A DNA stretch of 64,000 nt from Methanobacteriota archaeon (GCA_963720465.1 OY970393.1:1792001-1856000); one strand, 5' to 3'; numbered from the stretch's first letter, positions 1-64,000 are shown. The notes: generated from the letters alone by a model not told the origin. A program made the numbers and translations.

Positions 1-423
1 TCTGGGGTACAATCACTTGTGCTGAAAAACGGTAACTTCAGCACGGGAGGGATCACAGAGTCCTCTACGGGATCGGTGAAATCGTATGTCGCGGGAGATA
101 CGAACGCAATTGGCTACATCGCTACGAATGCAGTCGACAGCTCGGTCAAGGCACTTACCATTAATGGCATTGCTCCTACGTATGGCAACCTAGCAAACGG
201 AACCTACGTTATTGAGCGATATCTCCTGTACGTAACGAACGGACCCGCAACGGGACTTGCGCAAAGTTTCATAAACTACACCCTTAGCCCCGCAGGACAA
301 GCGATATTAAAGAGCCAAGGCGAGGTGGCGCTCAGCGACGTACCAGGGTACGTCCCGCCGACAACGACAGCAACGGCAGCAACGACAACAACAGCAACGG
401 CAACATCAGCAACGACAATGTAA
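1..423 (+). CDS. pstS: Phosphate ABC transporter substrate-binding protein, 5'-truncated by the window edge, with a Thr/Ala-rich C-terminal tail
   Basis: Frame is open from base 1; AIGY...VKAL.ING...GTY.IERYL PstS-type C-terminal motifs; first gene of the pst cluster. Confidence 0.9.
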   Translation, partial: SGVQSLVLKNGNFSTGGITESSTGSVKSYVAGDTNAIGYIATNAVDSSVKALTINGIAPTYGNLANGTYVIERYLLYVTNGPATGLAQSFINYTLSPAGQAILKSQGEVALSDVPGYVPPTTTATAATTTTATATSATTM

Positions 424-500
424 TAGCGACTTAACGACTAAGCATCCCCTCCCCTCCTTTTTTTTCTGCAAAGGAGTCATAAGCCACGTCCAACACAGCG

Positions 501-1388
501 GTGCGCGCACTTCGGAGATCAAGAACGAGGGACGCAAGAGAGCGTCTCATCCAGTTGATCTTGCTGGTGTGCGCGATCTCGTCAATCTTCGCTATTTTTT
601 TGATTATCGTTTTCGTCTTTAGCCAAGGAGTGCCCTTCTTGGCTGAAGCGGGTTTACCTTTTTTGACAGGGAGCGTTTGGCTGCCCGCTGACAGCTTCGC
701 TGCCGGCACGTGGGGAATATTCCCCATTATTCTGGGCTCGCTGATCGTCACGTTGGGCGCCGTGGCGATTGGAGCGCCGCTCGGGATCGCGTGCGCTGTG
801 TTCTTGGCTGAAATTGCACCCCCTGCGATCCGGCGCGTGCTGGTCCCCTCTGTAAGTGCCTTGGCCGGTGTTCCGTCAGTCGTTTACGGGTTCTTTGCCC
901 TTCTTGTGATTGTACCGTGGATACGGGGGCAATTTGGTGGATTTGGAACGAGCGTTCTTGCCTGTTGGATCATCCTCTCCATCATGATACTCCCAACCAT
1001 CATCAGCATATCTACTGATGCAATGCGCGCCGTTCCTCGTGAATACAAAGAAGGGAGTCTAGCGATGGGGGCTACGCGATGGCAAACAATTAGGAGCGTC
1101 TTGATCCCTGCAGCGAGCTCGGGCATCATTGCGAGCGTCATACTCGGCATGGGGCGCGCTATCGGCGAGACGATGGCCGTATTGCTCGTGGCTGGAAACT
1201 CTGTAACCATCCCCGGTTCAATATTCGCTCCGGTCAGCACGCTTACCGCGCAAATCGCGCTCGAGATGAACTATGCGACAGGAGCACACCAGCAGGCACT
1301 CTTTGCCATGGGCGTTGTACTTTTTGTGTTCATTATGATTCTGACCGGGCTCGCGAACCTTGCGACCAGGAGGCGAGTGACCTTTTAA
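501..1388 (+). CDS. pstC: Phosphate ABC transporter permease PstC
   Basis: Multiple TM helices; LAGVPSVVYG and GRAIGETMA motifs. Confidence 0.95.
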   Translation: MRALRRSRTRDARERLIQLILLVCAISSIFAIFLIIVFVFSQGVPFLAEAGLPFLTGSVWLPADSFAAGTWGIFPIILGSLIVTLGAVAIGAPLGIACAVFLAEIAPPAIRRVLVPSVSALAGVPSVVYGFFALLVIVPWIRGQFGGFGTSVLACWIILSIMILPTIISISTDAMRAVPREYKEGSLAMGATRWQTIRSVLIPAASSGIIASVILGMGRAIGETMAVLLVAGNSVTIPGSIFAPVSTLTAQIALEMNYATGAHQQALFAMGVVLFVFIMILTGLANLATRRRVTF

Positions 1389-2236
1389 TGGCCGCCAAGC
1401 GCCGCGAGATGGTGCCCATGGGATTGCTCTGGGGGGCGGGTATCGCGACTATCATCATCCTCGTCGTCATATTGGCCTACATACTCGCAGAAGGGCTTCC
1501 GCTCATCAGCTGGCATTTCTTGACGGCAAATCCAGGTGTGAGGGGACAGACAGGGACGGGAATCTATTCGACTATAGTGGCTACGGTCGCGGTCACGGGC
1601 GTAGCCCTGCTGGTAGCTGCGCCGCTGAGCGTCGGTGGGGCGATCTATTTGAACGAATACACTAGGGAGAACCTTCTGCGAAAAGTAATTCGCCAGGCGG
1701 CAGAAGTACTGGCAGGCATACCGTCTATCATCATCGGCCTCTTTGGATTCCTCTTTTTTGTCATCTATTTGCTGCCTTACACTGGGGGGTGGTCAGTACT
1801 ATCTGGGGGGCTGACACTCGCATTCATGGTGCTCCCTATATCGCTCAGAATTTCTGAAGAGGCGTTGAAAGCCGTCCCGGGAGAGCTGCGGGAAGGCAGC
1901 TTAGGCTTAGGTGCGACGAAATGGCAGTCGATTACTACGGTAGTCTTGCCGACAGCGCTCCCAGGAATCGTCACTGGGCTCATTCTCGGCATGGGGCGTG
2001 CTATCGGCGAGACTGCGGCCATCTTGCTTACTGCAGGCGGTGCGATAGGTCTGATCCACAGCCTGCAAGATCCTTGTTGCCCAATGACATTGTATATTTA
2101 TAACATCCTTACTGAGTATAACGACACGTCAACGGCGTATGGTACAGCCGCCGTGCTGATTATTGCGATCCTAGCGATCACATTCATTACTGACTGGCTA
2201 ATGAACAGCTATACCAAGAAACTAAAGGGGCTATGA
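1388..2236 (+). CDS. pstA: Phosphate ABC transporter permease PstA
   Basis: LAGIPSIIIGLFG and RAIGETA motifs; start overlaps the pstC stop. Confidence 0.95.
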   Translation: MAAKRREMVPMGLLWGAGIATIIILVVILAYILAEGLPLISWHFLTANPGVRGQTGTGIYSTIVATVAVTGVALLVAAPLSVGGAIYLNEYTRENLLRKVIRQAAEVLAGIPSIIIGLFGFLFFVIYLLPYTGGWSVLSGGLTLAFMVLPISLRISEEALKAVPGELREGSLGLGATKWQSITTVVLPTALPGIVTGLILGMGRAIGETAAILLTAGGAIGLIHSLQDPCCPMTLYIYNILTEYNDTSTAYGTAAVLIIAILAITFITDWLMNSYTKKLKGL

Positions 2237-2239
2237 TGC

Positions 2240-3001
2240 GTGAGCGGCGAGGTTGAGATAAGTATAAGGAACCTGAACCTCTGGTTTGGGAACTTTCAAG
2301 CCCTCAAGAACATCAACATCGACATTCCAAAGAACGCAGTCACTGCCCTAATCGGTCCATCAGGGTGTGGAAAATCGACTTTTATCAAGACACTTGACCG
2401 AATGAATGATCTTGTAGATAACGTCAAGTTTACTGGCGAAGTAATTTACAAAGGGCGTAATATCCTCAACTCGGATACGGACGTCGTGGAACTCCGCAAA
2501 GAGATTGGAATGGTGTTTCAAAAGCCCAACCCGTTCCCGAAATCCATCTTCGACAACGTCGCCTACGGGCCGCGGGTCCACGGGGTTCGAGATAAAAAGA
2601 CCCTGAACGAGATTGTTGAAAATAGCCTCAAAGGCGCGGCGATTTGGGACGAAGTCAAGGATCGGCTTAATGAATCCGCGCTCAGGCTTTCGGGCGGTCA
2701 GCAGCAACGGCTCTGTATCGCGCGGCTCCTCGCCGTCGAACCTGACGTGCTGCTCATGGATGAGCCCGCGTCAGCGCTGGATCCGATCGCAACGTCGAAG
2801 ATTGAAGATCTTATACACGAGCTGAAAAAAGAGTACACCATCATCATCGTCACGCATAACATGCAGCAGGCAGCTCGCGTCTCCTCACGCACGGCGTTTT
2901 TCTTTCTCGGCGAACTCGTTGAGTACGCTTCGACGATAGACTTATTTGAACGACCGCGAGAAAAGAAGACAGAAGACTACGTAACTGGGAAGTTCGGGTG
3001 A
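2240..3001 (+). CDS. pstB: Phosphate ABC transporter ATPase PstB
   Basis: Walker [38 protein letters not shown]. Confidence 0.97.
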
Positions 3002-3013
3002 GAGACACAAACC

Positions 3014-3679
3014 ATGGCTAGGAATCGCTACGTTAGAAAGCTGAAAGAATTGCGGCAAAACGTCACAGAAATGGGCGCTATTACCCAGCGATCAGTTGAG
3101 GATGTGCTGCGGGCCCTCGAGACGAGTGATACGATCCTCGCTCAGCAGGTCATCACCAATGACGATGAGATAGACAAGTTCGATCGCAAGATTGAATCGC
3201 AATGCATGTCGCTCCTCGCGCTCGAACAGCCTATGGCAAAGGACCTCAGGATCATTGCTACTTCTTTGAAGATGATAACCGATTTGGAGCGCATTGGCGA
3301 CTTCACCGTAGACATCGCAGAAGAGGTCGTCACCATGGAAAAGCCGATCCGCATACCTATTTCCGCATCGAAATTCAACGAGCTTGTCGCTGACGTGAAG
3401 TCGCTGGTCGCCGACAGCGTTGAAACATACACTAACGGCGACGTCGAACAAGCGCGCCGCTTTGAAGCGCGCGACGACAGAATTGACATCCTGTATAAAG
3501 ACATCGTCGATAATATGGTGAAAGCGCTCGCTCAAGGCAAATGCTCAACGGAGACTGTGGCTGATGTTGCGAGCCTGCTGTACATCATACGATACTTGGA
3601 GCGCATTGCTGATCATGCGGTAAACATCGGAAATCGCGTCTGTTACATGGAAGAAGGCGAGCGGCGCTACTTCAAGTAG
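3014..3679 (+). CDS. phoU: Phosphate uptake regulator PhoU
   Basis: Two PhoU repeats (DLERIGD, YLERIADHA); follows pstB. Confidence 0.95.
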   Translation: MARNRYVRKLKELRQNVTEMGAITQRSVEDVLRALETSDTILAQQVITNDDEIDKFDRKIESQCMSLLALEQPMAKDLRIIATSLKMITDLERIGDFTVDIAEEVVTMEKPIRIPISASKFNELVADVKSLVADSVETYTNGDVEQARRFEARDDRIDILYKDIVDNMVKALAQGKCSTETVADVASLLYIIRYLERIADHAVNIGNRVCYMEEGERRYFK

Positions 3680-3686
3680 CTTCTTT

Positions 3687-4427
3687 TCACTGACCCGGTT
3701 CGTCTAGAGGCGTGGATTCAGACCACGTATCGCCAGTTCTCACTTCCTGTAGTCTTGTTCTTGCGTTTTTCGACGCGCGTTCTATGTCTTCACAGGGCGT
3801 TTGCGAAAGCGAGCCGTGGCCGGGAAAGAGTCGCTCTATCTTTTTCGTATTGAGCACGTCCATAGAATGCACGTAGTCACCAGCACTTCCCGAGGGTGCT
3901 ATCGCCGACAGAGTCCCGTTTGCGAAAACGGTATCTCCTGAAAATAGCAGCTTGTTATACTCCTCATAGACACAGATGCAGCCAGATGTATGGCCGGGAG
4001 TATCGATCACTTCGAGTTTCGCGTTTTCCAGGTCGATAAACGTTCCGTTCTCAAACCACACATGCGGTTTCGTATACCGATAATCGGCCGAAAATGACGA
4101 GTACATCGTGACATATGCGTCTTTTTCGGTTATTTTTGCGGCAGCGAGCCGTCCAGCCGCGATAATGGCCGTGCGGTAGAAGTACTTATTGCCACCAATG
4201 TGGTCAAAGTGTTCATGCGTGTTGACGACCAAATCGACATCTGCAGGCGTGAATCCAATGTTGCGTAACGCATCCCTCAAATCACCAAAGCTCGCATCAA
4301 TTCCCGAATCGATCATGACGATCTTGTCGGTCCCAACGATAAGGTAAACGTGACACGACGGCCGCTGCGCCGGTATTTGGAAGACGCCGGGGCACACTTC
4401 TACGGGTTCTTTGCGTTGATCTATCAC
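3687..4427 (-). CDS. Metallo-beta-lactamase-fold hydrolase
   Basis: THEHFDHIGG, TPGHT, LFSGD and PGHG motifs. Confidence 0.9.
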   Translation of the reverse strand: MIDQRKEPVEVCPGVFQIPAQRPSCHVYLIVGTDKIVMIDSGIDASFGDLRDALRNIGFTPADVDLVVNTHEHFDHIGGNKYFYRTAIIAAGRLAAAKITEKDAYVTMYSSFSADYRYTKPHVWFENGTFIDLENAKLEVIDTPGHTSGCICVYEEYNKLLFSGDTVFANGTLSAIAPSGSAGDYVHSMDVLNTKKIERLFPGHGSLSQTPCEDIERASKNARTRLQEVRTGDTWSESTPLDEPGQ

Positions 4428-4616
4428 ATTTCATGCCTACGGTATCCTGCCTTTATAAATGATCCATATAGATTCAATAGCCGCAAGGAGGCCTCCACGC
4501 TGGGTATGGGTAGCGATCAAGCGTGCCGTACTTGGATTAAAACTGGCGACAAGGCAATAAGTTAAGCGGTCGCGTTATTGAAAAAGGGAAGAAACCCCAC
4601 AGACAGGAGGTAAGAA

Positions 4617-5570
4617 ATGGATTTCTCGATGAGCGCAATTAGGGCTCCGTTAGACGTTCCCCAGGAGCTGCGAATGGAATATAGAAGAAATCTATTCACC
4701 ATAACAAAGGGAAGCGGCCGTATTATGCTCTTCGCGGGAGATCAGAAGATTGAGCACATGAACGATGATTTCCATGGCCCTGGCATTTCCCCTGACGACA
4801 ACGATCCTGAGCACTTGTTTCGAATCGCGAGTAGCGCTGAAATCGGGTGTTTTGCGACGCAGATGGGGCTGATCGCTCGCTACGGCGAGGATTATCCAAA
4901 CGTCAATTATCTTATCAAGCTTAATTCCAAGTCGAACCTTGTAAAGCCCGCGCAAGTAGAACCGTTCAGTGGTCTCTTCTATTCCATGGAACAAGTCGAT
5001 GAGTTTCGGAAGAGTTCGGCGTTGAACATTCCCGCCGTCGGATATACGATTTACGCCGGAAGCGAATACGAAACGCACATGCTGCACGAAGCCGCCCAGA
5101 TCATTCACGGCGCTCACAAGCGTGGCATGATCGCGATCATTTGGGTCTATCCCCGCGGGAAGGCAGTGAAAGATGAGCACGACCCGCATCTCATCGCCGG
5201 CGCAGCCGGGTTAGGTGCCGCCCTCGGCGCGGATTTTGTGAAAGTAAACTACCCGAAGAAAGACGGCGTCGATTCCAAAGAAACCTTTAAAGAGGCCGTT
5301 CAAGCCGCGGGCCGATGCAAAGTATTGTGCGCAGGGGGCTCAACTGTAGATGTCAGACTCTTCCTTGAGCGCCTCTGGGAGCAAATCTTCGTAAGCGGCG
5401 CAAGTGGCAATGCGACCGGCAGGAACATACACCAAAAGCGGCTCAAGGAAGCCATTCAAATGTGCAATGCAATTTCAGCCATCGTCGTGAACGGTGAAGG
5501 CGTGGAAGAAGCGCTGCAGATCTACACGGGAAGAAAAGAGTTTAAAGTGAAAGACTATAACATGTCGTGA
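4617..5570 (+). CDS. Class I (DhnA-type) fructose-bisphosphate aldolase family protein
   Basis: DQKIEH, WVYPRG, GADFVK (Schiff-base Lys), GRNIHQ; SD GGAGG upstream. Confidence 0.85.
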   Translation: MDFSMSAIRAPLDVPQELRMEYRRNLFTITKGSGRIMLFAGDQKIEHMNDDFHGPGISPDDNDPEHLFRIASSAEIGCFATQMGLIARYGEDYPNVNYLIKLNSKSNLVKPAQVEPFSGLFYSMEQVDEFRKSSALNIPAVGYTIYAGSEYETHMLHEAAQIIHGAHKRGMIAIIWVYPRGKAVKDEHDPHLIAGAAGLGAALGADFVKVNYPKKDGVDSKETFKEAVQAAGRCKVLCAGGSTVDVRLFLERLWEQIFVSGASGNATGRNIHQKRLKEAIQMCNAISAIVVNGEGVEEALQIYTGRKEFKVKDYNMS

Positions 5571-5641
5571 ATCGTTAGCTCGGCCATAGGTAGCGCTGCC
5601 AGCACGTACGTAATCTCCGCGTGGCCTTGGGGGAGAGAGCT

Positions 5642-6568
5642 ATGATATACACGATCACGCTGAATCCTGCGCTTGACCGCATACTCACTGTTAAGTCCAT
5701 CGAATATAACAACCCTAATCGAGTGGACGGCGATGACCGATATGCAGGCGGCAAAGGCATCGACGTGTCGAAAGCCCTCACCCGGCTCGGTGTGGACAAC
5801 AAAGCGATTGGGTTTGCTGGCGGTTTCATAGGGCAGGAGCTCGAAGGATGCCTGCTCAATCTCGGCGTCAACTGCGAGTTTGTCAGAATCTCCGCCGAAA
5901 CCCGCACCAACGTGTATATTCACGAGACGGCTAGGAACCGGCAGATCTCGTTCAATCTACGCGGCCCTTTGATCCAGTCCTTCGAGCTTATGGAGATGAT
6001 CGATGTGATCAAAGGGCTCGAGGATGCTAATTACGTTATTCTCAGTGGTAGTGTTCCTGCCGGAGTCAATGCGATCATCTACCAAAAAATCGTAGAGATC
6101 GCAAAAGGCAAAGGAGCGACGGTCGTTCTAGACTCCGACGATGAGCCGTTCAGGGCCGGTTTGAGGGCGAAGCCCCATATTATCAAGCCTAACGTGCACG
6201 AGCTCGAGCGACTCTTGGCTAGGCAGCTCAGAGATATGAGCGCGATCGTCGATGCGGCCATAGAGGTGCACGAAGGAGGCATTGATGTGGTTCTTGTCTC
6301 CATGGGCGCCAGAGGCGTGCTGCTCGTAACCGAAGAAGAACGGTGGATAGCGCATCCGCCGCGAGTGACTGTGACAAATACCATCGGCGCCGGAGACTCA
6401 GCCGTTGCCGGATTTGTTCAGAGCTTAGTTTTGGGAGAAAACTTCAAGGAAGCGGCCTCGAGGGCAGCAGCGACGGGAACCGCAGCAACTCTCATCGATG
6501 ATGTCTCCATTACCCAAGAAAACGTGAATGCTATTCTTGGCCAAGTGAAGGTCCGCCGCGTGACCTAG
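5642..6568 (+). CDS. pfkB: 1-phosphofructokinase family (PfkB/FruK/LacC) sugar-phosphate kinase
   Basis: TITLNPALD, AGGKGIDVS, KPNVHEL, NTIGAGDS; start set at the ATG of MIYT. Confidence 0.88.
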   Translation: MIYTITLNPALDRILTVKSIEYNNPNRVDGDDRYAGGKGIDVSKALTRLGVDNKAIGFAGGFIGQELEGCLLNLGVNCEFVRISAETRTNVYIHETARNRQISFNLRGPLIQSFELMEMIDVIKGLEDANYVILSGSVPAGVNAIIYQKIVEIAKGKGATVVLDSDDEPFRAGLRAKPHIIKPNVHELERLLARQLRDMSAIVDAAIEVHEGGIDVVLVSMGARGVLLVTEEERWIAHPPRVTVTNTIGAGDSAVAGFVQSLVLGENFKEAASRAAATGTAATLIDDVSITQENVNAILGQVKVRRVT

Positions 6569-7359
6569 ATGCCCTGCCTGCCAGCACTATCAGCTCGACA
6601 GGCGTTGATATCGTTTCGGAATTGTGCTGCCATCTTGTGGGGGGATTGCGCGAAAATAACATCCCTGGACACGGCGATGATGCCCATGCGCCCTTGAGCG
6701 TTCATCCCTGACGTAACTGCTTTCTGAAGGTCACCGCCTTGTGATCCGACGCCCGGGATGAGGAGTGGAACCTCCTCGCCCACAATACCGCGTACTGCCT
6801 CAAGCTCACTTCCTTGCGTAGCGCCCACAATGAAGCCGAGATTGCCGTGTATGTTCCATTCCAAAGCCTTTTTCGCAACGACCTGATAGAGCGGCTCCAC
6901 ACATGACAGGTTCTGTATCTCTGCAGCCCCGGCGTTCGACGTCTTGCAAAGGATAAAGACGCCCTTGTTTCGCCGCTCGATGAAGGGCTCTATCGCGTCG
7001 AGTCCCATATAAGGGCTTACCGTCACGGCGTCACCTCCCACGATCTCATACACGTACTTGGCATGTGCTTTTGACGAGTGTGCAACATCAGCCTTCTTTG
7101 AGTCGACAATGACTGGAACGCGCACAAACTCTTTGATATACTCCACCGTCTTGATAAGGGCGTCCAACCCTGGAGGGCCGCGCGCTTCGTAGAACGCCGT
7201 ATTAACCTTGAAACAGCAGACCAAATCGAGCGTAGCGCTGATAATGCGCTGGTTGAAATCGAAAACATCATCCACCGTGCCATCAGGGTCCAGCCCCACG
7301 CACAGCCAGCTATTGTTCTGACGCGCTGTTTTTTCCAAGTCTCGCAAAAAAGCCACCAT
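6565..7359 (-). CDS. pyrF: Orotidine-5'-phosphate decarboxylase (type 2)
   Basis: LCVGLDP, DSKKAD, SPYMG.D, KTSN, VGAT, LIPGVGSQGG. Confidence 0.92.
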   Translation of the reverse strand: MVAFLRDLEKTARQNNSWLCVGLDPDGTVDDVFDFNQRIISATLDLVCCFKVNTAFYEARGPPGLDALIKTVEYIKEFVRVPVIVDSKKADVAHSSKAHAKYVYEIVGGDAVTVSPYMGLDAIEPFIERRNKGVFILCKTSNAGAAEIQNLSCVEPLYQVVAKKALEWNIHGNLGFIVGATQGSELEAVRGIVGEEVPLLIPGVGSQGGDLQKAVTSGMNAQGRMGIIAVSRDVIFAQSPHKMAAQFRNDINACRADSAGRQGI

Positions 7360-7423
7360 ATCTCGTCTCTCCCGAGTAGGCAGGATGTATTCTTCTTCCT
7401 CTATTTACTGCTTGTGTTGGCTC

Positions 7424-8755
7424 TCAGCCGCTGCTTGCGACGCTGACATCCCTTATCCGAACTGTCGGGGTCGTCAAGCTGAAGTACGTCTTGACCTCGC
7501 GACTTATGCCATCGATTTGCTGAAGCAAGTCGAGGACGTCGATTCCGATGTTGGTTTGCTTTAGGGCGTGTTCGAGTTCGCCGTCTTCGATGGCGTAGCC
7601 GGCGTAGACCATTCCGGAAAACTCTCCGGTGCTCGGATTCGGCCGATCGCCAGTGGCCCTAATATAGATGCCGTGTCCCACATCCTCGATTACGTTCGCC
7701 TCAGCTCCGCTTGCGATTACGAGGTTTGTGGGCGCTATCGAAGGCGGCTGCCGAAAGTCCCCACGAGAGGCGTTGCCCGTGCTCGTTGTCCCCTCTTTGT
7801 TTGCCGTGTAGCTGTCGTAGAGGTACGAACGCAGGACGCCTCTTTCGACGAGAGGGGTTCGCTGTGATGGGACTCCTTCACCATCAAAGGGGCTTGTCTC
7901 TAAGCCGCCGCCAAGGAGTCCGTCATCCACAATCGAGAATTCGCTTACAGCGATGTGTTCGCCGATTTTCCCTGCTAGAAACGATCGATCCCGTTGCGCG
8001 TCTTCAGCGCTCACGGTGACTGCAGCTGCAATGACGGACCCAACGGCAAGGGGATCGAGCACGACAGGCATCTTGCCTGATTGAACCGGCCGTGGGTTCA
8101 TACTACGCAGCGCCATCTCTCCGGCTGCACTTCCAACCGAATCAACATTGAAATCGAAACGCCGCGACGCAGCGTACTCGAAGCCGTTTCCGCTGTCTTC
8201 CCCCTTGTGCGCAATCACGTCCACGTCGAGCGCGGCCTGCGTTCCACTATCTGTTCCCGAAACGCCGAACGTGTTTGCGATCGCGCCGCTCCAGCGCCCG
8301 ACTGACGCGCCAGAATTGACTATATCGATGCGCTTGTCAATACGCGATGCGTCAGCGACGTCAATCGCAAGTTGCGCGACCGTTGAGACGTCGAGTGATG
8401 CGATCGTGTCGTCCCAGGTACCGGAGACGACGGGATAGCGCTCGGCGGGCGGAAGCGATTTGAAATCTTTGTCAGGACGTCCGGCACGTGACGCCGAGAT
8501 CGCTTGCTCGACAGCGAACTCAACCCGCTCGAGAGATGCGTGCGCGTACCCCATGCTGCCATCCTGGAAGATCCGAATCCCGATGCCACTCTCAAAGCCG
8601 CTTTGGCTTGATTTGATCTTGCCCTTTTCGAGCTCTGCGCTGACAGAGTTCGAGTGAGTGGCGAATGCTTCTCCCTGGTAGATTGACGTGTCTACGAGCG
8701 CCAATGCCCGCGTGCATACCTCGAGGAGCGTAGCCTCTCGCTCGGTGTGAGTCAT
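7424..8755 (-). CDS. pmbA: TldE/PmbA family protein
   Basis: PFDGEG and TGNASR motifs, no HExxGH; paired with tldD. Confidence 0.88.
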   Translation of the reverse strand: MTHTEREATLLEVCTRALALVDTSIYQGEAFATHSNSVSAELEKGKIKSSQSGFESGIGIRIFQDGSMGYAHASLERVEFAVEQAISASRAGRPDKDFKSLPPAERYPVVSGTWDDTIASLDVSTVAQLAIDVADASRIDKRIDIVNSGASVGRWSGAIANTFGVSGTDSGTQAALDVDVIAHKGEDSGNGFEYAASRRFDFNVDSVGSAAGEMALRSMNPRPVQSGKMPVVLDPLAVGSVIAAAVTVSAEDAQRDRSFLAGKIGEHIAVSEFSIVDDGLLGGGLETSPFDGEGVPSQRTPLVERGVLRSYLYDSYTANKEGTTSTGNASRGDFRQPPSIAPTNLVIASGAEANVIEDVGHGIYIRATGDRPNPSTGEFSGMVYAGYAIEDGELEHALKQTNIGIDVLDLLQQIDGISREVKTYFSLTTPTVRIRDVSVASSG

Positions 8756-8759
8756 CACT

Positions 8760-10163
8760 TTATATCCCCCCCACAACGACGTCACTCACACGCATATAAG
8801 CGCCTCCCGTGGTGTTTGGCGTCATCTGTCCGTCTTTGCCGCACGTTCCAGGGTCGAACGACAAGGTCCGCGTTATAGCGTTGATTCTGTGAAGGATCTC
8901 GAGCGTCATCGCGCTCAGCGCAGCGTCCCTCAAATGATCGCGCAGTTCTCCGCGTTCGACTGCGTACGCTTCTCTACTTTTGAAGGTGAACATCCCTGTT
9001 GTAGGAGTCGTGTAGCCATACTGCCAGCCGATAAAGTATATCCCGCTGAACCCCTCCAGCAGCTCTTCAAACGCGTAGTCCCCGGGTTCAAAGAAGGTGT
9101 TGCTCATCCGCACGATAGGCGGAGCGTCGTACCGCTGGGCGCGCGCGCTTCCGTTTGTCCCCAAGCCCAGGCGCGACCCGGTTTCGATGTCGGTGAGGTA
9201 GGTCTGCAAAATCCCGCGTTCCAAGAGCACCTTTCGGCGCGTCTGGATACCCTCATCGTCGTAGCCCATGTAACCGTAGCTCAGCAAGGTCGGGTCGTCT
9301 ACGATCGTCACTGCTTCAGATCCAATCTTCTGGGTCAGCTTCCCTGCCAAGATAGACGTGCCTGAAATGATCGCGTCGGCTTCGGACGCGTGTCCGAACG
9401 CCTCGTGCGCAAAAACCCCGGAGAGCGACGGGTCGAGCACGGCATCAAACTGTCCAGAAGGTGCCGGTTTTGCGTCGAGGAGCGAGACGGCTTGGGTTGC
9501 AGCAGTTCGGCCGATGTCCGCGCCGTCTAGAAACAGCTCGAACCCTTTTGAATCACCTTTGGCCTTATAGCCTGACTGTCGCAATGCACCTTCTTTCGCA
9601 AAGATCATTGCGCGAGCAATCGACCGCACGACAGTCTCGTCGACATATGTTCCTTCGGAATTAGCGATTATTTTATGCAGAACAATGTCTGTGTATCCGA
9701 TCTCTGTGCTGCTGACGCGCTTATCTGTCTCTTTTGCTTCTCGCTCTTGACGCAGGACATAGCCGAGCTTGTCAGCGATTGAGACCTGAGTCGGCAGGCG
9801 CTGTACCGCCGTCTTGACGGTGTCTTCAAATACCGGCGCCTCAATCGAAAACTTCTCAGCGCGCGCATACACGGCTTTGGCGAGACTGACCGCGCGTTCA
9901 GCGCAATCGGTCAAACCGCGGCGATCCACTTCTGTCGTGTACACAAACCCCCACGCGCCCTCCAAAAAGGCCCGTATTCCAGCCCCAAGTTCATTTGAGC
10001 TATTTATCTTCGTTATCCCGTCTTTCGCGGAGATTGAAGTGCCATCGGAGCTCTCGAGGCGGATATCAGCGAACTGGGCTCCGCGCTCGCGCGCTACGCT
10101 GAGAGCTTCTTCAACATCGTGCCTTTTTTCGCTTAGTTCTTGCATCGGCGATCGCATCTCCAT
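8760..10163 (-). CDS. tldD: TldD family metalloprotease
   Basis: HEAFGHASEAD, YDDEG, RMSNT, GTCGK motifs. Confidence 0.92.
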   Translation of the reverse strand: MEMRSPMQELSEKRHDVEEALSVARERGAQFADIRLESSDGTSISAKDGITKINSSNELGAGIRAFLEGAWGFVYTTEVDRRGLTDCAERAVSLAKAVYARAEKFSIEAPVFEDTVKTAVQRLPTQVSIADKLGYVLRQEREAKETDKRVSSTEIGYTDIVLHKIIANSEGTYVDETVVRSIARAMIFAKEGALRQSGYKAKGDSKGFELFLDGADIGRTAATQAVSLLDAKPAPSGQFDAVLDPSLSGVFAHEAFGHASEADAIISGTSILAGKLTQKIGSEAVTIVDDPTLLSYGYMGYDDEGIQTRRKVLLERGILQTYLTDIETGSRLGLGTNGSARAQRYDAPPIVRMSNTFFEPGDYAFEELLEGFSGIYFIGWQYGYTTPTTGMFTFKSREAYAVERGELRDHLRDAALSAMTLEILHRINAITRTLSFDPGTCGKDGQMTPNTTGGAYMRVSDVVVGGI

Positions 10164-10659
10164 GCGACTAACATTGGGCGTGCTTAAATGGTTTATCCAC
10201 GAGAGGGCGGCAGAGACGGATATGTCGATCGCGTCAAGCGCAACCCATTATGCTAAATGAGGCGGCTAGACGCGTCCGCTCAGCTTTTGAGTAATCAGGC
10301 GACGCAATAACAAGCCAGTCGTCTTTGTTGAGCCTAGTCGCTGCTATCTGCTTACGACAGGCACTTGATTGACGATGTTGGTCTTGCGGAATCTTAGCCC
10401 GGCTAGGTACTTGCACGCAAGGCGGGGCTTTCGTGTAGCAATACGCTAAATGGCCTTAGTTGTATGACACAATTTATGCCCCTCAGTCATTTCTCGTGTT
10501 TTGCACGTTAGGCCGAGCGCTCGCAGCTCCTGAAGACGTTATGTTATGTGTGGACGCTAGTTGCCCTCGGCGCGTCCCTTGCCCCTCTTTAAGGTTGAGC
10601 TGTCGTCATTGTCTTTTCTCTTTGTCTACGATTTTTCGGCAACGCTCTAATAGAATCCA

Positions 10660-11295
10660 TCACGAGCGTATTCGGCTCACAATCCGTTTTCTGTGATAGA
10701 TCAGGTAACCGACAAGGCCGATTATGCCCGCTATGACGACGATATCAAGATATCTAAAGAGCGCCTCAAGATCCGACCAGTGGGGGCCTAGAAGAACGCC
10801 GACATAGGCAAGCCCGAAACACCAAGGAAGCGATCCCAGCACCGTGTAGAGAGAGAATTTCTTCACATCCATCCGGGCGACGCCGGCTGGAAGGGAGATG
10901 AAAGTTCGCACGATCGGCAACAGCCTGCTGACAAAAACAGTGGTCTCTCCATACCTTCCAAACCAGGCGTGTGCCCGGTCAAGTTCACTCTTACGTATCA
11001 GCACGTATTTGCCATACCGCTCAAGGAGGGGCAGGCCTCCGTATCCCCCAACGGAGTAGGCTACGAGTGAGCCGGCGAGGCTGCCGGCCGTACCCGCAAG
11101 GGTAACGCCGATCAGCGTAAGTTCCCCTTTCCAGACGACATAGCCGGCGAAGGGCATTATCACCTCACTAGGCAGCGGAATGCACGCGCTCTCTAGCCCC
11201 ATTGCAACAAAAACACCGGTGTAACCGAGCTGTTCAATTACGGAAATGACGAAATTACTGAGCGTCTCTAAGATATTCAGACTTAAAGCTAACAT
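10660..11295 (-). CDS. dedA: DedA family membrane protein
   Basis: ESACIPLPSEVIMPFAG and RLLPIVRTFISLPAG. Confidence 0.93.
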   Translation of the reverse strand: MLALSLNILETLSNFVISVIEQLGYTGVFVAMGLESACIPLPSEVIMPFAGYVVWKGELTLIGVTLAGTAGSLAGSLVAYSVGGYGGLPLLERYGKYVLIRKSELDRAHAWFGRYGETTVFVSRLLPIVRTFISLPAGVARMDVKKFSLYTVLGSLPWCFGLAYVGVLLGPHWSDLEALFRYLDIVVIAGIIGLVGYLIYHRKRIVSRIRS

Positions 11296-12064
11296 GCAAG
11301 ATCTAATTGTCTAAACAAAGCGCGCTTTTTCGAAGCGATATTGCTGCATCTCTCTAACCCCGGTTGTTTGTCGCGGTTGTTCCGTTACGATTAGCGGGTT
11401 CATGCGTCGATCATACTATTGCGTTGCGATTATTCTGCCGCACTCCCCAGGAAACCTTTTTTCCTGAAACGGTGCGAAAACACTAAGCCCCTATGGCATG
11501 ACATTATGGCAGGGGCCTCGCTGACACGCTGTACAAATCTCTGCCTTCAGCGATCTCTCCATTCGGTTTCGCACTAGCGAAGCCCTGCTGCGGCGCTCGA
11601 ATAAACAACGTACTCGCGCTGCTTCAATTCTCGCGCTAATATGTCTACTTTTTCTTATTGCCGTCCTTTTTTTAGTGATGCAGCACGAAGTGCATTACAG
11701 CCCAGCTAGGTGTTATTTGCGAAGTCAACTGAGCACGTCACCGAGCTTAAAGTCAACGTCACCATACTTTTTCGGCCTTTGGTTGTATGGTCTTGAACCA
11801 TACTGCAGAACATCGACGCTCATCAAGTGGCCCTCGCCTGGCAACAGGCATTCGGCGGTGTGCCGGTATCCGACTCGAGCCAGAGGCATAATCCACCTCC
11901 GCCTCATTGCCTGCCAGACCGAACTGTTTACGTAGCGCATCTAGGGCGTGCCACGCAGAAATGTCGAATGAGAGAGTCCTGACGGACGCGCAATATATAA
12001 GGGCCCACGTCTTCCTGACTACGAGGAAAGACAATGACTATCAAATATCAAATGAGGTGTTGAG

Positions 12065-12349
12065 CTGACTGAAGAGCAACCAAGCAAGGTGAGACTGCCC
12101 AGAAAACACCAGAATGAGATCTTTGGAACGGTGGAAAAAATGCTCGGCGGAAGCCGAATCACCGTTCGCTCTCAAGATGGAAAAACCCGCATGGGGCGGA
12201 TTCCAGGTAAGATGAAACGAAGAGTATGGCTCCGTGTGGGCGACGTCATTATTATTCGGCCCTGGAGCATTCAAGATGAAAAGGCGGATGTCGTCTGGCG
12301 ATATCTTCCACCACAAGCTGACTGGCTGAGAAGGAAAGGGTACATTTAA
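12065..12349 (+). CDS. eif1a: Archaeal translation initiation factor aIF-1A; proposed CTG start at 12065 (ORF track starts at GTG 12089)
   Basis: VRLP...GRIPGKMKRRVW...GDVII..PW..Q..KAD..WRY; SD GAGGTG at 12054-12059 lies 5 nt before the in-frame CTG. Confidence 0.92.
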   Translation: MTEEQPSKVRLPRKHQNEIFGTVEKMLGGSRITVRSQDGKTRMGRIPGKMKRRVWLRVGDVIIIRPWSIQDEKADVVWRYLPPQADWLRRKGYI

Positions 12350-12548
12350 GCGCTACTTCGCGCACTCTTTTTTGCATCTGCATTGTGTCCGTCGTCGTGA
12401 TTCGTGCCGCAAACCCGGCTCATGAATGATGATAACGCTCGTTACTGCCCTGCTTAATCTTGCGGTAGTGGCGATGATGGTACTATCCGCTGAAGGTCAT
12501 GACACAGTATCCGCACATCGATCTCTCCGCTGCCGGCAAGAGACGTGA

Positions 12549-13760
12549 GTGAAGCGAATGAGAGAAGACTATGATGTAATAGTGGTCGGGGCAGGCCCAG
12601 CAGGCTCAGTTGCAGCACTGAACGCAGCTGCAGATAGCGACGTTCTGCTAATAGAGAAACGGCCAGAGATAGGGGCGCCTGTTCGATGCGCAGAGGCAGT
12701 GCCTCTTGTTGAAACGCCGTTCGTTTTTCACACGTCATTCGAAAAATACGTAAAACCTGACAAGAAGTGGGTGGCAAGCGAAGTTAAGGGAGTACGGGCT
12801 ACTGCTCCTGATGGTACAACAGTCGAAGTCTCTGGGGAGATGCTCGGGAAGGAAGAACCACTTGGCATCATCCTAGAGCGCAAGCTCTTCGATCGACAGC
12901 TGGCTAAGGATGCCGCTCGTTCCGGAGCGCACGTTGCGGTGCGCACCCGTGCAACTGGGCTGATTCTGGAAGACGGCACGGTACGAGGCGTCAAACTTAG
13001 CCGCCTCGGTGAGGAGTTTGACGTGCGTGCCAAGCTTGTGATAGGTGCTGACGGCGTTGAATCTCAGGTAGGCCGGTGGGCGGGCATAAACACCACGCTC
13101 AAGCTCAAGGACATCGAGAGCTGCGCCCAGTATCACATGCAAAACGTCGAATTGGCGGACAAAACGCTCGATTTCTACTTTGGCTCCTCGGCGCCGAGCG
13201 GCTACGCTTGGGCATTTCCAAAAGGACACGGTGCGGGCAACATCGGACTCGGGGTACTCGGAAGCAAGTTGAGTGGGAAGCGCCCATTGGCGTACCTCGA
13301 CGAGTTTGTAGCACAGCGCTTTCCCGACGGCAAACCGGTCGAACTGATGATGGGGGCTTGCCCCGTGAGCGACGCGCTTACACACATAGTGCGCGATGGG
13401 CTGATGCTCGTGGGTGATGCAGCACATCACACTGAGCCGATAACCGGGGGAGGCATTATGGCGGCGCTCCAGAGCGGAACGATCGCCGGTAAGGTTGCGA
13501 ACAAAGCGGTGCGCCAAAACGATTCGTCGGTCAGAGTGCTTCGAGAATACGAAACTGAATGGAAACGTTCGTTTGGCAAAGCGCGCAAGCGCACCTACCG
13601 AGTCAAAGAATTCGTAGTAAATCTCTCAGATGATGAAATAAACCGGATCTTTCACGCATTCGCAGGGATAACAGCCGAAGAGCTGAATATGAAAGGGGCC
13701 TTAAGGCGCCTGCTTAGATTGGATCCTAGGCTTTTATTGAGTATACGTCAGTTTCTCTAA
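12549..13760 (+). CDS. Digeranylgeranylglycerophospholipid reductase (GGR family)
   Basis: VVGAGPAGS, PVRCAE, GYAWAFPK, LVGDAA, PITGGGI. Confidence 0.9.
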   Translation: MKRMREDYDVIVVGAGPAGSVAALNAAADSDVLLIEKRPEIGAPVRCAEAVPLVETPFVFHTSFEKYVKPDKKWVASEVKGVRATAPDGTTVEVSGEMLGKEEPLGIILERKLFDRQLAKDAARSGAHVAVRTRATGLILEDGTVRGVKLSRLGEEFDVRAKLVIGADGVESQVGRWAGINTTLKLKDIESCAQYHMQNVELADKTLDFYFGSSAPSGYAWAFPKGHGAGNIGLGVLGSKLSGKRPLAYLDEFVAQRFPDGKPVELMMGACPVSDALTHIVRDGLMLVGDAAHHTEPITGGGIMAALQSGTIAGKVANKAVRQNDSSVRVLREYETEWKRSFGKARKRTYRVKEFVVNLSDDEINRIFHAFAGITAEELNMKGALRRLLRLDPRLLLSIRQFL

Positions 13761-13801
13761 TTAGCGGAGTCATTTTTTATTAGCCGCATTTTTTAGGCCG
13801 G

Positions 13802-14404
13802 TTATAGCCTTCTTACCTCTTCCGCCTTAGGCTTCCGTCGAAACAGTCGCTCCCTCAGTGACCGCTTTTGCGGCTCGTCTTCCGTCTCCGGCAACGGCGG
13901 TTGCACCTCTTCGGCTCCCGCCTCGCTACTGGGGACTGGGGAGGGAGTTGACACAGCAGCCGGCAGCAAGCGCGCAAGCATCTCACTCACGTCTGCCAGT
14001 CGGTCAATGACCTTGCTCGACTCACTTCCGTAGAACCCCGCGATGGTCTCATACCGCTTAATCTCGTCTTCTCGCGCCTGTTTGAAGCTCTCGTACTGCG
14101 CAGTCAGTCGCTCTATCATATCCGTTTTCATGTAGAGGAGCTCATCTTTATGGCGCAGCTCTCGCTCACGTTTTTCAAGCTCGGCCTCGAGGCGCGCCGC
14201 GGTTTCACGCGGCACCATCAGCGTTCCTAGGTCTTCTTCTGCAGTGCCTTCGCTCTCGCGCCCTCCGTCTAAATATGCTTCTAACGCTGCCGCGACGATC
14301 TTGCTTCGGCTACTGTTTTCAGAGCTCGCCTGCTTGTCAGCAGCAGCCAGGAGTTCGTCTGAAATCGCAATAGTGACTTTGTGTAATGGCATGGGACTTA
14401 CCAC
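13802..14404 (-). CDS. RHH (CopG-like) DNA-binding protein with coiled coil and basic amphipathic C-terminal tail
   Basis: N-terminal KVTIAISDELL...SRSKIVAAALEAYL RHH pattern; E/K/R-rich helix; LLPA...KRSLRERLFRR tail. Confidence 0.75.
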   Translation of the reverse strand: MVSPMPLHKVTIAISDELLAAADKQASSENSSRSKIVAAALEAYLDGGRESEGTAEEDLGTLMVPRETAARLEAELEKRERELRHKDELLYMKTDMIERLTAQYESFKQAREDEIKRYETIAGFYGSESSKVIDRLADVSEMLARLLPAAVSTPSPVPSSEAGAEEVQPPLPETEDEPQKRSLRERLFRRKPKAEEVRRL

Positions 14405-14456
14405 CTATGACGGCGCAGAACCGAATGCGGCCCTCGCTTCGGCTCAGTCACACCAT

Positions 14457-14475
14457 AGTATGAATGCTTCATACT
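14457..14475. promoter_or_regulatory. Perfect inverted repeat AGTATGAA-N3-TTCATACT upstream of the RHH gene; candidate operator
   Basis: 8-bp arms read directly, about 50 bp upstream of the RHH start. Confidence 0.5.
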
Positions 14476-14497
14476 TGAGCATGTCGCCCGCTAACGG

Positions 14498-15014
14498 GAT
14501 TTTCCACTCAACAGTTTCCACCGTTTCCGGTGCAAGGCGCGCGAGCATCAGCTGAAGAAAAATCAACTTGCGCGCTTCGATGAAAAAAATAATGAATTTT
14601 CGAGCTCTTTCGCGGAACAGGCAGTAGTGGTAGCCGATCTTTTTCAAACGGTCTCTTTGAAGCTCTCTGTTCGCATAGCTCGCTACGTGGCTTGATAGCG
14701 GCAGTCGCAATGCAGCTAGAAACTATTTATAGCAGGTTCAACACTTTTTTTGAAATTCAGTTCTAGTGATAGTTCGAAGCTCCTTAATTTAACCGTGGAG
14801 ACGGGCAGAACGCCGTCCATTTGCAAAAATAGCTATCTTGCCACAACAAAATACCTTTATTTCGAGTCCAGATTTTAAAAAGAAGGATAAAATAGAAACG
14901 AAATCGTTAAATACGATCAGTGCACGGTTTAATGTGTCGATGCAGCAGGAGCCGGGCTTCGCCGCAAGGCCCTACCTCAAAACGCGCTCTTTTCGCTTGG
15001 CGGGCCCGCGCTCC
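14498..15014. repeat. Copy 1 of a ~0.5 kb non-coding repeat with fixed-spacing conserved blocks
   Basis: Seven blocks match 41542-42060 at offset 27044-27046; 14848-14881 vs 41892-41925 is 33/34 identical. Confidence 0.85.
14948..15014 (+). ncRNA. Candidate structured element (GGAGC...CCTRCCTCRAA...GCTCC), copy 1
   Basis: 67 nt; terminal stem, conserved core motif, inner hairpin GCG-CTCTTTT-CGC; TTAAATA box about 35 bp upstream; T-rich downstream. Confidence 0.55.
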
Positions 15015-15226
15015 ATGTTGGTCGCCACATTTCTTCAGCAATATTCTTTGTTGTGTGAGGTGTTTCTTTCGATTTTTCACCGCTTCTCCAGGCATATTTA
15101 AGTCCGGTGGAACGCGATGTTTGTGCGCCGCGTCGCTTGTCGAACCTCCTTTATTCAGGGATCGAAGTCACGGACTAAAGAGCGACCGAGCTGCAAGAGC
15201 TTTCTAAGGACGGTGCGCACTAGGCT

Positions 15227-15525
15227 ATGAAGGTAATTACAAGCGATGAACTTACAGAGTGGATTGCGCAAGTTTTGAGCAAAGGGGTATGAGGTCTGCC
15301 GCACGAAACTGCTTTCGGACGACAATGATGCCACGAAAGAAATCAGGCGAGAAGGGTGAGCTAAACGTGCGCGATGGTTGTTCGAGATGACGACGTCAGT
15401 CTGGTAGTCGAGAGCGTAGCAAAAGCAGCCCGAACCGGCGAAATGGCGGATGGAAAGATATTCATGCTGCCCGTAGAAGAAGTCGTAATCTTCGCGCAGG
15501 AGAAAAGGGGGAGGCGCACTCTGAT
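15227..15525 (+). pseudogene. glnK: Decayed P-II (GlnB/GlnK) nitrogen regulator gene
   Basis: Manual translation MKVIT...GV*GL...FGRQ*...[36 protein letters not shown] with 3 in-frame stops, then a frameshift to RAGEKGE. Confidence 0.8.
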
Positions 15526-15632
15526 TGAGGTTCGCCCATGAATGTACGCGCCTCGGCACGCAATCCGATATGGATCTTCAGATCCTATTTGTTGGGGCGA
15601 GGTCACACAAAACGGCTAATCTGTTTTCGTTG

Positions 15633-16175
15633 CTAGCGTCGGCTCCAAAAGCGTGAGAAACCACTGCGCGAAGGAGCCCGTTCTTCGAAACTGCGCGTGA
15701 AAAAAAGCTTGAAGTACGCGCCGTCGACTTTTTTTCGCAGGATCATTTTGAATCCCAATTCGTGGTACATAGTTGAGGCTGCCACGTTGGTCTCCCATGT
15801 GGTTATGAGCGTTGCCTCCATCCCGTTTTGAAAGAGCTTCGACATGGCGTATTCGACGAGTTTCTTGCCGATGCCGAGCCGCCGAAATTCAGGCAGAACA
15901 GCGAGCGTCTCGATAAGTCCGAGCTGAGGTCGCCTGTAATGGTAGATCACCGCGACGACGCCGACAATCCGTCCATCATCGACGGCTTTGATCCAGCTTC
16001 GTCGCCTGTCGTTCAAAATGCGTGATACCTTAACGCGCAGGTTTTCGTCTTCGGTGAGCGGCGGCACAAATTCGTGATCGACGATGCTGAGCACGCGCAT
16101 TATGGCATCGAAATCGTTCCAGGTTGCTTCACTAATCGTGAGCGTCTCAAGCGGTTCCAGCACTTCTGTTACCAT
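15633..16175 (-). CDS. GNAT family N-acetyltransferase
   Basis: IETLAVLPEFRRLGIGKKL and N..A..MY..LGF motifs. Confidence 0.88.
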   Translation of the reverse strand: MVTEVLEPLETLTISEATWNDFDAIMRVLSIVDHEFVPPLTEDENLRVKVSRILNDRRRSWIKAVDDGRIVGVVAVIYHYRRPQLGLIETLAVLPEFRRLGIGKKLVEYAMSKLFQNGMEATLITTWETNVAASTMYHELGFKMILRKKVDGAYFKLFFTRSFEERAPSRSGFSRFWSRR

Positions 16176-16200
16176 CCATCACTTGGTACGGGCGTCACGG

Positions 16201-16833
16201 CTAGCAAAGCAGGACGAGCGCATTCAACACGATGCGATCGGAGGCCGACTCGTTAAAGGGCAAACCAGCGTTGCGTGCGGTCTCTCCAACATCAATGCCC
16301 ATGGCCTCCATCGACGGTCGTGCTTTGTACGGGTTGCGGCAACGATTGCCCACACCGGCGCACGCTTCGCAAAGCGTACATTTTCCCGCGGAAAATGCCG
16401 TAGCGAACTTGAGGCCTTTTTTAAATGCGCCAGCTTCAAGACGAGCGGCGATCGTATCAAGCGTATTTTTTGCTACCAAATAGGTCTGATCCCACCCTTT
16501 GAGATACGCCTCATCTGAGTAAAGGGTCGCAAGATCTTCAGCTGCGTGGATCCGTTCGAGCATCCAGTCAGGTACGTCGTACGCAATCTGGACAATCAGC
16601 GCCTTTTGGAATCGCGCGAGGACGTTCCTGAATTCATCGAGGGGCATGACGTTAGGGGGGCACATCAAACACACGTTGTAATTCTTGCAGACGGGAACGT
16701 TGCATTTGAGTCGTACGCGTTCGTCAACCACTATGAGCGCAGCATCAAATACTTGGGCGCGGGTCGCACCAAGTTCACGTGCGGTCGTAAGAAATTCACT
16801 CGAAAAAGTTTCGCCATCGCAAACTGTATCCAT
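16201..16833 (-). CDS. Cys-rich predicted metal-binding protein (DUF2284-like)
   Basis: VRLKC..P.C..Y..C..CPP, GKCTLCEAC, RPSMEAMGIDV. Confidence 0.8.
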   Translation of the reverse strand: MDTVCDGETFSSEFLTTARELGATRAQVFDAALIVVDERVRLKCNVPVCKNYNVCLMCPPNVMPLDEFRNVLARFQKALIVQIAYDVPDWMLERIHAAEDLATLYSDEAYLKGWDQTYLVAKNTLDTIAARLEAGAFKKGLKFATAFSAGKCTLCEACAGVGNRCRNPYKARPSMEAMGIDVGETARNAGLPFNESASDRIVLNALVLLC

Positions 16834-16964
16834 TGCTAACCGTTACGGAAATAGCGATCGAAACTATAAGAAAGTTGCTTGGCGGGGCATCGCGTTCACT
16901 GGCCCAGGCTCTGGAGCGACCCGCATTATATGCCGATCCCTTGTTGATCGCACCAGATGCTTCG

Positions 16965-18098
16965 TCAAGCAAGCTCAATTTCCACGGCTCGCGGTTCTTC
17001 CAGGTCCTTCAGCTGCTTCATTAGGCGTGCGCGCTCATCTTCCAACGCTCGTAGATCGTCAATGTGTGCACCCTGCTGAATCTTTTCTAGGTGCTCTCGA
17101 TTTACCGCGCTCGTAGCACGCATTCTTTCATACCGCCCACTCGTCACGAGCTTTTTGGTTTTGCGCAAGAAGGTAAGCAGACCAGTTGGGGCGTTTAATT
17201 TTGACAAAAAAGCGATAAGTCTCGGGATCTTGACGGCAAGAGATACGCCAGGCTCTTTGAGAGAAAGCTTCAGCGCCTCTCGGCGTTTGATATCATCTAG
17301 CGATTCAAGCCAGACAATGTTTGATTCTAGGACCTTCCTGAAGCTTGTCGTATCTCCCACGTAGTGCGAGAGCTTGCTGTCCGAGTATTTGGCATATTCG
17401 AGAAGCCGGTAGAGGGGGAGCGAAGTGAGGTCCTCGCCTTGTACAAGAGCGAGGAGTTTCTCAGCGTTTTCGTGGCTCGGCGACGGTGGGAATCTGAGCT
17501 CAGGATGGTAACTCGCGTCGAGACTTATTCTGAGGACTTCCAAGACGGGGGCTTGCTTAACGAACGTCTCTAGGAATGTGCCGACGTCGCCGTTATACAC
17601 TGCAATTTGCTCCTTCAAAGCGGCGAGGTCGTCAAACGAGGTGACGTCCACGTTTTGCAAAGATTCGTAGTACGCCTCTTTCTCACGGATTTCTGCTTCC
17701 ACGCTTTCGCAGCGGGTGCGCAGGGCCACGTAGCCCTTCTTATATTCTTCAAATAGCCGGCGCTGCTCTGTGAGAAGCCCTAAAACCGGAATTCGATCGA
17801 GCTCCCTAACCGCGGTTTCAAAACGGCGTTTCTTGAGCACGGTGAGCGCTTTTTCAAGCTGCTCGGTGTAATCGAGTGATTCTTCTTCGCGTGCTTTTTC
17901 CACCCGCCGCGTTATTCGTTGAAGGCGCCGCGTCAGATCGAGATACACCCGAAACGTATCCGGCGTGCCTTCGAAGTCGCGCACAAGCTCCCGGATCTCT
18001 CGGTTGAAGCGCTCGACAAGTTCAAGTCGCTCGCGACCAGCTTCGCGTATTCGTTTGTTGATCGTGGCAATTTCGATGAGCAGGTCAAGGGGTTCCAA
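16965..18098 (-). CDS. Helical, coiled-coil-rich hypothetical protein downstream of mptA
   Basis: 377-aa ORF, TTG start, SD GAGGGG, co-oriented with mptA. Confidence 0.7.
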   Translation of the reverse strand: MEPLDLLIEIATINKRIREAGRERLELVERFNREIRELVRDFEGTPDTFRVYLDLTRRLQRITRRVEKAREEESLDYTEQLEKALTVLKKRRFETAVRELDRIPVLGLLTEQRRLFEEYKKGYVALRTRCESVEAEIREKEAYYESLQNVDVTSFDDLAALKEQIAVYNGDVGTFLETFVKQAPVLEVLRISLDASYHPELRFPPSPSHENAEKLLALVQGEDLTSLPLYRLLEYAKYSDSKLSHYVGDTTSFRKVLESNIVWLESLDDIKRREALKLSLKEPGVSLAVKIPRLIAFLSKLNAPTGLLTFLRKTKKLVTSGRYERMRATSAVNREHLEKIQQGAHIDDLRALEDERARLMKQLKDLEEPRAVEIELA

Positions 18099-18117
18099 TC
18101 AAAGCCCCTCTAGCGGG

Positions 18118-19092
18118 TTAAGTCTCACAAAAGGCTTTTACTTCGACTTCCTGCTCGAGGGCCAGCTCTTGGCGAAGCTCCTCGAGCGACGCGACGCGCT
18201 CTGCGAAGGCGTTATGGCGGTGAATGCTCTCCTCGTTGAGCTGCTTTATGGTGATAACGGAGTCATCAGGCAGGTATGGAAACGCTTCGACTACTTTGTG
18301 CGCCATGACTCGTACGCAGTCCTCCACGAATTTAGGGTTCTTGTGAGCGGTTTCAACGACCACAGCTTCGTCGGTTCGCTTGAGCAGCTCGTAAATCTTC
18401 GAGCTCATCGATTCTTCGACGATCTCGATTATCGTGTCGAGCGGCACCTCGTAGCCAGCGCCGACCTCTATGGCGATGGTTCCGCGCCCTCGCTGGTTGT
18501 GGGTTGCGAGCGGGATATCTCGAAGAAACGCCTCAATGTGTGCGGGCGCGACGTTGAGCTCCTTTAGGCGCATCTCTGCTTGCTCTCGTGTGTGCTCTTG
18601 AGCGCACGGACACGCGGTCATTCCGACGACCTCAGCCCCAATCATCCGCCGCGTCCTGTGCTGGTTGTCGTTGGTGCGATACGTCGTCGTTTCCGCGAAG
18701 ATGTTGGTAATCTCTTGGGTCGTGATGCCCGTGCTGGGGGTTTCGCGTTTTACCATGTATTCGCTTCGCATGCGCACTTCTGCGCGCGATGCATACTCGT
18801 GTCGATCGAGCAGCTTTTCGGCGACATCCCCACAAAACTGTTCTATTTCATAGACTGGCGCGTTCAGCGCATCTTCTAACGCTTCGTCCATCACCTCAAA
18901 GTTTCTGCTAAGGTTGGCGCCTTTGCGATTCGAGGGCAGATCAACGAACAAGTCAAATTCAGAGACTAATATTACTGGGCGTTTGTCACGCCGCGTAACC
19001 TTAATCAGTTTTTTGACGTTGGTCACACCGACCCGCGTGAGATTTATAGAGAATTCCGGGCGATTTGCTTGTACGTCAACTTGTGCATCCAT
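18118..19092 (-). CDS. mptA: GTP cyclohydrolase MptA (methanopterin/folate pathway)
   Basis: [44 protein letters not shown]. Confidence 0.93.
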
Positions 19093-19208
19093 TATGCTCT
19101 CCTTTCATTTACTATGCAATAATGCTTTTGACCAGCCTCTAAATAGTGGCCAGAACGGCGCGAACCGCCGTTCAACGCACGTGTGGCTCTTCTCTCTTTG
19201 ATACGCCT

Positions 19209-20399
19209 CTATGAGCCACTTTTCACAACCCCTAACTTGATCAGTGGCCTGATGAGCTTCAGCAAGCGAGGCGCCTTTGTACTCAACAGCAACTTGCGAA
19301 GAACGATCGACGGATGGTCCATATCACCGTACTTCGATATGATGTCCAACGTGCGCTCGTCGTCAAGAGCCCTTATCGTGTAGTTGAGATCATCGTCACT
19401 GAGCTTGTTAAATCCTTCACGGATGCGCAATCCCGTCTCGAGTTCGCGCCCGATCTCGGACCGCCACCGCGTGTCGTACGCCATCAGAGCATCCTTAGAA
19501 GTGTTCCCCTGTGCCGCTGCCTCGGCCGCCACGGTCCCTGCTATTTTGGCGCATAACGTCCCGGGATAGATCCCCCCGCCGCTTGTTGGTTTGACTTGGC
19601 CGGCGGCATCTCCAACGATCAAGGTGCCGGCCGCGACCGTGCAGGGTGGCGGCCCAAGCGGTATGCCCCCTACAGCGAAGTGTAGGAGCGAGGGCGCGGA
19701 GCGCGACGAAAGCCGTTTTATCAGCGGGCCGAGTCGGTCGAGTGACCGTTCAGTCGAGCAGAGTCCGATTCTTACTGTGTCCCATCGCGTCGGTATTGCC
19801 CAGGCAAAAAAGCCAGGCGCTACTTCCTGCCCCAAGTACAGGTCGACGAAACCGGAAAGCGCTACGTCGGCGTAGACTTCCGCTTGCGCACACGTGAACA
19901 CCGTTTGCACTCGTTCTAATCCTACAAGCCTCCCCACGGCGCTTTGCAGTCCGTCGGCTCCGATCACCACGCGAGTCCGTATTTCCATCGGTTCGCCCTG
20001 ACTGAGTGTGGCGATGATGACGTCGCCTCCATGACGTCGCAAACTGCTGAATCGCGTTTTGACAAGCGAGGCAACCCCCGATTTGAGTGCCTCCAAGGCC
20101 ATCGCTCGATCAAGCTCTCCTCGGTCGACGACGTAGGCCATCGTTCGCTTGCCGTCGACCGTCAGGACACGCCCGTCTGGGGCGTGGATATTAGCGCCGC
20201 GGATGGCGTGCCTGTTGAGCGTTTCGGGCACTTCGCACCCTTCAAACGCGCGCGTGCTGATTAGTCCCGCACACTGTACCGGTTGGCCTATGGTCGCGTG
20301 CTCTTCGATCATAAGCACGCGGGCACCAGCTTTTGCGGCGTACTTTGCAGCCATTGAGCCTGCGGGACCTGCGCCGACCACGACGACATCGTATTCCAT
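19209..20399 (-). CDS. Geranylgeranyl reductase family FAD oxidoreductase
   Basis: VVGAGPAGS, PVQCAG, GFFAWAIP, VGDAAGQVKPTSGGGI. Confidence 0.9.
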   Translation of the reverse strand: MEYDVVVVGAGPAGSMAAKYAAKAGARVLMIEEHATIGQPVQCAGLISTRAFEGCEVPETLNRHAIRGANIHAPDGRVLTVDGKRTMAYVVDRGELDRAMALEALKSGVASLVKTRFSSLRRHGGDVIIATLSQGEPMEIRTRVVIGADGLQSAVGRLVGLERVQTVFTCAQAEVYADVALSGFVDLYLGQEVAPGFFAWAIPTRWDTVRIGLCSTERSLDRLGPLIKRLSSRSAPSLLHFAVGGIPLGPPPCTVAAGTLIVGDAAGQVKPTSGGGIYPGTLCAKIAGTVAAEAAAQGNTSKDALMAYDTRWRSEIGRELETGLRIREGFNKLSDDDLNYTIRALDDERTLDIISKYGDMDHPSIVLRKLLLSTKAPRLLKLIRPLIKLGVVKSGS

Positions 20400-20498
20400 G
20401 TTCGTAAGCGCTTACGAGTTTACTATTTATATACTAAACCAGTATTAGGCTCTCGTGTCAGAACGCACACGCGAATCGATCGCGTGAGGGAAGCACGC

Positions 20499-20843
20499 AT
20501 GGAGTATAAGCAGTGCCTCATTATCAGATCAGACCTCCGCTTGACCGCGGGAAAAGCGGCTGTTCAGCTCGCCCACGCTGCCGTCTCCGCGTATGAGCGC
20601 TCGGATCCGGCCACAAAGCGTCGCTGGTTTAGTGAGGGGCAGAAAAAGGTCGCGCTCAAGGTTGCGACGCTTAGGGACATGTATGAGCTTAAGTCAATAG
20701 CTGAGGCGCGCGGCTTCATCACGGCACTCGTCGTCGACGCAGGGCTCACCGAAGTGCCGCCCGGAACCGTTACCGCCCTGGGTATTGGCCCGGCGAAGGA
20801 GGCGGAGCTAGATAAGGTGACGAGCGACCTTAAACTGCTCTAG
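20499..20843 (+). CDS. pth2: Peptidyl-tRNA hydrolase Pth2
   Basis: KQ..IIRSDL...GK.AVQ.AHA, DAGLTEV.PGT.T.LGIGP. Confidence 0.95.
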   Translation: MEYKQCLIIRSDLRLTAGKAAVQLAHAAVSAYERSDPATKRRWFSEGQKKVALKVATLRDMYELKSIAEARGFITALVVDAGLTEVPPGTVTALGIGPAKEAELDKVTSDLKLL

Positions 20844-20855
20844 CGGGCCAAGACG

Positions 20856-22151
20856 ATGACCGACGCCAAAGCAGTTCCAGAAAGCGACGTGACCGTAGGA
20901 ATGACGGTGTACCTGACGGCTTCTCGCGGCATCGGTGGGCGCATCCGTCAGCACGCTGAAGACTTTGTGGTCAATGAGGTCTACGCAGACCGCTTCACTT
21001 CGGAGGGCCGCTACCAGTTAATTAAAGTGACCAAGACGGACACAGAGACGCACTACATGGCACGTGAGCTCTCGCGGCGCTTGCACATAAGCCAGAGAAG
21101 GGTAAGCTGGGCAGGAACGAAGGATAAGCGCGCGGTGACGACGCAACGTATGAGCCTCGATTCGATTCTGCTTGCCGAGCCGCTCAGCTTTGGAACCGTC
21201 GTCGCTGAGCCCATAGGGCGATCAGACAGGCCGATCTCCCTGGGCGACCTCGACGGTAACGATTTTGTTATTACGGTCAGAGCCGTTCACGGGCATCAAA
21301 ATGACGTCGCCAGCGCTGTGGCGGGCGTCGTCGAGGAAACGTGCAATGCTCGCGGGCTTCCTAACTTCTTTGGCATTCAGCGCTTTGGATCAATCCGCCC
21401 CGTCAATCACGTCGTAGGCCGCGCGCTTGTTGATGGGGACCTTGAGCGGGCAGTGATGACGTACATCGCTCAACCGTTCCCCGATGAGCCTGACGACGTC
21501 AAAGCGGTGCGGCAATCGGTTGCGGAAACGTATGATTTCAAAGAGGCGCTCAAGCACATGCCTGTGCGGCTGCGCTATGAACGCGCGATGCTTAACCACC
21601 TTGCGAAATATCCTAATGACTTCGACGGCGCCCTTGGCATGCTCTCTACGAATCTGCAGAAACTTTTCGTTCACGCGTTCCAGTCGTATCTCTTCAATCA
21701 GATGCTGAGCAGTCGACTTGAGCGGGGGTTCCCGCTTGGGGTCGGATTTGACGGTGACCGTGTGTGGGCGCCAGACAGGGAGCGCGTCAGAACAGTCGTT
21801 CCTAAGAACGTGCACGAGGTGAACCAGAGCCTGGCCGCAGGAACCGCCTCTGTTCAAATGCCGGTTCCGGGGTACGACACCGAGCTGTCAGACGGAGTCA
21901 TCGGTCAGATCGAGCGAGACGTTATTGCCTCTGCAGGCGTTGATCTTGACGCCTTCACTATCGAGAGCTGTCCGCGACTGGCATCTAAGGGCGTGATGCG
22001 TAACGTCCTCTTGCATGCAGATATCCGGTTTGACGTCGCCCCCGATGAGCTTGCGGAAGATCGGATGAAAGTCGAACTGAGATTCTTTCTCCCTAAAGGA
22101 GGCTATGCGACGACTGTGCTGCGCGAAGTCATGAAAACGAGGTTGGTTTGA
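20856..22151 (+). CDS. truD: tRNA pseudouridine(13) synthase TruD
   Basis: EDFVVNE, AGTKDKRAVTTQ, PNFFGIQRFG, FFLPKGGYAT. Confidence 0.95.
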   Translation: MTDAKAVPESDVTVGMTVYLTASRGIGGRIRQHAEDFVVNEVYADRFTSEGRYQLIKVTKTDTETHYMARELSRRLHISQRRVSWAGTKDKRAVTTQRMSLDSILLAEPLSFGTVVAEPIGRSDRPISLGDLDGNDFVITVRAVHGHQNDVASAVAGVVEETCNARGLPNFFGIQRFGSIRPVNHVVGRALVDGDLERAVMTYIAQPFPDEPDDVKAVRQSVAETYDFKEALKHMPVRLRYERAMLNHLAKYPNDFDGALGMLSTNLQKLFVHAFQSYLFNQMLSSRLERGFPLGVGFDGDRVWAPDRERVRTVVPKNVHEVNQSLAAGTASVQMPVPGYDTELSDGVIGQIERDVIASAGVDLDAFTIESCPRLASKGVMRNVLLHADIRFDVAPDELAEDRMKVELRFFLPKGGYATTVLREVMKTRLV

Positions 22152-22702
22152 TGCGCGTACGAACGCGTCTACTCATCGTAGTTTTGTGCGGCGTCGTCGC
22201 AGTGAGCATGCTGTCAGGGTGCGTTATGACGCAACCTGGCACGCCGACCAACACGAACTCGGTGACGACTGCAGCGCCAGGCAGCGCGGTCACAAACAGC
22301 AGCTCAGCGGCTAAAGCGTTGAAAGCACCGACCACCTACCGCGTAACGATAGGAAGCACAACAGTTTACGCAGAGGCGGCCGATACGTTTGCAGAGCGCG
22401 AAATGGGTCTTATGAATCGCACCTATTTGAATGAAGATGCCGGCATGCTGTTCATCTTCCCAACGCAACAACAGCAGAGTTTTTGGATGAAGAACATGCG
22501 CATCCCGCTCGATATCGTGTTTATCACGGCAGACAAGCGCGTGCTCGAGATTTACGCATCGGTGCCGCCGTGCACCAGCGATCCGTGTACGCTTTACACG
22601 TCTAGCGCGCCGATACAATACGTACTTGAAGTAAACTCAGGCTTTTGTGCTCGAAACGGGATCGTAAGCGGCGATCAGGTCATCATCGCTGCCGGGAGCT
22701 GA
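22148..22702 (+). CDS. DUF192-family putative lipoprotein
   Basis: Lipobox LSGC; GLMNR...GMLF...FWMKN..IPLDI.F; YVLEV. Confidence 0.85.
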   Translation: MMRVRTRLLIVVLCGVVAVSMLSGCVMTQPGTPTNTNSVTTAAPGSAVTNSSSAAKALKAPTTYRVTIGSTTVYAEAADTFAEREMGLMNRTYLNEDAGMLFIFPTQQQQSFWMKNMRIPLDIVFITADKRVLEIYASVPPCTSDPCTLYTSSAPIQYVLEVNSGFCARNGIVSGDQVIIAAGS

Positions 22703-23630
22703 GGGGTAGTTTGTAACGGTTGTCGATCGAGGTGCACTCTTCGCGAATCGGACAGAGGAAGCACGCAGGGGCAGTCGCATGACAAAACTCAAATCCATGT
22801 TGGATCAGAAGAAGGTGACTCCTGCCGGGGTGAGCGAGGTCGTGTTCGAGTGCCTCTTTGGCCAAGGCTTTTGACCTGTTGCTTCCACGAATCTCCTCCA
22901 CGTTAACGTCGAGACCACGCCGTATCGCGCCGCGTTCGATGAACCCGAGTCTTCGGGCAACCCGTTCGATGTGGGTGTCTACGGGAACGATTTCGTGTCC
23001 CGCGGCGTAGAGCAAGACACAATCAGCAGTTTTTGGGCCAACGCCGGGCAGAGAAAGCAGTACCTCTCGCGCAAGGCCCGGTTCATCATACACCCACGAC
23101 ATGTCCCCGTTCCACCGCTGCATAAGCTTGCGCGCGATGGAAATGAGGTAACCCGCCTTTCGGTGAGGCCCACATCGCTGCAGGGCGGGCACAAGCTCGT
23201 GCGGATGTGCCTCGCACAAGGTCTGAGGCGTGATCGATCCGAACCGTCTGGAAAGTTCGCAGAAGGCCGACCGTGCGCGCTCCGCGGTCTTATTCTGGGT
23301 GAGTAAGGTGAGCGTCAGGCACCTGAAGGGGTCCTGCCCGTTCATGAAGTATAATCCTGCAAAGACGTCTCTAAGCTTACGTATGCAGGGGTCGTGGCTT
23401 TTTAGTTGAAGAAGCGGCGTCCAATGCATGTCGTTAGGATGCACGCCCCCCATATCGAGGTCGGAGGCCAAAGGGCCTTTGAATGCGTGCGGACAGATCG
23501 TCTGCGTGACACCGTCAACGCGTCTCCGATAGCCGCTTGAGTTATTCACCCACTCTAGAGCGGGAATCTGAATAGTCATGGTGCGTGCAAGGTCGATGGG
23601 TGGGGTCATCGTAAATCGCATCTTAGACAC
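22683..23630 (-). CDS. HhH-GPD DNA glycosylase, endonuclease III-like, with 4Fe-4S motif
   Basis: LLTQN, LPGVGPKTAD, PVDTH, C-X6-C-X2-C-X5-C at the C-terminus. Confidence 0.85.
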   Translation of the reverse strand: MSKMRFTMTPPIDLARTMTIQIPALEWVNNSSGYRRRVDGVTQTICPHAFKGPLASDLDMGGVHPNDMHWTPLLQLKSHDPCIRKLRDVFAGLYFMNGQDPFRCLTLTLLTQNKTAERARSAFCELSRRFGSITPQTLCEAHPHELVPALQRCGPHRKAGYLISIARKLMQRWNGDMSWVYDEPGLAREVLLSLPGVGPKTADCVLLYAAGHEIVPVDTHIERVARRLGFIERGAIRRGLDVNVEEIRGSNRSKALAKEALEHDLAHPGRSHLLLIQHGFEFCHATAPACFLCPIREECTSIDNRYKLPLSSRQR

Positions 23631-23971
23631 CTCGGGGCCGCAAGTGAGTTTGCGCAGAGTTGGTCATGAAAATACATGGGTATATAGCATCTGCAAATCA
23701 TCTCAGTCGAAGCAGACGGTCCGGCGACGTGGCACGGAACCAAAAAACGCCCGTCGCCTTATCAGAGGGCAATGCGGCGTGCTGAACGGCACCAAACGGC
23801 AGGGATTCAGTGAATAGGTCGCTTGCACGCGGCGGATGCTTCATTTGCGCGCGGGGGGGCATAACTGTACACCCAAGCACGGCGTTCATGGTGCAATCAG
23901 CCGTCCTCAGACGTAATACTAAACTTTATCATACCGGACGCTTCAATACGCGACTGGAGGGCTAATCGGTA

Positions 23972-24925
23972 CTGGCTCAAGATCCCGCGTGGCGAGTGTT
24001 CGCCTATGAGCTTAACAAGTCGACGCTTCAGGTGAAAGAAGATGATGAGAGCGGTCCCTCTTATGTCATCTCCCCCACAGGTGCCAAGATCAACCGCATT
24101 TTTGTAGTTGGCGTACTCACCGAAGTGGAAAACGTTCGTTCGAGTGAAGACCTCTGGCGCGCACGCGTAGCCGACCCCACTGGGACCTTCACTGTGTATG
24201 CGGGGAAATATCAGCCTGAGGCAGCGGCGTTTCTTGCTCAGGCCGAGGTACCCCAGTTTGTCGCCGTCCTTGGAAGAGCGCGCCTCTATACTCGTGAGGA
24301 GACCTCATACGTGTCTATATGGTCGAAGGAAATCAATCCAACGACGGAAACGGCCCGCAACAGTTGGGTTATCACAACTGCCGAGCGAACGCTTGATAGA
24401 GTTGAGGCCCTTAAGATCGCCTTGAGCGCGGGATTACAGAGCAATACGCTGAGCACGAAGCTTCTCGAAAGCGACGTTAATGCCGAGCTCGCAGATGGAA
24501 TCACCCGTGCCGTGCTCTCATACAACGAATCGGACGTAATCGCTGATATCGTTCCAGTGATCGCATCGGCCATCGAGGCCGTTGTCGAAGCGCGCGAGTT
24601 CACGCCGGCAAACGTCGATCCGCAACGCGCCCGCGCGACGGACGACGCAGTAATCAGCGAAAGTGAGCAAGGGCACGAGCAAACAGACGAGGCGGCCACG
24701 ACACAGGAAGACTCCGTAGCGACGGCGGCGCTTGCGAAGAACAAGGAACACGTGCTGTTCAAGATGAACGAGCTTGATGCCGGTTCAGGCGTCCCGTACG
24801 ACCGTCTGATCGAGAGGCTTGAAGCACAAGGTCTTGACGAAGATGACGTCGAAGAAGCCGTGCAAGAACTGATGGAAGAAGGGAAGTGTTACGAGCCGAA
24901 AATCGGTATTCTCAAGTTAATTTGA
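23972..24925 (+). CDS. RPA-associated OB-fold protein with C-terminal winged helix; proposed CTG start at 23972 (track starts at GTG 23996)
   Basis: AWRVFAYE, PTGAKINRIFVVGVLTE, DPTGTF.VYAG.YQP, G.CYEP; SD GGAGG at 23956-23960. Confidence 0.8.
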   Translation: MAQDPAWRVFAYELNKSTLQVKEDDESGPSYVISPTGAKINRIFVVGVLTEVENVRSSEDLWRARVADPTGTFTVYAGKYQPEAAAFLAQAEVPQFVAVLGRARLYTREETSYVSIWSKEINPTTETARNSWVITTAERTLDRVEALKIALSAGLQSNTLSTKLLESDVNAELADGITRAVLSYNESDVIADIVPVIASAIEAVVEAREFTPANVDPQRARATDDAVISESEQGHEQTDEAATTQEDSVATAALAKNKEHVLFKMNELDAGSGVPYDRLIERLEAQGLDEDDVEEAVQELMEEGKCYEPKIGILKLI

Positions 24926-25138
24926 CCTTCTAAGCGGACGAGCCGCGACAAGTTCTTTCATAAATAGCCTTTGTCCGATGGCAGACAGCAGCTCGTCTCT
25001 CTCGTTGGAGTCGTTTTTCGATAAATAGTCAGGGCTCTAGATGCGGGTTGGTTTTGAAAAACGCGTGCCGTGAACAGATCCATAGCACGCCAATGTGTAA
25101 GCTCGTCCGCGTCGCTTGCGACTATCCCTTTAATGACA

Positions 25139-25477
25139 TCAGTAGCGCTGCCACTTTTCGGTTTGACGCCTCTCAGGGATGTGTTCGGGGACTGTTTTTA
25201 GCCCCGTGGCGCACGCTTCACTCACATACAAGCCACAATAACACGCGCCGTATTCGGCAACATCTGGGTCACAGTAAACGCAGGGGCATATGATGTCCTT
25301 GTCCCACTCCTTGTCGTTTGCAGCCATTCGACAAGGACAAGAGTGGTACCCATACCGCTCCTTGTTCGTCAGTATTCCATCAACAAGGGCATTCACAATG
25401 TCCTTGTTGGGGTTTAGGTAGCGTCCCTTGCGTGGCGCGGCCGTGGTTATCGCTGCGAGGTATTGTTCGCGATCCAT
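25139..25477 (-). CDS. Ferredoxin-thioredoxin reductase catalytic subunit-like protein
   Basis: CPC...CPC...CYC motifs; start set at MDRE after SD GAGGTG. Confidence 0.9.
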   Translation of the reverse strand: MDREQYLAAITTAAPRKGRYLNPNKDIVNALVDGILTNKERYGYHSCPCRMAANDKEWDKDIICPCVYCDPDVAEYGACYCGLYVSEACATGLKTVPEHIPERRQTEKWQRY

Positions 25478-25633
25478 ACACGTTCTTATCACCTCTCTCA
25501 TTCTTTAATCTTGCTTTGGAACGTTTTCCCTGACGTCGGTCAGCGATGCTAACTAAAGAAGCCGATTGTGCGGGACGTCGCGCCGGAAAAGTCGAGAAGC
25601 GTAGCCGGAGCTCTGCTCGCACGTCTTGGCGAG

Positions 25634-26539
25634 TTAGACAAACTTTTTGAACATCATTGCGTGGAGTTGACTGATGCCGAGATGCTTGGATATAAGTGCA
25701 ATATCGTTTCCTGTGACCGCCCGGGCCTTAGAGGGCGGCAGCGCCTTTGCTCTGCGTGCGTAGATCGTGCCTCCTCGTTTGTTGGCCCCCAGATAGCCCT
25801 GAGGCGTGCCTCCTATCAGGAGAACGCCCGATTTCATGTCGATTCCGGCGAACGCATCTGTGTCCCCGTGTATAATCACCGTCCCCCCATTAAGAAGAGC
25901 TCCTGAGTTCATGCCTGCGGTGCCAGTCACGATCACTGTCCCAAGCCGCATGAGAATGCCGGTGCTCAAGTCAACGTCTCCTTCAACGCAAATTCGTGCG
26001 TCACACGCGCAGCGTGCGCCAACGGTGTCTCGCACAAGTGCATCGGACACGGTGAGCTGTTTGCCCGATAGAACGTTAGGGGGTACAAGCGTATCGCCAC
26101 GGAGGCCGTTGCACACTACATCGGTGATCGATCGATACTTCCGGTACCCGCTCCGATCAGACACGACCTCAATGACGTTGCCGATCGGTACCTTTACGGC
26201 CCCAGCCACGTACACCACTCCAGCGGTCATACTGATTCCCATGCGCGTGTCAACGTCGCCATCGACAATCACGTCTCCCACCCGGATGGTGCCGCCAGCG
26301 CCCGAGAAGAAGTGCAAGTCGACGCCGAAGCTTGAACACAACCGATGTCCGACGTCTCCGCTGACGTAGACATCATCACCACGTTTTAGCGCCTCAACGA
26401 CGTCGCGATAGGTGTATCCGCTCCCTTCTTGGTGCGGGATCCGGTCGCTGGGCTTCAGCATCGAGCCTCGATGCTGCCAATAAAAGTTGTATGTGAAATC
26501 TGCTATGCAATCGACGGGTGCGCTTAACTCGAGCTCCAT
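25634..26539 (-). CDS. FwdC/GltB-C-terminal-like GXGXG beta-helix protein
   Basis: Repeated G..M..G...V.G motifs (GISMTAG, GILMRLG, GIDMKSG). Confidence 0.75.
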
Positions 26540-26570
26540 TACAAAGCCATGGTGTGCGCGTCAGAAAACG

Positions 26571-27038
26571 CTATCGAAAAGGCCTGCGTTCGACGGTTAG
26601 CGAGTCGCCCCCGCGAAGTACGACGTGTCCTTCGACCGAGCTAACTTCGAGTCCGTTCAGTCCTAGAGAGCCGCAAAGTACGTCCTGTTCAGGATGCGTC
26701 CCTTTTTGGATATCACAGCGCAAGACCGTGCGCTTTCCTACCGATGCCACGACCTTGAGCCGCGCTGATGCGGGATGATGTTTGGGAAGTACGATGAGGG
26801 GTGAACCAGAGTCCCGGATGAGAGCGAGGGTGCAAATAATTGCGTTAGTAGTCGTACGATCGTTGCTGAAACCCGATGCGACGAGAAGATCTTCGGGGTC
26901 AACGGTCATTACGATCTCGTCGTCTACCGTCTCGATGAAGAGCTGCCGGGCGGCTCCTGACTTCACGACGCCGATCACACCGTCAGCACTGCGCACAAAC
27001 AAGATTTCGTTGGCGTCGAGCGATATGCGCTGTTCCAT
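26571..27038 (-). CDS. Hypothetical protein upstream of the FwdC-like gene
   Basis: 155-aa ORF with GTHPEQDVLC segment; co-oriented. Confidence 0.7.
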   Translation of the reverse strand: MEQRISLDANEILFVRSADGVIGVVKSGAARQLFIETVDDEIVMTVDPEDLLVASGFSNDRTTTNAIICTLALIRDSGSPLIVLPKHHPASARLKVVASVGKRTVLRCDIQKGTHPEQDVLCGSLGLNGLEVSSVEGHVVLRGGDSLTVERRPFR

Positions 27039-27109
27039 GCTGGCGCTCTTGATAGTCTAAAACCACTAGTAAGAAAAGGGACTCACGAAAGGCTTCGCAG
27101 TGCTAGGTG

Positions 27110-27268
27110 CTACGCTTGAAGCTCTGTTATGTCTTCCGATTGGCAGGATGGGCACATCGGGTTCTTGCCTATGCCCTTGAACTTCGACCCGCACTCCTTG
27201 CAAGCGTATTGTTTCGCTTCGAGTCGTTTTATGTCTTCGTTTCCAAACGGGCCACCGACCGTACACAT
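27110..27268 (-). CDS. 52-aa zinc-ribbon microprotein (below the track length cutoff)
   Basis: MCTVGGPFGNEDIKRLEAKQYACKECGSKFKGIGKNPMCPSCQSEDITELQA; two CxxC; SD GGAG. Confidence 0.8.
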   Translation of the reverse strand: MCTVGGPFGNEDIKRLEAKQYACKECGSKFKGIGKNPMCPSCQSEDITELQA

Positions 27269-27482
27269 GGTGAACTCTCCTTAGTACAAGTATGCTCTTG
27301 AGTGCGTATAAGGGTTTCCTTCGGATGCCGAACTAGTTTCATTTGCTTTAAGACAAGGTTATATGCGGTCAGAGGGAAAAAACATGGTAGCGCCGCTAGC
27401 TTGGAGTATCCCTCTGTCGTCCAATATAGCTTGTAAATAATAATTTAGTTTATATTAAATTAAGTCCACATCCAGTACGATA

Positions 27483-29450
27483 ATGTCTCAACCCAGGTTC
27501 ACCCTAAGTTCATCGTTCAAGCCGACCGGAGATCAGCCTAAGGCAATCGCGGAGCTCGTCAACGGTATTAACGGAGGAGAGAAGCACCAGACGCTCCTCG
27601 GCGTCACGGGCTCAGGAAAGACGTTCACAGTCGCGAACGTGATTGCGCACGTGCAAAAGCCCACACTCGTCATCGCGCACAACAAGACGTTAGCCGCACA
27701 GCTCTATAAGGAGTTCAGGGAGTTCTTCCCGCAAAACGCGGTTGAGTACTTCGTGAGCTACTACGATTATTATCGCCCTGAGGCATACATCCCGCACACC
27801 GACGTCTACGTGGCAAAGGAGTCATCCATTAACGACGAGATTGACCGGCTCCGGCATTCGGCTACCAAGTCGCTGCTGACGCGGCGTGACACCATTGTCG
27901 TTGCAAGCGTTTCGTGCATATTCGGCATCGGCTCTCCTGACGACTACCAGGAGTCTGTGCTCTCATTGCAGGTGGGCGAGACCGTCAAACGGAGCGAGAT
28001 TTTGCGCAAGCTCACCTCCATGCAGTATGAGCGTAACGACATTGACTTCTTCCGCGGGAAGTTTCGCGTGCGAGGCGACACCGTTGAGGTGTTTCCCGCT
28101 TACGGAAACACCGCATATCGCGTCGCGCTCTGGGGCGATAAGATCGAGGGACTCTACGAGTTTAATCCTGTCAACGGAAGAAAGACGGCAGCGTTTGATT
28201 TTCTCCCCATCTACCCGGCGACGCACTTCATCACCAACCGCGCGAGGTACACCGAGGCATTACACTCGATAAAGCGTGAGCTCACTGAGCGTTTGGAGTA
28301 CTTGCGCGGCCAGGACAAGTTGCTTGAGGCCCAACGCCTTGAGCAGCGCACAAAATACGACCTTGAGATGTTGCGTGAGGTTGGATATTGCAGCGGAATC
28401 GAGAATTATAGCCGTCACCTCAGCGGGCGCGCTTCTGGGGAGGCGCCCACGACACTCATCGATTATTTCCCAGACGACTTCCTCCTCGTCATTGATGAGT
28501 CACACGTGACGATCCCCCAGCTAGTCGGCATGTACGCGGGGGACCGCTCCCGGAAAGACAACCTCGTAGAGCACGGATTCCGTCTCCCTTCAGCGTACGA
28601 CAATCGTCCGCTCACCTTCGGCGAGTTTGAGAACCGAGTTCACCAGGTTATCTACGTATCGGCCACTCCTGGACCGTATGAACTGGCGAAATGCGAGTAC
28701 GCAGTCGAGCAGATTATTCGTCCTACGGGCTTGGTCGACCCGGCCGTGGATGTTCGCCCCGCTGAGAAGCAAGTCGACGATCTGATCGCAGAAATTCGAA
28801 AGCGACCGAGCGAGCGCGTGTTGGTGACGACATTGACGAAGAGGATGGCTGAGGATCTTTCCGAGCACCTTCACGAGATCGGAATCAAGGTGCAGTACCT
28901 TCACTCAGACATAAGCACACTTGATCGGGTCGACATCCTGTACGACTTACGACGCGGCGCGTTCGACGTCCTTGTCGGTATTAACCTCCTTCGAGAGGGC
29001 ATCGACCTTCCCGAGGTCACCCTCATGGCCATACTCGATGCGGACAAAGAGGGCTTTCTGCGCTCTGAACGGTCGCTCATTCAGACAATCGGCCGAGTCG
29101 CTCGAAACGTCAACGGGAGCGTTATCATGTACGCAGACGTTACCACCGACTCAATGAGGCGTGCGATAGGGGAGAACAACCGTCGGCGTGCGCTACAGCT
29201 CGCGCACAACGAGCGGCACGGGATCACCCCGCAGACTATCGTCAAGCCGATCGAGGAGCTTGTCGAGCGTCGTCGGCCGGGGCTGGTAGCCGATGAAGAA
29301 CCCCCTACACCCATCGTCCCAGAGGAACTCGAAGAGACGATCGCAGGATTGCAAGCAGAGATGCAGCGAGCGTCGCGCGGACTTGAGTTCGAGCGGGCAG
29401 CGCTCATTCGCGACATGATTCGATCACTCGAGGGGGGGGGCGTAGCGTGA
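27483..29450 (+). CDS. uvrB: Excinuclease ABC subunit B
   Basis: [34 protein letters not shown]. Confidence 0.98.
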
Positions 29451-32260
29451 CGGAATCCATTCGCATCAAGGGCGCTAAGGAGCACAATCTCAAGAACGTC
29501 GACGTTGAGATCCCGCGCGATAAGTTTGTGGTCATAACGGGGATCAGTGGTTCAGGGAAGTCATCGTTGGCCTTTGATACCATCTACGCCGAAGGACAGC
29601 GAAAGTACGTGGAATCGTTGTCCGCGTACGCCAGGCAGTTTCTTGGTCAGATGAAGAAGCCGGAGGTGGAGCACATCGACGGCTTGTCTCCGGCGATTTC
29701 GATCGACCAAAAAACGACGAGCAAGAATCCCCGTTCCACTGTGGGAACGGTCACCGAGATCTTTGACTACCTGCGGCTCATGTTCGCGCGCGTAGGAACG
29801 CCTCACTGCCCGCAGTGCGGCAAGGAGATCGCCCAGCAGACCGTGCAAGAAATCGTCGATCAGGTGATGCGGCTTCCCAAAGAGACGAACATTACGATAC
29901 TCGCCCCGGTCGTCAAGGACAAAAAGGGGGAACACCGGAAGATTTTGGAATTCCTGCTGAGTGACGGGTTCACACGAGCGCGCATCGATGCCGAGGTGCG
30001 TGAGCTCGATGAAGCCATCGACCTCGACAAGAACAAGCGCCATTCGATCGAGGTCGTCGCCGACCGACTTGCCATTGCTGACGAAGACCAGCAACGCCTC
30101 GCAGACTCGCTTGAGACGGCTCTCGTGCTCGGTGACGGCGTCGTTATCGTCGACGTCGCCGGCGCCGAAGAGCTCCTTTTCAGTGAGCACTTCGCCTGTC
30201 CCGAGTGCGGCATCAACATGGGAGAAATTGAGCCGCGCATGTTCTCGTTCAACAGCCCACATGGGGCGTGTCCGGCCTGCCACGGCCTAGGGTTTGAAAA
30301 GACCCTCGATGAGGACTTAGTCGTGCCCGACAAATCCCTCCCCGTCAGAAGAGCCATAGCTCCGTGGGCGAAATCGACGAGTGACTACTACCCGCAGTAC
30401 CTCTCGAGCGCAGCCAAACAGTTCCAGTTCAGTCTTGAAACGCCGTACGAAGAGCTTACCGGCGATCAGAAAAACCTGCTCCTCTACGGCTCGGGCAGCC
30501 AAAAAATGCAGTTTGAGTACGTCGGCCGACACGGTCACGTCCGCTTTCTCAGGCCGTTTGAGGGAGTGATCAAGAACCTGTCGCGTCGCTATCGCGAAAC
30601 TGACTCTGAGTACATCAGAGACGAGATTGAGAAGTATATGCGCCTGCGTGCGTGCGATGCGTGCAATGGCAAACGCCTTCAGCCTAAAGCTCTCGCCGTA
30701 ACCCTCAGCGATCGTTCTATAGCCGACGTCTCGGCCTTGTCAGTCGATGCCGCGCACGAGTTCTTTGAAACCTTGCGCCTCTCCAACGGGAAAATGACCA
30801 TCGCTGCTGAGGTCATCAAAGAGGTCAAAAAAAGGCTCAACTTTTTGCAAAACGTGGGCCTCAACTACCTGACGCTCGATCGAGCGAGCGAGACGCTTTC
30901 AGGCGGCGAGGCTCAGCGAATACGGCTCGCGACGCAAATCGGTTCTGGCCTCGTCGGGGTGCTTTATATCCTTGATGAGCCGAGTATCGGCCTCCACCAG
31001 CGCGACAATCTGCGGCTCATCGGGACGCTAAAGAGCCTTAGAGACCTTGGAAACACGCTCATCGTGGTTGAGCACGACGAGGAGATGATTCGTACAGCGG
31101 ACTACGTTATCGACATGGGGCCCGGCGCCGGAGAGCACGGAGGCGCCATCGTGGCGACCGGTACCCCGAGTGACATCGTAAGCGATCCTGAGTCCATAAC
31201 GGGACAGTACCTCAACCGCGTTAAGCGGATCGAGGTGCCGAAACGACGCCGCACCACGAACGGTAACGCGCTACGCATTGTCGGCGCGCGCCATAACAAC
31301 CTCAAGAACATAGACGTTGAGATCCCTCTCGGGATTTTCACGTGCGTCACCGGGGTCTCCGGATCAGGAAAAAGCACCCTTATCAATGATATCCTGCATC
31401 GTAAACTCGCCCAACAGCTGCACCGCGCGTATGGAAAGCCCGGCGATCACGATGACGTCTTGGGCATTCAGCACATCGACAAGGTGATCACGATCGATCA
31501 GTCGCCTATCGGGAGGACGCCGCGCTCGAATCCCGCTACCTACACGGGAGTGTTCGATTTCATCCGGGCCCTCTTCGCGCAGCTTCCCGACGCCAAGGCC
31601 CGAGGCTATCGGCCGGGCCGGTTCAGCTTCAACGTGAAAGGCGGTCGCTGCGAGGCGTGCAGGGGTGACGGAATCATAAAGATCGAGATGCATTTTTTGC
31701 CCGACGTCTACGTGCCGTGTGAGGTCTGCGAGGGGAAGCGCTATAACCGGGAAACTCTTGAAATTCGTTATAAGGGCAAGAATATCGCCGACGTGCTCGA
31801 TATGACCGTCGAAGAGGGCGTACACTTCTTTGAGAACATCCCGCGCATCAAGCAAAAGCTGCAGACGCTCTACGACGTGGGGCTGGGGTACATCAAGCTT
31901 GGGCAGCCGGCGACGACGCTCTCTGGTGGAGAGGCACAACGCGTCAAACTGGCCACCGAACTCAGTCGGCGGAGCACCGGCAAGACGTTCTACATTCTCG
32001 ACGAGCCGACGACCGGCCTGCACTTTGATGACATCAAGAAACTGCTCGCGGTGCTCGGCCGGCTCACCGACGCGGGGAATTCGGTGCTCGTCATCGAACA
32101 CAACCTCGACGTGATTAAGACAGCCGACTACATTATCGATCTGGGCCCCGAGGGGGGCGACGAAGGGGGGTATGTCGTCGCGCGGGGAACACCTGAGATG
32201 ATCGCCCGATCGGGCACGTACACCGGCGAGTTTCTCAAACGAGTGTTGAACGGATACTAA
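29447..32260 (+). CDS. uvrA: Excinuclease ABC subunit A
   Basis: Two ABC ATPase domains ([24 protein letters not shown] twice) and zinc fingers. Confidence 0.98.
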
Positions 32261-32265
32261 GAGCG

Positions 32266-34062
32266 ATGCCACCACCTGCAGTCACCGCGAGGCTTAACAA
32301 CCTGCCCAGCAGTCCGGGAGTCTACCTAATGAAGGACGCCGGCGGAAAAATCATCTACATCGGCAAGGCCGTCTCACTGAAGAACCGAATCCGAACGTAT
32401 TTTCACGCCACGCCAGCGGCGCCGCGAATGAGGGCGCTCGTCGAGCGGATCGACGACATCGAGTGGATCGTCACGAACACCGAAAAAGAGGCGCTTATCC
32501 TTGAGTCGAACCTTGTGAAGCTTCATAAGCCGCGATACAACGTTCGGCTGACTGATGACGGCAGCTTCCCGTACATCCGAATCACCGACGACCCGTATCC
32601 GAGCATCACCGTGACGCGCGTGGTGAGAAACGACGGATCGGCCTATTTCGGCCCGTACACGAGCGCACAGGCTACGCGTCAAAGCGTGAAGGCGCTGCGT
32701 CGGGCGTTCCCATTGCGCAGTTGCAGCAGAGATCTGCGGCGCGTTCTGAGACCGTGCCTCAGCTATCAACTCAAGCTGTGCGCCGCTCCCTGTGCGGGCA
32801 AAACGGATCCCGACGCGTATGCTCAACTTGTGACGGGCATACAGCGGTTTCTCGAAGGGCGACAAGACGACATTCTCACTGAGCTCAAGCGCGAGATGAA
32901 CGGCGCGGCAATGGACATGGAGTTCGAGCGCGCAGCAACGTTGCGCGATCGCATAGCCGTTCTCGAAAGCGTGCGAGAGCAGCAGTACGTCGAGCCGCGT
33001 CGCGGCGACGAAGACGTCATCGCAATCGCCCGCGGAGGCCCACAGGCGTGCGCGCTCATACTCATGGTCCGTGAAGGGAGGGTCACGGGGCAACAATCGT
33101 ACACGCTCAGAGGGACCGAAGGCGCCGAGACGACTGAACTGATGACAGCGTTTGTCAAGCAACACTACTTGCACCTCGAAAGGCCCAACGTCCCGAAGGG
33201 CATTCTTCTCGAGCACGCGATCGAGGAAGCGGACGCCATCGAAAATCTCCTCACCGAGATCAGAGGAAGCCGCGTCCACGTGAGCGTTCCACGGGCCGGA
33301 CCGAAGGCGAAGCTCGTCGCGCTTGCGCACAAGAACGCTGAATCAATGCTTAAGAAGCCAACGGCGGCCGATTCGCTGTACGTTCTCAAAGACGCCCTTC
33401 GACTGCGCTCGTACCCTTACCGGATCGAAGCGTTCGACGTGTCAAACCTCGGCGGTGCCGAGGCGATGGGGTCGATGGCTGTATTCATCGACGGAACGCC
33501 AAAGGTTAGCGAGTATCGCTCGTACAAGATCAGAAGTGTCGCTGTGATTGACGATTATGCGATGCTCAAGGAGATTGTCGGCCGGCGATATCGAGAACGT
33601 GAGGGCAGCGCGGATCTCATCGTGATTGACGGAGGAAAGGGACAGGTGAGTGCGGTCAAGGATACTCTGACGATGCTCGGATTGAGGATCCCCCTCGTCG
33701 GCCTCGCAAAGCGCGAAGAGCTCGTTTACGTGCCTGGCCGGTCAGCGCCGGTCGCGGTGCCGCAGATCGCGCTCAACGTGCTAATGCGCGTTCGTGATGA
33801 GGCGCATAAAACGGCCATCAGGAGACATCGCAACTTCCGTTCGCGTAGGTTCTTGGAGAGCGCGCTGGATCAAATCCCCGGCGTCGGCAAACGGCGAAAA
33901 GTCGAGCTTCTCAAACGGTTTGGATCTGTGGCTCAGCTCAAAAAGGCGAGCGTGGAAGAGATCCAATCCGTGCCAGCCGTTGACAAGACGACCGCCTACA
34001 GCGTGTTCAGTTATTTTGACGAGCGGCAGAAGGTCCCCAGAATGCCCGCCCCAAGCACCTGA
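32266..34062 (+). CDS. uvrC: Excinuclease ABC subunit C
   Basis: GIY-YIG (GVY...YIGKA), RNase H-like FDVS/IDGGKGQ, C-terminal HhH. Confidence 0.97.
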   Translation: MPPPAVTARLNNLPSSPGVYLMKDAGGKIIYIGKAVSLKNRIRTYFHATPAAPRMRALVERIDDIEWIVTNTEKEALILESNLVKLHKPRYNVRLTDDGSFPYIRITDDPYPSITVTRVVRNDGSAYFGPYTSAQATRQSVKALRRAFPLRSCSRDLRRVLRPCLSYQLKLCAAPCAGKTDPDAYAQLVTGIQRFLEGRQDDILTELKREMNGAAMDMEFERAATLRDRIAVLESVREQQYVEPRRGDEDVIAIARGGPQACALILMVREGRVTGQQSYTLRGTEGAETTELMTAFVKQHYLHLERPNVPKGILLEHAIEEADAIENLLTEIRGSRVHVSVPRAGPKAKLVALAHKNAESMLKKPTAADSLYVLKDALRLRSYPYRIEAFDVSNLGGAEAMGSMAVFIDGTPKVSEYRSYKIRSVAVIDDYAMLKEIVGRRYREREGSADLIVIDGGKGQVSAVKDTLTMLGLRIPLVGLAKREELVYVPGRSAPVAVPQIALNVLMRVRDEAHKTAIRRHRNFRSRRFLESALDQIPGVGKRRKVELLKRFGSVAQLKKASVEEIQSVPAVDKTTAYSVFSYFDERQKVPRMPAPST

Positions 34063-34064
34063 CA

Positions 34065-34382
34065 TGACGAACGCGTCAACGAGGAGACGTTATGGAAGCG
34101 TAGCGTCGCAGACTTGTTTTCGACCCCGTTACCACCCCTTATCACGGCGCAGAACGAAGCAATACGGTAATATTCGCGGTGTGATCTTTTATGCGAAGCC
34201 ATGACGTCTTAAGCGGAATCTGTGGGCGGCTAGAGCAACTAGAGCCCAAAGGGGTTCGCATGGCAGTACCAGTAGCGCCAGCAGATGTAAGGAGTCGCCG
34301 CGTCGTCTGTCTCGACGTTCCCTCGCAACGTTCTCTTTTGCGCGGTCGGGGGCACGTTTGCCAATCCCCGGAAGAGACTTAA
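34065..34382 (+). pseudogene. Decayed 3' fragment of a phosphoribosyltransferase-family gene
   Basis: AVPVAPAD...VVCLDVP, then LFCAVG after a frameshift; stops upstream. Confidence 0.5.
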
Positions 34383-34527
34383 TTCGGGAGCGCTTTTGAA
34401 GTCATAATTCCGACAAGAAGCAGCAGAAGCGACGATTCGGCCCAAGTTCGGGTCTGCCGTCTTTGGGCTGCGAAGGACTGTAAGGGGACAACTCTTTGAT
34501 CTACATCATCTCAACCGGGGCACGCAG

Positions 34528-35541
34528 GTGAATGTTCTTCTCTTCATTGTCAGCTTCGCACTCATCTTCATCGGCAGCAGTCTCTTTACGAATGGCGTGG
34601 AATGGATCGGGCGCAAGTTCAATCTTTCTGAGGGCGTCGTAGGTTCGGTGTTGGCCGCTATAGGAACGGCGTTGCCCGAAACGATCATCCCCATTATTGC
34701 AATTTTTTTTGTCGCTGGAACGACTGGACAGGATATAGGCATTGGAGCGATCTTAGGCGCCCCGTTCATGCTGGGAACCCTCGCGCTGTTTATTACCGGC
34801 ATGGCCGTCCTCATTTTGAGACGCCGTCGGGCGATGGGAGCAAAAATCAACTTTGACAGCCAAGTAACGCGGCGTGATTTGAGCGTCTTTTTCCTCGTTT
34901 ATTTAGGTGCTGTAACCGTCGCTCTCATCGCACCTCAGCAGACGAAAGCGCTCATAGCGCCCCTCTTTGTGGCCATTTATGTCGTGTACGTATGGCGCGT
35001 ATTCAAGACCGGCAAGGGGTCGTCAGACGCACCGTTGCAGCCACTGACGCTTGACTCGTGGGCAGCGCGGCTAAAAAGCGTCACTGCGCGCCAGACCCCC
35101 TCGATGTGGCTCGTGCTCGGACAAACCGCGTTATCGCTAGTCCTCATCATAGCAGGCGCGCAGGTCTTTGTGAATCAGATTGTCAATCTCGCCGAGCAGC
35201 TCCACGCAAGTGCTACGCTGCTTGCGCTTGTTATCGCACCCATTGCAACAGAGTTGCCTGAGAAGCTCAATAGCGTGCTGTGGGTCAGCCAAGGCAAGGA
35301 TGCGCTCGCCTTGGGGAATATAACGGGGGCAATGGTTTTCCAGAGTTGTATTCCAGTGGCATTTGGCGTAGCGTTCACGTCGTGGGTGCTTGGGCCCATT
35401 GAGCTCCTAAGCGCTGTAATTGCTCTCACAGCGGGTCTTTGGGTCTGCGTGCTTGCGGCCAAAGCGAAGCTAACGGCACCAGCGCTCATCTTCAATGGGG
35501 TCCTTTACCTGCTGTTCCTGGCGGTCGTACTTCGCGGTTAG
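34528..35541 (+). CDS. Ca2+/cation antiporter (CaCA, Na/Ca exchanger family)
   Basis: Two alpha repeats, GTALPE and ATELPE; about 10 TM segments. Confidence 0.88.
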   Translation: MNVLLFIVSFALIFIGSSLFTNGVEWIGRKFNLSEGVVGSVLAAIGTALPETIIPIIAIFFVAGTTGQDIGIGAILGAPFMLGTLALFITGMAVLILRRRRAMGAKINFDSQVTRRDLSVFFLVYLGAVTVALIAPQQTKALIAPLFVAIYVVYVWRVFKTGKGSSDAPLQPLTLDSWAARLKSVTARQTPSMWLVLGQTALSLVLIIAGAQVFVNQIVNLAEQLHASATLLALVIAPIATELPEKLNSVLWVSQGKDALALGNITGAMVFQSCIPVAFGVAFTSWVLGPIELLSAVIALTAGLWVCVLAAKAKLTAPALIFNGVLYLLFLAVVLRG

Positions 35542-35720
35542 CAGTATTAGATCAAAAGTCTCGTCCAAGTTTTCCGACCTCCTCGATGATCTTTGGTCAG
35601 GCGGGGTGCTTGGCTCTTGCTGCTTCACGAACGTATGCGAACGTAATTAAATTCCGTCAAATCGTTCGCTAAAAAAAAAAAAAAAACGAAAAGACTAGTT
35701 CACCACGCCCGCAATCCAAT

Positions 35721-36214
35721 TCAAACGATCTTGCTGACTTGGCTGCTAATGTACGGGTATGCATCGAATGTCTGGCTGAAGGGAACGCTGACATCGATAA
35801 AGAGGGGATGCACGGTGACGACCCCGTTTACATTCATCGTCAAGCTTTTTGCCAAGAGAGCTTGCACTACGGTGCTGAGTGAGCGCCGAAGTAAACAGTT
35901 GATTGTATTGGAATGTCGACGCTCCCGCGCACCGGGACTTGGATTCCGTCTGACGAGCCGGTGCTCAAGACCTGGTTGCTGGAGGTCAATACGAGGTTGT
36001 ACGTAATGGATTTGATGTTAACGTCTACGACATTCGGGTTATACAGCGTTATCACAAACGTTAGCGTGAAGCCCGAACGTGACACGTTGTCGATCGAGGG
36101 TACCGACACCCCCTGCACTTGAGGGGCCTGGAGCGTCAATACAAAAGCGGCCCCGGCGATAGCAATAACGATGATGACGACGGCTATTACGGCGGCGATA
36201 GTCCTTCTCCGCAT
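35721..36214 (-). pseudogene. LEA_2/WHy-domain membrane-anchored protein with a frameshift near 35885
   Basis: N-terminal TM and YNPN motif; a coherent C-terminus (LSTVVQALLAKSLTMNVNG...VPFSQTF) continues in another frame to TGA at 35721. Confidence 0.75.
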
Positions 36215-36504
36215 AGCTAAAAAATAGCCCTTTTGACCATATAGGAACCGAAATGATTGATCAGGCCTGTTTCAGAGCTAAGAAGCACGTTGGGGCCACG
36301 CGTGCACCTGAAATGCGCCACGGCCGAAGTTTAGTCTATCTGTAAGGAACACCAATATACTTCCTGGCTGCCTTCGCTTGACGAAGGGAAAAGCATAATA
36401 TCACTCTCCTGCTTATATGTTCGACATGGTGCACTCCTTCTGTTCAGTGCTAACCGAGTGCGCGCAAACCACAGCGTAATGTTCGAAATGCGAGGCGAGC
36501 ACGA

Positions 36505-36855
36505 ATGCAATACGAGCACGTCACTAGGCACGAGTGGGAGCGAACCGCCCTTTACTTTGCCGTCGGGATGCTACTAATTGTAACAGGCGCAATTTTTCTC
36601 TTTGCTATCAACCGTATTATAGGAGCAATCCTCTGGTTTGCCCTCGTCGCCGTCGTGCTCGTGGCGCTGGTCAGCTGGCACACGAAAACGTACGCGTACC
36701 GCTGCAAACAGTGCGGAGAGGAATTCGAGATATCGGGTGTGACGAATTTCGTAAGTCCACAGGGCATAGGCAAGGATGGCGCGTGGAAGTTCCTGAGATG
36801 CCCGCGATGCAAGAAACTCGAACGCGCCGAGGTCATAAAGAAAGTCAAGCCGTGA
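36505..36855 (+). CDS. Two-TM protein with C-terminal zinc ribbon
   Basis: Two hydrophobic helices followed by CKQC...CPRC. Confidence 0.8.
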   Translation: MQYEHVTRHEWERTALYFAVGMLLIVTGAIFLFAINRIIGAILWFALVAVVLVALVSWHTKTYAYRCKQCGEEFEISGVTNFVSPQGIGKDGAWKFLRCPRCKKLERAEVIKKVKP

Positions 36856-37160
36856 CGTCCGCGCTGCGCATGCGTCGCTTCGCGCTCCAACAGACAATAT
36901 GCGGTTTTTATCGAAGCCATTCGCTGCTTTTGACCAGCAATGCGCGTTCTCAAGAGTCGCGAGAATCATCCGCAAAGCTGCAGCGTGCACTATGCGTCGA
37001 AGACTCGCCCCGCGACCCTCAAGGCTTTGGAAAAGAGAAAAAAGGGGATCGCATCAAGCCATTAAGACACCGGTGTGTGCGGCGCTTCGGTGTGCTGAGT
37101 GTGGTTTGGTTTCCTGCGCAACCGCGCTTATCGTCATAAAAGCAACCGAGTTGATCGTAA

Positions 37161-37949
37161 TTACAGTGTTGCCTCTACTTCCAGCCGCACCATTTGCACG
37201 TGGACGCGCCAGTTTTCATCTGCTGGGCGTCGCTCAATGTATCCACTGGCGATCTGTTCCACAAAATCCTCGCGCAAGGCTTCCGGAAGGCGCCCCGTGT
37301 AAGGGAGGAAGACGGTGCGCACCCAGCCCTTGAGTGCCTCTTTCCCATCGTGCACCATGTCCTTCGGGATAAGCTCAACACGTTCTGGTGAGAGGCCAAC
37401 GCGGTCAATAAACGCTCGATACTCTTCTACGCCGTAAAAGAACCAAGGATAGGTGAATCCCACAAAATAACCTTTCCAGCGTCTGTCAGTGGTAAGCTCG
37501 TTTGCGACATCTGAGATCAATGCGGCATTGCCGTCCCCCCCGAACTGCAGCAGCGTCCGCCCAGACGGCGTAAGCGCCCGTTTTATGCCGGCAAGCACAG
37601 CGAGGTGGTCACGTATCCAGTGAAGGCTTGCAAACGACACAACCAGGTCGAACTCGTGACGGTACGTCAGGCGCGTTGCATTTCCAAGGCGAAACTGCAG
37701 ATTGTGGAAAAACACCGGAGGGAACCGGCGGAGGGCGAATTCGATCATCGTTTCAGAGCTGTCAATGCCTAGCACCGATCCATCCGGAATGCGTGCCGCA
37801 AGCTCTGCGGTCACCTTCCCATCGCCACACCCGATGTCGAGCACCCGTTCATCACCTGTAAGGCTCAGGGCTCGAATTGCGTCACGCGCCCACTGCTGCT
37901 GGGACGAAGAATGTCGTTCATAGTCGGCAGCGTCCCATTGATACCTCAT
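37161..37949 (-). CDS. Class I SAM methyltransferase (trans-aconitate methyltransferase-like)
   Basis: WDAADY, VLDIGCGDG, FDLVVS..SLHW. Confidence 0.88.
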   Translation of the reverse strand: MRYQWDAADYERHSSSQQQWARDAIRALSLTGDERVLDIGCGDGKVTAELAARIPDGSVLGIDSSETMIEFALRRFPPVFFHNLQFRLGNATRLTYRHEFDLVVSFASLHWIRDHLAVLAGIKRALTPSGRTLLQFGGDGNAALISDVANELTTDRRWKGYFVGFTYPWFFYGVEEYRAFIDRVGLSPERVELIPKDMVHDGKEALKGWVRTVFLPYTGRLPEALREDFVEQIASGYIERRPADENWRVHVQMVRLEVEATL

Positions 37950-38192
37950 GTTTTCAATCTCCGGTCTCCGTTTATTTCTTTAGTTGTTTGCGTTCTGTTT
38001 CCCTCGTTTTAAGAAGGATTACCAGCGAAGCGAGCTCTGCAATTAGATTCGCTGCTCAGATTTCGCGACGACCTGTGCGGCAGAGCTACTCTCTTGGAGT
38101 GCTGGCATAGATTCGACGAACGCATTGAACTGGTCGGTCCCATTTTTTGAGCGAGGTAGCCGTCTGGTGTCGACAAGCACGATTTGGATCAG

Positions 38193-39212
38193 TTAGGCCT
38201 CCAACACGACTCGATAATGTGCGGCGTTGCTGCGCACGCGTTCCACCGCGCTGTTTACGTCTGCGCAAGAGAAGATCTCTGTTTTTGCAGCAATGCCATG
38301 ACGGGCTGCAAACGCAAGCATCTCTTGCGTCACAGCTCTCCCGCCTGTTACGCTCCCGCCGATCGATTTTTGGCCGGCAACGAGAAGCGCAGTGGGGGTC
38401 GCCACCCCACCTTCTTCCTCGTTGGAAGACAGTCGACTGACGATCGTCAACTTGCCATTGGGCCGCAGCGCCTCTACATAAGCGGCCCACGGAAGGGGTG
38501 CAGTGGCCGTTGCTAATATGAAATCGAGTGTTCGCACAGTCCGTCGCATTTGCGCCGGGTCGCGGCTTATTACAAAGTGATCGGCGCCAAATGCGGCTGC
38601 GTCGCCCTCTTTTTCAGGGTCCGTCGAGAACGCAGTCACTTCGCAGCCCATAGCGTGGGCGAATTGCAGGGCCAGGTGCCCGAGTCCGCCGATCCCAACG
38701 ACGCCGACGTGATGATGTGGTCGTACGCCGTAGCGCCTCATCGGCGCGTACACCGTAACGCCTGCGCACAGGAGCGGTGCTGCGCCTGCCGAATCGAGCG
38801 ACTCCGGGATGGAGAAGGTAAAGCGGCTATCAGTGCGAACGAAATTGGCGAATCCACCGTGCCGCCGCACACACGTGAGCACTTTGCTCTGGCACAGGTT
38901 CTCGTAGCCGTTCAGACACCACTCACAGCGCAAGCAGCTGCCTGATTGCCACCCGACGCCGACTCGCTCACCAATTTTGAGTTGCTCAACGGCCGATCCA
39001 GCGGCGGCCACAGTGCCCACGATTTCGTGTCCTGGCACGAGGGGGTAATGCGAGATATTCCAGTCGTTATCAATGAGGTGAACATCGCTGTGGCAGATGC
39101 CACAGTGGCTCACTTTGATGTCGACGTCGTACGGGCCCCGGTTATGAAGCTCATAATCAAAAGGCTGCAGCGCAGCCTTTGGCGCTCGCGCAGCAACTGC
39201 GTGGATTCGCAT
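38193..39212 (-). CDS. Zn-dependent NAD(P) alcohol dehydrogenase (CAD/Ahr-like)
   Basis: CGICHSD, GHEIVG, C..C..C.......C, GIGGLG. Confidence 0.92.
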   Translation of the reverse strand: MRIHAVAARAPKAALQPFDYELHNRGPYDVDIKVSHCGICHSDVHLIDNDWNISHYPLVPGHEIVGTVAAAGSAVEQLKIGERVGVGWQSGSCLRCEWCLNGYENLCQSKVLTCVRRHGGFANFVRTDSRFTFSIPESLDSAGAAPLLCAGVTVYAPMRRYGVRPHHHVGVVGIGGLGHLALQFAHAMGCEVTAFSTDPEKEGDAAAFGADHFVISRDPAQMRRTVRTLDFILATATAPLPWAAYVEALRPNGKLTIVSRLSSNEEEGGVATPTALLVAGQKSIGGSVTGGRAVTQEMLAFAARHGIAAKTEIFSCADVNSAVERVRSNAAHYRVVLEA

Positions 39213-39395
39213 GGTTTGTTACAGTCGGTGTATGCCGTCCACCGCATTTTAGTTTTTGGTTACCGCAAGCAGCTGGTGCATCTGGATGGCTTTTCAGAGC
39301 AGCGCGCATTCCCTCGAGCTGTTCAAGCTGCGCTAAAGTGTTATATATCAAAAAGCATAGCTTCAGATATATTGTAAAAGGAAGAGGTCTCTATC

Positions 39396-39908
39396 GTGCC
39401 GAGACGAATATGGAAACAATGGGCCCAAGATCAGTTTCTGGGCGTCGCGCAATTTGGGCCCCTGAGGATGGAGCGCGGCAACATCAAGTTTTTTGTACTC
39501 ATGACACTACGCGACCAACCGCTCCACGGATATGGCATTATTAAGGCTATTGAGGATGTGAGCGGCCACGCCCCAAGCGCAGGCGTGATCTATCCAACTT
39601 TGCAGATGCTTGAGGACCAAGGTTGCGTCGCTATGAACGAGGAGGAGAACAAGAAGATCTACGTCATAACCGATGCTGGTAGACGCTTCCTGGACGAGCA
39701 TCGCGACACGGTTGAGCGGCTGAGTACGCGCGCCGCTCAGCCAAGATGGAGCTGGCTTCCCGGAGTCGGGCGCCGTATCGGGGAAATTTCCCGCACGATC
39801 TTTTCCAACTATTCGTACCTTGATGACGAGAAGATACAGCAGATCGAGCACATTCTTGATGAGGCAAGAAGACAGATCGGCGAAGTGATTTTTGCGAGAA
39901 AGCGTTAA
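39396..39908 (+). CDS. PadR family transcriptional regulator, divergent from the ADH gene
   Basis: HGYGII...PSAGVIYPTLQMLED.G...Y.ITDAG. Confidence 0.9.
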   Translation: MPRRIWKQWAQDQFLGVAQFGPLRMERGNIKFFVLMTLRDQPLHGYGIIKAIEDVSGHAPSAGVIYPTLQMLEDQGCVAMNEEENKKIYVITDAGRRFLDEHRDTVERLSTRAAQPRWSWLPGVGRRIGEISRTIFSNYSYLDDEKIQQIEHILDEARRQIGEVIFARKR

Positions 39909-40040
39909 GACGGCGCGGTTTTTTTCTTCCAAAAGAACTCGGCCGGCTGCGTCGAGCGCGCCGCGATAAGGTTTTTTGCGCGAAAAAGCAGCCAGCTAAA
40001 CCCCTTTGTCCACACGTCAGTTTCGCGAGGGACGACGAGT

Positions 40041-41329
40041 TTGAAAGAGTCGAGTGATGCGGCAGTGCTCGAAACGGAAGCTGCGGTCTCCGCCTCAGCG
40101 GGCATCCCTCCTCGGAAGCTTCTCAGGTCGCAGACGGTCAAGGCGCTGCACTACCGCAGCTTTGCCCTCCTTTGGATCGGCATGATCCTGTCGAACGTCG
40201 GCACGTGAGTGCAGGTCATTGCGCAGTCCCTGCTCGTCCTGCAGCTCACGAATAACTCTGGGCTCGCGCTGGGCCTGATTTCATTTGTCCAGGCGGCCCC
40301 ATTCCTAGTGTTTTCCCTCGTGGGCGGGAGCACGGCCGACAGGGTGGACAAGCGGCGACTTCTGCTTGTTACACAAAGCCTACAAATCGTCTATGCTTTA
40401 CGCTGGGCGCCCTCACGATCACCGGGTTAGTCCAGTTCTGGCAAATCGCCATGCTTGCCATGCTGGCGGGGATCACGCTCAGCTTTGATCAACCGACTCG
40501 ATTTGCGCTTATTCCGGGGCTCGTGCCCAAGGAAGATCTCCCCAACGCTATAGCCCTAAACGCGATTGTGTTCAACGGCGCCGCTATCGTGGGACCGGCG
40601 CTAGGCGGCGCCCTGGTGATAGTCATTGGCTATGCGGGCGACTTTTTCCTGAACGGGTTGAGTTACGTCGCTGTCCTCATCGCAATCCTGCTCATGAGCT
40701 TTCCCAAGGTGGCCGGTACGAGCACGAGCTCGCTGCTCCGTGACATACGCAGGGGTCTCGGCTACGTACTACACGAGCCACTTTTGGCACAGCTGCTCGC
40801 CAATTATGGTTCCCTAATGTTCTTCGCTGCTGTCTATACCGTGCTGCTCGCGCTCGTCGGCGTGGCGGTCCTCGGAACCAGTCCTGGGCAGCTTGGCGTG
40901 CTGTACACCGCGATAGGGATCGGCACCGTCGTGGGTTCTCTTGGCGTCGCATCTCTCGGCGACTTTGCGCACAAAGGCCGGCTCTTGACGGTGTCCTCGC
41001 TTTTGATGTCATCTTCTGTGATCATTTTTTCGCTCCTGCACCTCTACTGGGTCTCGTTTGCATTGCTGGTGGTTATAGGTGTCTCGCAAACCGTCTCGTC
41101 GGCCCTCTCAATCACGCTTCTCCAGCTCAACGCTCCCAGGAACATGATCGGATTCGTTATGAGCATAAATACGCTCATCGTCATGGGAATCAGACCCCTT
41201 GGAGCGTTTCCGTTCGGAGCATTGGCTGACGTCATCGGGACATCCTCTGCACTTGCCGCAGGTGCTCTTGTAGCGGCTGCGATTAGCATTTACCTTTTTG
41301 CCTCAAATAGCAGGCTGCGCTCTGCGTGA
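40041..41329 (+). pseudogene. MFS (DHA3/MFS_3-like) transporter with a nonsense codon and a frameshift
   Basis: FALLWIGMILSNVGT*VQ (TGA at 40206-40208); ADRVDKRRLL motif A; frameshift near 40400 joins the 40451..41329 frame. Confidence 0.85.
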
Positions 41330-41541
41330 TGGCATATCTTTTTTGGAAATGCGTGCTTGAAAAAGAGCGATATGACGTCTTGGCCCGAAAGCGTGCTTCA
41401 CAGCGGATGAAGCGAAATTACACGTTGCCGGCAACCCTCAAGCGACTATCAAAGAGTTTTTTTTGCGCTGCCGGAATCGCCAGCCCGAGTCTTACTAAGG
41501 TAAGGGCAAGTCATACCCACGGCACACCACAGGTTAGCCTG

Positions 41542-42060
41542 GTTTTTCCACTCAATAGTTGCAGCTGTTTCCGGTGCAATTTGTATTCGCCAGCGTACTC
41601 GAGCAATCTATCTGCGGACGCTGATGACGCAAATAACAGATTCCTCTCGCTGTCAATTTGGCTGATAGTGAGCATGGCGCTTTTTGATTAGGCGGAGCCC
41701 ATAGTGTGCTTCTTTTCGTGACACTTGTGGTACTACCAGAAAAATACAGTAGCAGCGAAGCTAGAAACTACTTAAAGAGGCGCATAAGCGTGCGACAAAT
41801 ATCGGTTCCAATGGAGCATCGCGAGCTACAAATTCTTTAGCAGATACGCGTATGGCGGTGCTCGTTGCGAAAAAGAAGGTCTTGCTTACATAAAATACCT
41901 TCATTTCGAGTCCAGATTTTAAAAAAAGGCGCAAAATGCGAGCGAAAACGTTAAATACGATCGTGTAGAGCTTAATTATGCCGTGATTAATAGGAGCCGG
42001 ACCCGCGATCTGGCCTGCCTCGAAAACCGTCTTCTCTTACGGCTACCGGGCCCGTGCTCC
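41542..42060. repeat. Copy 2 of the ~0.5 kb fixed-spacing non-coding repeat
   Basis: Blocks at 41548, 41567, 41761, 41892-41925, 41949, 41993 and 42048 match copy 1. Confidence 0.85.
41993..42060 (+). ncRNA. Candidate structured element, copy 2
   Basis: 68 nt; GGAGC/GCTCC stem, CCTGCCTCGAAA core, inner hairpin CCGT-CTTCTCTT-ACGG. Confidence 0.55.
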
Positions 42061-42437
42061 ATTCTCGGTTTTGTTCTGTAGTTTGTTAGGATTTTTTCCG
42101 GTGCTGGCAGTACAGCGAGTGTCCCTTTCTGGCTTTAGGTTCTTGCAGATATAACGTCGACCCCTCATACCTCACCGCTTATGTTTATTTTTTTGATGCT
42201 GTCCACGTGAGGCGCGGTTGCCGTGGCCTTGATGGAACTTGCGGGTAAAAAATCGGACTCAAGCACTGCTTCTTCAGACTTCGTCTTCCAATCACGATAA
42301 ATATTGACGCTGGCTCAATCTCTTTCGTTGATTTCGGCGAAAAATAGCCTTAAGGCGACAACAAAGCGCCGCAAATCTAAATCAATAAGTAGCGTTACTC
42401 ATTAATTGTTAACGATAGACAAAAAGGAGGTGACAAA

Positions 42438-42743
42438 ATGGGAGACGTGAAAACGATCACAAGGATTCCGGTTGGGCCAGTCGCGTTGATGGGTGCTGTT
42501 ATTAGCGCCATTCTGGGACTCATTGAAGGAATAATTTATGCGATCGGCCTCGCAGCTTTTGCTGCGTCGTTGCCTAGCTCGCTTTCTAGCTATGTTAGCT
42601 TTGGAGCGGCTGGCGCACTAGGTGTCATTATCGGCAGCATTATCGGCGGCTTCATTGGCGGGTACATCATAACAGCAATTATAGCACTGATTTACAACGC
42701 GCTGGCGCCTAGAATTGGTGGCGTTAAGCTTGAACTTGAGTAA
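42438..42743 (+). CDS. Small two-TM membrane protein (DUF3566-like)
   Basis: Strong SD GGAGGTG; ALIYNALAPRIGGVKLE C-terminus. Confidence 0.8.
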   Translation: MGDVKTITRIPVGPVALMGAVISAILGLIEGIIYAIGLAAFAASLPSSLSSYVSFGAAGALGVIIGSIIGGFIGGYIITAIIALIYNALAPRIGGVKLELE

Positions 42744-42992
42744 TGGGGAAGCATATTCAATCGCCTAAGTCGCAGAGTTCTAACGGTGAAACGCAAGCAC
42801 AAAGCGTTGGCCGTTACTTTTTTTGTTTTTTATAAAAACTAGCATGCTTGTCGAGCATAAGAGTGAGGCCCAACTCCGAATGCAGGGCGAGGCGAAAGCG
42901 CATCAACGTGCGATGGCTAAGATCCCTTAGACAGGCTCAAAGTGAATCCTGCGTTAGCTGAGCAAAGAAGCAACGCACGAACTGGACTATAC

Positions 42993-43034
42993 GTATGAAA
43001 GAAAAAAAGAATTGTATGAAAGAAAAAAAGAATT
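42993..43034 (+). repeat. Perfect 21-bp tandem duplication containing the start codon
   Basis: GTATGAAAGAAAAAAAGAATT twice. Confidence 0.9.
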
Positions 43035-43585
43035 TCGAAAATGCGGCAAGCACCGTGTTTGCCCCGCAACTCGTCGGCCTAGTGACGACCATTGATCGTG
43101 CCAACCGGCCAAACGTGGCGACCTTCGCTTGGATAATGAGCACCTCGCACGATCCGGAGCTCGTAGCAGTAAGTGTTTCAAGAAAACGCTACACGTATGA
43201 GTGCTTAACCGATGAATTCGTCATTAATTTGCCGACGAGGGAGTTGCTCGAACAGGTGTGGGCCGTTGGGACCCGGTCAGGAAGGAACGTGGACAAGTTT
43301 CAGGCGACGGAGTTGACGCCCATACCCGCTGTCGCGGTCAAACCGCCTAGGATTGCCGAGTGCCCGACCCACGTAGAATGTCGCATCGTTGACAGAGTAG
43401 ACACGGGAGACCACACCATCTTTATCGGCGAAGTCGTGGCAAAATCAGGCGACCCTGATGCAATGAAGGACGGTGCTCTCAACGAGCGCATTGAGCCTCT
43501 GTTCCATCTTGGGGGGAAGAAATTCCTGTGCGGTCGCGAACGACTTGACGTCGACAGGCTTCGCGGGGGCAAACGCAGCGTTTGA
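42995..43585 (+). CDS. Flavin reductase-like (flavoredoxin) protein
   Basis: PNVAT, EFVINLP, GTRSGR.VDKF, PPRIAEC, GDHTIFIGEV. Confidence 0.9.
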   Translation: MKEKKNCMKEKKNFENAASTVFAPQLVGLVTTIDRANRPNVATFAWIMSTSHDPELVAVSVSRKRYTYECLTDEFVINLPTRELLEQVWAVGTRSGRNVDKFQATELTPIPAVAVKPPRIAECPTHVECRIVDRVDTGDHTIFIGEVVAKSGDPDAMKDGALNERIEPLFHLGGKKFLCGRERLDVDRLRGGKRSV

Positions 43586-43786
43586 AATCCCGCGCAATCT
43601 ACTTCTGGCAGAGGAGTTTGGGCGTTGATCGCTTGAGCAGAGTGCAGAGCGTCTCGTTTTAGGTGGCAACATTCGTTCCTAATGAATACCTGGCTCAAAA
43701 AAATTGTCAGTTCAAGTTCAAAATCAGAAAAAGGTTTCAAAATTAAGGAAGCCGTTTGTATGTCCCAAACGGCGCTGCTTGATACT

Positions 43787-43853
43787 GGAGCTTAAGGCCC
43801 GCCGCTCGCCCTACCTCGAATCGTCTCTTATTACGCGCGGCGGACCCCGCTCC
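43787..43853 (+). ncRNA. Candidate structured element, copy 3
   Basis: 67 nt; GGAGC/GCTCC, CCGCCGC/GCGGCGG stem, CCTACCTCGAA core, inner hairpin CGT-CTCTTATT-ACG. Confidence 0.5.
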
Positions 43854-44089
43854 GTGCTGACCGCAGCAGCTTTGCGGTTTGCGATAATCTGCTGTTTACA
43901 GTGTAGGCGAGACCGCTTTAAGCCCCTTACGGTTTTGTCGCGCGGGCGCTGCGCATCGGCTGTTCTTTGTTAAGTTGGGCTTTGAAGCAGTCATCGCCGA
44001 GCTGTGACACGAACGCGGTGTCACGCGTTTACACGCAATTCTTGCCTCACGCGGCCTTATAGCGTTTTTGTGCGCAGGCTAGATCAGAG

Positions 44090-45100
44090 GTGAACGTTAT
44101 AGCGACAAATGTAGCAAGCACACAAACGGGCGGACTGCTGTACGCGGGTGTCGCCTCGGCGCTGCGGATAAACAGGCGAATTGAAAACGACGAGATTCCA
44201 CTCTTTATGCAACGGTGCGTCATCGACGCAATGCGCTGGGAAGTCGGCGGAACGCAGTACGAACAGTGGCGCGCTGAAAACGGCAACGGGAAAGATCCAG
44301 CCGTTAAATGGCGTGACGAGGTGGTTACGCCCTACCTCCAGCAGCGATTTGATGGGCTAGAACTGCGAGGCGATGGCCATCTTTGTGGTATCCGACACGA
44401 TAACGATGAGGAGATTGACGAGCGTTTCTACGACACGCAACAGCTTCGAGGCTCCATGCTCGCAAAGTGCCCGGGACAACGATGGCTGTTTGCTCTCGGG
44501 TGCTGCCGAAGATACAGACCGCAGTAGAGTTCGCGTCTTTTTCGAAGGTCGCGAGAGGCTGACGGTGTTCCGCGTGCACCAGCAAGGGCGTGTGCTACTG
44601 CGTCCATTTACGCGTCCGCGTACTCGATGTCCGGAAAGGCGTCTTCGAATTCGAGCCTCCTGTCCGTAAGCTTGTTGTACACGATTACCGCCTCTTGTGG
44701 GGTTAGTGGCGTCAGTTCCGGGTCGCGCTCATCGTCGTCGCCAAAGAACGGCACTGTTTTTTCGTATTTGAAATAGCACCCGCTAGGCGTCCGGAACAGG
44801 TCGACGTTCTTGAGGCCAGTTTTCAGCGTTTCAATGCAGAACTGGTGCTCGTTCCGCGCAAGAAGGATACCTGTATCGGTGTCGCACACCACGCCGCCAA
44901 ACGCTTGTTTCATAGACATACCGTTTGGATGACCTCACAGTTAAACTTTGTATGTGCGCGCGGAAAGTAAAATAGCCTCACGCGAAAAAAGCGATGGCTG
45001 CGCGAACACGACGAACGATCTGAAGTGCAACAAGTGCGCAAAGCGCGTCGCGGATGCGGTTAACGGCGCGCTTCTGCCGCGACATAGCAGCTTCAACTAA
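44090..45100 (+). pseudogene. Paralogue of the 56228..56395 Cys microprotein, split by an ~0.83 kb insert
   Basis: N-part MNVIATNVAST..G.LY at 44090 and C-part GCANTTNDLKCNKCAKRVADAVN at about 44996-45100 both match the intact copy. Confidence 0.75.
44608..44919 (-). CDS. Small hypothetical protein resembling phage/plasmid DT.T...LYRT..G.YF proteins
   Basis: DTDTGILLA, LFRTPSGCYF, LTPLTPQEA; SD GAGGT; lies inside the insert. Confidence 0.65.
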   Translation of the reverse strand: MSMKQAFGGVVCDTDTGILLARNEHQFCIETLKTGLKNVDLFRTPSGCYFKYEKTVPFFGDDDERDPELTPLTPQEAVIVYNKLTDRRLEFEDAFPDIEYADA

Positions 45101-45620
45101 AATGCGTTCCAAACCGGGCGATAATTATGTCCTTCGCGGGTGCTACCGATAGTGTGGCCGATACGTTCCCCTTGAAATAGCATGAAGTGCCTTCAGCATG
45201 GTTTGCGATCAATTACCCCGACCTTTTCAACTGTCTTTTGCACTTGCACGGGGTAGTTTATACGCAGCGGGTTTAAGGGGGCCCTATAGTGCGCTTCTTT
45301 TCTAAATTACGTGGCCTTAAAACTCCGCTAAATCGTGCCACTTGTCCGATCGTCCCGGGTTTAAACGAACCGCGTCGTACGCTTTTTTTGCACCTTAGAT
45401 CGTCTTAGATCACCGCTACGGATGACCTTTTGCCTGCTCGTCCTGCGAGTGTGGCTGAACAAAGCCTTCCGCGTGGTAGAGGATGTGGTGAGGCAGACCC
45501 CACCACGCCATGGATTAGCCAATTCTACTATGGAGGCGGATCGCGAAAACCGTTTGCTACCTTATATTAAAAAAGGGAATGTTTGACACGTGGGGCTTGA
45601 GGGCCCGTTTAGCACGCGCT

Positions 45621-45824
45621 TCATTCCGTGTGTTCTTCGGCTTCCAGCATTTCCATCAAAGGCTTCTTAAGAATGAGGACGCGCCTTCCGACTCGTAGGG
45701 CCGGCAACTCGCCGGACTGCACCATCCGATATGCGGTCGTTCGACTAATGCCTATAAGGCGTGCGGCGTGCTCAACGGACAACGTCAGTGCTTCATCTTT
45801 ATCGTGTTCTTTAGTCATGGTCAC
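45621..45824 (-). CDS. Excisionase/Xis-like HTH_17 DNA-binding protein
   Basis: LSVEHAARLIGISRTTAYRMVQSGELPALRVGRRVLI. Confidence 0.85.
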   Translation of the reverse strand: MTMTKEHDKDEALTLSVEHAARLIGISRTTAYRMVQSGELPALRVGRRVLILKKPLMEMLEAEEHTE

Positions 45825-46183
45825 ACCCTCAAGAACGAAAAGGCGCTGAGCTACATATATATGTCGTCCATATGTCGTCCCCCCGGCGCGCTCAACAAGA
45901 TCTGCGTCTTGGCAGAGGCGCGTGGTGATGTCAGCATGCGTCCAGCGTTGCGGGGAGACTCACGTGCTACTACCAGTAACGTGCTGCCACTATTGTTCTG
46001 CCACGTCTTTCAGACCGACGAGCATAAGGGAGAGCAATAAACGTTACGCGTTTTACGCTCGCGTGTTAGCAGACGCAATTCACACGGCTTAGGAAGTGCG
46101 TTATACGTTTCAGGATGTGCTGAGCGCGCACCTTTTGAGCACACACGAGCGGCACCAGCACCCGCACCAAGTGCGTACTAATA

Positions 46184-46990
46184 TCAATGCACGTCCCTAA
46201 ACAGGAGGGTGCTGATGATGGTCATCAGAATGAAGAATCCAACAACGACGCCGAAGTCGAGCGTGAGAGGGTACGCGTGCAGTCCTGTAAAGGCGTACCG
46301 CAATGCGTCAACGGCATACGTGAGCGGATTGATATCTACCAGCGCTTTCATCCAGCCGGGCAGCGAAGTGACGGGGAAAAGCGCGCCGCTCAGGAAAGAG
46401 AGCGGCAAGGCCAAGAAGACCACCACCACCTGAAAACCCTCGATGCTCTCGACCTGGGACGCGAAGCTCATCCCCAGCTCGCTAAAACCCATGGTGATGA
46501 AGAACATAGTCACCACGACGAGGGCGAACGCAGCGGGAAGTCCCAGAGGGCCTGATAGTCTTACTCCGAGAAATGCTGCAACGACAACGACGACAATTCC
46601 CTGGATCATTGCCGTAGTCGTTCCTCCAAGCGCCTTGCCGAGGAGTATCGAGGATCGTGCGACCGGAGCAACGAGGATCTCTTTGAGAAAGCCGAACTGC
46701 TTGTCGAACATGAAGCTCATCCCTGAGGACGAGGTAAGACTGTTAAGAATTGCCATAAAGCCGAGGAGCCCCGGGACCAGGAAGTCGAGGTAATTCGTCG
46801 TGCCTGTCGACCCGGCGAATTGCAGTGATGAGCCGAGTGATGCGCTGAATCCTACTCCGAATATGATGAGCCACGCCATCGGTTGAACGAACGAGATAAC
46901 GACTCGCGACCGGGCTCTGACGTACCGGGTCATCTCTCTGAGCCAAATCGAATAGACGTCAGTTAGGAAGCTCGTTATTGCGTTTGGCAT
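46184..46990 (-). CDS. ABC-2 type (DrrB-like) exporter permease
   Basis: YLDFLVPG, FGFLKEILVAP, FLSGALFP, NPLTYAVDALR. Confidence 0.9.
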   Translation of the reverse strand: MPNAITSFLTDVYSIWLREMTRYVRARSRVVISFVQPMAWLIIFGVGFSASLGSSLQFAGSTGTTNYLDFLVPGLLGFMAILNSLTSSSGMSFMFDKQFGFLKEILVAPVARSSILLGKALGGTTTAMIQGIVVVVVAAFLGVRLSGPLGLPAAFALVVVTMFFITMGFSELGMSFASQVESIEGFQVVVVFLALPLSFLSGALFPVTSLPGWMKALVDINPLTYAVDALRYAFTGLHAYPLTLDFGVVVGFFILMTIISTLLFRDVH

Positions 46991-46994
46991 CGCT

Positions 46995-47081
46995 AACGTC
47001 TCCCCGGCCCACGGAACGCAGCGAACCCGCTCGAGGCCCTCGGCGCCCGAATCTTCCGTCCGGTGTTAACGATTGTCTTCA
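46995..47081 (-). pseudogene. Possible deletion remnant of the cognate ABC ATPase gene
   Basis: ATG-initiated MKTIVN joined directly to TGRKIR, resembling a DrrA C-terminus. Confidence 0.4.
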
Positions 47082-47240
47082 TTCACTGTCACGTCCCTTA
47101 GTTGCAGTTTGAGAATTGCCGTGCGTTTAAGTTCAGCAGCCGGATTATCGAAAGCAGCAGGCGAGTTGGTTCTTCTCTTGTCCATAAATCGGTCACCGAT
47201 ATATATGTCAGAGATATATATTTAAATATCTTTCTGTATA

Positions 47241-47594
47241 GTGCTCCTCATGGCGGAAAAGCTGTATGCGTTCTTTGTGCTATACGTTCTAAACGAGCAG
47301 GGGGAACTCAGCGGATATAGGATCGCCAAGATCATCACCGAGATAACCGAGGGTTACTTTTCCCCGACACCAGGAAACATCTACCCCGTGCTGGGGAGCC
47401 TAGAGCAAAGTGGATTCGTAAAAGCAAAAAAGTCCAAGGCCGCCGGTACAGAGCCAGGAGGCCGCAGAAGGAAAATCCTCATTGAAATTACACCTGCTGG
47501 GAAGGCGGCCCTTTTCGATTTTGCGAAACGCAACAAAGAAAGGTTTGAAAAAATCACCTTTTTTTTCGACAAGGTAATAGGAGGCGCTTCATAA
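47241..47594 (+). CDS. PadR family regulator divergent from the ABC permease
   Basis: SGYRI...PTPGNIYPVL..LE..G; near-palindrome ATATATGTC-N3-GATATATAT at 47201-47221. Confidence 0.88.
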   Translation: MLLMAEKLYAFFVLYVLNEQGELSGYRIAKIITEITEGYFSPTPGNIYPVLGSLEQSGFVKAKKSKAAGTEPGGRRRKILIEITPAGKAALFDFAKRNKERFEKITFFFDKVIGGAS

Positions 47595-47736
47595 CTATCT
47601 GACCGCGCGCAGAGAGGGGGTTTAAACGCTTCTAGCTCATTAATTCTTTTTTCGTTTCTGCCGCTTTTTTGTCGATTATTGGGCTGGACTCTGAATCTTG
47701 TTGACGGAGCGCGTCACCCTTGATCTGCAGTCTTCG

Positions 47737-48070
47737 TCATTTGGCGGTGTCTCGTAACTCCTTATTTAGGGAGAGGCCTACTACCGTTCTGATGCCGACG
47801 ATGAATGCGAGAATAACAGCCTGATCCAACGTAGGACTGAGGATCGTCCTTACGAGATCATTCGCGACAAAAAGCTCCAACTAGAACGATTTTCGAGGTG
47901 TAGTCCACTCGGATGGCGGTGTAGTTAGGCGGGTGTCGGCGAAGGGCAGGCCTCACGAGCTCCACTACGACGCGCGCACTTGCGTAGAAGATGATGACGG
48001 CGCCTACGACCTCGAATAAGGTGACAATCCAGCTGACGACAGTTACCCAGTTGCTAATATCCTCGAACAT
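47737..48070 (-). pseudogene. DUF1622-like membrane protein with a frameshift near 47880
   Basis: After SKIVL the frame shifts to LELFVANDLVRTILSPTLDQAVILAFIVGIRTVVG. Confidence 0.75.
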
Positions 48071-48272
48071 GTGACGAAGAACACTTGGGCTTTTTATCGG
48101 CAATGCGTGGTAATAACATTTCCTTTCGCGAATCCGACTTTTGTCGTTTCGTCATTTCAAGCACCCTTTCGAGATCTGATGGACGGCGGTTAAAGCCCGC
48201 TAGCGTTCTCGCTTCGAAAGACTCACGTGCGACAGGCAACAGCCGTAACGCAACACGGCGCACGCGATACCA

Positions 48273-48476
48273 CTATCGTCTTTGCTGCCTCGTGAGCTCA
48301 CTTTGGCTGCCTTCAAAACGCGGGACCTCTGCTGGTTGAAAATATACTAGCGGTCGATCAGCCGTTCGATCTGCCTTCCGCTTGTCTAAGTCATCCACAT
48401 AGGCCTTGAGCTTCTCACAACACGTCTCTAGTTCTTTCACGCGTCTTTCTAAGGTGGCTATCCGTTCGTCGCTCAT
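48273..48476 (-). CDS. Small coiled-coil hypothetical protein
   Basis: Heptad pattern RIATLERRVKELE; purine-rich SD-like sequence upstream. Confidence 0.55.
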   Translation of the reverse strand: MSDERIATLERRVKELETCCEKLKAYVDDLDKRKADRTADRPLVYFQPAEVPRFEGSQSELTRQQRR

Positions 48477-48653
48477 ACCTGCACCCCTATTAGAGTCATA
48501 GAAAGTATCATCATGTGACCTGCCGTATCACGCATATGTGAGGTTGCCAACCACAAAAAGCGTTCCTGTCTAATGGTGGCCAAATGAGAGAGCCTCAAAA
48601 ACCGAAACTGGTGGGCACGATAGTTTATATCGAGCGGGCATCTCTACTCGCGT

Positions 48654-48830
48654 ATGGGCACACTAGCAGACCTCGCGCTCATAGCACTCGTCTTGGTGAT
48701 CGCGCTTCTCGCTATCATCATCATCATCATCCACTTGATCCCGCTGTTGATCGTGGTCGCGTTCCTCCTCCTTGTGGTGTGGCTTCTTTTTTTCCGACGC
48801 CGTCCACCGCGAGCTGTCGCGGCAGCATAA
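48654..48830 (+). CDS. 58-aa two-TM microprotein (family member 1)
   Basis: MGTLADLALIALVLVIALLAIIIIIIHLIPLLIVVAFLLLVVWLLFFRRRPPRAVAAA; two paralogues in the window; TTTATAT box upstream. Confidence 0.75.
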   Translation: MGTLADLALIALVLVIALLAIIIIIIHLIPLLIVVAFLLLVVWLLFFRRRPPRAVAAA

Positions 48831-49168
48831 ATAATCTCATCAGGAACGAAGAGACAGAAGGTATTCATTGTTCGTCCTTCCGCTTTCCTACGGGCTATTA
48901 ACTGGTCTATTTGTTTTTCTTCGGTGTCCTTAAAATGATTAAGGCTCTGCAGTGGAATGAGTCGTATCAGGATCAGCCAACTGCTAACTGTTGATAACTT
49001 ATCTCGTCTTCCATCAGCGTCTAGCAGATTTGCGTAATAGATTGCACAAACAGCAAAAATGGAATTATTGGTTATCTCAACGCATCTGCAAGGCCTTGCG
49101 AGGTCCTATATATAGGGCTGGGACTTGTGTTTTACCGTGCTACTCGATGCCGTAAACTCTAACTAGAT

Positions 49169-49654
49169 CTAAAGTCCGTCTAAATCGAGTTTACGCTTCT
49201 TAAATTCCCTTTTAGTAAAAAGTAATCTGTACTCTTTGATGTTAATGGCGCCAGAGATACGCCCTACCACGCCGAGGCACTCGTCTTTTGAATGACCGTG
49301 GATCATTGTGTAGACGTTGTACGTCCATTCAGGGTAGCTCATTCGTTCATACCCGTGACTTACCTCCGTTAGATCCCGTATTACCGCTTCAAATTCATCA
49401 ATTCGCTCTTCGGGAATTTTCCATGCAACGAGGACGTTTGACGAGTACCCTACCTGATCATGCCTCACTACCGCGCCATACCGCCTAATGACGCCATCAG
49501 CAATTAATAAGCGTATGACCTCTAACAGCTCATTTTCTGTCGTTCCGAGCTCCTGCGCAAGTGCGAGGAACGGCCTACTCTTAATTGCTAAACCGCGGTG
49601 CAGACCGCGTATTATTCGGTTGTCTGCTGCTTCGTAAGTGCTCTTTTCGTGCAC
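49169..49654 (-). CDS. ahbB: Siroheme decarboxylase subunit beta
   Basis: Lrp/AsnC-like fold; VSHGYER, W.YNVYTMIH, EFKK. Confidence 0.85.
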   Translation of the reverse strand: MHEKSTYEAADNRIIRGLHRGLAIKSRPFLALAQELGTTENELLEVIRLLIADGVIRRYGAVVRHDQVGYSSNVLVAWKIPEERIDEFEAVIRDLTEVSHGYERMSYPEWTYNVYTMIHGHSKDECLGVVGRISGAINIKEYRLLFTKREFKKRKLDLDGL

Positions 49655-49658
49655 GTTC

Positions 49659-50114
49659 TTATATCGTGAAATTCGTTTTTAGCTTGAGAACTCGCTTGAC
49701 TGGGACGACAAGCGAACCCAGGGGGTGTATTTTTCCTTTTACTTCTTGAAGCGTCGAGGCAAGCCCTTCGTCTGATGCCGCAGCGAGGGTAAACCAGATG
49801 TTGTATTCGCCTTCCCGCTCATAATTGTGCGTCACCCCCGCATACGAGTTGATGATTTGAGCAGCCATATCGACTGCATTTTCCGGAACTCGTAAGGCAA
49901 CAAGCGTGCTTACGAGCCCGATCATTTTTGAATTGAAGATTGGGCCGATCTCCCGTATCACCCCATCGGCCTTTAGCTTTCGAATTCTGGCAAGGATTTC
50001 GTCTTCAGGAATGTCGAGCGTCTTCGCCAGCTCTTTAAATGGTTCTTTTGTTAGCGGGAACTGGTCCTGCAGCAAGTTTATCAGTAGTGAGTCAATCGCA
50101 TCGAAGGTTCTCAT
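49659..50114 (-). CDS. ahbA: Siroheme decarboxylase subunit alpha
   Basis: LQDQFPL..EPF, GVTHNYER, YNIWFT. Confidence 0.85.
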   Translation of the reverse strand: MRTFDAIDSLLINLLQDQFPLTKEPFKELAKTLDIPEDEILARIRKLKADGVIREIGPIFNSKMIGLVSTLVALRVPENAVDMAAQIINSYAGVTHNYEREGEYNIWFTLAAASDEGLASTLQEVKGKIHPLGSLVVPVKRVLKLKTNFTI

Positions 50115-51094
50115 TGCCACGCGCCACCACAATACGGGTCGTCACCAAGGTAATTACCGCTCATTGCTAGTGCCCGTGCCCGGCAGCCCCTGCATGTGTC
50201 TGAATAACGGCACGTTTTGCACGCCCCCGTAAATGCTGCAGGTTCGCGCAGCGACGCTAAAATGGGGGACGTCTCCCATATCTCGCTCAAGTTCGTCTGT
50301 CGTACGTCTCCTACCGGTACCGGAAAATACCCGCAGGGTTGGACCGTCCCGCTGCTCGTAACGAAGACGTAACTCAAACCCGCAAGGCATCCTTTACGTC
50401 GCTCTTTTAGCCGGTACTGCGGGGCGCACGTTGGTCGTATGGGGAGAGTCCCATTCCTGTCATATTCATCAAGCCATTTGAGTGTCTCATAATAGTCAGA
50501 CGTTGAGACGAGATCGGTCACACGGCCTCTGCCCGTAGGCACAAGGGCAAAGACGTGCCACGCCGCTGCGCCGGATTCACGCACTATGTCATAGATCCGA
50601 GGGAGCGACGCCACGTTAGCGTTGGTGACAGTCGTATTGATCTGAACCGCAATCCCCGCCTCTTTCAATGCTTTAGCCCCGTTAAGTGCATCGTGATACG
50701 CCCCGCTCACACCTCGTAACGAATCGTGCGACTGAGCATCTGCACCGTCAATGCTAATTGAGGCTATAGTGAGTCCCGCGTCTCTCAGCATTCTAGCCCT
50801 CTTTTCGTTGACTAACGTCCCGTTTGTTGCAAGCGCGGCTCTCACGCCAGAAGTCGCAGCGTGCTCGATCACGATGTCAATATCCTTTCGTAAGAGCGGT
50901 TCGCCGCCAGTGAGGATGAGAAGAGGGTGAAACGTTGAAAGTTCGTCGACAAACGTGCACGCTTCATCAGTGGTGAGCTCTCTCTCTCCATTTCGTTTGC
51001 TTCTTCCCGTTCCGCCTGCATCTGCCTTGCAGTGGCCACACGCAAGGTTACATTCTCGTGCGACTTCCCACGCCACGACGGCGGGCATCTTCAC
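50111..51094 (-). CDS. ahbD: Radical SAM/SPASM heme b synthase
   Basis: CNLACGHC, VPTGRG, PTCAPQY, GCLAG, SPASM Cys motif; in the ahb operon. Confidence 0.8.
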   Translation of the reverse strand: MKMPAVVAWEVARECNLACGHCKADAGGTGRSKRNGERELTTDEACTFVDELSTFHPLLILTGGEPLLRKDIDIVIEHAATSGVRAALATNGTLVNEKRARMLRDAGLTIASISIDGADAQSHDSLRGVSGAYHDALNGAKALKEAGIAVQINTTVTNANVASLPRIYDIVRESGAAAWHVFALVPTGRGRVTDLVSTSDYYETLKWLDEYDRNGTLPIRPTCAPQYRLKERRKGCLAGLSYVFVTSSGTVQPCGYFPVPVGDVRQTNLSEIWETSPILASLREPAAFTGACKTCRYSDTCRGCRARALAMSGNYLGDDPYCGGAWQ

Positions 51095-52230
51095 GTGCTG
51101 CCACCTCGTATCATCTCATCGCTCAGGTAGCAGCTTGGATCCGCTCCCCAAAGGTCGCCCATTCTGGATGCTCGCACCCTGCAGCCACCGCATATCTCTA
51201 CATACCTACACGTGCTGCAACGCCCCCTAAGGTGCGATTTTTTGTCACGTAACATCGAGAGGAGTTCATTCTGGCTGTTCCATATGGTGCTCAAGCTGCT
51301 CTGTCGTACGTTGCCCACTGCGCCCTCCCAGAACTGGCAGGGCCGCACGTTTCCATTTGGATCGATGTTGACGATCTTCTGTCCTGCAGAGCAGCCCCCG
51401 TGTGCTGCAAGGAGGGATATCACAGCGCTCTTATCGGCACTTTCGATCGAATTTAGTATATAGATGCCATCTGCGTGATTGTCGGTGGTGAGTACCTCGA
51501 TTCCGTGGTCTGCAAGCGTTTTCGTTCGTTGAATGAGGTAGTCCATCATCTCAACTCGCTTCTCGTTGGTGATATCCATCTCGGCACTTGCCCTCCCTGC
51601 GTACACGAGATGATACAAGCAAAAGCGGGGGATCTGGTGCCTAATAAGAAGATCGGTAACTGCAGGCAGGTCGGGGGCGTTGTGCCGGTTGACCGTGAAC
51701 CGTATGCCCGTTTTTATGCCCGCATCTTTCGCGTTTTTCAGTCCTTCAAGTGCTTTCCTAAACGCTCCTCTCTCATTTCTAAACCTGTCGTGCGTCGCTT
51801 CCACCCCGTCAATGCTCACGCCGACATACGAAACGCCCGCTTCTGCGATCCTTCGAGCGTAATCTTGTGTGATAAGGGTTCCATTGGTAGAGAGGCCAAC
51901 TCTCAGTCCTTTCGAGACAGCATATGCGCAGAGCTCAACGGTATCACGTCTTATGAGCGGCTCGCCCCCGGAAAAAAGCATGACAGGGGGGTGCAAGGTC
52001 GCGGCATCATCTATGAGCCTGAGTGCTTCATCCGTGTTCAGCTCATCGGCAGCAGCTGCATTAGCCGCATCAATATAGCAGTGCGAGCACGCGAGGTTGC
52101 ACTTTTTTGTAACGCTCCATACGATGACCGGTCCGTGGTTCCCAGCATAATGGAGCTGTCGACTTGCTTCGATTGGACGTGACGAGTCTACACTAGCGGT
52201 TCTGAGTAACAGGTTCGTGCATCCTATCAT
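51091..52230 (-). CDS. ahbC: Radical SAM/SPASM 12,18-didecarboxysiroheme deacetylase
   Basis: CNLACSHCY, CLYHLVYAGR, TTDNHADG, PCQFW. Confidence 0.85.
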   Translation of the reverse strand: MIGCTNLLLRTASVDSSRPIEASRQLHYAGNHGPVIVWSVTKKCNLACSHCYIDAANAAAADELNTDEALRLIDDAATLHPPVMLFSGGEPLIRRDTVELCAYAVSKGLRVGLSTNGTLITQDYARRIAEAGVSYVGVSIDGVEATHDRFRNERGAFRKALEGLKNAKDAGIKTGIRFTVNRHNAPDLPAVTDLLIRHQIPRFCLYHLVYAGRASAEMDITNEKRVEMMDYLIQRTKTLADHGIEVLTTDNHADGIYILNSIESADKSAVISLLAAHGGCSAGQKIVNIDPNGNVRPCQFWEGAVGNVRQSSLSTIWNSQNELLSMLRDKKSHLRGRCSTCRYVEICGGCRVRASRMGDLWGADPSCYLSDEMIRGGST

Positions 52231-52422
52231 CTACTATAACCGTACAGACCCTGCGCTCGTATTAATAGTTTAGTAGACGAGGCGTTGAATTGATTCAGGT
52301 TCACTGACTAGCAGATTCTGACCTTGCCTGATGAGGTTTCTTAACGGCACGTTCCTATTATCGAATGCTAGTATGACGAAAAACTAATAGATCAAGCTGC
52401 ACAGACGTTCTTCAAGATCAAC

Positions 52423-53229
52423 ATGGCAAAGGAGAGACTCACGCTAGCCGAATCCACGACTTTCGTTGGTAAGAAAGTCGTAGTCACCGGTGCTGCTTCC
52501 GGCATAGGAAAAGCAATCGCTCTACGATTCGCCGAAGCTGGAGCATCTGTGTCACTTCTAGACGTTAACCCGGAAGGACTTTCTAAAACGGTTGGCTGTT
52601 TAGAAACCGCCCGCTGCCAGCATTCTACCTATGAAATTGACCTGGCTGACAAGAAGAGAATCGATCAGTTTTGGGCTAGTCTCGACGCCGAAAGCCCGCC
52701 CGATATTCTCGTAAACAACGCCGGCGTTTATCCTATGGAGGGCTACTTGGACGTCGACGAGGAATTCCTAGAAAAAGTGTTTAACGTAAATATGAACTCC
52801 GCTTTCTGGATGTGTCAGAACTTCATTCGGTTGAGAAAGGAAAGGGGGGGCATCATCGTCAACGTCTCTTCCATTGAGGCAGTTCTGCCGTTCAAAAAGG
52901 ACATGGTGCACTATGGCATGAGTAAGGCAGGCGTAATCGCACTCACGAGATCGCTCGCTCGAGACTACGGAAAAAGCGGCTTTCGGGTCAATGTCGTTCT
53001 TCCGGGCGCCATAAGAACGTCAGGGACGAGGTCATTAGTGAAAGATGCCATTCTCAACGTAAAGCTAGATCTCGTCAAGAGCGGATATGATTTTCAGCAA
53101 AGGCTTGCTGTTGGACGATGGGGTGAACCTGATGAGGTAGCAAAAGTCGTTCTCTTTCTTTCCAGTGACTTGGCAAGCTATGTTCAAGGCGCAATCGTCC
53201 CCGTTGACGGGGGCTTCCTTTCTTCCTAG
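52423..53229 (+). CDS. Short-chain dehydrogenase/reductase
   Basis: TGAASGIG, NNAG, YGMSK, VDGG. Confidence 0.92.
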   Translation: MAKERLTLAESTTFVGKKVVVTGAASGIGKAIALRFAEAGASVSLLDVNPEGLSKTVGCLETARCQHSTYEIDLADKKRIDQFWASLDAESPPDILVNNAGVYPMEGYLDVDEEFLEKVFNVNMNSAFWMCQNFIRLRKERGGIIVNVSSIEAVLPFKKDMVHYGMSKAGVIALTRSLARDYGKSGFRVNVVLPGAIRTSGTRSLVKDAILNVKLDLVKSGYDFQQRLAVGRWGEPDEVAKVVLFLSSDLASYVQGAIVPVDGGFLSS

Positions 53230-53486
53230 GAGCACGCTCTAAAATCGGAGAGCACGACTGATACGAACATCAACGGCAAGCTAGTGCCAAACATCAAAGA
53301 ACACAAGTCTCATCAGGGGGACGAGATAGAACTGCTGCGTCTGCCGTTCGTAAATTCCCAAACCGCATCGCATACAGAGCTGGAATACTTTGAGAACGTA
53401 GGCAGGACGAGAAAACGCTCCAGAGCAGCTCGCGCGTACCTATAAGAGTACCGCCCAAAGTTAATTTGTAGAGCAGATTCTTCCGC

Positions 53487-53669
53487 TTAAGACGACTGAG
53501 AGGGCGCGACCGCGCTTCGCGGACCGTTTCGAAAAAACAGAAACCAAATCAGAACGAGCACCAGTGCCGCGAGTATTAACCACGGAAGCAAGCGGAGGAA
53601 TATGATGAATGCTACAAGAAGGATTGCCACAACAAGTGCGAGCACGATAAGATCTGATAGAGCGCCCAT
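53487..53669 (-). CDS. 60-aa two-TM microprotein (family member 2)
   Basis: MGALSDLIVLALVV...LIWFLFFRNGPRSAVA; start reassigned by comparison with member 1. Confidence 0.75.
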   Translation of the reverse strand: MGALSDLIVLALVVAILLVAFIIFLRLLPWLILAALVLVLIWFLFFRNGPRSAVAPSQSS

Positions 53670-53759
53670 CACAGAATAGAAGCGACCCCTCGATACATAG
53701 CTGTTTGTCACACATTTTTTCACTTCTCATCGTCGTTTCGAATGCATACCGGCGATGTT

Positions 53760-54100
53760 CCACACCGCGATGACGAAACGATCTCTTTGAGGCGCTCGAA
53801 TGCTTCCTGCCCGATTCTCAAGATGTTTCCCAGGTTTTCGCTGCGCTGGCCATCCTCGCGTCCGTGTCTGCTGCGGTTTCAGCGGTGCAAAAGCTCCCAA
53901 CGGCTGAAAACACCTTGATCGATTCGTAGAGCATCGCAGCTGTGTTTCGAAACTCGTCTCTCGTCACGCCTGCTGTTTATTGAGGAATCGCGCGTATATG
54001 TAGCGAAAACATGCCCCACACGTACCAGCGATTTTGATGAGGACGTGCAGGTTGAACAGGTTCACCCAGAGCGTCCGGTCGTCGTCGGCGTAGGCCGGTG
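53760..54100 (-). pseudogene. Decayed 3' fragment resembling BtrH/DUF4872-type proteins
   Basis: NLFNLHVLIKIAGTCGACFRYIYARFL followed by frameshifted helical segments. Confidence 0.45.
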
Positions 54101-54136
54101 ATTATTCAAAAAAGAGTGGCGGCTGCGCACAAGGTT

Positions 54137-54736
54137 TCAGAGAACGTATGGAATAAGCCGCTTCGTTCTCTTCGCGTACGCCACGTATTCATCGCCAAGC
54201 TTCGATGTTAAAACCCTTTCCTCCACGTGAATCCGGTAGCCGAAAGCCATCCCGAAAAAAGCTATGAGCACGAGCACGGCCCCCCACGACTGCAGCACAA
54301 ACCCCAGCCCGACCATGGTGAGGAGCGACCCGGTATACGCGGGATGGCGGACTAATCGATACGGCCCGCGGTCAACCACCGCCTGACCTTCTTGAACGCC
54401 GACCGTCCGCGAGAAATAACGCCCCAGCACGGCAATTGACCACTGTCGAAGCACAATACCCGCGATCATCAGGCCGATCCCGAGATAGAAAGCCCAGCTT
54501 GGCAACGATGCAATACCAGAAGAGGCAAAGAGGAAGGCTATCACAAGGGACACAAACATGCTCAGTGCTATCAGTGGGCGCGAACTCTTGTCTTCGTATC
54601 TGATCGGGGCGCCGCGGCGACGCGAGTGTGGGATAATGCCCCCAACTACGAGCTCGCTCAACAGCCACACCGCGTAAACGACAAAGAATATTGAAGCTGC
54701 AGTCGTCGTTGGGAATAGCTCTGCTAAATAGACCAT
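54137..54736 (-). CDS. Isoprenylcysteine carboxylmethyltransferase family membrane protein
   Basis: GPYRLVRHPAYTG, RIHVEE, EYVAY...TKRLIP. Confidence 0.9.
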   Translation of the reverse strand: MVYLAELFPTTTAASIFFVVYAVWLLSELVVGGIIPHSRRRGAPIRYEDKSSRPLIALSMFVSLVIAFLFASSGIASLPSWAFYLGIGLMIAGIVLRQWSIAVLGRYFSRTVGVQEGQAVVDRGPYRLVRHPAYTGSLLTMVGLGFVLQSWGAVLVLIAFFGMAFGYRIHVEERVLTSKLGDEYVAYAKRTKRLIPYVL

Positions 54737-54902
54737 CTTATCTCTGCTGGGCTGTCTTATTCTCCTTCAATATCCACTTATCGCCATATCCAGTTGCTTG
54801 TCCGCTCCTCCGCAACGTCAGCACGTTCGTCAAGTCTATTCGCTATCATGAGCGAAGTCCGTTACGGGGTCTCCGTTTCGGCTGAAGAAACAAAGCGCGA
54901 AT

Positions 54903-55069
54903 CTAATAAGCAACCGGTCTTCGAGGATTTCGGAAAAACAAGACCCACACTACAAGTGCACCAGCGCGACAAGCATAAACAACCGAAGCAAGTGGGTGAT
55001 TACAATGATCGCTAGGAGCAAGATACTAGGGATCAGTACTATGACGAGAAGATCTGATAGTATGCCTAT
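54903..55069 (-). pseudogene. Two-TM microprotein family member 3 (ATA in place of ATG, frameshift)
   Basis: IGILSDLLVIVL...THLL...[fs]LVVWVLFFRNPRRPVAY*. Confidence 0.7.
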
Positions 55070-55217
55070 TACGTAATAGAAACTGCCGTCAGGAGTGATA
55101 ACTATTTGTTATCGCCGGTTAGTACGCGCACCGCCACGCCGTCTTGCCACCGATCGTAATTGACACCCTCCGTCCCGCGAGGGCGCATCGCAGCCAGAAT
55201 ACCAAGTCATATGGAAC

Positions 55218-55994
55218 TCAGCCAAACCTGCGAACGAGTGGAAGAAAAATCCATTCCCATTTAGGAGCGACGTATCTCCGCTTTGGTCGCCGGGATTCGA
55301 CCGCCTTAACAACTTGTTTTGCAATGCTACCCGTGTCTTGTACCTCGCGCTTTATCAGTCGCTCTCCCCCTTCGCGGACGTATCCCATGCGATCTTTATA
55401 GAGCCCATTTACGTCCATCCACTCGTATTTTTTCGCTAGGTTTTTCTGATTGAAGCCTGTGTTATACCCTCCGGGGTTGATGAGAATCACTTTGATGCCA
55501 AATGGTTTCAGTTCGGTTCGCAAAGAGGACGCGACACTTTCGAGGGCAGATTTTGTCATGGCATATGGTGCGTAAAATGGCATGGGAATAAGGCCTGCCA
55601 TTGAGCCCATGAATACAATGCGTCCTCCACCCTTTGCGATCATCTGAGGCAATGCTTTCTGCGTCAGTCGCAGCGCTGAAAACACGTTTGTCTCAAACAC
55701 GGCGCTTATTCGTTGAGGGTCTATTTCGGCCAACGGGCCGGAATCGCCGATAGCGGCGTTGTTGATTAAGACATCGATATCCCACTCATCGACCTTGTAG
55801 ATGTCGTTTACTGCAGTGACGTCGAGTTTTTCTACCACAAAGTTCTCGCCGAACGACGTCAAAACAGTTCGCAATTCATCGACTGAGTCCTCCTTGTGAA
55901 CGGTTGCATAGACCCTATGTCCTCTCTTGAGCAGCCTGCACGCCACATCGAGCCCTATGCCCCCTCTGCACCCGGTTATAAGAATACTTGCCAT
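55218..55994 (-). CDS. Short-chain dehydrogenase/reductase
   Basis: TGCRGGIG, NNAA, YAMTK; start set at MASILITG. Confidence 0.9.
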   Translation of the reverse strand: MASILITGCRGGIGLDVACRLLKRGHRVYATVHKEDSVDELRTVLTSFGENFVVEKLDVTAVNDIYKVDEWDIDVLINNAAIGDSGPLAEIDPQRISAVFETNVFSALRLTQKALPQMIAKGGGRIVFMGSMAGLIPMPFYAPYAMTKSALESVASSLRTELKPFGIKVILINPGGYNTGFNQKNLAKKYEWMDVNGLYKDRMGYVREGGERLIKREVQDTGSIAKQVVKAVESRRPKRRYVAPKWEWIFLPLVRRFG

Positions 55995-56120
55995 AATCTG
56001 CCTAACCTCTCGTTTCGGTGGTATTTGAGTAGCTTGTCTTAAGGATACTGACCCGCGGAGCGCAGCGCACAAGGTTGCGGGCATCGCGTACACTCCCCGG
56101 CTTGTGCACGCAGGTGTGAC

Positions 56121-56171
56121 ACAAACGTGCTGTCACGCTTTCCCATACAAACGTGCTGTCACGCTTTCCCA
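56121..56171 (+). repeat. Tandem duplication (25-bp unit, period 26) in the microprotein promoter region
   Basis: ACAAACGTGCTGTCACGCTTTCCCA at 56121 and 56147. Confidence 0.9.
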
Positions 56172-56227
56172 CACAATCCCTGTCTCACGCGGCCTTATGA
56201 AACTACTCTGAGCAGGGTAGCTTGGAG

Positions 56228-56395
56228 ATGAACCTTATGGCAACGAACGTAACGAGCATAAAAAACGGCGCCTGTCTGTATGGCCTTCGCTTCGGCTGCG
56301 TGAACACGACCAACGATCCGAACTGCAACAAGTGTGCAGAGCGCCTCGCCAACGCCGTGAACAGCGTGCTTCGACCGACGCACGGAAGAGCTTGA
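56228..56395 (+). CDS. 55-aa four-Cys microprotein (not in track)
   Basis: MNLMATNVTSIKNGACLYGLRFGCVNTTNDPNCNKCAERLANAVNSVLRPTHGRA; peptide-level conservation with the split copy at 44-45 kb. Confidence 0.7.
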   Translation: MNLMATNVTSIKNGACLYGLRFGCVNTTNDPNCNKCAERLANAVNSVLRPTHGRA

Positions 56396-56826
56396 GCGAA
56401 TAATGAGTTCCCAAAACGTTCATTTCACGGTGAATATGGCCACAGCAACGAGTCATATGAGGCGCGGGGCACGCGTGACTACCTAGTTTTTGCGGCGTCA
56501 TTGGCGTATTGGCTTGCCCTGCGCCAGCAGCGGAGGCAGGCACCGCTCATCATGCCACTCGTGGTGGGTGTTGGCCGGGGCGTTGGTCTTCGCGGTCGCG
56601 TTGTGTCGAGGCACCCAAGCCCGTTCCACGCGCAGAATGTGACAGGCTGGTTGGTGACCCATTTGCTGCTGGCGATAACCCACTACCTAGGAGATCTCGC
56701 GAGGGGGCTGTCCAGCCTAGGGGGATCCGACTTCCTGTAGGTTCTCACTTTTTTTGGCCCCAATCAAAGGGCCACCTTCTTAGGCGTCGCATTTTATATA
56801 AGTCGTCAATTTGACGCTGTAACGCC

Positions 56827-57207
56827 TCAGACTCGCCCCAAAGACGTTAAGTTCCCAAAGAAGAGGTTTCCTATGCTAACGCCGAGCAGCGCTAATGCAA
56901 CTGCAACCACGATGACGATGATGACGATGACTACAAGCGCGATAACTTCAGCGATTGCGAGAACGAATCCAAACCGTATGCCAAATTCGATGAGTCTCCC
57001 AATGCCAAGGTGCATCAACTCATCGAGTGCGTTACGGGGTGGCTCGGGCAGCTCGGCGCTTGGCCCGTAGTGCGCGATGTCTTGCTGCTGAGGTTCAGGC
57101 ATTGGCGCATTCTGTGGTAGTGGTTCGCCACATCGTCTGCAAAATTCAGCGTTTGCGTCGTTAATGGTCATGCATTTTTCACACATCGTGCGGTCTGCTT
57201 CTTCCAT
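56827..57207 (-). CDS. Zinc-ribbon membrane protein
   Basis: CEKC...FCRRCG, Pro-rich linker, long C-terminal TM. Confidence 0.8.
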   Translation of the reverse strand: MEEADRTMCEKCMTINDANAEFCRRCGEPLPQNAPMPEPQQQDIAHYGPSAELPEPPRNALDELMHLGIGRLIEFGIRFGFVLAIAEVIALVVIVIIVIVVAVALALLGVSIGNLFFGNLTSLGRV

Positions 57208-57236
57208 GTTTCCAGATCCTGTGGATTATTTTCGGC

Positions 57237-57983
57237 TTAACGGTTTTCTTTTTCGGACCGAATATCCGAGACCAAAAATCGACCCTGGGCGGGTAATCGC
57301 AACGTCAGCAATTCGACTTGCTTCTGCAGGGTCTCCTTATCGGCTTTCAATTCGAGCGAGTGGCCCTTCTCAACTTGTAGTGCCGCTTCGAGGCTTGCTT
57401 TGTCCTTTTCCAGGAGTTCAACGCGGTGCTGCAGGTCAATCACACCCGTTTGGTGCGAGGCTTCTGATTCCCGCCGCTGTTCCATCAAAGCGCGGTTGCG
57501 CTCTCCAGATTCTTTCAGATTAGCATCGAGCTTCTGCGTAACACTTTCAAGTTCTTCGAGCGAGTTCTCCAGCTGTTGGATACTCGCAGAACGGTCTGCC
57601 TTAAGCTGTCGCATTTGCTTCTCACAGTCGGCGCGGATTTGCTGTATCTCAGCATCATGCTCAGTGATAAGTTTCTCAATCTTTTTCTCGTGTTCAGCGC
57701 GCACGCGTTGTACTATATTTGCGCTTTCCGCACGCTGATTTTGGACTTGTTTTTCGTATTCCGCGCGTTGCAGCTGCAACGCCTCCTCAGAATTGGTTTG
57801 CAGTGCTTCCATTTCACGTCCGTAATCGGCCAATGTTTTTTTCTCTGCGTAGCGCTCTTGGACTATCTGAGCCAAGAATGCCGAGAGCGATTTACTCTCA
57901 GTTGCGGCCTGCTCTTTGAGAAGCGACGCCAAGTCGGACGACAATGCAACCGAATAACGAATCTTTCCGCTTTTTTGCGCCAT
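57237..57983 (-). CDS. RHH plus long coiled-coil protein; C-terminal tail probably frameshifted
   Basis: IRYSVALSSDL...SLSAFLAQIVQE RHH pattern; long E/Q/K/L-rich helix; +1 frame after LPA reads RVDFWSRIFG. Confidence 0.75.
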   Translation of the reverse strand: MAQKSGKIRYSVALSSDLASLLKEQAATESKSLSAFLAQIVQERYAEKKTLADYGREMEALQTNSEEALQLQRAEYEKQVQNQRAESANIVQRVRAEHEKKIEKLITEHDAEIQQIRADCEKQMRQLKADRSASIQQLENSLEELESVTQKLDANLKESGERNRALMEQRRESEASHQTGVIDLQHRVELLEKDKASLEAALQVEKGHSLELKADKETLQKQVELLTLRLPAQGRFLVSDIRSEKENR

Positions 57984-58022
57984 GTACTCCCCTCGTTTGC
58001 TCTTTCAATCTGATGTAAAGTA

Positions 58023-58184
58023 GCTGCAAGTGACTTAAATTGCAGCACAAACACTCTACAGAGCTGCATGCTTGCAGCATTATTATCAATTCCCGAAGTG
58101 ATATAAACGATGTGCGGCGAGGTGCTGCAGATATCCGCTGGAAGTGCCAAAAAATGACTAAAAAGTTGCAGCGCTAGTGCTGCA
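58023..58184. promoter_or_regulatory. Array of seven GCTGCA/TGCAGC hexamers upstream of the RHH gene
   Basis: Sites at 58023, 58041, 58063, 58073, 58124, 58167 and 58179. Confidence 0.7.
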
Positions 58185-58817
58185 GTTCGTGTGGTTACTC
58201 AGAGATGTCGAAGTTCAAAAAAGAACGACGTAGTGAGCTCTAAGGGTCGAAATTAGTATGTCTGTTGTGCGCTGTCCCTCAAGAACTAGGAGAATATAGG
58301 AAAAAAAGGGATAGTTTGTATAAATGGGCGAACAAATCGCAAAAATGTGCACTTCCAGAGGCGAGCAAAAATGGGTGAACGCGTCACGTCGAGAAATCAA
58401 AAAGTGATAAGCCATTTGATTGACCGGTTGGGCAGCAGAATAGGAGGCCGAAAGAAAAGAAAGAAAAGGATAATTTCTATAGAGTAGGCCACACATCCCA
58501 AGAAAAAAATTAACGTTTCCTCTTGTGCGCACGATGCCATCTTGCTAACTGGACGCTCTAGTAATAATCAATCGGCTGGGTTTGTCAAAGCACTCGTGTA
58601 GCTGCTCCTGTCGAATGTTTCTTTATCAACAAATGTTCTTGATTATTTACGAAACGATGTTTCGGCCTTATTTTTCAGGTCATCTACCGGCCGCCTTTGA
58701 TGCACTCATCGTTAAGGGTCTTCCTAGCAGAGCAAAGAATCGAGCTCGAATAAGAATCTTTATGCTGCGGCTTGTTTCATACCCAATACAAATTCCGCAA
58801 TGCGGGGGGGGATCTAA

Positions 58818-59387
58818 GTGAGCAGTGAACCGAGTCGCTTGCAGGTATTTTTCACGGTGCTGTTGGGATATGGCGTGGCACGCCCTTACAAGCGCTACGT
58901 AGAGAGCTTCGGTCTGACAGGCAATGAGGTGGTGCTGGATTATGGATCTGGCTCGGGTCGCATATCACGACACATTGCCGAACGCCTGTTGCCAGGTAAG
59001 GGCCACTTGACGTGCGTCGATGTTTCTAAAGTATGGATGGAGACCATACAAAAAAGGCTGAAAAAGTACCCCAATGTGGACTATCAGCTTGGTGACATTG
59101 CTGCACTTGACATAGCTGATAACGCCTATGACATTGTTGTCGTGCACTTCGTGTTGCACCACGTAGAGATGGACCAGCGGCAAGAAAAAGTGGAGATATT
59201 GGTGCGAAAGTTGAAGCCGCGCGGCAGACTGTTTATTCGCGAGCCGACTCGAGCGGAGCATGGCGCACCGACAGCTGAAATCCGCGCCCTGATGTCTGCG
59301 GCAGGGCTCCACGAGCGCGAGAGCCGAATGACCAGATCGTTGATGGGCGAAGTCTTTGAAGGAGTGTTCGACAAGGCCTCGGTGTAA
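58818..59387 (+). CDS. Class I SAM-dependent methyltransferase
   Basis: VLDYGSGSG, YDIVV..FVLHH, LKPRG. Confidence 0.88.
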   Translation: MSSEPSRLQVFFTVLLGYGVARPYKRYVESFGLTGNEVVLDYGSGSGRISRHIAERLLPGKGHLTCVDVSKVWMETIQKRLKKYPNVDYQLGDIAALDIADNAYDIVVVHFVLHHVEMDQRQEKVEILVRKLKPRGRLFIREPTRAEHGAPTAEIRALMSAAGLHERESRMTRSLMGEVFEGVFDKASV

Positions 59388-59820
59388 CGTATCCTTCCGC
59401 CCTTAGTGATTTAGCGTCGTTTCCAAGAAACAATCTGTTTCCATTACACGACAAAAGCTAGCCGCAGCGAAACGACAACGCTCAAGCTATATTACCGTCT
59501 TTCACTGGTCCAACTTATTTTTTTGATAACGGTGCAAAAAAGAGAGCTATGTGGGCTGTGGATTACTCAGTAGCGAAGGTTATGCAGAAATAGCCGCCGG
59601 AGAGTTGCCCTTCACAGATAGCAAGATCGTGGTAGCTTAGGCTTCATGCAACTGCTCGCGGATATCCCGTAAAGTGGAGCGGGGAAAAAGAAGGCAGAGT
59701 ACTGATGACCACGCGTGTGACGGTTTCGAACCTTGAGCGAACTCACAAGGAGTACGCGTCTCCAGACTTTGGGTCGGCACTCGGTCCATGTCTGCTCGCT
59801 TTGACTAATTTCACGACTTA

Positions 59821-61947
<2,127 letters not shown>

Positions 61948-62063
61948 AGGTACCTCAGAAGTAGGCTAGTGTCGCGACGAAATAAAGCGCCACTGACGAT
62001 GCGTAACCCTCTGGGAGTACGCACGCTATGCAGCGTGCTCGCTGAAATACCGGAACGCCGATC

Positions 62064-62465
62064 TTAAGCGATCTTGTTTCCCGCGTTGGGTCCAGGGGCG
62101 ACGTCAAACACGTCGGTGACCTTCATGACGATGCAGCCTTTTGCCGGCAAGTTGGCGTTCATCGCCTTTATGACCTGCTTTATCGTCTCGTAGTCGGGGC
62201 CGTCAGTCACGTAGTTGCCCGTGCCCTTCACCTGATAGCCCTCCCTTCCGATCCACGACGTGACGGCTACGTTGCAGTTCGCTTTCTTCGCATTTTCAGC
62301 CGTCTTTTTGAAGAAGTTGTCGCCGATAAGGATCGTTTCGGGATCGCGCACGACGATCGACGCTACGGGAACCGCGTTAGGTACGCCCGCATCGCTTACC
62401 GTCGTTACCACGACGGCATTCATCGCTCTGATATTCTCTATTACTTTTTCTGGCATTGCGACCAT
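62064..62465 (-). CDS. Pyridoxamine 5'-phosphate oxidase-like FMN-binding protein
   Basis: G.PNAVP, DNFFKKT..N, GYQVKG, PGPNAG. Confidence 0.85.
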   Translation of the reverse strand: MVAMPEKVIENIRAMNAVVVTTVSDAGVPNAVPVASIVVRDPETILIGDNFFKKTAENAKKANCNVAVTSWIGREGYQVKGTGNYVTDGPDYETIKQVIKAMNANLPAKGCIVMKVTDVFDVAPGPNAGNKIA

Positions 62466-62745
62466 TCGACATGCCTCCTTTACCTACTCATGAAAGGGTC
62501 AACGATATACCCCTTTTCCTTGCAACGGGGCCCGCGCCAGGGGGGGTGTTTATGTTGTGTCACATAACAGTGCGACGAGCTGAACAGCAGACCACACCTT
62601 TTTTTGGGGCGGGGGCTTTGAACTGCCAGGGCCCTGTACGCAAGCCGCTTTGAAAGTAAAAGATCGTAACGCGTACCGCGCTGAAATACTACAAAAAGGT
62701 AGTTTTATTTGCTTGACTGCTCACGTTTAAGACATACGGCAAGGT

Positions 62746-63306
62746 ATGAAGCGAATTGCGTTTGGGTTAATCGTCTTATTATTAACTGCTACGGTGCTTA
62801 CCGCGGCGTTGATCACAAACTTTTCTAATCCTTTTGCCTCGTCAAAGTCCGATTACAGTGCCAATTTTGCAAAAAGCATTGGGAGTACAGGGTGGACTCC
62901 AATAAATCCAATATCACAGACAGCTGACAATGTGTACTCGGGTTCGCATAGAGCAAGCAGCGGAAATAGCAGCGAAAATAGAAGCTTTAATCTCACGGTG
63001 ACGATCGAGATCGCACAGTCCGCAGCTGTGGCACAAGAACGGTATGGACAGTTAGTGTTCCAAAAACAGAGTGACGGGTATACAAGAGGGAATAGCCAAC
63101 TTGGTAACTCGACCATATTTGGCGATACAAGCGCCTCGTGGTTTGGGTATACAACAAACAGCCCCGTAAGTGCAACGACGAATGCAACGACGAATGCATC
63201 GAGTAGTGTATCGACGTATACTCTTTTGTACGCCTACGATAAAGAGATTAATAACTGGGTTGTAGTAACTGAGACCGCAGATACGATCGGTCAAAACCTC
63301 AGCTGA
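62746..63306 (+). CDS. Secreted or surface Ser/Thr/Asn-rich protein
   Basis: N-terminal signal/TM; many N-X-S/T sequons. Confidence 0.7.
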   Translation: MKRIAFGLIVLLLTATVLTAALITNFSNPFASSKSDYSANFAKSIGSTGWTPINPISQTADNVYSGSHRASSGNSSENRSFNLTVTIEIAQSAAVAQERYGQLVFQKQSDGYTRGNSQLGNSTIFGDTSASWFGYTTNSPVSATTNATTNASSSVSTYTLLYAYDKEINNWVVVTETADTIGQNLS

Positions 63307-63710
63307 TCTTTGTTCCGTCTTTGTCCGGCCCCCCTTTTTTTTGGTGAACTAGCAGCAAGAAATATGCTACATCAAGCGCGAAACCGGGGTAATCTTGACA
63401 CTGCGATAAAATAATGCTTATAGGGGGGTCTGTTGCTCGAAATTAGCCATGCGCTGTCGATTGCGGAACCCGTTTTGTCGCGTCGCTTGGTATCTTAACG
63501 TCAAACGTGTTGAGCCGAGCTTAATATGGTTAGCGTTTACGATTGGAAGTCAAGCAGCCGTTGTGATTTTTGTTTTTCGGGCCATCGGACGATAAAAGAT
63601 GGGCCGCAGCTAAAACGACAAGACTTAAGCTATAACGCCGCCGTTTGCTTGTTTGATTCATTCTTTCGTCAAGGGGGGGAGAGCGTTAAAAAAGGAGTGT
63701 TGATAGGGAA

Positions 63711-63851
63711 ATGCAACCAGACGAAATAGAAGAAATAGACCACTTAAAGCGCATTGCAGACGCATCTGAAAATCTCGTAAAAATTGGTTGGGTCATATCT
63801 GTCTTGTTTATTGCACTGCTGGTGATACTACTGTCGTTGATATTTCTGTAG
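63711..63851 (+). CDS. 46-aa tail-anchored membrane microprotein
   Basis: MQPDEIEEIDHLKRIADASENLVKIGWVISVLFIALLVILLSLIFL; purine-rich upstream. Confidence 0.5.
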   Translation: MQPDEIEEIDHLKRIADASENLVKIGWVISVLFIALLVILLSLIFL

Positions 63852-64000
63852 GAACGATACGAGCGTACTAACACCGCATACTCCATTATGCGAGTTGAAC
63901 CTTTGGAACCTTTGAACTATAGGAACTGCGGTGTTCCTGCCGCAGAAGATAGCGGTCAAATAATAAAACTCCAATAAAGGAAGCAGCGCAGCGGCGAAGA

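Follow-up and report, generated by a model that had tools for sequence, protein, structure and literature searches.

A previously undescribed, genus-restricted family of small structured RNA genes in a Methanobacteriota archaeon

Three motifs on the + strand of a 64,000-nucleotide stretch of DNA from a Methanobacteriota archaeon (the window) are genes of a previously undescribed, genus-restricted family of small structured RNAs. The motifs are 67-68 nt long, were verified at 14948-15014 (copy 1), 41993-42060 (copy 2) and 43787-43853 (copy 3), and each forms a long imperfect hairpin that combines a conserved GGAGC/GCUCC helix (5 bp) with a covarying, GC-rich stem (8-14 bp) and an apical region. 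It is highly likely that the family is real, acts at the RNA level and is read from the + strand. Taken as a whole, the motifs are best explained as new small structured RNA genes acting as sibling small RNAs (sRNAs), an explanation that is put forward at slightly less than an even chance. Little is known of regulatory or structural RNAs in uncultured archaea, and the relatives of this host are abundant MAG lineages in bogs, fens and peat, with the sequence being present in peat RNA libraries. The closest named records for one neighbouring protein are bog, fen and peat MAGs (75-95% identity) that are labelled Halobacteriota archaeon or Methanobacteriota archaeon, and the host is presumably a member of the uncultured lineage that carries the GTDB name "Bog-38".

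Identity and extent of the family

The preliminary description of the motif, made from the sequence of the window, reported a GGAGC...GCTCC closing stem and a second GC-rich stem that differs in sequence between copies and nevertheless pairs, and both can be read in all three copies. The reported core, CCT(A/G)CCTC(A/G)AA, is likewise present, preceded by 23, 21 and 23 nt in copies 1, 2 and 3, respectively. By itself this 11-mer is unremarkable (four matches with at most one mismatch in the window, against 3.5 expected), and single-sequence folding, with z values from -1.4 to -1.9 on the + strand and from -0.9 to -4.4 on the - strand, is not decisive either; the case for the family thus rests on the comparison between sequences. 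A composite pattern of GGAGC, a gap, CCTRCCTCRAA, a second gap and GCTCC has three forward and no reverse matches in the single-contig genome of 2,313,764 bases, and its backwards control has none.

Covariance-model searches of genomes and of Rfam, the route proposed in the preliminary description, gave six loci in the host genome, relatives within the genus and no Rfam family. A model built from the three window copies (R1) scores these at E values of ~1e-12 to 1e-13 (71.7, 77.6 and 76.4 bits for copies 1, 2 and 3) and adds three further copies, so that the 2.31 Mb genome contains six paralogous loci. The three copies first noticed are all real; three further paralogs had been overlooked. The paralogs fall into classes labelled A to F, with copy 1 of the window belonging to class B, copy 2 to class A and copy 3 to class C.

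The family follows the boundary of the genus. R1 finds it in 15 of 17 other genomes of the genus, in 0 of 6 genomes of the sister genus and in 0 of 37 other genomes of the phylum, and a second model built from 65 sequences (R2) finds it in 16 of the 17 and in 0 of the 6. Applied to an even sample of the phylum, R2 finds the family in 13/13 genomes of the genus, in 0/5 of the sister genus and in 0/132 others, where absence is to be read as "not found in those searched", since many of these genomes are incomplete (59-91%). Each of the two closed genomes of the genus harbors six loci. The loci are syntenic across species, and the class A and class C loci are kept as a pair ~1.8 kb apart in six genomes (G002, G009, G010, G011, G012 and G014). 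An exact-pattern scan of metagenome contigs gave 85 matched stretches that represent 80 loci; 76 of these are members of class C or D, and the remaining four are, by reading, chance matches. No family member was found in viral contigs scanned with three exact patterns, nor in plasmid and phage collections. In the sister genus the promoter box of the family (see below) gives seven one-mismatch matches, about as many as its backwards control, and no comparable hairpin follows any of them.

The family also has no match among known RNAs. Rfam 15 gives 0 matches at gathering score across the whole 64 kb window, and with the threshold relaxed to E <=10 around the three copies, only AMV_RNA1_SL, TCL6_1 and RefA1 appear, at 13.6-16.9 bits against cut-offs of 60-94 and none of them on the motif. 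ARAGORN reports 0 tRNA or tmRNA genes in the window; that the program works on this organism is indicated by the 37 tRNAs that it finds elsewhere in the genome. A literature search with the letters of the motif returned only an unrelated chance match in a circular-RNA preprint, a search for "Bog-38" archaea returned no RNA paper among the matches listed, and no paper joining sibling sRNAs, C-rich sequences and Shine-Dalgarno was found. A genus-specific family that has a promoter module, six paralogs and an invariant loop is ready for Rfam-style curation and is usable as an expression marker in peat metatranscriptomes.

Fold, covariation and the apical block

The fold is supported by two alignments made in different ways. 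The first, a model-guided alignment of the core (65 matches, 57 distinct sequences, 16 core pairs), has 91.4% of cells paired and nine pairs that change on both sides (36 cells), values that lean towards structure as the alignment was fitted to the model. None of 500 column shuffles attains them, and sliding the partners by 1-3 columns leaves 26.5-49.3% paired. The second, made with plain MAFFT from 24 distinct class D sequences and their flanks (27 pairs), has 93.1% of cells paired against 31.6-52.2% when slid. Here, the variation in 11 pairs is confined to one side and leaves a standard pair in every case; two-sided changes are absent, rendering the shuffle control (500/500) uninformative. 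The small inner hairpin that was included in the preliminary description is the weakest part of the fold, with three pairs, 92% of cells paired and only one pair changing on both sides. Classes A, B and C retain it and classes D and F do not; its place in class D is taken by an extension of the main stem, with an apical loop of ~28 nt.

Outside the core, the flanks form a terminal helix that was absent in the preliminary description. In class D, GUCGAUGC just 5' of the core pairs with GUGUUGAC just 3' of it, resulting in an 8-bp helix that is 100% paired and in which three one-sided changes keep pairing. In minimum free energy folds of extended sequences, class B has a longer helix of this kind, and class E an equivalent one built from other sequence (AUUAGC/GCUAAU plus UGCA/UGCA). 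In copy 1, the predicted 5' leader (14936..14947), GUCGAUGC(AGCA), represents the 5' strand of this helix and pairs with the 3' flank, where the 3' strand (AUGUUGGUCGCCACAU) and a T-tract occupy 15015..15036. The duplex with its own flank reaches -12.5 kcal/mol on the + strand, compared with -7.0 on the other. The helix is weak in classes A and C; the predicted leader of copy 2 (GCCGUGAUUAAUA, 41980..41992) pairs weakly with the 3' flank UCUCGG (-4.5 kcal/mol on average). The predicted 5' end in classes B, D, E and F would pair with the 3' flank as a terminal helix. When own and foreign flanks were compared, the result was not cleanly diagonal, cross-class pairings being not clearly worse, and the class F copy of the host genome lacks the 3' strand, so that the terminal helix is likely real and not proven. 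All nine other class F loci carry the 3' terminal-helix strand GUAUUGGC, which this copy (L006, G000:C1:7235-7295, - strand) appears to have lost through a small deletion; either the helix is dispensable or the copy is decaying.

Two further elements interrupt the stem. The bulge beside GGAGC measures 1-6 nt on the 5' side and 0-2 nt on the 3' side, and since its size and side differ between classes there is no fixed bulge motif. Two non-Watson-Crick positions, an A.C beside the bulge and a C.A in mid-stem, are conserved in 21/24 and 22/24 class D sequences. Such positions occur in class C and D loci (e.g., the 43799/43848 region of the window; columns 15-83 and 25-74 of alignment A7) and a few sequences have A-U, U-A or C-G instead. 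The positions may serve recognition, form protonated wobbles or be sites where a base is modified.

The apical block, GGCCCUACCUCGAAcCGUCUyUU, is near-invariant across the six classes while the stems differ. Variants of it are CUGCCUC in class A and GGGCUACCUCGAACC in class F. The block lies at 14968-14993 in copy 1 (GGCCCTACCTCAAAACGCGCTCTTTT), at 42012-42038 in copy 2 and at 43808-43832 in copy 3. The preliminary description gave a conserved core of 11 nt; the conserved single-stranded block is ~22 nt long. This C/U-rich apical stretch is probably the functional end of the molecule. Orthologs, which in class B are 65-67 nt long, differ by 1-nt indels, indicating that the region is not protein-coding.

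Promoter, strand and transcript

In copies 1 and 2, the BRE/TATA-like box CGAAA(T/A)CGTTAAATA had been noted upstream of the motif, and it is indeed present, ending 34-35 nt before it (CGAAATCGTTAAATA, 14899..14913 in copy 1; CGAAAACGTTAAATA, 41943..41957 in copy 2). Its position is conserved between species, with a TTAAATA box preceded by CGAAA ending 35 nt before the core in 13/13 class A loci and the TATA end lying 34 nt before the core in 12/14 loci of class B, 33 nt in 8/10 of class D and 32-33 nt in 10/10 of class F. Class E has a related box further upstream, and class C, including copy 3, has no canonical TTAAATA box. Genome-wide, the promoter box (at most one mismatch) occurs only at three family loci, and an upstream element, CCTTYATTTCGAGTCCAGATTT (at most three mismatches), only at four of the six family loci. 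This conserved element lies at 14854..14886 in copy 1 (CCTTTATTTCGAGTCCAGATTTTAAAAAGAAGG) and at 41898..41930 in copy 2. In copy 3, a hairpin CCGTTTG..CAAACGG (43752-43772) and the leader occupy 43752..43786.

Conservation also falls off on the 3' side. Between -120 and +80, it stands at 0.89-0.94 across species, and beyond this, after the T-tract, at only 0.62-0.67; for copy 1, it is 0.89-0.93 over -100..-1 and 0.67 beyond +80. The T-rich tracts reported 3' of copies 1 and 2 are found there, that of copy 2 within the 3' flank at 42061..42073 (AUUCUCGGUUUUG). In 11/13 class A loci, a stretch of at least four T residues opens 7-8 nt past the core, and in 11/14 class B loci one of at least three opens 15 nt past it. 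The 3' flank of copy 3 (43854..43884) consists of a hairpin (CCGCAGCAGCTTTGCGG, 43861-43877) followed by TTTGCGA, an arrangement that is conserved in class C. Transcription in archaea typically starts ~22 nt from the end of the TATA box, and this spacing places the putative start on the first G of the terminal helix, at G14936 in copy 1 (22 nt after the TATA) and at G41980 in copy 2. Archaeal RNA polymerase would start from the BRE/TATA box (CGAAAnCGTTAAATA) on the + strand, and the transcript would begin ~11-13 nt before the core and end at the T-tracts 7-30 nt after it. Judged from spacing and conservation, the RNA would therefore be ~93-120 nt long.

The + strand is very likely the functional one. 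In class D, 13/27 pairs are G.U on the + strand in at least one sequence, including three fixed G.U pairs in the terminal helix, and only 2/27 are A.C or C.A; since a G.U on the + strand would be an A.C mismatch on the - strand, this pattern favors the +. With flanks included, the + strand folds better in 46/65 loci, and it gives the flank duplexes of classes B, D and F an advantage of 5-6 kcal/mol. Against the + strand, the 16 core pairs over all classes comprise 44 A.C-type and 36 G.U cells, the former mostly at the two fixed positions in classes C and D, and classes C and E fold better on the - strand. That the functional RNA is instead a transcript of the - strand is distinctly improbable. 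Such a transcript would account for the class C and E cores folding 2-10 kcal/mol better there and would turn the conserved A.C and C.A positions into G.U, alternating with A-U and G-C (L018, L028, L106, L110). However, that side has no conserved promoter-like box, the sequence past the T-tract is poorly conserved, and the 13 class D pairs, the three fixed ones of the terminal helix among them, would become mismatches.

RNA libraries contain parts of this region. Small shares of 41700-44100 are present in 18 RNA-library runs from 13 studies, mostly peat metatranscriptomes, and four runs (X1-X4) were placed on this interval, all as assembled contigs, in which uncovered parts are uninformative. 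Copy 3 is covered in three of these four runs (X1, X2 and X4) and copy 2 in one (X4), where a single contig (record 13) extends over 41989-42104. X2 holds a 58-nt contig identical to 43802-43859 at a depth of 117.8 and a second identical contig at 43830-43890. A contig of X4 meets adapter right after 43884, past the 3' hairpin of copy 3, indicating that the cDNA insert ended there. Assembled contigs reveal neither strand nor ends nor levels, and some DNA may have been carried over; the cover is thus supporting evidence for expression and not proof of it. Upstream of copy 2, an X3 contig over 41713-41821 overlaps a promoter-like island (see below) and has adapter on both sides, consistent with a short cDNA insert, which hints that this island is itself transcribed.

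Some contigs (records 2, 5 and 14) span the upstream flavin-reductase gene into the core of copy 3, suggesting that copy 3 may arise by read-through or 3'-UTR processing. This raises the question of whether the motifs are cis-acting or processed elements, that is, a leader, a 3'-UTR-derived RNA or a terminator of neighbouring genes. The absence of a canonical TATA box in class C is consistent with this idea, as is the copy 2 contig (record 13), which runs at least 44 nt past the core and through T-runs. Nevertheless, five of the six classes have their own conserved promoter, conservation collapses right after the T-tract, and two-gene contigs do not demonstrate a single transcript. Furthermore, the neighbours, including the downstream ORFs, are unrelated between loci (geranylgeranyl reductase, GNAT, PadR, MFS, flavin reductase, radical SAM and others), no conserved neighbour gene is common to all six, and the gene that comes after copy 1 converges on it from the opposite strand. 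These surroundings make a general cis-regulatory role unlikely, and a cis-acting or processed origin of the family is improbable.

Two kinds of paralogous sequence accompany some of the loci. The loci of classes A, D and E each have a PadR-family paralog within 2.5 kb (at 39396-39908 of the window, at 4583-5099 of L163 and at 5155-5682 of L164, all on the + strand), and parts of these paralogs are 52-77% identical. The whole genome holds only eight PadR matches, and the PadR gene beside class D has an in-frame TAA stop. These paralogs could be regulators of the RNA promoters or could merely have been co-duplicated with the RNA genes. In addition, at loci A, B and D the paralogous unit takes in ~280-450 nt of sequence upstream of the RNA (41513-41897 and 14468-14850 of the window; 3521-3900 of L163). 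It holds conserved islands that are absent elsewhere in the genome, one of them TTTTCCACTCAA..TTTCCGGTGCAA at about -450 and a second, promoter-like CAGTCGCAATGMAGCTAGAAACTATTTAWAG, at about -235. A second promoter, some regulatory region or a further RNA may lie here.

The preliminary description had left two candidates side by side, a new structured RNA and a single-stranded DNA hairpin. The first of these agrees with a family that lies outside Rfam and has covarying stems and a BRE/TATA promoter on the + strand. An element acting at the DNA level, whether a REP/MITE-like palindrome, a single-stranded DNA priming hairpin or a protein site devoid of any RNA function, is very improbable. The motif is a GC-rich inverted repeat in intergenic DNA, and the upstream paralogous units of ~280-450 nt at loci A, B and D show segmental duplication, both of which speak for such an element. 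However, there are only six copies, syntenic across species, and none in viral contigs, plasmids or phages. The changes of G.U type are strand-asymmetric, promoter and T-tracts are conserved, and RNA-library contigs extend over two of the copies; the single-stranded DNA alternative is not supported. A REP/MITE-like repeat was rejected on similar grounds, as six syntenic copies are found in place of many dispersed and variable ones, with no occurrence in the viral, plasmid and phage collections.

Possible function and comparison with known RNAs

The six loci, with their conserved box and upstream element and a block that is invariant across classes, have one feature of sibling sRNAs, that of several separately promoted paralogs with a common single-stranded block. 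The paralogs may be co-regulated, trans-acting siblings that pair by the apical block, a tentative proposal that is favored over the others. They share an upstream element, the stem would be merely a stable scaffold, and the exposed pyrimidine-rich block would pair in trans with purine-rich sites in mRNAs, such as Shine-Dalgarno-like sequences, in the manner of the anti-RBS sRNAs of Methanosarcina. Pairing sites in mRNA start regions would then be complementary to CUACCUCGAA. The motif ACCUC is common to the loop and to the 3' tail of 16S rRNA (GGAUCACCUCCU), and Shine-Dalgarno-like GGAGG/GAGGU sequences peak at -12 to -10 of predicted (guessed) starts in this genome. Anti-Shine-Dalgarno pairing of CCUACCUC, an idea already raised in the preliminary description, is a speculation.

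Searches for targets gave values at chance level. Antisense matches of the apical regions in the host genome reach 13-14 nt at best (E 0.16-0.8), which is expected by chance. When the 23-nt block was paired with 4916 crude start windows, defined by guessed gene starts, 148 were bound at <=-20 kcal/mol, compared with 75-169 in eight shuffles. Pairing of the block to 16S rRNA, 23S rRNA and the 37 tRNAs is also within the shuffle range. An invariant block of 22 nt moreover exceeds the usual seed length, which speaks against pairing, and its length together with the conserved A.C and C.A positions fits recognition by a protein at least as well as base pairing.

The RNAs might instead bind a protein, as an RNP scaffold or sponge, with the block, the bulge and the A.C/C.A positions as the recognition surface and with the six paralogs setting the dose. 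Parallels for paralogs that set dose are RNAs of the CsrB/RsmZ and Y RNA types. This reading is somewhat unlikely by itself, yet nearly as likely as that of pairing siblings. It would explain why a long single-stranded block is near-invariant over six paralogs while the stems drift, why non-Watson-Crick positions are conserved in class D, and why no base-pairing target rises above chance. The ends pair in a terminal helix that resembles those of Y or VA RNAs, and U-rich stretches (CUCUUUU, UCUUUUAUU) could bind Sm-like proteins. However, the genome encodes no TROVE/Ro domain, no tandem G.A K-turn lies beside the bulge, and no single neighbour gene accompanies all six loci. It is rather unlikely that the family is the RNA subunit of a lineage-specific RNP or a global modulator of translation, in which the block and the A.C/C.A positions are read by a protein or mimic the 16S anti-Shine-Dalgarno tail. 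Were this true, it would be a class of stable RNA without a counterpart in other archaea, expressed from six genes on a dedicated promoter module that nearby PadR-type regulators might control. If the loop binds either Shine-Dalgarno sequences or a protein, the family would be one of few multi-copy sRNA systems known in archaea.

Established kinds of small RNA differ from the family in identifiable ways. H/ACA and C/D guide RNAs are also small GC-rich archaeal hairpin RNAs with promoters of their own. H/ACA RNA was rejected, as there is no ACA 3' of the hairpin; the flanks are AUG, AUU and GUG in the window and AUG, ACG, GCG, AUU, GUG, GUA, AUA and GCG over the 65 loci. Neither a K-turn or K-loop (tandem G.A is absent) nor a two-sided guide pocket is found, unpaired sequence being almost exclusively on the 5' side or at the apex, and rRNA and tRNA complementarity is within the shuffle range. 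C/D RNAs carry RUGAUGA (box C) close to the 5' end and CUGA (box D) close to the 3' end, and the two boxes form a K-turn. In the family, the 5' flank UCGAUGC is 3/7 positions off box C and occurs only in classes B, C, D and F, and the 3' flanks, GUGUUGAC or AUGUUGGU, are without CUGA, so that this kind was rejected as well. A bulge-helix-bulge was rejected too, since the bulge has no fixed size or side.

Y RNA and adenoviral VA RNA resemble the family in their length of ~100 nt, terminal helix, conserved bulge, pyrimidine-rich loop and several paralogs. However, the loop of the new family is apical and not internal, and there is no Rfam match to Y RNA. A Y RNA of a Ro RNP was rejected, with PF05731 giving 0 matches in the host genome (91% complete) and positive controls in Deinococcus and Bacteroides. 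Closer in organization are the bacterial sibling sRNAs Qrr1-5 and LhrC1-5, which, like the new family, comprise several paralogs with a common single-stranded block and a conserved promoter architecture. They differ from it in domain of life, promoter type and fold, and most classes of the new family are without an Hfq-type module or a Rho-independent terminator hairpin.

Among archaeal RNAs, the comparison is with sRNA154 and sRNA41 of Methanosarcina mazei, which are described as anti-RBS sRNAs in a review (PMC5867862). The new family has no sequence or Rfam relation to them and consists of six paralogs, each one long hairpin whose ends pair and whose invariant block measures 22 nt. The M. 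mazei RNAs are like the new family in being archaeal, intergenic, independently transcribed and structured, with exposed pyrimidine-rich stretches that could mask an RBS (PMC5867862), and the lineage of the new family also uses Shine-Dalgarno-like sequences.
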